Assembly (NCBI GenBank): GCA_963924565.1
Contig: OZ004613.1
Span: 13,330,001 to 13,394,000 of the forward strand
Source of the DNA: Ascidiella aspersa
Lineage: Eukaryota
Length of the DNA stretch: 64,000 nt
Reading direction: 5' to 3'
Made by a program: the position numbers and the translations under genes. Of this stretch, positions 1-64,000 are shown one piece after another. A model generated the notes under the pieces. That model was not told where the DNA came from. It saw only the letters and a program-made list of their open reading frames with translations, and ran no database searches. The stretch's first letter is position 1. Every line of letters starts with the position of its first letter.

Positions 1-134
1 CTACAAAACAACATTGCTAATTTGCGAAAAACAAATTTGGTTTTACTAATTTTTGGAGTTTTAAAAGAAGAATGACAGTTAAAATTTGTCAAGTGTCACC
101 ATTTCATTCGCTGCTATTTATTTCCAAATTTCAG

Positions 135-3100
135 ATGAGCAGCGCTTTCGAGCGCAAGTTTCAAAGCCGGACAGAGGCCGTGAAGAAATTGGCAACTGCA
201 GTTCGGTCGTCGTACAGTGGAACGAGCTCACCTTCTTATAAATGCTGCCTAATACCATCAGGACAACTGGAACATGATACGCGATTTAAACAACCTGTAA
301 GCGTGAGATTACTTAGTGGTCAAAATTTCTCGTTTGGGCTGGTAAAGACTGCTTCATACCTTCATTGTAAAATAATTTATACATCAGTGTTTCAAAACTT
401 TTCTTTCCACAGCCCCTTTTCGTATTGGTTCGTCGCCTTACTCTCTTACCCCAGACATTAAATAAGTATCATATTAAATACTGATACAATGCATTAGTGC
501 TGTGTAATGCGTTGTTTTTGCAACGTAACAACACCATTGGAATTTTTAACTTTATTTTAATCTAATACGTAAAAGTAAGCAAGGACACCGTATGTCAGCA
601 AATTCAATAAAATGAAGTTTTAGAATATCACAGGGGTTGTGCTCCCCTGTAAATAACCATAGAGCACGACAGTAGTTTCATTTCTTTCAGGTTTCGACTT
701 CTCAAGTTTGTGAGTTGATTTCGTCCAACGCACCGAGCTCGTCCACTAGATTGCAAAGTGGTTTCAGCAGGGCTTGTATGGACAATCTTGCCAGCGTCCC
801 TTCCATGAAGTGGCAGTATTTCGGAAGTGAGCAGGGCGTCACAACACAATTTCCCGCCACCAAAGCGACGAAATGCGGAAACTTTGACAATCGCTTCAGG
901 TCTAATGGTGATTTAGGAAATATAATTTTGCTTGATATCTTTTAATGAGGATTGCTACATCAAGCAAATTTTCAGGTCATTTTATTGCTGCAGTCGTAAA
1001 AATGTTCTGTTTTTTCTATTGTAAATTTTTAGAAGTGTTTTTCTCATTTCCGACTGCCGGAACTTGTTTAAATTGTGAACGATAAAATGTTAAAAGTGAT
1101 ACGACCTGTCTTTATAGGGCATTCGTCCGGGTTAAAGCCTTGAAACACACCATGCATCGTTTGGCAAACAAATTTGAAGATGTATTTTCTAACAAAATAT
1201 TTGTTTTCCTGATGCAGACCGTGGTACGTGCAAGCCAATGTTCCAATACCGAAGCAAGTTGTCATCGTTATAGACCGAAGCGGTTCAATGAGTCAAGAAT
1301 ATAAAGGAGTGTCGTACATGAAACTTGCAATAGAAGCTGCGAAAACAGTGATAGACACTTTAAATCCCTATGACAAGGTTTGTTGTAGGATACTGTACAT
1401 ACTTGATTTTTGTGTAAATGAATATCATACTTGTGTTAATGTAAAAATACTGTAAAAATAAACAAAACTATTGTATTTTTAATGAATCCTAACTGTTTTT
1501 GTTTGTTTCTGGGTTCGTTGAATGGATGCCAGTCTAAATGTGTCAAATAAACAAACCTAACGTTATTATGCGTTACTTTGAATTCCGATGTATACATTTA
1601 AGCCAGATAGCTGAATTTAATGCTTTAATGAAAACAATTTTTTTAAGTTTGCTTTTATCGCTTTTTCGTCGAGTGCTGAACTCTTCACGGCCAGTGAGAT
1701 CCCAAACGGCACCTGTTACAGAACAAGCTTCGCCCAGGCAACGCCAAAGAACAAAAAGCTCGTTAAAGAGCACATCGACGATATTTATCCAAGCGGTAAA
1801 CTTCAATGTTGTCCGCAAATCATTGGAATTTATTTAACTCTAATTTTTTGTTGTATAAATATGTCTATCGTAACGTTTTATTAAACCTGCAAATTATGTA
1901 ATGCTGGAAATAGTGTCTCGTAAACAATATTTACGTTTGATAGACTTTGTCATGCAAATTTAAAACTTTCCTGTATATATTTCAGGTGGAACAAGATTTG
2001 TGGCAGCATTGCAAGCAGCATTCACATTTTTTGATCTGGTCAAAGACGACACTGAAGGTTGGACAATTTAATGGATAATTTACACTATGGTTTTGGCTGT
2101 TGACTACACTGGTGACAATGTATAGAATTCCACAATTTCCTTCCGGGCAAACTGTTAAAAAGAAAGATTGCCTGTAATGGAGGAGTTTCTTCAAATTATC
2201 AATAATTTTTCAAATTGTCCAAAAAAGGATAACAATAATTTTAAGTAATATTGTGCCTCATAACTCTTTGATAAATACTTTAGCAAAACTTTTAAATTTG
2301 CCTATAGCTTTTTTTACTTTTTTGTTAAATAGTTTGATAAAAATCTGGGCTGTGTACAACATGATTTGTCATGGGACAGAAACAATGCTTTAATATATAC
2401 GTTTTTAGATGAATACGATAAGAAAATAACCTGAATTTGTCAAGGAACAAAACAGTTAATTAAAATACAGTTAAACGTCTCTCACCAATTTTTTTACGTT
2501 TATATAAACAAGTTCGTGTTGAAATAAGTGTAAATTAACAACAAAAGTTTTAATATGGTTATCCCTTTCATTCGGGTGACTGATATTCAAAACGTATTTC
2601 GTGGTTATAAGTGCAACAAAGCAAGGGCTTATTGTGCAATGCGTCAAAAAATTCAAATTAACTACTTCCGGATTTTTTTTATTGAAAAAACTTGTGAAAC
2701 CTAAAATAGATGGTTTATAGAGCGTACTATTTTTTGATACATCAATTGCTTTTTGTTGTGCCTAATGCGTAGCCTATTATTAAGTTTTTTAGGGATTAGC
2801 CTATTCTATAATTCAGGGTTCATTAATTTTTCCATAAGTTTCCACCAAATGAAACACCATCCGGAAGTTAACAGAATATGTGCGTTTATAAATTGAAACT
2901 AACTGCAAATCCTAATAAACCCAAACTTTTTTATTAGGCCCTAACACTTAATTAGCAACACAAACAATTAACAAAAAGGACAAAAAATCAACTGCCGGCA
3001 ATTAACTAAAAATAAAAAAAAATTAATGATTTATATGTAACTGTTTATAGCAGTGGTTTGGGGATTTCGGGGTTGCGTTTGGGTTTGGACAATTTCATCA

Positions 3101-6100
3101 TCATTTAAAGAAGATATGGTGTGCATACGTTAAGTGGTGCAGGATAATTGAAAACAACTGTATTACTAAGTCTGGTAATGAAAGTACCGTGTTAAAAAAT
3201 GTTTAAAAAAACGTTCAGTAAAATGATTTGTTTACAAAAGCAATAAATACTGAATTACATAGAATAAGAAAAATTTGAGACAGAAACTTCCCTAATTTCG
3301 TAAAATATTTTCGCAATGGACCAGCTTAGGTAACGTGTCATCTAGGATAACCTTCCTCTCAAACTATTCACGATTTTGCTTAATAGCGCAATTTGTTACA
3401 GCAGATAAGGTTATGCTGTTTATGTCGGACGGGAAACCAAGCGATTCAACAAGCAACATTTACCAAACCATAACCTATAGGAACCGGAACCTTAACAATT
3501 CAGTGATTATAATGACGTATGGTCTTGGATCTGGCGTAGGTTCGTGTTTATTTTTGTTTTCAAACGTGTGGCATAACATCCCATGTGTTAAATTTTTTAC
3601 AACCCTCTAAATAAACTTTTGTTATTTATTTCTTTTATAAGTTAAACGTTTTGAATTTTCTTAATTAAAAGTAAACAAAAGTACGGTATTTTATTTCATC
3701 TGTCTTAAATATAGTTAAATTTTTTTCAGACTCAACAGTTTTGCAGAATATGGCAAAATCCACGGAGATAGAGGTTGGATCCGATAACAAGGTTTGACTA
3801 TTCCATTGTTTTGATGATAATCTGTTGAAAGTTTTTAGCATAATGGATATTTTGTTTCATCTTTGATGTCTGTTATAGCTTGAATTGATGGTGGTAAAAA
3901 AAATTCAATAAAGAAATGCAGGTGACTCCAGCGTAACACGTTAGGTTGCACTATTACTCATTTCGACCACAAGTAAAAATAGAATATATTGTTATTTATA
4001 AAAGACCATGGTAGGCTAAATTTACTCAAAATAGGATCTGAAACTCTATTAAAAAAAATGAAGGTTTGTTGCATTATTTTCCTAATTTTATATATGTATA
4101 GAAAAATTTCATTTATTAAATTTTTTCGATTAGGGTGAATTTAAAACTTTCGTTTCAGTTCCGGTTCGACTAAATTTATTTTCAAAACCGATTAAAAAGT
4201 TACGGTTCGGAAACAATAAGAGTTGCGTTAAACCTAAAAAATCGTTTAATAAATGTAGAGAATGATTGTATTGAACTGTAACCCGTATTTCATCTAAGTT
4301 TCGTGACGTATTAAATGCCAAACCGCTCATTATTGAAATATCTCAAAAAAACGTTTTGCTTACTGAAATGAACATATTTTCATTCATTTTTTGCACTGTT
4401 GTAACGTATGTCACTTTTTTGTGAGTTATCTGAGATATAAAGTTTATCTCGAAACACTTTTATGATTTTACATTTATTCAAAAATAATTTACAAGTCTGA
4501 TAAAATAGAGTTAACGAATAAAAGTTATCCTATGCTTTTCATTGTACTAATCGCCAAACAACTTTTTATTTAAATACTAATCAAAGAAGGAAAATTCGGA
4601 CATTGCATTAAACACAAGTTGTAAGGTCATGCTGGAGTTAACCGCTTTTTAACAAGTTAAAGTTCGGGTTTCTCTAAAACATTGGGTTATTGTTTTGATT
4701 TCATTAAATAAAGATGATTTTAATAACTATTTCCGTGCTATTTGCAGCAAAGCCAATATACAGCAATTTCAACACCTTCGAATTTGCGAAATAAAATGGC
4801 GTCATATTACAATTTCTTTTCAATTCAAGGACAGCGAATTACAAAACCAGTGTGGACAGTACCTTATCTTGATGGCTGGGGTTTAGGTAATGGAATAATG
4901 TATTGAAATGTCATATTATTTTTTTGATTATTATTATTTATCAACCAATATTAGGAAATGTTTTTATTAAATATTTGCATTTTTGTAGGCCTGTACTTCA
5001 TTGTACAGGATAAATCCAGGCAATTTACTTTGTCTATTAGTCTATTCTATTATTGTTTTACCAGGGTTGATGATCACGGCAGCTTTGCCAGTTTATACAA
5101 GCAATCTAATAGGAGTTGCCGCAGTGGACATAACTATCGAAGAGCTGTTGGCCGAATCAAGTTTCTTTAAACCAACTGAACTCTTTTACTCATTTGTTAT
5201 TAATAAGAAAGGTAATGTATGCTTATAGTAAGGAAAGATGTTCCTGAGACCTAAGTTTTCGAATTGTTAACTGTTTAGGATTTTACAGTAAATTTGCAGG
5301 CCCACCGTACGTAGCTTAACAGATTTCATTTTATATCGTCCATAACTCGTTATCGACATTCATGGGTTTCTAAGTTTATCTTAGTGGCATGAGAAGTGCC
5401 ATATAACTAACATTGCGTTTTTAACTTATTAGTAAATTCCAAATTCTGAAACACATGTTCCGTTATAGGTTTCAATTTATATTAGTGGAATCCAAAACTA
5501 GTGGAATCTAAAAAAGCAGCGGGTGGCTGTCAGTCAATCACTGCTTAGCTAACATTTATGTAAACATGTAAAAATTAAGTGAAACTGTATAATATTAAAA
5601 TATATATTTTAGTAATCACCTCGGTATTGACAGTTTTGTTTTACGATACATTTATTAGATAAGTATACTTGAATTTTAGGTCTGGTCATCAACCATCCCT
5701 TATTTCCCACCGTGACCACGGGCGAACCATTGTTTGTCGAAGTAACCGCATTTGAGTCGGACCCGCAATTCCTTTCTGTATTTTCATCAATGAAGAGGTA
5801 AACGAGTATTAGAGTTTGGTTAGGAAGCCAATAAAAGTTACGAATGTTTTAATATTTCGAACCTTGCGCTAACCCAGCGCCACAAAACCTTTAATGTCGA
5901 ATAATTTACCCACAAAAACACGAAATGATTTAACCATTATAAATACTATTGAATTATCTCCACTATTATCTGCAACGCGTGTAACTATGTAGGTTTATCA
6001 GAAATTATAAAATAGGAACCGATACCTCATAGCAACAGTGCAAAACCAAAAATACATTGTTGTTGGCTTTTTACCTATTTTGCGCCCAGTTTGGCCTGGT

Positions 6101-9100
6101 AACGTACAGCTGTCAGAAAACAGAATGTGAAAACAAAGATTTATGAAGTTCCAAAGTTTGCCCAATAAAAGATAAAGTTCGTCCAATGAAAGGATATAAT
6201 AACTGGTAGAAGAAATGAAAGGCATAACGTCTTGCAAACCTGGGCAATTATCGCCTAGCATTTTTCATACAAGTTATGCTACACTGAGAAGTTTCATTTG
6301 GGCCGTAGGCTATATTATACACAATATACTGACGAGTCACCGTTTTGTCAGATCCCATTCATACGTGAACACATTCAAATATATTGAAGGGTCCCTAATT
6401 AACCATATTTATAGCCCGGGATCCAGCAACAAAAGTTAATTTATCGCAGTTCAATGTTTCACGAAGTTAATTTACCGCAGTTCATTGTTTTAAATTGTAC
6501 ACTCATTCTTTAACAAGGGTAGAGAAGCTTTGGCTCTCGAGCCATTTAGGGCTCTTTGAATACCGTCATATGGCTCTTATGATAAAGTAATCTTGCTCGC
6601 AAATAGATCTGAGCTATCATTTATTATCATGGCATGAATAAAACTCCACGCGGCCATGACTCCTTCCAAACTGTATTTTTTTAACAAGTTTAATAACACT
6701 TGAATAAAACTCCACGCGACCATGAACCCTTTCAAACTATGGGTAATAGCAAAATTTTTCTCGGTCTGTTTTTTCGTGGCTGTTAGCCGATTTGATGAAA
6801 CTCAGTAACCGAAGTTTTGCAAACTTAGCCACAGTACTTTTTCGCGTTTACTTTAGAATTAGATGTTGAAATACATAACAAGACTCTCATGGAAATACAA
6901 CCAAAAAATATTCGGCTTTTATGGCTTTTTCAATTGAAAAGATTTCCGACCCCTGTTCTACAACATGTTTAATCCTATTCAGCGGCGGGTCAGGTAACAA
7001 AACCTTCATGTCCACCCGAATACTTCCCCAAGGCGACAGCACAAATTATCCGGTGAGGAAGGTTCGAGTGCAATCCACATACTACTGGAAACAGGTTTGA
7101 AAATCAATAATTTTTGACGGTTGTTGTTTCGCCATATATATATATTGCTGCCATTAAATCGTGAAACGTATAACATTTGTAAATCTTCGGGTTTGTAGTT
7201 TTTCAGTATCGGTTTAATTCTATTTTGGCGTACCGGTACTTGTCTTAAATATTGGGTTTGTTATCGTTGTACAAAATTGTTTACGACTTCCAACGTGGTA
7301 TTTTGGTTTGCCATGCTGTTGAATTATTATATCGATGTTTTTAGATTTCAGGAACTGAATTTTCGCTTTGCCTGGTTTTGGCTGACAACGATCAACAAGT
7401 CTTGCTTCAAAATCTCGGCTCTCTTCCCTCAGATTCCTTTCTATATCATCGACTCGACCTGGTTCAACCTAAGCAACAGTGTTATCATGGAAACAACTTT
7501 TGCTCAAAGGGTTAGAGTGTTCAATGCATGTAATGCGGAAATAAGTCAATTATTCCACGCCTGATTCGGCTTAAACATTTTTTCCCACATGGATTTTGTC
7601 GAAATTAGTAATAACAAAATGCATGCTGTTATATCTAATGTAATGTTTAGGACATAAGTATATTTATCATATCAGGGTTAGGTCGAGCATTTATTGGAGT
7701 AGTCGCTTATTTACATTAGTATAAGATTAACGCACAGCACAATAGATAGTTAGAGACATGTGACTACAGAGCACGTGGCTGAGGGACGGCGGGTAACCTC
7801 TCCCAGTAGAACGGCGTGATTATGCCATGACTGAAACGAAATATACAGTACGTTCCTGCAATATGGTGCCAAAAGCCAAAATGTTAATAGCTTTTCGGAT
7901 CTGCCAAAATTTCTCACTGTTCGCTATGTTATATCCAACATGTATGTCTGCTCCTTAAAACGTCACAATGTGCATTTTATAACGTTTAGGACCTAAGAAA
8001 ATTTATCGGGCCACAATTAGCTTTGAAACAAAATAAACAATCTGTTGTTGAGTTTTTCTTCAACTTTTATCATTTTGCTGCAGACCAAAGCTCAGTTGCT
8101 CTGGCAGCGAGGGCCTTCAAAGACCCTGAGCAATATATTTCTGTTCCTGAGACGGTAAATGACGTTACAAAAATGGAAAACTACATGGAGGGAAAGACGA
8201 GTAGTACCGTTTTAAAGGTATGCGGTTGTCGGTTCGTTTAACTTAGGTACATCGTTATGAAAAGCGTTTAATGCCTATTCCAAATCTATAGCAGCTGTGA
8301 CCTTTCTCCAATTACTGTCTGGCTTGCACTCTCAAAGCCTTTTAAAAGGAATAATTTTAAGAATACTTTTTACTCTTACCAAAAAATCAATTTTTTTTCA
8401 TTAAAACAAAATAGTCTATTTAGTTTTTATCAATTGTAAAACTAAAATATGTTATTCAATTGGAAAATAATCACTGCATCACTGCATCACTGCATGGAAT
8501 ATAACCTACCCGTTTGGTTTTGTAGATTTATATAAGTGAATTATGAAATCACTAATTTTACATGTCAGGCTGGCGTGAAAAATGAGGTGGTGGCCACTTA
8601 CAAAGCAGAGGAACTTTGGAAGAAGATTGATGAGGACGACTTGAGTAAAAACGTCTTCTGGAGATACGTAGCCACAAAGGAAGGCATGATCCGCATCTTT
8701 CCGGGGACTCAGTTGCCCAGCAATTTTGATCCAACCACGCGATCCTGGTGAGTTAATTCATAGGCTTGATTCTCATCAATAATAATCTAAAGGATTTTAG
8801 GAAGCAAGGTGTCAGTGTGGCAAACTGATGTGTAAAAAATGAAGATATATTTGCCGCCCGTACACGTAAATGACGACAATGACTTCATAAGGGAGCAAAT
8901 ATTTTCAGACTGTCCTGCCATGGTCTTCGTTCTAATTAAGAGACGGCGATGATGCCTTATTTTAAGGCGAAATACATATTTCTCTTTTAAATGACTAGAT
9001 TTTATTAATGACTGACTTTGACCAAGACAGGAAAGTCTAAATAATATTGGAAAGGTTCACTGTGTTTCAACTTTTGTTTGTCAAAGTAGCCACTTATCAA

Positions 9101-12100
9101 TTTGCTGTGAACGTTGAGATATAACCCAGCCTATATTATCAAACATATCCTGCTTTATGCCCCCCCGAGTGTTTATCGTTTTAGTCAATAAAAATTATTT
9201 CTTTAAATCCAGGTACGAATACACGCTAGCAAACCGTGACAAGTACGTTGTAACTCCACCGTACCGTGACGCGGCCAGTACACTCAGTGTGATCTCTCTT
9301 TGTCGAGCTCTGTTTGAGGGAAGGTAAGCGAAATGCACCGCGACCCTCACGATAAGCCAAACAATATAATAATGTGTCCCAGTAGCCACAGCTGCTAGTT
9401 GATGCAATAAAACGCATTTATAATTCGCGCCTACTCTTGACAGTTTTACTTTTTTCCTGTTTTGCTATCCTATTTAAAAACAAAAACATTTTTCAGTAGT
9501 TTCTTGATAATATAATCTATCCAAATTGTACAACATTTTTGGCTGTATTGTTTATTCATGTTGCTGTTTAATAACACATTTACTAAAACTAAAAAACAGA
9601 CAAGGTGGTGTCCATGATCCAATCAAGGATAAGCTGATTGGAGCAATGGGAGTTGACATTGTGACGCCATACTTCATCCAGATTCTCTCACAGCTCTATC
9701 CATTCTGCAACGAAACAAGTCGATACTCGTGAGTGCGATCACTAAAACTTTAACCTTAACTTTTTTATTATTAAACATATTATTTCAAACATTCTTCGTT
9801 CGGCAGGTGTTTGGTGATTGATCACTCCGGATTCGTGATTGCTTCGCCTTCTTTCCTGAAAGCTCCTGAAACAGCATTTAACAGACATATCGCTGCAGAG
9901 GACAAAAACCTGGCCGCCGCCTTATTCGCCGCTAACATTCTGAAGCCGGCTCAATGCTCTAATATTGAAAACGGCCTGATTCAAAAAACCTTTACGGTAA
10001 AACGCTCGTATATTAATCAGGGATCTGCTAAGTATTTTATGTAACACACGGTGACATGGATAATGTGTTTCGACCACAGATCACAGTAAAACGATAGGTT
10101 GATATTCATTTCGAACTAAAAATAATTGAATGAAATTTACATATTTTGTATCTTACAGTTTGTTCGTTTACAATGTAGACTTTTTATCATATCTTGGTAT
10201 TTTTAAAACTTGCCGCTTGTTTAAGATTTCTGCCAACCAAAGCACGTACATCGGTCGGACCTTCTACCCCGACTGCTATTATTTCGAGTTGAAGCCGGTA
10301 GAGGGCACCAACGCGCTTATGCTCATGGTCGACAAATCTTCAAAGCGATGTTCGAACTTTGTCATATCAAGTTGTAGATGCACTCAATCATACAACGCGG
10401 ATGTAAGTAACTTCTTTAAAATATATGTTTGCAAAGCTGCGTTAGCTTTTTAAAAAATTTTTTTTTTAATTACATGGAGTTCATTTAGATAGTAGTTCAA
10501 TTTTTTTGTTCCAGACGCCAACCTGCTCATCGTCTGCTTACACTAACTGCTCATGTCCATGCACCACCTATAATGGAGCATTTCACCCGTGCGAAAACCA
10601 ATACCTAATTGACGGGTAAGAAATACACGCTTTGTCACATTTGAAGTTGTTGTTTCTTCCAACTAAGACAGCCACTGTTTTATAACCATTCATGTTACTT
10701 CCAGGTTTCCGGATTATCCACGAGGCCAAAACTAATTAGGTTTGCATAGGCAACCCTGATAAATAGTTTCTAGTATAACACCCTTGTGGTAGTAAAACAG
10801 TTATTGTTTCACATATAAAATATTTATCAAGATCGCGGTTCCACTGTACTGATTTTTAATTATAATTTTTTACTAAACATAAAGGCGGGGATTTTTACTT
10901 CTTCTAAAAAGGAAAGCTTTGTTGCTTCATTTTAAATTCTGTTAATATCTGGATGAAAGTCGATATAAAATCAATTTCATTTATTCATACAAAACACGAA
11001 GGTATTTTTTTCTGCCTGTTTGGGGATAAATAATTGGCCTCAATGTATGACGCTTTTTTATTCAACCTGAAGTTGACATATTTGTGTCACGAAGGATCTA
11101 AACAAAATAATAAAATATAGAATGACCATGTGACAAATGCACACTAGGAATTTAGTATGCCGCTATAACGCACAATTTGGGGCAATGTAACTATATTCAA
11201 TATTAAATTCAAAATATCCTACTATTCTAAAGTAGTAGGTATCTGCTATATTTTCTTTCGACTTTTGACAAAATTGGCGGTTTCGATACATACATGGTTT
11301 TACAGCGATTTCTGTTTTAACCGTACAACCTGCTCCCCTTTTTCAGTTCGACACCCCCGCCGTGCACCCCGGATCAGGTCGATCTTACAAAAGTCGGTAC
11401 ACCTCCAGTTGACTTAACCACTCTTGGCAAGTGTTACAACATTGCTTTTACCGTACCCCGAAACAGCACCGCCAATGCCGGCGGCCAATCCACGAATATC
11501 ACAATTATTGTGGTGTGCGTCGTGGTGGGTTTGATTTTGCTTGCAATCATCTTCATGTGCTGCAGGTAGTGGAAGAGCGGTGCTTCCGTTGGACGTTCGG
11601 TAAGAACATAAAACTATTACTATTTACTTCAGTGACAGTTTACACTTGAAATAGTAAAAAATACACTTGTACAAATAATCCTTGAGCTGAGTAATCGTGA
11701 CAAATTTTACATGAACAAAATTTTTCGTTTCCCAACCTTTTTTACACTAGTGCCCCCTTGGGCTCAATATTATTTCATATCGCCCCCCTCATCTTGCTTT
11801 ACAGTAAAGTATTATATTAATCGTTGTCTAACATCATATTGTCTTCACTTTCGATTCGATAAGCTGTCAGTGATATTTTAGGTTGCCTAACATACATTCA
11901 CTATTGGAATTTATACATACATTATTTCACCAGGTTATGTCATTACCAGGAAAAATTCATATCTTTCTGCACCAAGACTTCAAATCCTTTTCTAGTCGCG
12001 GGCCGCAACCAAACTCATAAATGTCTCTGTGGGCCGCGCAAAATGTTAACTTAGAAAAATGTTAGAACAACTGTGAATCAGGCGGGCCTCGGATTTTTTT

Positions 12101-13769
12101 TATCCATACTAATAATGAAAAGTGTAATAGTGTTTGTTAATGTTTTGAAGTCCGGGCGCACCTGGCGATCGAAGCGAGCGCGATTTTTTGGGGTATAACG
12201 GCATTTCTTTTAAATTTCCTGCTAGTTTTTATTTACCGTTAAAAAATATATGTCTAATATTTTTGAATACGTTTTCCGTTTGTCCGCGACACACTTGGCA
12301 GCCTTCCACGTCCCAACGGTAAAGAAGCGCTGATCTAGTCCAAAGACAGCATCAAAACGTAAACAAACTGGACGTAGAAAGATCATTCGCGCAGCGCGAA
12401 AATTTTTCGCCCGTACTAAGTTAAAATAGTCAAAAAGTATTTAAAATGGACTCGTGTCTAGTTGTCAAAGAGGCGGCGGGTCGAGGGCCGTAGATTGGCG
12501 ACCCCTACTTTAAATATACAAACATTTTGCCGCGTATAAAACGGTGAAACGCGCCAACAACCAACAGCTTTACATAAGAAAGCCAATTATTACGTAACAA
12601 TGGTCGGAAAACTACTACAAGTTCGCAGTACGGAAGTAGCCATTTAAGGTTAAAAGTTACCTACGTCCTACAGTGCTGTTTGTTACTTTTTTTATGTGAA
12701 CATTTTATCAAATTTTGATATAAGAACTTTCATGTAACACCCCCTTATGTGCGTTCAGCGCCCCCCAAATCATGAAAAGACTCAAAACGCCCCCTTGGAA
12801 CTCGCCAACGCCCACAAGGGGGCGGTACCGCCCACGTTGGGAACCTCTGCATTAAACGATGATATAAGAACGTATTTGTGCATTCAATAAGAATTGTGCA
12901 GATTAACTTTACTTGGCCGGGTAAACAGAAGTAAACATACTTCGCTATGAAAACCGAAATATTTTTTTTAGTTAACGGGAATGGTCAGCAACAGATTTCC
13001 TAATTATTCCTCTGGAAGACACTAAGTATAGAAGACCAATTGTTACTAAAAATGTCATCGAATAATATCGCAAACAACATAAACATTTGTCTTTCCATAA
13101 ACTCATTAAATTAAGTTATGGTCTTTACCACAACCATACCATGTTAACTGCCTTTTTTTATCACATGCTACTTTCGCAGTTATACACAATTTGGGCTGCT
13201 TAGTAAACCACTTGTCGTACCAGTGTTTATATCGTCAACCATTTTTCACAAATAACAGTCGTCGCAGGCATTAACTTGTTATTGTGAACAAAAGTTTTAA
13301 AGTATTTCTTACCTTTTCTATTCTTCAAAATAATCCGTTCGTATAACAATATCCAAAGTGATCATTTTGATGGCCTAATTTCATAACCCGCTATAGTTGC
13401 AACACTTTAAAATACGACGGTATGAGAAGTTTTAATGGCACATGCTATTTTGAAGGAATTCGTCAGAATCAAGCCTGGTTGTCACTTCTTTATTTTTATG
13501 ATCTTAGTGCAGGGGAACAACTTTATTAGTCAAGAATTGTTAAATTTTTTTTCAATATTTGATCTTGAATTAAATTGCCACAGGCTCCAGCAACGATCCA
13601 CACAGCTCCGGCACCAGCGGCCAACACAAACTACGGATACGCGTCTTCGCCGAGTGCACCCCCACAACCTCCCCCAACCAACCCTTATTACACGGCCGAT
13701 AAAGCACCACCTGGGCAATTCCCCCCGAGCTATTCCACGTCAGTTGGCTACAACAACCATCCAATGTAG
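135..13769 (+). CDS. CACHD1: VWA and Cache domain-containing protein (CACHD1/alpha2delta-like), 5' end outside window; multi-exon
   Basis: Frame-consistent GT-AG exons: 135-296, 691-899, 1218-1377, 1648-1795, 1986-2057, 3402-3539, 3730-3791, 4748-4886, 5065-5211, 5680-5797, 6983-7094, 7345-7510, 8084-8217, 8569-8747, 9213-9323, 9600-9728, 9807-9996, 10226-10402, 10515-10615, 11347-11599 (in-frame TAG at 11567-11569), plus putative tail exon 13584-13769. Motifs: KWQYFGSEQG, FDNRFRPWY, VWA VVIVIDRSGSM / GGTRF / FMSDGKP, PYLDGWGLG, IGVAAVD, second Cache WRYVAT..FDPTTRSWY..PYRDA..GVD, CSCPC, TM ITIIVVCVVVGLILLAIIFMCC. Family is secure; strict orthology to CACHD1 is not. Confidence 0.85.
6514..6955. 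mobile_element. hAT-type MITE in CACHD1-like intron
   Basis: Ends CAAGGGTAGAGAA.. / ..TTTCCGACCCCTG; 8-bp flanks TTCTTTAA / TTCTACAA (6/8); internal ~38-bp direct repeat TGAATAAAACTCCACGCG.. at ~6634 and ~6701. Confidence 0.5.
11726..12849. mobile_element. hAT-type MITE with nested MITE fragments in last CACHD1-like intron
   Basis: Left TTTCCCAACCTTTT; right GTTGGGAACCTCTG; GCCCCC subterminal repeats; internal GCGGGCCGC and TTGGCGACCCCT pieces of other MITEs. Confidence 0.5.
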
Positions 13770-16129
13770 ACGATGAACGCCGCAAAACGAGATTTCCTAT
13801 ATTGATTTTTTCGACACGGATACTCACATTTTAAATCAAATGTACCGCGATCCGCTGAAAATGACGTCAATAGTATCGTCCAGATAAACAAAATATAGGA
13901 CGTTAAAGCGTTTAAAGGTATTTTTTTAGACATTTTTTTTAGTCAAAATATTCTTTCGCGTTCTAGGTTTTGTTGCCTTCAGTTGTTGACCTTTTTTAAT
14001 GAATTCACCTTCAAAGGTGGAAAATTTTTGCGTATTGTTATTAAAAAAACAGATCCTCTGGTAATTGTAATTCATTTCTGCGTAGGATCGCAAATCAGAG
14101 ATAAAATACCCATTTTATTTTGGTACGGGATCAGTACCGATACTGCCCGATTATTGGACGAGAAACAGATATACAATTTGGCATCGGGTGTCGGCTCTGA
14201 TCCGATAATAGCTATACAATCAAAAAGGAATTGTCTGTTTGTAGAAAGCATTTGTTACGCTTCTTGAATGCACTTTTAAAACTTTTTTCTTGTTTAACAC
14301 TATTTTTTATATTTTGTTTTCATGAATTGTTTAGCGCCATGCTTAGTTGTTTTACGAACTAAACAAACGAAACCAATGCTTGATTATTATAGCTATTCCA
14401 AATATGTATCTCAAGAAGCTGTATTTAGGTTAACAAATGTATATCTTATACTAACCTTGTTGTTTCTGAATGATGTAGGAATCCTAAATCACATCAGTTT
14501 TGGCAGTTGGGCGTAAATTTGTAACAGACAAATTCGACCAAAATGCCTTAAAAACATTTATATGGTTTCAGATGTTGTGTTCCAATGAGTGTTTTACCTT
14601 CGTCTTTCTAACAAAATAAAACATTGAACAAATCTAAACACAAATGTACATTAAGGCAAACGGATCAATGGATTAAAACCAAAATTCTTCCTCCAAATGA
14701 TTTGCAGAGTTCCATCATTTGCAGTTATCAAGTTATTTTTTTTAATTATCGTTCGAACATGTTAAAATAAGCGATATTTTGTTTTAGCCTTTTTACAAAT
14801 AGACAAAAAGGCTTTACGAATTTGATGTTAACTCTGTGAACGTTTAAAATCTAAACCATAAGTGACTAATATTCAGGGCGATTTGATAAATAAATTATAG
14901 GAAATAGATTTTCAAAAAATTAATTACAGGTCATGACCTTCTTACGTGTTTTGGCATAACGTCAAACAATTTTGGCATGTGAATTATTATAAAACTTTAA
15001 ATGTTTGAATTGGGTTAGAATATTTGTTCTCTATAAAGCATCCAGGTGTAATTTTGAAACATTTTTTTGAGATTAAAAATGTCACAACTTTGCAAAAATA
15101 GTGCTACGTGAAATCGTGATTTTTAAATATGCAACACCAGTACCAAAAAATATTTTTGAGATAAGTTTGCCCAAAATAAAAGATTTTTGAGATAGTTTTC
15201 CCCAAAATGCTGATATGGTAGTGCTGTTATTAGCTAAATGAGATTAAGTAATTTCATGTTCTCTTTATTTGTTGGTTTCTGGAGTGCTGTTAACGCTTTG
15301 CACGTACAATGCGATTCTTCTGGTATCACAAAAAAATTTCAGACAAAGCACAACACAAAGGGGCCTATTCATGTCAGGTTATACTGAAGTGCGTGACTCG
15401 TTGACAGCGCCCAAATGGCAGCGAAACACATTTCAGGTTTAGCGACATTTCCGGCGCTCTATAGGTTTTAATAAGGCCTCACCCTCCTCAATCATCCGTC
15501 GCGACAAAACGAGGTGCGAAAAGGTTCGCCCTTCGTGGCATTCGCGGCTGCTTTCAATTTGCTTCGCGCTAACAACATTGCGGACAGCATTGCGCGCATT
15601 ACCGACGCGTCATTTGCGCGCGAAACAATTCGATTATTCTTGGCCACGCCGGTTCAATCGATAAAGAATAGCGCGATTTTGTCGCTCAGAGTAGGAAAAA
15701 AGCTTGTATCAGTAAAGAAAAAGATGCGGGGTGCGCGACCTGAAGCCTGCTGCCACCAATATATCCCAAGAGTATAACTCCGGCCAAAAAGTGAACCAGC
15801 CTTTACAAACCCAATTATGTAACTAAAATAAGATGTATATTCAGAAATTCACTCATAGGGGTGACAAACATATAAATACATTATTGGAAAATTTTTCACA
15901 ATATGGTATTCCACCTTTAAAAGTTACAGTTTTTGGTATGTTCGAAATTTATTACTGCACTTGTGCACGTTGGATTGAACTCGGGTATCACCATCAATCT
16001 ATCCGTTTCGCGTGCTGTTTGTTATTGTGACGCCAAACGGATGGATTGATTGTGATACTGTACATTCCAAATTTAACAGAGTTTTACGTGAATTTGGTTT
16101 GACAGTGGCGGTAACAAAATATCAGACCC

Positions 16130-16690
16130 TGGGTCCTGGGTAGGATGATTTCCCGACCCAAAGAGCCCGTGGCTATATTCAACACAAGGTGGGTGATTTA
16201 TTGCATTCCCTGTGCAGAATGACCCGCAGTGTGCATTGGGGAGACGGGACGAGCATTCAATACAAGATGTCCGGCAACACGATTCGTCGAAATCTGCTTT
16301 GTCCAGTCACGCGACAAAGCAACGTCATGACATCGACTTTGAAGGTGCATCTATTGTAACTCGAGAATGAGATTACCACCGCCGTGTCTTCCTAGAATCC
16401 TTGGCGATACACAATCATGCTAACCATGAACGTTAAGCAAGATACATTTCTTGCACCTTCCTATAAATTTTTGTGCAGTAGAAGGCTGCGGCCGGTTATC
16501 ACGTTCTCCTGTTATTCACGCCTTGATTCCTTTTTTCGCTTTGTTTTGCCACCTTGTTTTTTGTCTTTTGACTCACTGTATATATACCTTTCTGTAAAGC
16601 TACAAGTTTATTGGACTGAAGAAGATTACCCGTATAGGTAATCGAAACGTCGGCGCTGAATACATATTTGTCAGAAGAACCACTTTATAA
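16130..16690 (+). mobile_element. Decayed 3' end of a Penelope-like retroelement (GIY-YIG endonuclease remnant plus 3' UTR/pLTR)
   Basis: Translates RPKEP..VIYCIPCAE*PAVCIGETGRAFNTR, then after a frameshift SKSALSSHATKQRHDIDFEGASIVTRE*DYHRRVFLESLAI. This matches the PLE GIY-YIG pattern (VVYxIPC..YIGETGR..S(A/V)..H..H.IDF..R..LES). A hammerhead core follows. Confidence 0.85.
16612..16655 (+). ncRNA. Minimal type I hammerhead ribozyme motif (Penelope-associated), stem I apparently degraded
   Basis: CTGAAGA (16616-16622) A, stem II GATTACC-cgtata-GGTAATC (16624-16643, perfect 7 bp), GAAAC, GTC (16649-16651). Confidence 0.7.
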
Positions 16691-16985
16691 TTGTTTATCG
16701 TAGTTACGGAATCATTTACAAAGTGAAATCCATAAATAGCTAAACGTTTTTATGCTAATATAAGGTAAGCAACTGCAGCGTTGAATTGTAAAATTTGATC
16801 CGTTGAAAATGTGAAACTTAAAGGAACCTATTGGCCGGAGAGACTATAGTTTAATGACTAGCTTTTAATGACTAGAGCCTTTTATTTTAATTACGTTTAT
16901 AAAGCATTTTGTTAAGGTAAGTTTACCTATTATAAAATCTTTAATTATTATAGAACGCTTATGTACACCGTCGGATCAGTTAAAT

Positions 16986-17477
16986 CAGGGGTTCCCAACC
17001 TGTGGGCTATGGCCCCTAGGTGTTTTTTTTAAGTCTACTCCACTATAATAAAAGAGATCAATTAAAATTTAATGAACTCTTGAAGCTGAGAGAAGAGACG
17101 GCAACTCGTTTGAGCTTTGAGAAAGATAGTTTGACCACATTTTGGGCAAAACTAAACAATTCGTACCCTAATGGAATTGTCATGCCATTGCTGTTGCCTT
17201 TCCCATCAACATAACGTTGTGAATGTGGGTTTTCAACAATGTTATTAGTAAAGACAAAGCAGCGCAGTGCATTGTATATTCAATACGACATGCGGCTGGC
17301 CCTTTACCACTAAAATATGTCATAACCAATAAATGTACTATCATGTTTGTTGTGTCTTGTTTTTATATCATTTTATCATTCTAAATTTCTAACTACCGGG
17401 TACTTTATACACCAGTTTTTAATAAGAATGGCGTTTTCTATTTTTTTCAAAAGGTTGTGTAAAAAAGGCTGGGAACA
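16986..17477 (+). mobile_element. Internally deleted hAT (Buster/Charlie-type) transposon with transposase C-terminal dimerisation-domain remnant
   Basis: 5' TIR CAGGGGTTCCCAACC; 3' remnant AAGGCTGGGAACA; peptide FWAKLNNSYP..LLLPFPST*RCECGFSTMLLVKTKQRSAL..DMRLAL. Confidence 0.8.
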
Positions 17478-20400
17478 AGTTAAATACTTGTTAGGTTGCG
17501 TATGTTTTGCATAGGTGAGGCATTCTTTTTTAGCGATTTATAATATTAAGGCGGCGCTTCCAAATGAACTAAACAATTCCTCTAGACCTATCATTTATTC
17601 TGTTTCAAACATGGTTAGTTTACATAAGAAGTGGTCAAAATCAACTCAAGACGAGTGTTTTTGGTGATTCATATTTTTGGTGAAATCTTGTTTTTGGTAA
17701 AAATTAACCATTGAGATACTGTGTTGTTTGTTATTGTTAAACTATAGGTATCAGCTAATAAACCTTGCTTTGAAAGAATGTAAGTGACTCGCCTATAGTT
17801 TATTATGTTTTATCTAGTCTGCCCTGTATTGATTAGATATATTCAACTAAAAAGTATTTCCATACAATATTTCCTAATGGTCAGGTCACACTTTTTAATA
17901 TTTTACAGAAGGTTAAATTTAAATGTTGAGATCTGTAAGTGCACTAAATAAAATAAAAAAATAACTTTTGTTTAACGACGTTGTGTCAATATGCAAAAAC
18001 GCAAAACATTTAATTTTGGTTCTCTACACAAAGGACAAAGTGGTTACATTTTGTCACATTCTATTGATTTTGTTCTGATCAACATCTGAGCACTGACTGC
18101 CAGGCATGAAACCATTTCCAAAGGGATATTATTGTATTTACCGCGAGCAATGAAATACGGGCGCAAAGGGCAAACGCATTTCATTGCGAAATGCGCAACA
18201 GGCGCGATTTTGCGACGTAAATAAATTGCCAAATTGACGCGGAAGGCGAATCGAAACAACGAGCGAACATGGGTTGCTCGCCGAAATGCACCAACGACAT
18301 GCTTATGAAGCAATAGCATTTGCGAAACAAATGCTAAAATGAACAGACGAGATTTGCGCAAGGTTGTAGAAGTTTTTTATTTAGCTTTGAAACAAATAAA
18401 TGGTTAAATTTTATTCCTACACCATGCGAAACGAATTGTTACCTTGCGTGTTTTAAGAACCTCGTGAAAACATCGCTTAAATCGCGTAACTGTAAATATC
18501 GTTCTGCAATTCGTCGTCGGTGTGATTTTTTATAGGTTAGGACATCCGGCGAAAAAGTAATAAGTTACCAAAAAAGATAAACAACGTCCCTATCAAATGA
18601 TTGTCGAATGCACTATTAGTTCCATCTGGGACAATTCCAAGTTCCGTTAAAAAATTTCGCGCACGAGCACTTGAGACGAATGCCTTCCACCTCGCAGCTG
18701 CAAACGAATAGGCGTCAAGAAATTCAACACAACAAACCACAATAGGTTTTATCATATATAAAAGATAGGCTTTATCATATACAAAACATTCCTAAATTCC
18801 ATAAGTTCGTTCACTTTTTCTTGACTAATAACATTAGATATAAGTTAAACTTTCAAATTAACAGTCCATGTGCAAAACATTGGAATACGTATTTTTTTAC
18901 TTTTGGCGAATTTAGATTTTAACCAGTCTATACCTAATTGCTTTGTTTACTTTAGCCTTTGAAACGTTTTTTTTTAGTTTGAACCGAAGACCTGTTAAAT
19001 CTAATTAATGTGTAGGACATGTTTTTTTTTCATTTAAACAAGTTTCGCACAGTTCAAGTTTAGGTGAGTCCTTTCACAAAGGCCGTGCTTTTGTTCTCGA
19101 CCCTGTAACTGTCATTTCAAATAGGTTAACCCAAACACCATAGTAGTGTTTACTGGCAGCATGGTACTCTTTTTATTAATTAAATACTAATGGACAAAAT
19201 CAACGTTTTTATTTAGGCCCACTTCCGTTGCCTAAAACTGTTTCACAGTTTATCTTACCAAAAACGTTTGTTCTGATTTCCTCCGAGGGACGAACGTCTA
19301 CAGAAAAAACTCTGTTCCTGCAAATAAACGAAGTATGTCGCAAACCATTAAAACACCAACGTCATAATCCCGTCTTTCTTGAATTGGCAAATTTCGATTT
19401 CGAAGTAACGAAAAGTTTGTGCGGACTTAAAATTGACTCTTCATAAAATAAAACTCATACCTTGCAGTTGAAGTTGAACGCTCGTAACTCTCTCCAGGGA
19501 AAATCCGACAGTTCTGAAAATACAGGCAATTCGTTAATTTACTTGGTCATCTCTAAGTTTTCGCAAATTTCTAGACTACCACATTTTCATTAAACGCGAA
19601 ACCAAACACTTGCTTTATATTATGACTTTGCTATATTGGCATTCGATAATTTGCGTGCAAAACGGTTTTCTCGACGATAACAGTATATCAAATATATGCC
19701 AACTGAATGTTGATTCTTGACATCCCAGTTAAAATGTTTTGTCTGTATTATGATGTCAGTTGAACGTTTTGCGACTAAACAAACCTTCTGTATATTATAG
19801 TTCGTACCTGACAACGTCACTGTTAAACAGTTATCCGTCTAACTCTAACCGCCTTATCCCTATACTTAATTCCCAAAAACCACAAGTAGGGCAACGTACA
19901 TTTTTCACTTACTTTTTACAGTTATGAAGTTAGTGCCGATAACAGCTACGGCGAAGGTCACAAGCAAAAGTATAGGCGCACGAATACTGCTCATGGCGAT
20001 GTATATCGTTCTTGTTAAAAAAAACAGACAATTGCCAACGATAAGCTAGTTTTACACTTGCTCTCACGACGCTGGTTAAAATTGAATGTATGCATTGACG
20101 TTCGTGCGCTGTTTTATATGATGGCAGAAACCTTTAGGCTGGTACAATGTTTTGCGCATTTAATGGCCGCATTACTCGTCAAAGTTGTCTCTAAACTTCT
20201 GACGCATTTTCCCCTTTTCAATACGATATTTTTAGTTTCTTCAACGTCACCAGCTCGAAGACATAGAGCGTTTAATCATAAAATGGGACTTGGCAGTCCT
20301 TTTGACAACTAATCAGAGTGAGTCGACTCTCAAGGGCAGATTCGGGGCATTTAGGTCAAACGATCAGAGGCTCCTACAAACATAATACTAAAAAAACAGT

Positions 20401-20536
20401 CTGTTGAAATGTGGGTTTAAGAGATAAACTAAGAGAACTGCTGTGGACAGGTTTACTCGTGCTCAGTAAAGCCAACGCTTTAAAGCAAGAATCACAAAAC
20501 GCCTTGCTACAGAAAATGTCAATGAACGCGATAGAC

Positions 20537-20855
20537 CAGTGGTTCTTAACTGGAGTGATGCGGCATTCTGGGGTGCAATTTCTAATGCTTAACGGTGCCG
20601 AGAGATATTTGAAAACTTTGGGAATCTGATTTTTTCGCAACTCTTACCACGTTTCGTGAAAGAATACAGTGGAATAAAATCAATTAAAGCGTTCTACGTT
20701 GTGTAGAGTTGATGTGTGTTGTTTCAGTTCCGTTTATTGTGACATTCTAGTGATTTACCTATGGAAAATTTACCTATGGAAATCTTGTAAGGGTGTCGTA
20801 ATCTCTTGATTATTTCGGAGGGGTGCCGCAAGCCATAAAAGGTTGAGAATCACTG
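20537..20855. mobile_element. hAT (Buster-type) MITE
   Basis: TIRs CAGTGGTTCTTAAC / GTTGAGAATCACTG; 8-bp TSD CGATAGAC / CGTTAGAC with central TA. Confidence 0.8.
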
Positions 20856-21779
20856 CGTTAGACTATAGTCACTCGTCAGGTATATTTGATGACTTGTTGT
20901 AGCTCTTTGGAGAATACCGAAAGTTGTAAGTAGACCAACCATTATTATATATGCCCTACCGGTTAAAAGCAAAACAAATACCCTTCTCATAGGAACGCCA
21001 TTTAAACCTTTCGACTTATGTTTAGTTAGAAACAAATCTCATCACATTTACTCTTTTCGTTGCTTGTTGCATCGAAACAACATCATCAGTCTGATTATTT
21101 TTACAGGCTGATGAGCATCGCACTGAAAACAAATGTTAGTTGTTTAATTGCTTTAATAATGCTCTGTTTAAAAACCCGAGGGATGCTTAATTGTTGCACA
21201 TGCGTGACTTTGATTTGTCCAGTAATTTGTTCCAGTGAAAAGTTAATAAAAACTTTCTTAACTTGTACACCGGAAGCCATTAGATCACAATGTTGTACAC
21301 ATTTGTGTGGGTGTATCTTTCTTTACATCAGATACTGTTGTTTTATTCATGGCACGTTTAAAACGAATGTAATGTAAACGTTTGCAATAAAATAAATCAA
21401 ACAATGGTTTCCCGCATGTTCAATTTGAGTCTTTAAATCAGTTTTAATGATTAAAACAAGTTTGGGTTAACATTGTTGGTTTTGTATTACAAGGTTCATG
21501 CATTTAAAACTTAAAACAAAAATAATGCCAAAATGTTTCAAAACAGTGTTGATTTATTCATAATTTAAGAGGCATCTCAAATGGAAGTGTACAAATCGAA
21601 CTGAAAACACATTTAAATTATCGAAACAGACAAATATCAACTTAATGGCGTCATAAAGCGGAATTAAAAGAGTTTTACTGTAAATATGTGAAGGCTTGTA
21701 AAACCGAGCCAATCCTAATGGGATTAATCTACTTTGACAAACATTGTAAATGTGTGGTTAAGGGCGTTTCCACAGACGA

Positions 21780-27923
<6,144 letters not shown>

Positions 27924-30900
27924 TTTTGGACTGTATTTCTGAAAAAAAAACTCGCGACTTAGGCAAATATATAGAAGGGAATCATCGCCGATACTTTAAT
28001 TCAAACTACTTCGCTAAAATTTTTTGTCGATTTGTCTAGGTTCCTGAGTTTCGTCACGTGATTACAGATTAACCACGAGGTGAAAGTACTGTCCCTTAAA
28101 CATTGAATCTAAAACTCCCTCGGAAAGCAGATTTAGGTGCTATATATACTATTCACGGCTTATATCAAGCCGCTTCGATATTTGGGGTTTTGAAGTCCAT
28201 GATGGCCTACTTTTTGTTATGTATAAGCCCATTTCGCAGTAAGGCGCAGTGCGTTAAACATAAAACTTTTAATTTTTTTTATTATGCAAGTTTTTAAATC
28301 CTAATATATTTTACTGTATTTGTCTATGGGATTGCTTTTTCGATATTTTTGCCTCTGTCAGTTCGTTAAAGATGATAAAAATAGGCAAAATAAAACAACG
28401 AATCGTCGGCCAGCTTGACTCCAAGAAATTTAACTAGATTAACATACACAATGGATCTTTCTAAAATTACTTTTTGTAAACTTATAAGATATACGTACGT
28501 TTTATAGCACTACGCGCAACTCATGTTTGTCTTTTTTTATATTCACATAACACAGAAAGAATAACGCATAAGGTAAAAAAAAATAGAAATATATCTCGGA
28601 TATGAAAAGTATGTTTTTCTCGTTTCGATGTGACTAAGGCTTGCACTGTGACCCGTTCCAAATTGCTGTTAGCCGAACCTTTTCACTTAATGCATTTTTA
28701 ACAAGATAATCACATTGTTTTGCCGAACTTTTTCCCGACTTTCGTAGAGACTTATAGCTATGAGGTGAATAGTTCTATCCCTTCCCGACTGTTAGCAAAA
28801 AACTTCGTGACAAATATCCTTGCATTGGACCCATCCTCGAACTTGTGCCAAATACGTCTCCGTGTCAATTAAAAATTTTACATAATGTACGCTTTTTATC
28901 GCCACGCGTAACGTTTTGCTATGTTTCCTTGACCTTAAATTTATTTGCAAAATTTAAGCACTAGTTCGACAAGGACCCCAATTTGGTTTTGCTGATTTTT
29001 TGCAACGTTACGTTTTTTGGACGTCATCTTTAAGTATTAACATGCACCCGAATTTGAAAACAATTGCTCGTTTCCTGACGAGCCAACTATTTTCGACCCA
29101 CAAACAATATGCCAGTCAAACGTGGACAACCCATTTATAAGTTTCCCGATGCGCTGATTCATTCACTTATGTTCGTAATTTTTCTTTGCGTATTCCAAAA
29201 CTCCTTTTAGATACTTTGCAAATAAAGGCAAATTCAAGATGGCAGATTAAAAGGCGAAAAAATCCTTACGGACCTAGTTTAGCCTTCTTAGCTAAATTTT
29301 ACCTTAAACTACCTGTAAGCGAATGAATGCCCATGCTGCTTGGTTCACGCAAAATGAATGACAAAAATAATTCGCACATTGCCCACAAAACACCGATGTT
29401 TTGACCATTTAAATATCCACATATAAAGAAGTTTAGTGCTTCTACGCTTTTAAATAGGTCTTAAACCAACATTAGACATTTTAGGAAAATGGGGTCATTT
29501 AAGTGGTGTTTAACAACATCCTTCCTAAATCGGAAGCAAATATAAATATTTATTGCATCTGATAAAGGTTGAAGCTACGACGTAAATGTTTCTTAAATGA
29601 TTATATTTGAGGCATTTTTTTGTCAGCTACGTATATTCTGTCATTGCGTTTCTAGATAGCTTTAACCCGTTTATCAGTTCGTTCAAAGAAATTAAAATGA
29701 GGTAAATAAGCGTCCAGGTTGACGCCAATAGATTAAAAGAGACTAACAGTTAAAAGGATACGGTTACAAACTATAAGAGGTAAACGGTTACGGGTTTATT
29801 TCACGTTGAACGCGTTGTGTAATCGCGTTTTGTTAAATAAATATGTAATCCTAGAAAACCATCAATATTTTGGAAACAAACAAAATCAACCAATATAGAT
29901 CTATAGACTAGAGTATACATATAACAAATGAGCCCAAGCTAGGCTCATTTTAACATTATAGATCAAGCTTCAAAGAATTGAGTGTAAGATAATAGCATCA
30001 GTTATATTTTATATCTTCTTTACTTATTTCAAATCCCAGAAATAAGTCATCTATCCTAAGTAAACGTGCCCTTCTCCAAATATTTATGTGGCAACATTTT
30101 CATGAACTTTTCTAAGTTGCTGTAGAATTGTGGTCGGGCAACACTCTGTCCATTAGAACTGCTGGAACGGCGGCTGTCCTTCGTGAAATATACCTGCTTC
30201 TTACTATGCCATTTCAATCTTGTTCAAATCGGTTTAGACAGGGATAAGCAAACTACGGCTCGAATTCCGGCCAGCCAATGTCAGTCATCCAGACCGCCAC
30301 CTCTTTTCCCAACAGCGTACGAGGCCAGTTATCATATTTTTTGCTACTTCAAGTCTTGTACAGGCATTTTGTCGATTTGCGCTTTAATATTTAGATTGGA
30401 ACTTTTAAAAATGGAAGTTTATAAAACTTTTTGTATCTAAATACATTTCATTGCGCTTCACACCATTGTGTCTTTAAATATGAACACAACACAACAGTTT
30501 AAACTCTATACCAGTGTTTCTTAATCAGGTGAATGATTCAGCCAGCGTGAATACAATTTTGCATGGATCACCAACCAAAAAGGGGTACGTACAAAAATTT
30601 GGTGACTGTACTTTATACTTTATACCTCGCTCTGGACTCAAAAATAGTAGATTTGCAATGGTAAAACTTGGCTTGAGTTCGCATGAACCTTTTTGGGTTT
30701 GGTTCCTGTTTTTCTGAGTTGTGCGCTACGAAAAGGTTACCCATCCCTGTTTCTTTGTAAATCAGACTTAATACACAAACCTTAACGTTCTAAACAAACA
30801 GTGAGTTTGTTAGCACGGAAAATTTTTCTCATATTATCTTTTAAAAGTGCTGCTACATTTGTTAAAAAATCTGCATAGAGACGGAATAAAAAAATTATAA

Positions 30901-31148
30901 TTGCGACTAATGACCTCCAAAACTATGCTTGAAAAGGCTCTGCGAAAATTAAAGCACGTTAGGCAAAAACGATGAAAACATAATTAAAAATGGAAGTAAA
31001 CAATATAACTGGTGATTTTGGTGGCAGTGATTGCAACCACAAAGTTTTTCTTTCTACAGGCCTAAGTAATTTCATGTACACCGATGCTATGAGTTAAAAA
31101 ATATTAAAGATTAATGCAAAACAGGCGAAAGAATTTACAAACATATGT

Positions 31149-34100
31149 TCAGATATGCCGAATTTTCACTTGAATGCCGTTTTGTGACGATAACGAAGCT
31201 CCCGGTGTAATTTCGGGCTCCTTGCAATCCGAATCCAGGTAGATTTCAAATCTACGCAGAATCTGAGCAACCACCACCCTCATTTGATGCATGGCAAAGT
31301 GCTGGCCGATACAGTTGCTGACAAACAATTAAAAGAGTAAACATAACAGTCTGCTGAAAGTGCCTAGTCGATAGCGAAAATAGGAAGTCTCGGAAATATC
31401 ATATACGAGAAAAAAATAGTGGTTTATTTCAACGACGAAATTTTTATTTTGTGAAATTACGTAATGAAACATGTTAGTCAAAATATATTATTGAAGAGCT
31501 TACATGTGCCGGTGAGCTTTTGCTCGCACGTCAATTGACAATCGTACATAATAAAATGTTTAAAATAAATAGCAACATTCAGCCTTTTGAGAAAAGTTAA
31601 CTTACCGTGATCCAGCTGAAAACGGTATATAAGCGAACGATGATCTTTGCGAAGATCGTTCGCTGCTAAAACGATCAGGGTCGTAAACCTTTGGGAAAAA
31701 CACACAACATTTTAAATCAATGAAAAAATATTTTAGCACACTGTACAAATATTAGATAACGGAAAAAGGAAGATAAAACCAGCGGAAAAACGCACGCAGC
31801 ATTGATTTTTAATTTTAATATGCTTGACCGTTTCCGAAAATCAGCGCGTAAACTGTCACGTTTTCTCTTGAAATTAAAATTTCGTGTCGTCATTTCAAGC
31901 AGGCCAATCTAATTAGCGGATGGCCTACGATTCATCAGGAAAATCAAAATATTCCCGCACGTCAGTAAATCCACCAAATTTGTTTTTACGCGGATCCTTA
32001 TTGCTATGTTGCGCCAAATACAGGTTAATGTAACAATCCCCACATTTTACACACAAAAGCTTACATTCGGGTTTTCCCAAACGTGCGGATTCCGATGTAA
32101 GGCGAAAATATTGACGCCGACGTTTTGGCCGGGCTGAAGGACCACCTCCTTGTAGCCGTTAAAGCGATGAGAAAGGGTCATGGGAGCCGTGATGTCACGA
32201 CCGATGAAATGGATCACGGGCGCCAGACGCATACTCTCCTTGATGCACTGGGTCAGGAAGCCAAGTTTGGCCATGTCGATTCTAAATGCCAACCACGAGA
32301 TACGGTTTGAGAAAAGTTAGGTAAAGTCTTAATTTGCGGGAATAAAATTTAATTTAGTATAATTAACGACTTAGGCAACAGCAAATTAAGAAAACGTCAG
32401 CAGTATAAATAAAACAAATCCATGTTAAATAAAATTCAATTGTTCAATAGTATAGTATTTATCAGTTAAGGTTGTCAATTTTAAATAAGTTGTAACGCTG
32501 CAATAAACCAATATAATTTCACAGCAAGTGGCATTTTGGGGGTTTATTGTTCAAAGAACTTGGCATACGTTTTACTCACATTTCCAGGTCAGGTTTGTTT
32601 CCTAAAGCACCGTTTATCTCTTCTCTGCATTTTTCTTGAAATTCGGGATGCAAAGCAAGGTAATATAAGGTCCATGCCATTCCTGTAGGACAAATACAAT
32701 AATATTTTATTCATATATTTAGCCACAGCGACAATTTTTTGTAGTTTCATTTTTTAGTTTGGAATTTAATAGAACTAAATCAATATTGTTATAAGAACAG
32801 GCTGTAATTGTTGGTCTGTAGTTTCAGCAGGGTTAGACAAAATTATACAGATGTGGATTAGTCATTTAAAACAATGCTAGCAAACGACGTTCATACAATG
32901 CCATTTAATGTTGAATAATAGTTTTCGGCGTGATATTAGCACGTGGTGCTGCTTAGTGCGTTTTAAAAGCAAAGTCATGATTAACATGTCATCTGTGCAT
33001 GTAACTCAATATACAACAACTTACCGTTTGCAACTGTCTCTTGTCCTGCGCTAAAAAATGTCACCACTTCGTCTTTTACCTCTTCGTCTGTAAGTGCGAC
33101 ACCATGCTGATCCTGAAAACCCAAAATTACCACATTTGTTACACGAATAGTCCAATCAAAGTTGCACTATAGTACAGGGGTTCTCAAATTGTTCTTACAA
33201 TACCTTCTCTTTGTAGAACGACACATGTGTTGTAATACACGAAATCATAATATAGGTTTTTATTGTGTAAAGCAAATTTAAGAAATACTTTCAAAATACA
33301 CAGAGTGAGTCAACTGAAAGTCAAAGTTTTAAACATTTTATCATGGCATTGCCAATTTCAGCATATGGTGCTTCGTATGAAAATCATAACAATATTGTTA
33401 TAACTAACTATCACTCAGGGAGTAGAACCGAAGTCGAACCGGAGTCGAACCGGAACTATATGAACTGGTTTGGGTCAATTTTTTTCCGAACCGCAACCGA
33501 ACCTGAACCGTTTTTTTCAGTATGATTTTAAGGAGAAAAACCGGAACTGACCGAATAATTTGAAAGAACATGAACCTTAACCGAACCCGAATCTGTAAAC
33601 AAAAACGGTTCACTCCAGCATGATTTTACCAGTTGTGTTTTACAGAGTCAAGTTATGCCATGGTCAAAATTTTATTCAAAACATTTAAATGTTGATTAAA
33701 AACGTTTTAAACGGCTTTCACCCACGATATTACTGTCGTAGGTGGTTATACTTCAGTACAGTATGATATTTTAAAAATGACTGAATTAGGATTACGATCC
33801 GCTGAACCAAAACGTGTTGCAGAGCCACAGAATGGAACTGTTGAAAGGTTGTTTGCCCTTAAGCTTTAGAATAGTTTCTTAATTGGTTTTAAATTAATAA
33901 CTTCAACGGTTTTAGATTTATTTGGTAGAAAGTCAACGTCTTATATTGACCTTGTTTGTTTCGTGTTGTCGCTGACTTTAAGAAACTAACCTTCGTTTGC
34001 AACAAGACATCAAGGAAATCCACATATTTTCCCTTCCTCTTTGTGAACATAAACGTTTTTCCGCTGCCTTTATCTTGCATAGAAATCGACTCTGTTTCGC

Positions 34101-37100
34101 CATCCATAGACTTCAATAAAGCTCGTCGCTCACTTATAATCTATAGTGGAAATATGTTTAAATATATTATTGACTTAAGATAACACTCCTCTCCTATGTG
34201 GCAGCAAAGAAAACGCGGAAACAACATTTTCGTTTTAACACCGTCTTAAATTCAAAGTTAGCATTCGATAGCTATAAGAGTAATAAAATAATGAACCTTA
34301 CAAATATACTTTTTCTGTTTAAAATTCCTTGACAAAAATTTGGGGGCAATGGTTTACCGAGTTAGCTTTTCCATGGATTGCATCGATGATTGATTGGAAC
34401 TTTTTGCCTTTCGGTGAATGTGAGTAGAGAAAACTGTTCCACATCCATACTTTTTGCATTCTTTCAAATATCATACCTGACGCCACTTTCAAGCTTTCGA
34501 TGTACCGGGCATTTTCCCTGCAATTTTTGAAAGTTGATGTATATTTTTGAAAGTAATTTTGTTTTAGGAATTTTTCAAACTTATATATAACTTTAATAAT
34601 TTGTCGGTTTTAACCAGGTGTAAGCATTTAGTTTAACATTGGGTCGCATAAGAGACACAAAATGTCTTACAGGGCCTGGTCAAAAAGGAGATTGGAAATA
34701 CGTATACACCAAGTGAAATTTTCCACGAAAATATTAAAAAAAATCAAAATAGCCAAGTTAGTTTTACTTTAAAATGTTTGCGGTAAACTAACGGCGATCT
34801 GCAATAAATTGCTTGGCTGACCTATTTTATTCCCTTTTGTATTTCCTAATTCGTCAGATCTCAGATCTGTCTTTGGCCAAATGTTTTTATGTTACTTAAG
34901 AAAGTATGCTAAGCTGTTTACCAATCGCTGTATTTATAGTGCATACTTGATATTTGTATGGCTTGTAGCATTTTGCTTAGCAGAACCTAATTTTACTTTG
35001 CATGTCTTCTTTGCAAAGGTTTACCTATTCATTCCAAACAATAACACCGTTACCCATGATGCCATTAAAGTGGTATAAATTTCTCGGTAAGACATTTTAT
35101 AATATTACTATAAACAGGTATGTATGATTTTTGTTAAAGAACAACTGCAAACGCTTGTAAGCCGCAAAACAATTTCTCACCCTGTTTTGTCAGTCGTTTT
35201 TTGTGACATCACGCATTGCATCATGTTGGTGAATGAAGTATCAAATGTCAACTGGCTGATGTCGTAAACCGTACGTTTGATTGCTAACTTTTCACAGTTC
35301 TCCACAACGCTTTGACAGTTGTCGTTAAAGACCTGGATATGACTGCAACAACAAACCAAGGTTCAATCAGCAAAACATAAAAGATTTTAAGTCGACCTGT
35401 TTAAATTTCTTAGAAGTATATGTCATATAAAAAGCAAACAGTAAAATAAATGTACTTTGAAACAATCTAAAAAAATGCTGATTGTAAGACTAAAGGAGTA
35501 GTAGAAAATAAAAACGGTAATTATATTCCCTACAAAAAAAATTGAAAAATGTTTTTTGGGGTCAATATTACTACAAAGCAGTAGAAGAGTCATGCACAGT
35601 ACGAAATTATCTAACATATGTTAATGTAAATTGAAAACTAATAATAATTTAAACAAAAAAACACAAGCTTGAAATTATTTTAAATCTTTCAATCTGTGCA
35701 GAAATTCGGGCAGTTATATTTAAAACTAAAATAGCTGATATGCTTATCTCACGCTTTTAGAACGTCGAAATGGAATATCGGTGTCAGCAATCGGCGATGA
35801 CGTCGCCAAATTTCGTTCTCTGACGTAACTAGTCCTTGGCCGAGTAATTTCCTCAGAAATTTTTTGTATCCGTCTGATTTTGGTGCAACTACATGTTTGC
35901 ATGTTTATTTTCAACACAAAATGTCTGTAAGATGTTAGTGTAAAGTAAGTTTATTTTCTTTGGGCCTTATTCGCTTGGCGTGCAATACAACTTTACGCCC
36001 ATAATTGGCAAAACTTGTTAGTAGCCTCGTGAAATCCTACTAAACGTTTATTGGAACAAAAAATAGGTAAAGTGTGGCAATAGCCACACTGTGTTGTAGT
36101 ACAGGCGACAGGCGTCTAAACATGACAAATCTGAACACTTTTAAGATACAATTCAACTGCATATACTTACAAGTCGACGTCAATATGGTTTTTACTACAT
36201 CTGGATGGTAAACATGAACGCTTAAGAACGATCGGCCGAACCAATAAGCACACATTGCCGGTAACTCGTTGGACCTCTCTGCTGAGTTTACCAATCCATA
36301 ATACTTGTTCAATGGATACTGTAAATAAAGCATATCCTACCTTTAATGGCGGAACCACTTAAATTTCCTTGTGATAAATAAAAAAAAAATAACTATTACA
36401 CAGGTCAACACAATTTTTTGGCACAAAATGTTACAGTTTCAGGATATCCAGGACTCCTGAGCCTAGAAATGCATTTGGATGTTTCGAATAAGCTCTATAC
36501 CCTTTCAACAATAAAAATATTTTTAATATTCTTACGCGAAGGCTTTTGGCAAAAAGACGAAGGTAAAAAAGCCATTATATAAACCCATAAGAGTGTGGCG
36601 TCGAGACAACGTCAAGTTTAAAGACTGATTGTCCACAGAGTGTGGCGTCGAGACGCATAAAGTTGTAAAAGTATAAGTTATGATCAACCTATTAACGCCC
36701 TTGTGCGAGATTTAGTTTTTTTTTACATGTCATTTTTGTTCCTCGGACCAATATTACTTTTCGTAAGAAAAAAACAAAAAATTGTTTCCGTAAGAGAAAC
36801 AAAATTCTAAGAAGTTACTGTAGTAAAGGAAATCATTTTATATTCTGTAACAGCATAGAACGCCTATTTAAAGCAACGGGTGTCCCCAAATGACAACCTA
36901 AAAATCGAGTAGCGTTTGCTTATCGATAAACCAAAAAGGTGTTCGAAGTGTGTTCTGCTTCCGACAAAGATATTTTTTAACGCAAAGTCATTTACCTTTT
37001 TTTTTAAGTAGGGTCGGTGGACCCTGGGAGTACGTAGACTATTATTAAGGGTCCATAAAGAAATATAAATTTTGGGGGCTTAATTTTTAAATTTGATATA

Positions 37101-38377
37101 TTGTTCAAACAATAAGTTTAATTGAAAAAAACGCTTTGATGCCTTCTTCTTAAAAAAGTATTTAAACCTATTTAAATTTTCACTTATTTTAGCCTGAAAA
37201 CAGCAGGTTTCATGTCGACGTTTTTATGACGTCAAAGACGTAATCTTTTAATATTTTATACCGACCGTGGCCTACGTGAACCCAAAATGTTTTGGGGATC
37301 GACCCTAAAAAGAGTTTAAAGAACCAGTAACTCGAAAGACTTAAACAAATGTGGAACAACTCACAACTCTTGGGGTTGAAATGAGCATAGCATTCCTTTT
37401 CCTGTATATTCAGCCACTTAGATCGATGTCCAGAAACTTTTATGACGTTTATAAAGCGAAAGGCAATCGGTTTTATCAAGGCCTCAAGACAATGGAAAAA
37501 AGAAGCAGTGTGGATCGGACTTCAAAATAATGTTTGATCAAAAAACCATACATAAGGACTTTCCACTCATATATACGTCATATCGCATGTTACGGTTATT
37601 TTTAAGTTGATGAACATTCATAAACGTGTGTTTTTTTGCATTTCAACTTGATAAGGACCAAAAATAATTTTGTGTCAGGAAAATGTACCTAATAGATTTA
37701 GTTCACACTTTTTCATTGTAATTTACGACGCGCCCCTTATGATTATGGAGGCGAAAAATAATAGTTTTAACTATAGAACCTATTTAAAAAAACTAAACTC
37801 AAGGACCCTGAAATATTAAAACGAAATCAAGGACTCTGAAATATTAAAACGACTCTCATATCGGAATTAACTTTAATGTTATAGTATTAGGACAAATAAC
37901 TGAGAATAAATTAGCTATAAACTCTGGGTCGATTAGAGCCGCCGTTCTAACATCGGCCGTCTTGGGCGCCTCTGTATTGGTACCGTACTGTTGTCTTTGT
38001 TTTGGGTAAGGGTCGGGCAATAAGTGGGAACATAATTTAGGTTAGGTTTGAATTTCGAATTAGTGAAAAAGTTCGAGGCGAGGTTTGAAATAAGGTAAAA
38101 TGATTTTTAAGATCTTTATCATATTGTCGCCTTTTCTACTGCGGGAACTCCAATTAACACTTGCCTTTATAAGGTCTCCCAAAAACCAGTGCTGGTCGTT
38201 CGATTGTCCAATCTCCTTGGCCAAGCTGCGGTTTTTGTTAAACTTCAAATGTGCAGGAACTATGAACTTGAAGACGACCAGCGGAATAACAATCAGTGGA
38301 ATGGCGGAAGTCGTTAGGAAGCCAACCAAAAGCTGCACGTTGCCAGGAGAGAATATAGAACCTGCATTTTCTATCAT
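31149..38377 (-). CDS. CYP4: Cytochrome P450, clan 4/CYP4-like, copy 2, 11 exons, 542 aa
   Basis: Exons 38165-38377, 36171-36318, 35753-35888, 35181-35342, 34358-34517, 33991-34140, 33025-33112, 32580-32682, 32065-32281, 31606-31688, 31149-31317 (1629 nt). Motifs WRRHR, SAGQETV, KESMR, YDPDRF, FSAGSRNCIG. GC donor in intron 1. Confidence 0.92.
33416..33618. repeat. MITE-like element rich in GAACCG repeats in intron 6 of copy 2 (also ~55625-55805 in copy 5; absent from copy 3)
   Basis: CAGGGAGTAGAACCG.. / ..CGGTTCACTCCAG imperfect inverted ends with many GAACC(G) repeats. Confidence 0.55.
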
Positions 38378-40012
38378 CCTGTTGGCAATCCTATCAGACT
38401 ATGTTGTATAGCGCTGATTTTCTAAAACGAATACCGTTGAATTTCGGTTTTGATGCTCATAAAAGTTAGCCGAGGTTCATCTTTTGTGTTATTTAAGCAC
38501 GGTTGTAGTGATTAGGATGAGGCCTGTTGTTTCGCACGGCTATCAACTAAGATTAACAATAAACGCTTATTAAATATTCCACCATATATTGTGGCATTTA
38601 ATGCCTTGTTGACTCGGGTCACTTATAAGACCTAATTTTTACGACAAATCTTGAAACTTATATTTGAAAGTCAAATGTCAAGAGCACTGTGCAAAAAAAG
38701 TCCTTCATTTTTTGCATAAAATATTGGCCTATGTTATAATTTTTGCAAGTTGCAAAACCACGCACCCATTTAATGCAATACCGGAAACCCTAACCTATAC
38801 AAACCATATTGTAAATACCGATATTGGCGCGGTTTCATTTTGTGACGAAATGTAAAGATTTTAAGTTAAATAAAGTAACTCATCAAATTTTTTGCACGAT
38901 TATAAACCATGGAAGATCAGAAAAGCAAACAAAATAGCAAGCAAATATTTTTAAATCTTAGACTCAAAACTAAAATCACTTTAGTAACCTGCTTTGTAGC
39001 CTAGATACAACCTGTAGGGCTGTAGGCCTAAGAAGTTAATGTGCAACAAAAGCGGTTTCGCAACCCAGACAAAGTATACACTGACTGAAACTCGACACAC
39101 AACACAAGTCATAACCTTGCATGTTTGCTACTGCTGGAAGACAAACAAACGAAATACATTTTGCTGTGACTTGGTTATGGCCAAAGGTTACTAGTTGGAT
39201 TCGCAAATCGAGCAACCATCCTACTCTAAAAGACTATCGTTATTTCAATTGTTCGGTCAAGAAAAACCATGCACGAAATTACGCGAGTTTAAACATACTA
39301 AACAAACTGAATCTGAACGTAAAATAGATAATTTTTTAGGGTCAAATGCAGGTGACAGTAAATCAACTACTGAACTGTTGTTTTTTGGTGTTGTTTTGCT
39401 TATTGTAATAATGAAGTTGGTTTGTACTGATTGTATAATTACAAAAATTGGGTGACTGTGTTTTGTGATTTTGTAGCTTTATACCTCTGGACTCAAAAAT
39501 AGTATATTTGCAATGGTAAAACTTAGCTTGAGTCGGCCATAACAAAAATCGAAACAACCTAGTCATTTTGTGCTGTTATATATAGACGAGAAAGTTTTAT
39601 CATAGCATGAGACAAGGGTGAATGAAACCTGGAGATAGATGCTAGGGGTGAACAAAACTAATAGTGAGTTTGTTAGCACGGCAAAATTTTCTCCTTTTAT
39701 CTTTTGAAAGTGCTGCTACGTTTGTGAAAAAAATCTGCATAGAGACGGAATAAAAAATTATAATTGCGACTAATGACGTCCCAAACTACGTTTGAAAAGA
39801 CTCTGCGAAAATTAAAGCACGTTAGGCAAAAACGATTAAAACATAATTAAAAATGGAAGTAAACAATATAACTGGTGATTTTGGTGGCACAGATTGCAGC
39901 CACAAAGTTTTTGCTTTCTACAGGCCTAAGTAATTTTATGTACACTGATGCTATAAATTAAAAAATATTAAAGATTAATGCAAAACAGGCGAAAGAATTT
40001 CCAAACATATGT

Positions 40013-43000
40013 TCAAATATGCCGAATTTTCACTTGAATGCCGTTTTGTGACGATAACGTAACTCCTGGTGTAATTTCGGGCTCCTTGCAATCCGAATCC
40101 AGGTAGATTTCAAATCGACGCAGAATCTGAGCAACCACCACCCTCATTTGATGCATGGCAAAGTGCTGGCCGATACAGTTGCTGACAAACAATTAAAAGA
40201 GTAAAAAAACAGTCTGCTGAACGTTGCCGAGTCGATAGCGAAAATAGGAAGCCTTGAAAATATCATATACGAGAAAAAACAGTGGTTTATTTCAACGACG
40301 AAATTTTTATTTCGTGAAATTACGTAATGAAAACATGTCAGTCAAAATATATTATTGAAGAGCTTGCGTGTGCCGGTGAGCTTTTGCTAGCACGTCGATT
40401 GACCATCGTATCGTATATAATAAAATGTGTAAAATAAATAGAAACATTCAGCCTTCTAAGAAAAGTAACTTACCGTGAACCAGCTGAAAACGGTATATAA
40501 GCGAACGATGATCTTTGCGAAGATCGTTCGCTGCTAAAACGATCAGGGTCGTAAACCTTTGGGAAAGAAACACAACATTTTAAATTAAGGAAAAAATATT
40601 TCAACACACTGTACAAATATTAGATAACGGAAAATGGAAGAAAAAACCAGCGGAAAAACGCACGCAGCATTGATTTTTAATTTTAATATGCTTGACCGTT
40701 TTCGAAAATCACCGCGTAAAATGTCACGTTTCCTCTTAAAATTAAAATTTCGTGTCGCCATTTAATACAGGCCAATCTAAGTAGCGGATGGCCTTCGATT
40801 CATCAGGAAAATCCAAATATTTCGGCATCGTCAGTAAATCCACCAAATTTGTTTTTACGCGGATCCTTATAGTTGCTATGTTGCGCCAAATACAGCTTAA
40901 TGTAACAATCAGCACGTTTTACACACGAAAGCTTACATTCGGGTTTTCCCAGACGTGCGGATTCCGATGTAAAGCGAAAATATTGACGCCGACGTTTTGG
41001 CCGGGCTGAAGTATCACCTCCTTGTAGCCGTCAAAGCGATGTGAAAGGGTCATGGGAGCCGTGATGTCACGACCGATGAAATGAGCCACGGGCGCCAGGC
41101 GCATACTCTCCTTGATGCATTGAGTCAGGAAGCCAAGTTTGACCATGTCGGTTCTGAATGCAAACCAAGAGATACGGTTTGAGAAAAGTTAAGTGAAGTC
41201 TTATATTCCGGTAGTGAAATTCAATTTAGTAAAAATCACGACCCAAATAACAGCGAATTGACAAACACTATAAACAAAACACACAATATCAAATAGAACT
41301 CATTTGTGCGATAGTAAAGTAATTATCAGTTACTAAGGATTAATCAGTTATAAGCAAGTTGTAACCCTGAAAAAAAAACAATAGAATTTCACATCAATTG
41401 GTACTTTTTATACTGTTGTCCAATGAACTTGGCATACGTTTTACTCACATTTCCAGGTCAGGTTTGTTTCCTAAAGTACCGTTTATCTCTTCTCTGCATT
41501 TTTCTTGAAATTCGGGATGCAAAGCAAGGTAATATAAGGTCCATGCCATTCCTGTAGGACAAATACAATAATATTTTATTCATATATTTAGCCACAGCGA
41601 CAATTTTTTGCAGTTTCGTTTTTTAGTTTAGAATTTAATGAAACTAAATTAATAGTGTTGTAAGAACAGGCTGTTATTTTTGGTAGTTTCAGCAGGGTTA
41701 GACAAAATTATACAGATGTGGTTTCCATGTTTTAGTCATTTAAAACAATGCTAGCAAACGACGTTCATACAATGCCATTTAAAGTTGAATCATAGTTTTC
41801 TGCGTGGAATTAGCACGTGTAGCTGCATAAGGTGCGTTTTAAAAACATGGTTATCATGCCAATTGTGAACGAAACTCAATATACAACAACTTACCGTTTG
41901 CAACTGACTCTTGTCCGGCGCTGAAAAATGTCACTACTTCGTCTTTTACCTCTTCGTCTGTAAGTACGACACCATGCTGATCCTGAAACCAAAAAATAAC
42001 ACTCTTGTTACAACATTAGGGCATCAATCAAAGTTGCACTATAGTACAAGGGTTCTCAAATTGTTCTTCCAGTACCTTCTCTTTGTAGAACGACACATGT
42101 GTTGCAATACACGAAATCATAATGTAGGTTTTATTGTGTAAAGCAAATTTAACGAATACTTTTAAAACACACAGAGTGAGTCAACTTATAGTCAAAGTTT
42201 CAAATATTTATCATGGCATTGCCAATTTCAGCATATGGCGCTTCGTATGAAAATTATAACAATATTGTTATAACTAACTAGAAAGTCAACGTCTTATATT
42301 GACCTTGTTTGTTTCGTGTTGTCGCTGACTTTAAGAAACTAACCTTCGTTTGGAGCAAAACATCAAGGAAATCCACATATTTTCCCTTCCTCTTTGTGAA
42401 CATAAACGTTTTTCCGCTGCCTTTATCTTGCATAGAAATCGACTCTGTTTCGCCATCCATAGACTTCAATAAAGCTCGTCGCTCACTTATAATCTATAGT
42501 GGAAATATGTTTAAATATATTATTGACTTGAGATAATACTCCTCTCCTATGTGGCAGCGAAGAAAAACGCGGAAACAACATTTTAGTTTTAACACCGTCT
42601 TAAATTCAAAGTTAGCATTCAATAGCTATAACAGTAATAACATAATGAAAAAAACCTTACAAATATACTTTTTCTGTTTAAAATTTCTTGACAGAAATTT
42701 GAGGGCAATGGTTTACCGAATTAGCTTTTCCATGGACTGCATCGATGATTGATTGGAACTTTTTGCCTTTCGGTGAATGTGAGTAGAGAAAACTGTTCCA
42801 CATCCATACTTTTTGCATTCTTTCAAATATCATACCTGACGCCACTTTCAAGCTTTCGATGTACCGGGCATTTTCCCTGCAATTTTTGAAAGCTAATATA
42901 TATTTTTTGAAAGTTATTTTGTTTTAGGAATTTTTCAAACTTATAAATAACTTTAATAATTAGTCGGTTTTAACCAGGTGTAGGCCTTTAGTTTAACATT

Positions 43001-46000
43001 GGGTCGCATAAGAGACACAAAATGTCTTACAGGGCCTGGTCAAAAAGGGGATTGGAAATAAATATAATGAAAGTGAAATTTTCCACGAAAATATTAAAAA
43101 AAATAAAAATAGCAAAGTTAGTTTTGCTTTAAAATGTTTGCGGTAAAATAACGGCGACCTAAAATAAATAAATTGGCTGACCTATTTTATTCACTTTTGT
43201 ATTTCCTAATTCGTCAGATCTGTCTTTGGCCAAATGTTTTATGTTACTTAAGAAAGTATGCTAAGCTGTTTACCAATCGCTGTATTTATAGTGCATACTT
43301 GATATTTGTATGGCTTATAGCATTTTGCTTAGCAGAACCCAATTTTACTTTGCATGTTTTCTTTGCAAAGGTTTACCTATTCATTCCAAACAATAACACG
43401 GTTACCCATGATGCCAATAAAGTGATATAAATTTCTCGGTAAGACATTTTATAAAATTACTGTAGTCAGGTTTGTATGATTTTTGTTAAAGAACAACTGC
43501 AAACGCTTGTAAGCCGCAAAACAATTTCTCACCCTGTTTTGTCAGTCGTTTTTTGTGACATCACGCATTGCATCATGTTGGTGAATGAAGTATCAAATGT
43601 CAACTGGCTGATGTCGTAAACCGTTCGTTTGATTGCTAACTTTTCACAGTTCTCCACAACGCTTTGACAGTTGTCGTTAAAGACCTGGATATGACTGCAA
43701 CAACAAACCAAGGTTCCATCAGCAAAACATAAAAGATTTTAAGTCGACCGGTTTAAAGTTCTTAGAAGTATATGTCATATAAAACGCAAACAGTAATATA
43801 AAGGTACTTTGAAACAATCTAAAAAATGCTGATTGTAAGACCAAAGGAGTAGTAGATAACAAAAACGGTAAACTTACTAGAAAACAAATTAAAAAATAAT
43901 TTGGGGGTCAATATTACAACAAAACAATAGAAGAGTTCTGCAAAGTATGAAATTCACTTACCACATAGATGGTTGGAAAATTAAAAAATTAATTACAAAA
44001 AAAACTAACTAAAATAGCTAATAAGCTTATCTCACGCTTTTAGAACGTCGAAATGGAAAATCGGTGTCAGCAATCGGCGATGACGTCGCCAAATTTCGTT
44101 CTCTGACGTAACTAGTCCTTGGCCGAGTAATTTCCTCAAAAATTTTTTGTATCCGACTGATTTTGCTGTAACTACATGTTTGCATGTTTATTTTCAACAC
44201 AATATGTCTGTAAGATGTTGGTGTAAAGTAAGTTTATTTCCTTTGGGCCTTATTCGTTTGGCGTGCAATACAACTTTACGCCCATAATTGGCAAAACTTG
44301 TCAGTAGCCTCGTGAAATCCTACTAAACGTTTATTGGAACAAAAAATAGGTAAAGTGTGGCAATAGCCACACTGCATCATAGTGCAGGCGACAGGCGTCT
44401 AAACATGACAAATCTGAACATTTTTAAGATACAATTCAACTGCATATACTTACAAGGCGACGTCAATATGGTTTTTACTACATCTGGATGGTAAACATGA
44501 ACGCTTAAGAACGATCGGCCGAACCAATAAGCACACATTGCCGGTAACTCGTTGGACCTCTCTGCTGAGTTTACCAATCCATAATACTTGTTCAGAGGAT
44601 ACTGTAAATAAAGCATATCCTACCTTTAATGGCGGAACCACTTAAATTTCCTTGTGATAAATAAAAAAAAAATAACTATTACACAGGTCAACACAATCTT
44701 TTGGCACAAAATGTTACAGTTTCAGGATATCCAGGACTCCTGAGCCTAGAAATGCATTTGGATGTTTCGAATAAGCTCTATACCCTTTCAACAATAAAAA
44801 TATTTTTAATATTCTTACGCGAAGGCTTTTGGAAAAAAGACGAAGGTAAAAAAGCCATTATATAAACCCATAAGAGTGTGGCGTCGAGACAACGTCAAGT
44901 TTAAAGACTGATTGTCCACAGAGTGTGGCGTCGAGACGCATAAAGTTGTAAAAGTATAAGTTATGATCAACCTATTAACGCCCTTGTGCGAGATTTAGTT
45001 TTTTTTTACATGTCATTTTTGTTCCTCGGGCAAATATTACTTTTCGTAAGAAAAAAACAAAAAATTGTTTCCGTAAGAGAAACAAAATTCTAAGAAGTTA
45101 CTGTAGTAAAGGAAATCATTTTATATTCTGTAACAGCATAGAACGCCTATTTAAAGCAACGGGTGTCCCCAAATGACAACCTGAAAATCGAGTAGCGTTT
45201 GCTTATCCATAAACCAAAAAGGTGTTCGAAGTGTGTTCTGCTTCCGACAAAGATATTTTTTAACGCAAAGGCATTTAACTATATTGGACAGTTTTTTTTA
45301 AAGTTGAGCCTGTGGACCCTGGGAGTACGTGGACTATTATTGAGGGTGCATAAACAAATCTAGATTTTTGGGGCTTAATTTTTAAAATTGATATTTTGTT
45401 CAAACAAGTAAGTTTAATTGAAAAAAACGCTTTGATGCCTTCTTCTTAATAAAGTATTTAAACCTATTTAAATTTTCACTTATTTTAGCCTGAAAACAGC
45501 AGGTTTCATGTCGACGTGTTTATGACGTCAATTTTTACGTAATCTTTTAATATTTTATACCGACCGTGGCCTACGTGAACCCAAGAAGTTTTGGGGATCG
45601 ACCCTAAAATAAGTTCAAAGAACCAGTTTAATTCGAAAGACTTAAACAAATGTGGAACAACTCCCAAGCTCTTGGGGTTGAAATGAGCATAGCATTCATT
45701 TTCCTGTATATTCAGCCACTTAGATCGATGTCCAGAAACTTTTGTGACGTTTATAAAGGGAAAGGTTTTATCAAGACGTCAAGACAATAGAAAAAGGGAG
45801 CTGGGTGGATCGGACTTCAAAATAATGTTTGATCAAAAAATCATACAAAAGGACCTTTCACTCATATATACGTCATATCGCATGTTACGGTTATTTTTAA
45901 GTTGATGAACATCCATCAACGTGTGTTTTTTGCATTTCAACTTGATAAGGACCAAAAATATTTTTGTGTCTGAGAAATGTACCTAACAGATTTAGTTCAC

Positions 46001-46671
46001 ACTTTTTCATTGTAATTTACGACGCGCCGCTTATGAATATGGAGGCGAAAAATAATAGTTTTAACTATAGAACCTATTTAAAAAAACTAAACTCAAGGAC
46101 CCTGAAATATTAAATCGAAATCAAGGACTCTGAAATATTAAAACGACTCTCATATCGGAATTAACTTTAATGTTATAGTATTAGAACAAATAACTAAGAA
46201 GAAATTAGCTATAAACTCTGGGTCGATTAGAGCCGCCGTTCTAACATCGGCCGTCTTGGGCGCCTCTGTATTGGTACCGTACTGTTGTCCTTGTGTTGGG
46301 TAAGGGTCGGGCAATAAGTGGGAACATAATTTAGGTTAGGTTTGACTTTCGAATTAGTGAAAAAGTTCGAGGCGAGGTTTGAAATAAGGTAAAATGATTT
46401 TTAAGATCTTTATCATATTGTGGCCTTTTCTATTGCGGGAACTCCAATTAACACTTACCTTTACAAGGTCTCCCAAAAACCAGTGCTGGTCGTTCGATTG
46501 TCCAATCTCCTTGGCCAAGCTGCGGTTTTTGTTAAACTTCAAAGTTGCAGGAACTATAAGCTTGAAGACGATCAGCGGAATAACAATCAGTGGAATGGCG
46601 TAAGTCGTTAGGAAGCCAACCAAAAGCTGCACGTTGCCAGGAGAGAATATAGAACCTGCATTTTCTATCAT
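40013..46671 (-). CDS. CYP4: Cytochrome P450, clan 4/CYP4-like, copy 3, 11 exons, 542 aa
   Basis: Exons 46459-46671, 44454-44601, 44036-44171, 43533-43694, 42717-42876, 42344-42493, 41895-41982, 41449-41551, 40937-41153, 40474-40556, 40013-40181. Exon sizes equal copy 2. I-helix SAGQESV; intron 1 donor GT. Confidence 0.92.
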
Positions 46672-47958
46672 CCTGTTTGCAATCCTATCACTACGTTGTA
46701 TAGCGCTGATTTTCTAAAACGAATACCTGTTGAATTTCGGTTTTGATGTTTATAAAAGATAGTCGAGGTTCATCTTTTGTGTTATTTAAGAACGGTTGTA
46801 GTGATTAGGATGAGGCCTGTTGTTTTGCACGGCTATCAACCAACATTAACAATAAAAGCTTATTAAATATTCCACCATATATTGTGGCATTTAATGCCTT
46901 GTTGACTCGGGTCGCTTATAAGACCTTATTTTTACGCCAAATCTTAAAACTTATATTTGAAAGTCAAATATCAAGAGCACTGTGCAAAAAAGTCCTTCAT
47001 TTTTCGCATAAAATATTGGCCTATGTTGTAATTTTTGCAAGTTGCAAAACCATGCACCCATTTAATGCAATACCGGAAACCCTAACCTATACAAACCATA
47101 TTAAAAATACCGATAATGGCGCGGTTTCATTTTGTGAAGAAATGTAAAGATTTTAAGTTAAATAAAGTAACCCATCAAGTTTTTTTGTACGATTATAAAC
47201 CATGGAAGATCAGAAAAGAAAAAAAAATAGCAAGCAAATATTTTTAAAACTTAGACTCAAACTAAAATCACTTTAGTAACCTGCTTTGTGATCTACATAC
47301 AACCTGTATGTCTACGAAGTTAATGTGCAACAAAAACAGATTTCGCAACCCAGACAAAGTATACACTGACTGAAACTCGACACACAACACAAGTCAAGAT
47401 TTGCATGTTTGCTACTGCTGGAAGACAAACAAACGAAATACCTTTTGCTGTGACTTGTTTATGGCCAAAGGTTACTAGTTGGATTCGCCAATCGAGAAAC
47501 CATCCTACTCTAAAGGACTATCGTTATTTTAATTGTTCGGTCAAGAAAAACCATGCACGAAATTACGCGAGTTTAAACATACTAAACAAACTGAATCTGA
47601 ACGTAAAATAGATACTTTTTTTTGAGACAAGGGTGAATGAAATCTGGAGATAGATGCTAGGGGTGAAAAAAATAAAAAAAGTTTAAGAAGCACTGCTCTA
47701 TACTGTCTCCTCTATTAAGACCATTGTTCAATTGTCCAAAACCTTATATCCGCCCCTGACAGTTAATAATGTTTTTTTATGATAAAGTACCCAAAAACTA
47801 ACCATTTTGGATATAAGTGTGATTAAATTTTATTACGACTCGCATGAACCTTTTTGGGTTTGGTCCCTGTTTTTCTGAGTTGTGCGCTACGAAGAGGTTA
47901 TCCATCCCTGTTTTTTCTTGTAAATAAGACAGATTAACACACAAACCTTAATCTAAAC

Positions 47959-50817
47959 CAACGGTGTCCAACCTGCGGCCGTCGATGAATAATTGTGCGG
48001 CCGTTAACACGTATTTTAATAAGCATGTGTTGGCGGCCGTGACTGTGCTGGCATGCGTTAATGGTTGACATGATAAATGCAGATTAGAATTTTTACGACT
48101 TAAGGGACTGCAGTTAAATCAGTGATCTAGGCTCTTCGCTACATTCTCAGTGAACAGAATTCTTATGTGCGCTAAAAGAAACTTGATTTCATTGATTGAT
48201 TGATGCACAAAAAATCAGTGTATCACAGGGGTAGGCAACCTACGGCCAGCGGACCGGATAGGCTCGCCAATGTAATTTATCCGGCCCGCCGCCTCTTTGA
48301 CAAACTATAGACACGAGTCCATTACAAATATTTTTGACTATTTTAACTAGGCAAGTGCGAATGATATTTGTACGTCCGGTTCTTTTACGTTTTGAGGCTG
48401 TCTTTTGAACTAGATCAGCGCTTCTTTACCGTTTAACAGTGGAAGGCTGACAAGTGGGTTGCTGACAAACGGAAACCGTATTCAAAAATATTGGGCATAT
48501 ATTTTTAATTTGAGGACACTATGCAGATGTACGGATCTGTAATGTAGCTTGATAATAAATTGCTCGTATCGAAACATCTTAATCAAGATACTGTCGATCT
48601 ACTCGACCTTTTTGGCTTTGCAATTCATTATCAAGCTATTTATGTGGCCCGAAAAATAAAATTTTTTTTTGGACACATGTTGTTTTTATCCAAATAATTT
48701 TTTTATTTTTTATTTTGTTTCAGTCAATTTTTTTGTGGCTTACTTTTGACAAGGAAAAAAACATAGTTGGAACATGAAATTTTCACAACTGTTAAATACC
48801 CTCCCAAAGTTGTTTCTAATAAAAATTTGCCCAGGTTCTAAGGGGTGGTTTTTAGGGGGGCAAAACTGTCATTTTTTGTTAATTTTGGTTTTAAGGACTT
48901 TTCAGAGATAAAAAAATCTGATATATTTATGGATGATGGATAAATGACATATACAATGCTAAGTAACAAACTTTTAAACCTTACCCCTGAACTGTTCATC
49001 CGGGGGTCAAAATGCAAAACACAAATTTCAATGATATATTTACACTGGAAGGAAATGACATAAAAATCTGAAAATTTCACAAATGTTAGAGAACCATTAA
49101 AAGTTGATGTTAAAATAAACATTTTACCTCTTGAAAAAGGGGGAGTATTTTAGGGGGGTAAAATTAAAATTCGGCCGTTTTTGTGTTTGGAGGTATCTTA
49201 AAAACTAAAGAAAACATCGTTAAATAGTTTTCAATTATAAAGACAAATTGTAGGTTGCTTCACAGCAAAATTTTGACCTTCAACTCAAAATAATAGAAAA
49301 TAACTAACCAAAAATACAGAAACTAATTTGATGGAATAAAAAATTGCATTTTTTTTAATTTGATTTTTTAAAGGAATAAAAATTGCAAAAAAAATTGATT
49401 TTTTGATGGAATAAAAATTGCAAACAGAGTGGTGTACACTGCCTGGCAGATTATTCATTTAAGCTTGCGGCGGAGAAATATGCTGTTTTGTAAGAGCAAC
49501 AAGTTAATTTACTAAGAAAAGCCTCTTTCTAAAAGACAAGTCGCACGCGCTTAGTTTCACTAAGACAAGACACTTTGCACAATGAATGTTGCACGCGCTG
49601 GACAAAAAATGCACAGCAGGGAGCCAGCCGCTTCGCGGCCAGAATAAAGCATGCGATATGAACGAATTCTGTATTGAAAGTTTTCTGCCGCTAGATTGGA
49701 GTAGATAGCTGTAAAGAACTAAATCGATTACGTCACACTATTGAGTTTTGTCCCCAATTAGAGGCGTATAGGGGTGCAAGAAAAATTTGTCAAATATTTT
49801 TTAATTTTAAAGACAAGTTATAGGTTTGCTTCGCAGCAAAATTTACAATAAGACCACTGGCAATCAATCTTGTAAAAGTGCACCATGTCCAACCTATAAC
49901 ACGCAACTTCGGGCCACATCCGCTTTTGCCTGCTAAAGCACCGAAACTGGAAGCACAACATTGGGAGTATATGGACACTGACAAATAACACCCGTTGAAA
50001 GAATATAGAATAACTAAGGAATAACACCCTGGTAAAGTATAGTGGAACTGCGATATACCCCCCTGGCATAAGTAGAACCGCGCTATACCCCCCTAGCAAA
50101 ATATACAAAAATCGCACACCCTGTCTAGTTTTAAATTGTTTTTAATTTTTGGCAATGTAATAAAAACTTGCACGAAATTTAAAACAAATGCCAGTATATA
50201 AAAAAAATGCTGAAATTGGAACTTTGAGACAGGTCTAAAATTAGACGGGGTTTTCATGTTATAGGCCAGCCAGACATTCGTCTACCATTGCTGGTCAATA
50301 GATTGGCTAAGAGCATTAGAGCAGGCTCCCTAATATATTATTTTTGACAAATTTCAATGCAAACGCTATTTTTTCGCGCTTTGCGCGCACCTCTTCTATC
50401 TGTCTTTATTGTATTTTAGTCCTTTTGAAGTAAATCCGTTAATAACAAAAGTGCTACTTATATCATGACATATTGCGCCGCATTACTAATAAAATCCAAT
50501 TCTTACATAAATGCTTGTGTTTATAACAATATGCGATTATTTTATGTGCCTGAGCCCATTTCGATTGAATTAAAAGTTTTGCCAAATCTAAACGTATTAA
50601 ACGCATTTTTTCGCAATTCGCGCGATTAATTTGCATTTAGGTTCCATATTTTACCACGAGTTCGTTAGACAACAAAACGTCTTTTTAAGATTAATTATGT
50701 TATGACGTCACGATTTGACAACTTTTTGAGACATCCCTATACAAATTTAACTTGCAGCCGTGAGGAAAATAAGACTGTCAATGCGGCCGTCAAGAGCTGA
50801 AAGGTTGGACAACCCTG
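47959..50817. mobile_element. Composite non-autonomous hAT element with nested repeats, replacing exons 2-11 of copy 4
   Basis: TIRs CAACGGTGTCCAACC / GGTTGGACAACCCTG with TGCGGCCGTC subterminal motifs at both ends; flanks ATCTAAAC / ACCTAAAG; nested MITE start CAGGGGTAGGCAACC at ~48226; triple GGAATAAAAATTGC-like repeat ~49330-49420. Confidence 0.7.
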
Positions 50818-51137
50818 ACCTAAAGCAAAAGATTCAACGCGGAATTAACTTTAGTGTTATAGTATTAGGACAAATACGAATAAATAAGATATAAACTCTG
50901 GGTCGATTAGGGCCGCCGTTCTAACATCGGCCATCATGGGCGCCGCTGTTTTGGTACATACTGTTGTCCTTGTTTTAGGTAAGGGTCGGGCAATGAGTGG
51001 GAATATAGTTTGGGCTAGGTTTGAAATTCTACTTGATGATAAAGTTAGAGGCGATGTTTAAAGTTAATTAACATGATTTTTAAGATCTTTATCACATTGT
51101 CGCCTTTTCTACGGTGGAAACTTAAATAAACACTTGC

Positions 51138-51350
51138 CTTTACGAGGTCTCCCAAAAACCAGTGCTGGTCGTTCGATTGTCCAATCTCCTTGGCCAAGCT
51201 GCAGTTTTTGTTAAACTTCAAAGTTGCAGGAACTATGAGCTTGAAGACGACCAGCGGAATGACAATCAGAGGAATGGCGTAAGTCGTTAGGAAGCCTACC
51301 AAAAGCTGCACGTTGCCAGGAGAGAATATAGAACCTGCATTTTCTATCAT
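51138..51350 (-). pseudogene. P450 copy 4: orphan exon 1 (promoter region, exon 1 and ~320 bp of intron 1 only)
   Basis: [29 protein letters not shown] with GC donor; no exons 2-11 between 47959 and 51137. Confidence 0.85.
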
Positions 51351-51809
51351 CTTGTTGGCAATCCCAACAGACTACGTTGTATAGCGCTGAATTTCTAAAC
51401 AAAATACCTGTTAAATTTCGGTTTTGATGCTCATAAAAGTTAGCCGAAGTTTATCTTTTGTGTTATTTAAGCACGGTTATAGTGATTAGGATGGTGCCTG
51501 TTGTTTTGCACGGCTATCAACCAACATTAACAATAAACGCTTTTTTAAATACTAACCCATATTATGGCATTTAATGCCTTGTTGACTCGAGTCACTTGTA
51601 AGACCTAATTTTTAAAAGTTAAATGTCAAGAGCAGTGTGCAAAACAAGTCCTTCATTTATGGCATAAAATATTGGCCTATATTGTAATTTTGTTACATCG
51701 CAAGTGGCAAAACCGTGCACCCATTTAATGCAATACCGGAAACCCTAACCTATATACAAACCATATTAAAAATACCGATAATGGCGCGGTTTCATTTTGT
51801 GACCAAATA

Positions 51810-52583
51810 CAGGCTTGGGCTTAAGCACTCGCCCACTCGCCAATGCGAGTGCAAATCGCTCCGGGCGAGTGCTGATTGACATCCATTCGCCCGACCCACT
51901 CGCCCGAATAACCGGCGCCCGACTGGCGAGTGGCTTCGGCGAGAAATTTTCAACTTGCGTTAAGCACCACTTCTTACCGAAATGTTACTTAGCGCCGGTT
52001 ATTTCGTTAAACACTAAGGAGCAAATACATTCAACACTACATACATAATAAGGTTAATCGGAGTCACGTTTAAAGCTCTTAATAAAGATTCTTTGTCCCG
52101 TTGTATGATCGTAATAAAGACTCAACTTCTCGTTTTAAAAAATCGTTTACCGGCAAACAATCAAATACGACATTGCTGCAGTGGTAATAGTTATGAGGTT
52201 TATTGTTTAACAGTTTTCGGTAACAATAAGTTTGAATGCAAATGTCTTATATTATTTGTAAGCAGTGTTTTTTAAGACGTTCGTTTTAAGAGGCCGAAAC
52301 GGCCCACTAAACACTACGGTATTTTAAAAACTAAAGCTGAAAATTAGCAATTAGTCTACGTAAGTATGTTGTTGCGATCCCTAAAGTTCATAGCGCAGCG
52401 CAGAACCTTTGGTGCATATGCTTCTGTGCGAAAAGAATGGTTTAGTTGTAAATTTACAATTATTTTGTGATTATTTGCTGTTCAACCAGTAACTATAGTG
52501 TTAGGCGAAATGTGGCGTTTTGTTTGTGGCGATAGCCGCTCGCCACGCTGGCGAGTACAATGTTTTTCTTAGGAACAACCCTG
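51810..52583. mobile_element. TIR element (hAT-like) with apparent 5-bp TSD upstream of copy 4
   Basis: TIRs CAGGCTTGGGCTTAAG / CTTAGGAACAACCCTG; ACTCGCC/GGCGAGT subterminal repeats; AAATA on both sides; absent from paralogous positions (~38850, ~47140, ~60725). Confidence 0.7.
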
Positions 52584-52659
52584 AAATATAAAATAGCAGT
52601 AAAATACTTTTAAAACTTAGACTCAAAACTAAAATCACTTTAGTAACCTGCTTTGTGAC

Positions 52660-52903
52660 TGTTACGTGTTTATCAACACTTAAACACTCAAATTAATTAA
52701 TTGCCATAAGCCAAATCTTAGAGTTCATTAAGTTATCTTACGAATTTTTAAATAGGGCTTTAGATTACGCGTTTCAGCTTTCGTTTGCCAAATATGTTCT
52801 TCAGTTACAGAATATCATATTTGATGTTGCAAAGTTTTCCGTATTGTTGTGTGAAAAATTCCTGTGTTTTCCTGCTTCATTTCGCCTCGTTTCAAACTTG
52901 ACA
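52660..52903. mobile_element. Solo LTR (244 bp)
   Basis: TGTTA...TGACA termini; perfect 5-bp TSD GTGAC (52655-52659 / 52904-52908); empty site CTTTGTGACCTAGATAC at ~60867-60883. Confidence 0.8.
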
Positions 52904-53453
52904 GTGACCTAGATACATCCTGTACTAAGTTAATGTGCAAAAAAAACGGATTTCGCATTCCAGACAAAGTATACACTGACTGAGAATCTTGCATGTTTTC
53001 TACTGCTGGAAGACAAACAAACGAAATACCTTTTGCTGTGACTTGGTTATGGCCAAAGGTTACTAGTTGGATTCGCAAATCGAGCAACCATCCTACTCTA
53101 AAGGACGATCGTTATTTCAATTGTTCGGTCAAGAAGAACCATGCACGAAATTACGCGAGTTTAAACACACTAAACAAACTGAATCTGAACGTAAAATAGA
53201 TACTTTTTTTTTTTTTTTCGTCCAAAACTGCGTTTGAAAAGACTCTGCGAAAATTAAAGCACGTTAGGCAAAAACGATGAAAACATAATTAAAAATGGAA
53301 GTAAACAATATAACTTGGGGGTTTGGTGGCACTGATTGTAGCCACAAAGTTTTTCTTTCAACAGGCCTAAGTAATTTCTTGTACACCGATGCTATAAGTT
53401 AAAAAATATTAAAGATTAATGCAAAACAGGCGAATGAATTTCCAAACATATGT

Positions 53454-56400
53454 TCAAATATGCCGAATTTTCACTTGAATGCCGTTTTGTGACGATAACG
53501 AAGCTCCCGGTGTAATTTCGGGCTCCTTGCAATCCGAATCCAGGTAGATTTCAAATCGACGCAGGATCTGAGAAACCACCACCCTCATTTGATGCATGGC
53601 AAAGTGCTGGCCGATACAGTTGCTGACAAACAATTAAAAGTGTAAACAAAACAATCTGCTGAAAGTGCCTAGTCGATAACGAAAATAGGAAGTCTCGGAA
53701 ATATCATATACAAGAAAAAATGCTGGTTAATCTCAATGTCTATATTTTATTTAAATTACGTAATGAGTACATGTCAGTCAAAGTATTTTATTGAAGAGCT
53801 TGTATGTGCCGGTGGGTGTTTGCTGGCATGTCGTTTCACCATCGTGCATAATAAAATGTTTAAAATAAATAGCAACATTCAGCCTTTTGAGAAAAGTTAA
53901 CTTACCGTGAACCAGCTGAAAACGGTATAAAAGCGAACGATGATCTTTGCGAAGATCGTTCGCTGCTAAAACGATCAGGGTCGTAAACCTTTGGAAAACA
54001 AAAGCAACAATTTAACTTAAGCAAAAAATATTTCAACACACTGTACAAATATTAGATAACGGGAAAAGGAAGATAAATTAACGGAAAAACGCACGCAGCA
54101 TTGATTTTTAATTTTAATTTTTGATATGCTTGACCGTTTCCAAAACCAGCGCGTAAAATGTCACGTTTCCTCTTAAAATTAAAATTTTGTGTCGCCATTT
54201 AATACAGGCCAATCTAAATAGCGGATGGCCTAAGATTCATCAGGAAAATCAAAATATTTCGGCATCGTCAATAAATCCACCAAATTTGTTTTTACGCGGA
54301 TTCTTATAGTTGCTATTTTTCGCCAAACACAACTTAACCTTAACAATCCGTATGTTTTACACACAAACGCTTACATTCGGGTTTTCCCAAACGCGCGGAT
54401 TCCGATGTAAGGCGAAAATATTGACGCCGACGTTTTGGCCGGGCTGAAGGACCACCTCCTTGTAGCCGTCAAAGCGATGTGAAAGGGTCATGGGAGCCGT
54501 GATGTCACGACCGATGAAATGAATCACGGGCGCCAGACGCATACTCTCCTTGATGCACTGGGTCAGGAAGCCAAGTTTGACCATGTCAGTTCTGAATGCA
54601 AACCACGAGATACCGTTCGTGAAAAGTTAGGTGAAGTCTTAATTTGCGGGAATAAAATTTAATTTAGTATAATTAACGACTTAGGCAACAGCAAATTAAG
54701 AAAACGTCAGCAGTATAAATAAAACAAATCCATGTTAAATAAAATTCAATTGTTCAATAGTATAGTATTTATCAGTTAAGGTTGTCATTTTTAAATAAGT
54801 TGTAACGCTGCAATAAACCAATATAATTTCACAGCAAGTGGCATTTTGGGGGTTTATTGTTCAAAGAACTTGGCATACGTTTTACTCACATTTCCAGGTC
54901 AGGTTTGTTTCCTAAAGCACCGTTTATCTCTTCTCTGCATTTTTCTTGAAATTCGGGATACAAAGCAAGGTAATATAAGGTCCATGCCATTCCTGTAGGA
55001 CAAACACAATAATATTTTATTCATATATTTAGCCACAGCGACAATTTTTTGCAGTTTCATTTTTGAGTTTGGAATTTAATAGAACTAAATCGACGTTCAT
55101 ACAATGCCATTTAAAGTTGAATAATAGTTTTCGGCGTGAAATTAGCACGTGGTGTTGCATAGTGCGTTTTAACAACAAAGTCATGGTTATCATGTCATCT
55201 GTGCATGTAACTCAATAAGGAAACGCTTACCGTTTGCAACTGTCTCTTGTCCTGCACTAAAAAATGTCACCACTTCGTCTTTCACCTCTTCGTCTGTAAG
55301 TGCGACACCATGCTGATCCTGAAAACCCAAAATTACCACATTTGTTACACGAATAGTGCATCAATCAAAGTTGCACTATAGTTCAGGGGTTCTCAAATTG
55401 TTCTTCCAATACCTTCTCTTTGTAGAACGACACATGTGTTGTAATACACGAAATCATAATGTAGGTTTTTGTTGTGTAAAGCAAATTTAAGAAATACTTT
55501 CAAAATACACAGAGTGAGTCAACTGAAAGTCAAAGTTTTAAACATTTTATCATGGCATTGCCAATTTCAGCATATGGCGCTTCGTATGAAAATCATAACA
55601 ATATTGTTATAACTAACTATCACTCAGGGAGTAGAACCGGAACTATATGAACTGGTTTGGGTCAATTTTTTTCCGAACCGCAACCGAACCTGAACCTTTT
55701 TTTTCAGTATGATTTTAAGGAGAAAAACCGGAACTGACCCAATAATTTGAAAGAACATGAACCTTAACCGAACCCGAATCTGTAAACAAAAACGGTTCAC
55801 TCCAGCATGACTTTACCAGTTGTGTTTTACAGAGTCAAGTTATGCCATGGTCAAAATTTTATTCAAGAAAGTTAAATGTTGATTGAAAAACGTTTTAAAC
55901 AGTTTTTCACCCACGATATTACTGTCGTAGGTGGTTATACTTCAGTACAGTATGATATTGTAAAAATGACTGAATTAGGATTACGATCCGCTGCACCAAA
56001 ACGTGTTGCAGAGCCACAGAATGGAACTGTTGAAAGGTTGTTTGCCCTTGAGCTTTAGAATAGTTTCTTAATTGGTTTTAAATTGATAACTTAAACGGTT
56101 TTAGATTTATTTGGTAGAAAGTCAACGTCTTATATTGACCTTGTTTGTTTCGTGTTGTCGCTGACTTTAAGAAACTAACCTTCGTTTGCAACAAGACATC
56201 AAGGAAATCCACATATTTTCCCTTCCTCTTTGTGAACATAAACGTTTTTCCGCTGCCTTTATCTTGCATAGAAATCGACTCTGTTTCGCCATCCATAGAC
56301 TTCAATAAAGCTCGTCGCTCACTTATAATCTATAGTGGAAATATGTTTAAATATATTATTGACTTAAGATAATACTCCTCTCCTATGTGGCAGCAAAGAA

Positions 56401-59400
56401 AACGCGGAAACAACATTTTCGTTTTAACACCGTCTTAAATTCAAAGTTAGCATTCGATAGCTATAAGAGTAATAAAATAATGAACCTTACAAATATACTT
56501 TTTCTGTTTAAAATTCCTTGACAAAAATTTGGGGGCAATGGTTTACCGAGTTAGCTTTTCCATGGATTGCATCGATGATTGATTGGAACTTTTTGCCTTT
56601 CGGTGAATGTGAGTAGAGAAAACTGTTCCACATCCATACTTTTTGCATTCTTTCAAATATCATACCTGACGCCACTTTCAAGCTTTCGATGTACCGGGCA
56701 TTTTCCCTGCAATTTTTGAAAGTTGATGTATATTTTTTGAAAGTAATTTTGTTTTAGGAATTTTTCAAACTTATATATAACTTTAATAATTTGTCGGTTT
56801 TAACCAGGTGTAAGCATTTAGTTTAACATTGGGTCGCATAAGAGACACAAAATGTCTTACAGGGCCTGGTCAAAAAGGAGATTGGAAATACGTATACACC
56901 AAGTGAAATTTTCCACGAAAATATTAAAAAAAATCAAAATAGCCAAGTTAGTTTTACTTTAAAATGTTTGCGGTAAACTAACGGCGATCTGCAATAAATT
57001 GCTTGGCTGACCTATTTTATTCCCTTTTGTATTTCCTAATTCGTCAGATCTGTCTTTGGCCAAATGTTTTTATGTTACTTAAGAAAGTATGCTAAGCTGT
57101 TTACCAATCGCTGTATTTATAGTGCATACTTGATATTTGTATGGCTTATAGCATTTTGCTTAGCAGAACCTAATTTTACTTTGCATGTTTTCTTTGTAAA
57201 GGTTTACCTATTCATTCCAAACAATAACACCGTTACCCATGATGCCATTAATGTGATATAAATTTCTCGGTAAGACATTTTATAATATTACTATAAACAG
57301 GTATGTATGATTTTTGTTAAAGAACAACTGCAAACGCTTGTAAGCCGCAAAACAATTTCTCACCCTGTTTTGTCAGTCGTTTTTTGTGACATCACGCATT
57401 GCATCATGTTGGTGAATGAAGTATCAAATGTCAACTGGCTGATGTCGTAAACCTCACGTTTGATTGCTAACTTTTCACAGTTCTCCACAACGCTTTGGCA
57501 GTTGTCGTTAAAGACCTGGATATGACTGCAACAACAAACCAAGGTTCCATCAGCAAAACATAAAAGATTTTAAGTAGACCTGTTTAAAGTTCTTAGAAGG
57601 AGATGTCATATAAAAAGCAAACAGTAAAATAAATGTACTTTGAAACAATCTAAAAAAATGCTGATTGTAACACCAAAGAAGTAGTAGAAAATAAAAACGG
57701 TAATTATATTCCCTACAAAAAAAATTGAAAAATGTTTTTGGGGTCAATATTACAACAAAGCAGTAGAAGAGTTATACACAGTACGAAATTATCTAACATA
57801 TGTTAATGTAAATTGAAAACTAATAATAATTTAAACAAAAAAACACAAGCTTGAAATTATTTTAAATCTTTCAATCTGTGCAGAAATTCGGGCAGTTATA
57901 TTTAAAACTAAAATAGCTGATATGCTTATCTCACGCTTTTAGAACGTCGAAATGGAATATCGGTGTCAGCAATCGGCGATGACGTCGCCAAATTTCGTTC
58001 TCTGACGTAACTAGTCCTTGGCCGAGTAATTTCCTCAGAAATTTTTTGTATCCGGCTGATTTTGGTGCAACTACATGTTTGCATGTTTATTTTCAACACA
58101 AAATGTCTGTAAGATGTTAGTGTAAAGTAAGTTTATTTCCTTTGGGCCTTATTCGTTTGGCGTGCAATACAACTTTACGCCCATAATTGGCAAAACTTGT
58201 TAGTAGCCTCGTGAAATCCTACTAAACGTTTATTGGAACAAAAAATAGGTAAAGTGTGGCAATAGCCACACTGTGTTGTAGTACAGGCGACAGGCGTCTA
58301 AACATGACAAATCTGAACATTTTAAAGATACATTTCTACTGCCTATACTTACAAGGCGACGTCATTATGGTTTTTACTACATCTGGATGGTAAACATGAA
58401 CGCTTAAGAACGATCGGCCGAACCAATAAGCACACATTGCCGGTAACTCGTTGGACCTCTCTGCTGAGTTTACCAATCCATAATACTTGTTCAGTGGATA
58501 CTGTAAATAAAGCATATCCTACCTTTAATGGCAGAACCACTTAAATTTCCTTGTAATAAATTAAAAAAATAACTATTACACAGGTCAACACAATTTTTTG
58601 GCACAAAATGTTAGAGTTTCAGGATATCCAGGACTCCTGAGCCTAGAAATGCCTTTCGATGTTTCGAATAAGCTAAATACTCTTTCAACAATGAAAATAT
58701 TTTTAATATTCTTACGCGAAGGCTTTCGGTAAAAAGACGAAGGTAAGGGTTAAACAAGTAATATATAAACCCATAAGAGTGTGGCGTCGAGACAACGTCA
58801 TGTTTAAAGGCTGATTGTCCACAGAGTGTGGCGTTGAGAAGTTATAATGAACCTAGCTTAACGCCCTTGTACGTGATTTAGTTTTTTTTAACATGTCATT
58901 TTTGTTCTTGGACCAATATTACTTTTCGTAAGAAAAAACTAAAATTTGTTTCCGTAAGAGAAACAAAATGCTAAGAAGTTACTGTAGTAAACGAAATCAT
59001 TTTATATTCTGCAACAGCATAGAACGCCTATTTAAAGCAACGGGTGTCCCCAAATGACAACCTAAAAATCGAGTAGCGTTTGCTTATCGATAAACCAAAA
59101 AGGTGTTCAAAGTGTGTTCTGCTTCCGACAAAGATATTTTTTAACGCAAAGGCATTTAACTTTTGGACAGTTTTTTTTAAGTAGGGTCGGTGGACCCTGG
59201 GAGTACGTGGACTATTATTGAGGGTCCATAAAGAAATCTAAATTTTTGGGGCCTAATTTTTAAAATTGATATTTTGTTCAAACAAGTTAGTTTAATTGAA
59301 AGAAACGCTTTGACGCTTTCTTAAAAAAGTATTTAAACCTATTTAAATTTTCACTTATTTTAGCCTGCAAACAGCAGGTTTCATGTCGACGTGTTTATGA

Positions 59401-60271
59401 CGTGAACTTTGACGTAACATTTTAAAATCATACAAAAGGACCTTTCACTCATATATACGTCATATCGCATGTTACGGTTATTTTTAAGTTGATGAACATT
59501 CCATAAACGTGTGTTTTTTGCATTTCAACTTGATAAGGACCAAAAATATTTTTGTGTCTGAGAAATGTACCTAACAGATTTATTTCACACTTTGTCATTG
59601 TAATTTACGACGCGCCGCTTATGATTATGGAAGCGAAAATTGATAGTTTCAACTATAGAGCCAATTTAAACAAACTAAGTGCATTTTCGAAATCAACGAC
59701 CCTGGATTATTTTAAAACGACTCTCATATCTTGCGCAATGAATTTTTTGTTGACCAGTGTTTTTATTTTTCCAAGTGTTTCTGCACTTAATCGCAATCAA
59801 TGTTTGTGCTAATTAAATAGACACAGTAAGACCTAAAGCAAAAGATTCAACGCGGAATTAACTTTAATGTTATAGTATTAGGACAAATACGAATAAATAA
59901 GATATAAACTCTGGGTCGATTAGGGCCGCCGTTCTAACATCGGCCATCATGGGCGCCGCTGTTTTGGTACTTACTGTTGTCCTTGTTTTGGGTAAGGGTT
60001 GGGCAATGAGTGGGAATATAGTTTGGGCTAGTTTTAGTTTTTGGGAATAAACACTTGCCTTTACGAGGTCTCCCAAAAACCAGTGCTGGTCGTTCGATTG
60101 TCCAATCTCCTTGGCCAAGCTGCGGTTTTTGTTAAACTTCAAAGTTGCAGAAACTATGAGCTTGAAGACGACCAGCGGAATGACAATCAGAGGAATGGCG
60201 TAAGTCGTTAGGAAGCCAACCAAAAGCTGCACGTTGCCAGGAGAGAATATAGAACCTGCATTTTCTATCAT
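53454..60271 (-). CDS. CYP4: Cytochrome P450, clan 4/CYP4-like, copy 5, 11 exons, 542 aa
   Basis: Exons 60059-60271, 58353-58500, 57935-58070, 57364-57525, 56547-56706, 56180-56329, 55231-55318, 54890-54992, 54375-54591, 53906-53988, 53454-53622. Motifs SAGQETV, KESMR, FSAGSRNCIG. GC donor in intron 1. Confidence 0.92.
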
Positions 60272-61855
60272 CTTGTTGGCAATCCCAACAGACTACGTTG
60301 TATAGCGCTGAATTTCTAAACAAAATACCTGTTAAATTTCGGTTTTGATGCTCATAAAAGATAGCCGAGGTTCAGCTTTTGTGTTATTTAAGCACGGTTG
60401 TAGTGACTAGGATGAGGCCTGTTGTTTTGCACGGCTATCAACCAACATTAACAATAAACGCTTTTTTAAATACTAACCCATATTATGGCATTTAATGCCT
60501 TGTTGACTCGGGTCACTTGTAAGACCTAATTTTTAAAAGTTAAATGTCAAGAGCACTGTGCAAAACAAGTCCTTCATTTATGGCATAAAATATTGGCCTA
60601 TATTGTAATTTTGTTACATCGCAAGTTGCAAAACCACGCACCCATTTAATGCAATACCGGAAACCCTAACTTATACAAACCATGTTAAAAATACCGATAA
60701 TGGCGCGGTTCCATTTTGTGACGAAATGTAAAGATTTTAAGTTAAATAAAGTAACTCATCAATTTTTTTTGTACGATTATAAACCATAAAAGATCACAAA
60801 AGCAAACAAACTAGCAAGAAAATATTTTAAAACTTAGACTCAAACTAAAATCACTTTAGTAACCTGCTTTGTGACCTAGATACAACCTGTACTAAGTTAA
60901 TGTGCAACGAAAACGGATTTCGCAACCCAGACAAAGTATACACTGACTGAAGCTCGACACACAACACAATTCAGAATATTGCATGTTTGCTACTGCTGGA
61001 AGACAAACAAACGAAATACCTTTTGCTGTGACTTGTTTATGGCCAAAGGTTACTAGTTGGATTCGCCAATCGAGCACTCATCCGACTCGAAAGGCTTATC
61101 GTTATTTTAATTGTTCGGTCAAGAAAAAACCACGCACCAAATTACGCGAGTTTAAACATACTAAACAAACTGAATCTGAACGTAAAATAAATACTTTTTT
61201 AGGGTCAAATGCAACAGGTGACAGTAAATCAACTACTAAACTGTTGTTTTTTGGTGTTGTTTTGCTTATTGTAATAATGAAGTTGGTTTGCACTGAGTGT
61301 ATAATTACAAAAATTGGGTGACTGTGTTTTGTGTTTTGTAGTTTTATACCTCTGGACTCAAAAATAGTATATTTGCAATGGTAAAACTTAGCTTGAGTCG
61401 GCCATAACAAAAATCGAAACAACCTAGTCATTTTGTGCTGTTATACATAGACGAGTAGTTTTATCATATCATGAGACAAGGGTGAATGAAATCTGGAGAT
61501 AGATGCTAGGGGTGAACAAAACTAAAAAAGTTTAAGAAGCACTGCTCTATACTGTCTCCTCTATTAAGACCATTGTTCAATTGTCCAAAACCCTATATCC
61601 GCCCCTGACAGTCAATAATGTTTTTTTATGATAAAGTACCCAAAAACTAACCATTTTGGATATAAGTGTGATTAAATTTTATTACGACTCGCATGAACCT
61701 TTTTGGGTTTGGAAAGACTCTGCGAAAATTAAAGCACGTTAGGCAAAAATATGAAAACATAATTAAAAATGGAAGTAAACAATATAACTTGGTGGCACTG
61801 ATTGCAATCACAAAGTTTTTCTTTCTACAGGCCTAAATAATTTCATGTACACCGA

Positions 61856-62234
61856 TGTTGTAAATTAACCTAAAATTGTATCGCTTTTCCACTTTTGCAC
61901 CTCATCTTTCACGCTTTATTTCTAATCTTATCACGTTTTTCGTTGGCGCCTAATTACTTACGTTTGACACACACAGCCTTTTTCTCTCGGTTGTATTTGG
62001 CGTACCCGAAATCCAATGTGGGCAGTCGCGTTTTGGGGCTAGCTGGAGTTGATTCATTTTAAAAACCCTGGGAATTTACGTTATTGTCACATTTTTAGGC
62101 GTTGGCCGCTTTCCGTTATTTTAGTGTTTTAGTATTTTATTGTCGCTTATTTTAATACATTTAAAATACACGCGTTGTAGCGCTTGGCAGTCAGCAGGCC
62201 GTTAAGTAGAGTTCTGGAATAGTTTGGTGTAACA
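61856..62234 (+). repeat. 5' LTR of Ty3/Gypsy element
   Basis: Homology to the P450 3' flank stops at ..GTACACCGA|TGTTG; the segment ends ..TGTAACA and is followed 3 nt later by a PBS. The start could be shifted by a few nt. Confidence 0.75.
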
Positions 62235-62237
62235 AAT

Positions 62238-62255
62238 TGGCGAGCACCCCAGGAC
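62238..62255 (+). other. Primer-binding site, resembling the complement of a tRNA-Arg 3' end
   Basis: TGGCGAGCACCCCAGGAC versus the typical Arg PBS TGGCGAGCCAGCCAGGAG. Confidence 0.6.
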
Positions 62256-64000
62256 TCTATACAGTCGAGGGGAGAAGCGCTACATGCACCATGTCTTTTA
62301 CGTTGCTACCGCCTTTTTATAGATCGGGCGACAACTTTAAACCGTTTTTACCAGTTTAGAATCGTATTGCAGGAGCATTGCAGCCAATGAAGATGTTAAG
62401 AGACATTTATTATTGACATGTCTTGACCGTGATTTTTTGTTTGATATAAGTGACGGCGCAAGTAGCCTGTACGAACTATTGAACGCTATAATTGAACTTG
62501 CTTTAGCGGCCAACGGCGAAAAATGTGGCTATGATAAACGTGACCAGTTACTAGAAAGGGGTCAAATGGTTAAAGAAAGCATAAGGGAATACGTTTATAG
62601 TTTGCAAACCCTTGGCGAACAAGCTTACCCAGACGGCGGCGACAAGCCGATAAAAAGTGAGGTTATGTATCGGGCTCTACTGCGCGGCTTGAGCGACAGA
62701 ACACTCGCCACTGCAATTATAGTAAGGACGCTTCAATAAAGCGCGACTTTACTAAAGCCGCGAAGATGGCTGTCCACGCAAGCATTGCGTGCCAACCCTC
62801 ACAGAATGTAAGCCACATTAGCAATAATGGTACGACGGAGAGTGCCGCTGCAGACCCCGTCTTTTCAGCTTTCCGAATGGAATTCCAACGCCAAACGGGG
62901 GATTTTATGGAAACCATCGACCATCTGCGACAAGAGGTAGCCGACCTTCGATCCGACCAATACCAGCCACTGGACCAGGAAGCCAGCAAGTTTGACCATG
63001 GTGCCTAAACAGTCTATCGTACAAATCGCATCTGATCAAAGGCCTCATTCCTTCGTTAATATTATGATCCAAAACCTGCCAGTGTGCGCCCTTGTTGATA
63101 CGGGTCCAGCAGTTACTACCATTACGAGAAAAGTGTGGAACTGTTTGAAGGCTAAAGTTAAACGTACCCTGTCGAAGTGTCCCGAAACCCTGTCATTTGC
63201 CAATGCTGACGGCCACAAACTAAATATGGATGTTTACTTCCAGTACAACGAGTGCGCCGTTTGTTACCTAAACAAGATCTTGAAGATCGACAACAGCAGC
63301 GCACCTCTACTCGATATGCCATTCAAGATCGGAAGCCGAGACGTCTTTCACGAAGATAAAGTCCTGATCCCACCGTCCACAAAGGTTTGTATTCCAGCCT
63401 ATTTTATTCATAGTTCTGAACGTCGTCTAGTACCTACCCATTCTGTACTTATTGAAGGGAGACCCGAGATAATTGATAAATATGGTGAAATGATCGGATC
63501 ATATTTAACGACAACTGAAGGCTGTTTAGTGCAGGCTCGAATAGCAAATTGGACCGCGACGACGCTATCGAGCTGCCTGAGGGCACTTTGAGGGCACCCA
63601 TTCTAATTTCCAGGGATGTTGCATATATTCCAAGTGGTACTTGTGTCACAGTTGAGTCGTTAACACAACCACCAGGAATGCGTGGACTTTTCTTGTCCTA
63701 CCCAACATAGCGTCAGCTCCGTATATCCAACTGAAGAAAACCTGAAGGATTTTACAGACGACATTGAAATAGCGGCCTTACAACAAGCGAGCTCGCACGG
63801 TACAGGCGTTACTGCAAAGGTATCGAAGATCGTTCGCTACCGACTCTGCAGAGATTGGACGAACAGATCTCGCCGAACATGTGATTAACATCGGAGATGC
63901 TCGCCCAGTGCGACAACCCTTTCGTCGGATGGCATCACCCGAAAAGAAGAAAGTGGAGGAAATACTATACGAGATGAAGACCCAGGGTCTTATACATCCA

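What the first reader, a model, noticed from the sequence alone, without database searches (positions are those of the whole stretch)
11347..13769. In-frame TAG right after the TM helix hides a spliceable cytoplasmic tail with NPxY and PPxY motifs
Seen: the TM exon reads ..LLAIIFMCCR-TAG(11567-11569)-WKSGASVGRS and runs on to a strong phase-0 donor (TCG|GTAAGA, 11600). Splicing to the acceptor at 13583 gives, in frame, APATIHTAPAPAANTNYGYASSPSAPPQPPPTNPYYTADKAPPGQFPPSYSTSVGYNNHPM*. Established: NPxY is an endocytosis/PTB motif and PPxY binds NEDD4-family WW domains. Inference: this is either stop-codon readthrough switching between tail-less (alpha2delta-like) and tailed (CACHD1-like) forms, a nonsense allele, or a base-call error. 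The weaker donor AG|GTAGTG overlapping the stop would read the last exon in a second frame that is also open (RLQQRST..QCRR*). The TAG-T context is not a classic leaky one.
Basis: partly seen in the sequence, partly recalled or inferred. Interest (0 to 1): 0.75.

Follow-up and report, generated by a model that had tools for sequence, protein, structure and literature searches.

The report
Nonsense codon in duplicated CACHD1-like gene
One of two near-identical neighbouring copies of a sea-squirt cell-surface gene has a single letter that turns a lysine codon into a stop just behind the membrane anchor, while the twin copy and every other animal sampled read lysine, so this is an ordinary broken (or mis-called) copy and not a regulated stop.

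Summary
An RNA-like contig set (X3) uses the 11599->13584 junction.

The stop is not conserved.
- The window's gene is the second unit of a ~29-kb tandem duplication. The first unit, 29.5 kb upstream, reads AAG (Lys) at this codon.
- A third, divergent haplotype, seen in two contig sets and in one raw RNA read, also reads A at 11567.
- No run shows the T, but no contig that was laid represents copy B at this spot.

The gene is an ascidian CACHD1-like type I membrane protein.
- All 21 relatives in which a crude rule found a C-terminal TM helix have cytoplasmic tails.
- The Clavelina relative shares PSAP, NPxY and FPPSY..SVG with this tail.

What remains is a private nonsense change, or a consensus error, in a redundant young duplicate. 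That copy also carries an in-frame three-exon duplication.

The scan had already noted the neighbouring CACHD1-like pair (s1-790952). Interest is low.

The parts
1..14496 (+). The part of tandem-duplication unit 2 (copy B of the CACHD1-like gene) that lies in the window. Its twin is at G000:C7:13300582-13314989.
   Evidence: window 1-10662 is 99.21% identical over 10,666 columns, and 10726-14496 is 96.29% over 3,800 columns, to the stretch about 29.4-29.5 kb upstream. Searches give the unit boundaries.
10515..10614 (+). Exon before the TM exon
   Evidence: X3 contigs join 10402->10515 and 10614->11346 (cut +1), both with GT..AG ends; tblastn match to P0002 residues 708-736.
11347..11599 (+). 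TM exon: juxtamembrane Cys-containing stretch, TM helix and the first 12 cytoplasmic codons (frame 11348)
   Evidence: X3 record 16 covers 11346-11598; aligns to the Phallusia P0002 C-terminus (E 9e-13), including ..CRK against ..CKK.
11567..11569 (+). TAG in copy B. It is AAG (Lys) in copy A and in the X2/X3/X4 haplotype.
   Evidence: copy A reads ..FMCCRKWKSGASVGRS|gtaaga. place 11567 T>A: X4 1 of 1 read, X1 130.7 of 130.7, X2 91.7 of 91.7, X3 1181.1 of 1181.1.
11563..11571 (+). Cryptic donor CAG|GTAGTG, created by the same T. It is absent where the base is A.
   Evidence: No read or contig shows its use.
11600..13583 (+). Last intron (GTAAGA...CACAG)
11727..12849 (.). High-copy repeat inserted in the intron. 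It is missing from the X2 haplotype.
   Evidence: word depth is 29,000-315,000 here against about 90-130 beside it. X2 record 9 goes from 11726 to 12850 with 8 other letters between. X4 reads lie on both strands here.
13584..13769 (+). Last coding exon: 61 tail codons plus TAG stop, with PSAP (tail residues 23-26), NPYY (33-36) and PPSY (47-50)
   Evidence: X3 record 18. FPPSYSTSVG against FPPSYEESVG at the C-terminus of Clavelina P0007 (8 of 10 identical, E 0.012); the copy A exon is intact and differs by Thr/Ala at tail residue 52.
13770..14343 (+). 3' UTR, at least this far; its end was not determined
   Evidence: X3 record 18 runs to 13898, and X4 reads (first mate on -) lie in 13801-14343; the first + strand AATAAA after 11109 is at 14615.
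135..1377 (+). Second set of three exons (135-296, 691-899, 1218-1377; 531 nt, a multiple of 3). Copy B holds them twice because of an internal 4.1-kb tandem duplication.
   Evidence: 13323238-13327333 against 13327355-13331450, 99.88% over 4,096. P0007 residues 67-244 match twice in copy B and once in copy A; splice sites read.

Best explanation
The locus encodes an ascidian CACHD1-like type I membrane protein.

Normal form (shown): the TM exon ends at 11599 and is spliced to 13584. This gives a cytoplasmic tail of about 73 residues, 12 from the TM exon and 61 from the last exon. The tail starts with basic stop-transfer residues (R-K-W-K) and carries PSAP, NPxY and PPxY motifs.

The window's copy (shown): the window holds the downstream unit, copy B, of a young ~29-kb tandem duplication. 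In this unit alone an A->T change at 11567 turns the first Lys after the helix into TAG.

Consequences if the T is real (inferred): copy B would make a membrane-anchored protein cut off after ..CCR. Alternatively, through the GT that the same change creates, it could make a frameshifted tail. Either way the sorting motifs are lost. Copy A, 29.5 kb upstream, supplies the intact protein.

Copy B therefore looks like a redundant duplicate under relaxed constraint that is starting to decay. There is no programmed readthrough.
For: Sense codon elsewhere
- Copy A has AAG, and its exon and donor are otherwise identical.
- In one search the base at 11567 is A in the X2 and X3 contigs and in the single X4 RNA read, which represent a third haplotype.

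Splice
- X3 contigs show the junctions 10402->10515, 10614->11346/7 and, by 29 loose letters, 11599->13584.
- There is no + strand AATAAA between 11109 and 14615, so the TM exon does not look like a terminal exon.

Duplication
- Window 1-14496 matches 13300582-13314989 at 96-99%.
- The 3.3 kb between the units is 97.4% identical to 13286549-13289764. This gives a direct head-to-tail junction with no N.
- X1 word depth is 111-137 where the units are alike, 55-58 on two contigs that match only copy B, and 57.5 in the unique flank.

Other marks on copy B
- An internal in-frame repeat of three exons.
- Phe at window 5184-5186, where copy A and 6 of 6 relatives printed have Ser.
- Thr for Ala at tail residue 52, against copy A, X1, X2 and X3.

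Family
- Exon 8536-8748 matches CACHD1 (PDB 8s7c) at E 1.8e-10.
- The nearest proteins are named 'VWFA and cache domain-containing protein 1-like', from Phallusia, Clavelina and Styela.
- A crude rule found a C-terminal TM helix in 21 representatives of 900 aa or more. All 21 have tails of 34-226 residues, and 18 of 21 have at least 2 K/R among the first 6 tail residues.
Against: - No read or contig shows the T. The only X1 contig laid over 11567 carries all 7 copy-A markers of 10000-11756, and Logan contigs drop one branch of a variant. So copy B's base was never observed independently, and a consensus error is not excluded.
- The tool warns that word depth is not copy number. X2 has flat depth (92-96) across the unit and its flank, so the duplication may be absent from that animal, or A and B could be allelic.
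- Apart from the TAG, every copy B exon I compared is open, so 'decaying' rests on few lesions.
- No data bear on whether copy B is transcribed.
- The closest relative's model (Phallusia P0002) ends 4 residues after its TM helix. A short-tailed form in ascidians is therefore not excluded.
Confidence: 0.7

Rival explanations
1. Assembly consensus error: copy B really reads AAG as well, and the T at 11567 is a miscalled base.
For:: no run shows T at 11567 (X4 1 of 1 read, and the one contig each of X1, X2 and X3, all read A); it is a single-base difference from copy A inside an otherwise identical 253-base exon.
Against: None of the laid contigs represents copy B here. X1's contig is the copy-A type at all 7 markers, and X2, X3 and X4 are a third haplotype, so the missing T is uninformative. 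Copy B has other private substitutions nearby that X1's contigs also lack (10072, 10836, 10865, 11239). Its sequence is confirmed exactly by X1 contigs where the units differ strongly (records 3 and 5, 0 other letters).
Confidence: 0.15
2. The two units are the two haplotypes of one locus, wrongly laid in tandem. The TAG would then be a heterozygous null or tail-less allele of a single-copy gene.
For: The units are 99% alike, closer than the X2 haplotype is to either (36 other letters in 448 at 11279-11726). X2's depth is flat across unit and flank (92-96), as expected for a single copy.
Against: The assembly has a seamless junction. The end of unit 1 runs without N into a second copy (97.4%) of the start of unit 1, which haplotype retention does not normally produce. 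In X1 the copy-B-only contigs have the same depth as the unique flank (55-58 against 57.5) and half that of the shared parts.
Confidence: 0.12
3. Programmed stop-codon readthrough, or a regulated choice between tail-less and tailed isoforms, at a genuine TAG.
For: The frame stays open after the TAG and leads into a real, spliced, conserved tail. The Phallusia model P0002 ends 4 residues after its TM helix.
Against: The stop is absent from the twin copy and from every other sample. Open frame downstream is expected because the codon was Lys until recently. TAG is followed by TGG, which matches no leaky context that I recall (recall, not a call). Rfam finds nothing in 11300-14600.
Confidence: 0.02

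Closest known systems
Vertebrate CACHD1 (VWFA and cache domain-containing protein 1; PDB 8s7c/9eq6)
   Same: Exon 8536-8748 aligns to residues 710-773 of 8s7c_A at E 1.8e-10. The overall plan is shared: a type I membrane protein with VWA and dCache domains, one TM helix and an unstructured cytoplasmic tail (passages of PMC7615972).
   Different: The tail here is short, about 73 residues, against 158-204 in the longest-tailed hits. It is rich in Pro/Tyr motifs. The VWA exon has DRSGS (D-x-S-x-S). That vertebrate CACHD1 lacks a complete MIDAS motif is recalled, not tested. Copy B as assembled has the tail cut off.
Clavelina lepadiformis XP_076811760.1 (P0007), Styela clava XP_039253634.2 (P0003) and Phallusia mammillata CAB3227394.1 (P0002), all named 'VWFA and cache domain-containing protein 1-like'
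   Same: Collinear tblastn matches over P0007 residues 67-993. In P0007 VWA_N, VWA_2 and VWA pass Pfam's cut-offs, and dCache_1 matches below its cut-off at 37.2 of 45 bits. Basic residues follow the helix. P0007 has PSAP, NPAY and FPPSYEESVG in its tail, and P0003 has SPSAPP.
   Different: Only 27-39% identity over the TM exon. P0002 ends at ..CKKKC with no tail; whether that is a truncated model could not be checked.
Alpha2delta subunits of voltage-gated calcium channels (CACNA2D1-4)
   Same: The VWA_N/VWA/cache architecture. The RPWYVQ..DRSGS exon resembles RPWYIQ..DVSGS of alpha2delta-1, but only at E 0.8.
   Different: None of the 5 PDB hits (E up to 1) of exon 8536-8748 is an alpha2delta. 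The normal product has a true TM helix and a spliced tail. That alpha2delta proteins are GPI-anchored and tail-less is recalled.
Genes with programmed stop-codon readthrough
   Same: An in-frame stop followed by open, coding-like sequence.
   Different: The stop is not shared by the paralogous copy, by other haplotypes or by relatives.

Membership tests
CACHD1-like (VWFA and cache domain-containing protein 1) | VWA_N, VWA and cache domains in this order | tested here: met
   Single window exons stay below Pfam cut-offs: VWA_2 22.5 of 27 bits and VWA_N 17.2 of 34.7 bits. The exons are collinear with P0007 residues 67-993. In P0007 VWA_N, VWA_2 and VWA pass their cut-offs, and dCache_1 reaches 37.2 of 45 bits.
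CACHD1-like (VWFA and cache domain-containing protein 1) | Closer to CACHD1 than to alpha2delta | tested here: met
   8s7c_A (CACHD1) at E 1.8e-10, with no alpha2delta chain among the 5 hits; the four nearest named proteins are all 'VWFA and cache domain-containing protein 1-like'.
CACHD1-like (VWFA and cache domain-containing protein 1) | Single C-terminal TM helix followed by a cytoplasmic tail | tested here: met
   Met for copy A and for the transcript seen in X3. Not met for copy B as assembled, where TAG follows the helix.
CACHD1-like (VWFA and cache domain-containing protein 1) | Binding of Frizzled/LRP6 or modulation of calcium channels | not testable with these tools
   Known for vertebrate CACHD1 only (abstract and passages of PMC7615972).
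Programmed stop-codon readthrough | The stop codon is conserved in alleles, paralogues or orthologues | tested here: not met
   AAG in copy A. A at 11567 in X2, X3 and 1 of 1 X4 read. K or R at the aligned place in P0002. At least 2 K/R in the first 6 tail residues in 18 of 21 relatives.
Programmed stop-codon readthrough | Leaky context or a stimulating RNA element after the stop | tested here: not met
   TAG TGG AAG matches no leaky context that I recall (recalled consensus). There are 0 Rfam matches in 11300-14600. No fold was computed.
Programmed stop-codon readthrough | Ribosomes or peptides beyond the stop | not testable with these tools
   No ribosome profiling or proteomics data were available.
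Young tandem duplicate losing function | Two collinear units joined head to tail | tested here: met
   units 13286549-13314988 and 13314989-13344496, with no N at the junction.
Young tandem duplicate losing function | Disabling changes private to one unit | tested here: met
   TAG, an in-frame repeat of three exons, and Phe at a Ser that is invariant in the 6 of 6 relatives printed. All are in copy B.
Young tandem duplicate losing function | The T is real in the reads, and copy B's expression is lost or reduced | not tested
   The single read-laying run returned no contig or read of the copy-B type over the exon.

The most novel reading that the evidence does not exclude
Copy B is expressed and makes a membrane-anchored CACHD1-like protein without its tail. 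It would lack the PSAP, NPxY and PPxY sorting signals and could therefore stay on the surface. It would segregate as a copy-number variant beside the intact gene. It would be a second way, next to the unanchored neighbour noted in s1-790952, in which this local gene family makes truncated receptor variants that could act as decoys.
Probability: 0.08. Interest if true: 0.35.

Novelty: already known. Interest (0 to 1): 0.15.

Why it matters
This matters mainly as a correction. The in-frame stop is not a regulatory device, so annotators should model the tailed protein from the upstream twin and flag the window's copy as carrying a premature stop.

Two smaller points may be useful.
- The tails of invertebrate CACHD1-like proteins repeatedly carry P(S/T)AP (8 of 21) and PPxY (6 of 21) motifs. 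The two full-text searches I ran for this (CACHD1 with PPxY; CACHD1 with ascidian) found no paper linking CACHD1 to such motifs. This hints at ESCRT- or NEDD4-type sorting of the receptor, which is an inference.
- The locus is a clean example of a very young tandem duplication with early lesions in a highly polymorphic sea-squirt genome.

Tried and rejected
- Terminal-exon reading: I first asked whether the TM exon could be a terminal exon whose genuine stop is the TAG. I rejected this. There is no + strand AATAAA between 11109 and 14615. X3 splices 11599->13584. All 21 relatives with a recognised TM helix have tails.
- Cryptic-donor reading: I asked whether the true donor could be CAG|GTAGTG, so that the stop never enters the mRNA. 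I rejected this as the normal state. The GT exists only with the T, and the X3 contig covers 11346-11598 uninterrupted. Use of this donor in copy B remains untested.
- The search for homologous proteins with the intact copy-A TM exon (84 aa) found nothing. The tool only sees proteins of 46-147 aa for this query, so the blank means little.
- PDB search with exon 9775-10041 found nothing. The VWA exon's best PDB hit (8fre, RBL4) aligns only as five short repeated stretches and looks spurious.
- Rfam and the repeat finder on the intron gave nothing useful.
- In one search one of 17 exon ranges (P0007 residues 387-435) was misregistered by my own coordinates. I dropped it from the count of differences. 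The remaining 16 ranges show 10 base differences and 4 amino-acid differences between the copies.
- The TM rule is crude. It found no C-terminal helix in 23 of the 44 representatives of 900 aa or more, and these are left out of the motif counts. The four extra cluster members (P0143-P0146) are also left out, as redundant.
- I did not build or search a joined (spliced) coding sequence or protein.
- Supplementary files of papers were not consulted.
- Organism: it is inferred to be an ascidian from the names of the nearest proteins and from the scan's notes. The runs' names are coded.
Full report
**Observation.**
- After the acceptor AG at 11345-11346, the exon in frame 11348 encodes a juxtamembrane stretch and a hydrophobic helix ending ..LLAIIFMCCR.
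- TAG follows at 11567-11569, then WKSGASVGRS, then the donor TCG|GTAAGA at 11599/11600.
- Behind the acceptor at 13583/13584 the same frame gives 61 codons, with NPYY and PPSY, and a stop at 13767-13769.
- The other two frames of that C-rich exon are also long and open, so openness alone says little.

**What the gene is.**
- Translated exons give only sub-threshold Pfam matches to VWA and VWA_N.
- Exon 8536-8748 matches the solved CACHD1 ectodomain (8s7c_A, residues 710-773) at E 1.8e-10. No alpha2delta chain is among its 5 hits.
- A full HMMER scan with that exon found 142 proteins at E up to 0.001.
- The nearest named ones are 'VWFA and cache domain-containing protein 1-like' of the ascidians Phallusia mammillata, Clavelina lepadiformis and Styela clava, and of the scallop Pecten maximus.
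- The window's exons are collinear with the Clavelina protein over its residues 67-993. In that protein VWA_N, VWA_2 and VWA pass Pfam's cut-offs, and dCache_1 matches below its cut-off at 37.2 of 45 bits.
- Vertebrate CACHD1 is described as a type I transmembrane protein with an unstructured cytoplasmic tail (passages of PMC7615972).

**Transcripts.** One search for runs gave three contig sets of one study (X1-X3, kind not on record) and one raw RNA run of another study (X4). All four were laid on 10000-15400.
- X3 behaves as RNA. Its contigs skip 10402->10515 and 10614->11346 (cut +1) at GT..AG ends.
- One X3 contig covers 11346-11598.
- A 390-nt X3 contig covers 13584-13898 with 29 further letters in front. 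By eye these equal 11571-11599 carrying the five variants of the X2/X3 haplotype. Twenty-nine letters is 2 below the tool's bar of 31 for a bridge, but the match is complete.
- X3 also has a contig inside the preceding intron (10586-11185), so some unspliced material is present.
- X4 gave few reads on the exons (depth at most 2, about 6% of the run read) and no junction.
- No + strand AATAAA lies between 11109 and 14615.

**The stop is private.** At 11567 every run reads A, not T: X4 1 of 1 read, X1 130.7 of 130.7, X2 91.7 of 91.7, X3 1181.1 of 1181.1. This needs care.
- A search of the window's own genome found a second copy of the exon 29,496 bases upstream.
- Alignment shows that this copy differs from the window's exon by one base, the A at 11567. 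Its exon reads ..FMCCRKWKSGASVGRS|gtaaga.
- X1's contig over 10000-11756 carries all seven upstream-copy markers, including the 67-base deletion. So X1 reports the twin copy, not an allele of the window's copy.
- X2, X3 and the X4 read share a third, divergent haplotype: 36 other letters in 448 at 11279-11726.
- The sense codon is therefore documented in the paralogous unit and in one other haplotype. The T has no independent witness, and none of the contigs could have shown it.

**The duplication.**
- Window 1-14496 matches 13300582-13314989 at 99.2% and 96.3%.
- The 3.3 kb between the units is 97.4% identical to 13286549-13289764, which lies inside a minus-strand CACHD1-like paralogue. The units are therefore 13286549-13314988 and 13314989-13344496, joined head to tail without N.
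- Unit 2 lacks about 2 kb that holds exons of the minus-strand gene. It has an extra internal 4.1-kb tandem repeat (99.88%) that doubles three exons of 162+209+160 = 531 nt, which keeps the frame.
- X1 depth is 111-137 on shared stretches, 55-58 on two contigs that match only the window's unit, and 57.5 on the unique flank. This fits two real units, though the tool warns that such depth is not copy number.
- X2 is flat at 92-96, as expected for a single copy.
- I favour a real, possibly polymorphic, duplication over mis-joined haplotypes.

**State of the two copies.**
- In 16 exon ranges that were compared properly (one of 17 dropped for my misregistration), the copies differ at 10 bases and 4 residues.
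- One of these is Phe in the window's copy where the twin and all 6 relatives printed have Ser.
- In the last two exons the window's copy alone has the stop, and Thr for Ala at tail residue 52.
- The same T creates the GT of the 'weaker donor'. The twin reads CAGGAAGTG there.

**The tail is a family feature.**
- Of 44 representatives of 900 aa or more, a crude rule found a C-terminal helix in 21.
- All 21 have tails of 34-226 residues.
- 18 of 21 have at least two K/R in the first six tail residues.
- 8 of 21 have P(S/T)AP, 6 of 21 PPxY and 3 of 21 NPxY.
- Its FPPSYSTSVG matches FPPSYEESVG at the Clavelina C-terminus (8 of 10 identical, E 0.012).
- The Phallusia model ends 4 residues after its helix.

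**Mechanism.**
- Shown: the normal product is a tailed type I membrane protein, and the window's copy has a Lys-to-stop change absent everywhere else sampled.
- Inferred: if the T is real, copy B yields an anchored, tail-less protein. The stop lies about 30 nt before the last junction. By the mammalian rule, recalled from memory, that would spare the mRNA from nonsense-mediated decay.
- Inferred: alternatively, copy B yields a frameshifted tail through the new GT.
- Inferred: copy A covers the function, so the lesion is tolerated.
- Readthrough is not needed and is not supported.

**Comparison and novelty.**
- This is a member of a known family, with orthologues already predicted in three ascidians. 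The lesion is of a familiar kind, in a young duplicate.
- The scan had already noted the neighbouring head-to-head CACHD1-like pair 'repeated as a cassette' (s1-790952). I had reached the duplication independently, and I confirmed the minus-strand paralogue.
- Searches for CACHD1 with PPxY (0 papers) and with ascidian (1 paper, seen only in the search listing) found nothing on these tails.
- Interest is low. The most novel reading left is an expressed tail-less decoy copy.

Noticed in passing
G000:C7:13323238-13331450 (window up to 1450): Copy B has an internal 4.1-kb tandem repeat (99.88%). It doubles three exons (531 nt, in frame) that encode the end of VWA_N and the start of the VWA domain, including DRSGS. 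Copy A has them once.
   Followed up: partly
window 11727-12849: A high-copy repeat (word depth 29,000-315,000) sits in the last intron of copies A and B but is missing from the X2 haplotype. X4 RNA reads lie on it on both strands, probably from other copies.
   Followed up: partly
window 13071-13458 and 13797-13873: In these stretches of the last intron and the 3' UTR the two duplication units differ far more than elsewhere: dozens of substitutions and indels, against under 1% in the rest. This may mark a gene-conversion boundary or a different haplotype origin.
   Followed up: no
window 11567-11599: The 11 codons between the helix and the donor are very polymorphic. Six of 33 bases differ between the window and the X2/X3 haplotype, and besides the stop three of them change the residue (Trp, Gly and Ala each to Ser).
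   Followed up: partly
window 5184-5186: Copy B has Phe where copy A and all 6 relatives printed have Ser (the ..ELSYSFVI.. motif).
   Followed up: partly
window 13650-13661 (tail residues 23-26) and the tails of P0003, P0006, P0007, P0055, P0063, P0123, P0125, P0130: A P(S/T)AP motif, often as PSAPP, recurs in the cytoplasmic tails of CACHD1-like proteins (8 of 21 tails), often together with PPxY.
   Followed up: partly
P0002 (Phallusia mammillata CAB3227394.1): The closest relative's protein model ends ..VCKKKC, 4 residues after its TM helix, with no tail. Whether it is a truncated model or a real short form could not be checked.
   Followed up: no
L012, G000:C7:13280476-13280577 (minus strand): The juxtamembrane exon of the neighbouring minus-strand CACHD1-like paralogue matches residues 2-35 of the TM exon (50% identity) and has an in-frame TAG.
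   Followed up: no
window 13899-14162: Contigs of X1, X2 and X3 stop at 13898-13903 and resume at 14048. The X3 contig runs on for 46 letters unlike the window. 13982-14162 has high word depth. This is probably another repeat or indel in the 3' UTR.
   Followed up: no
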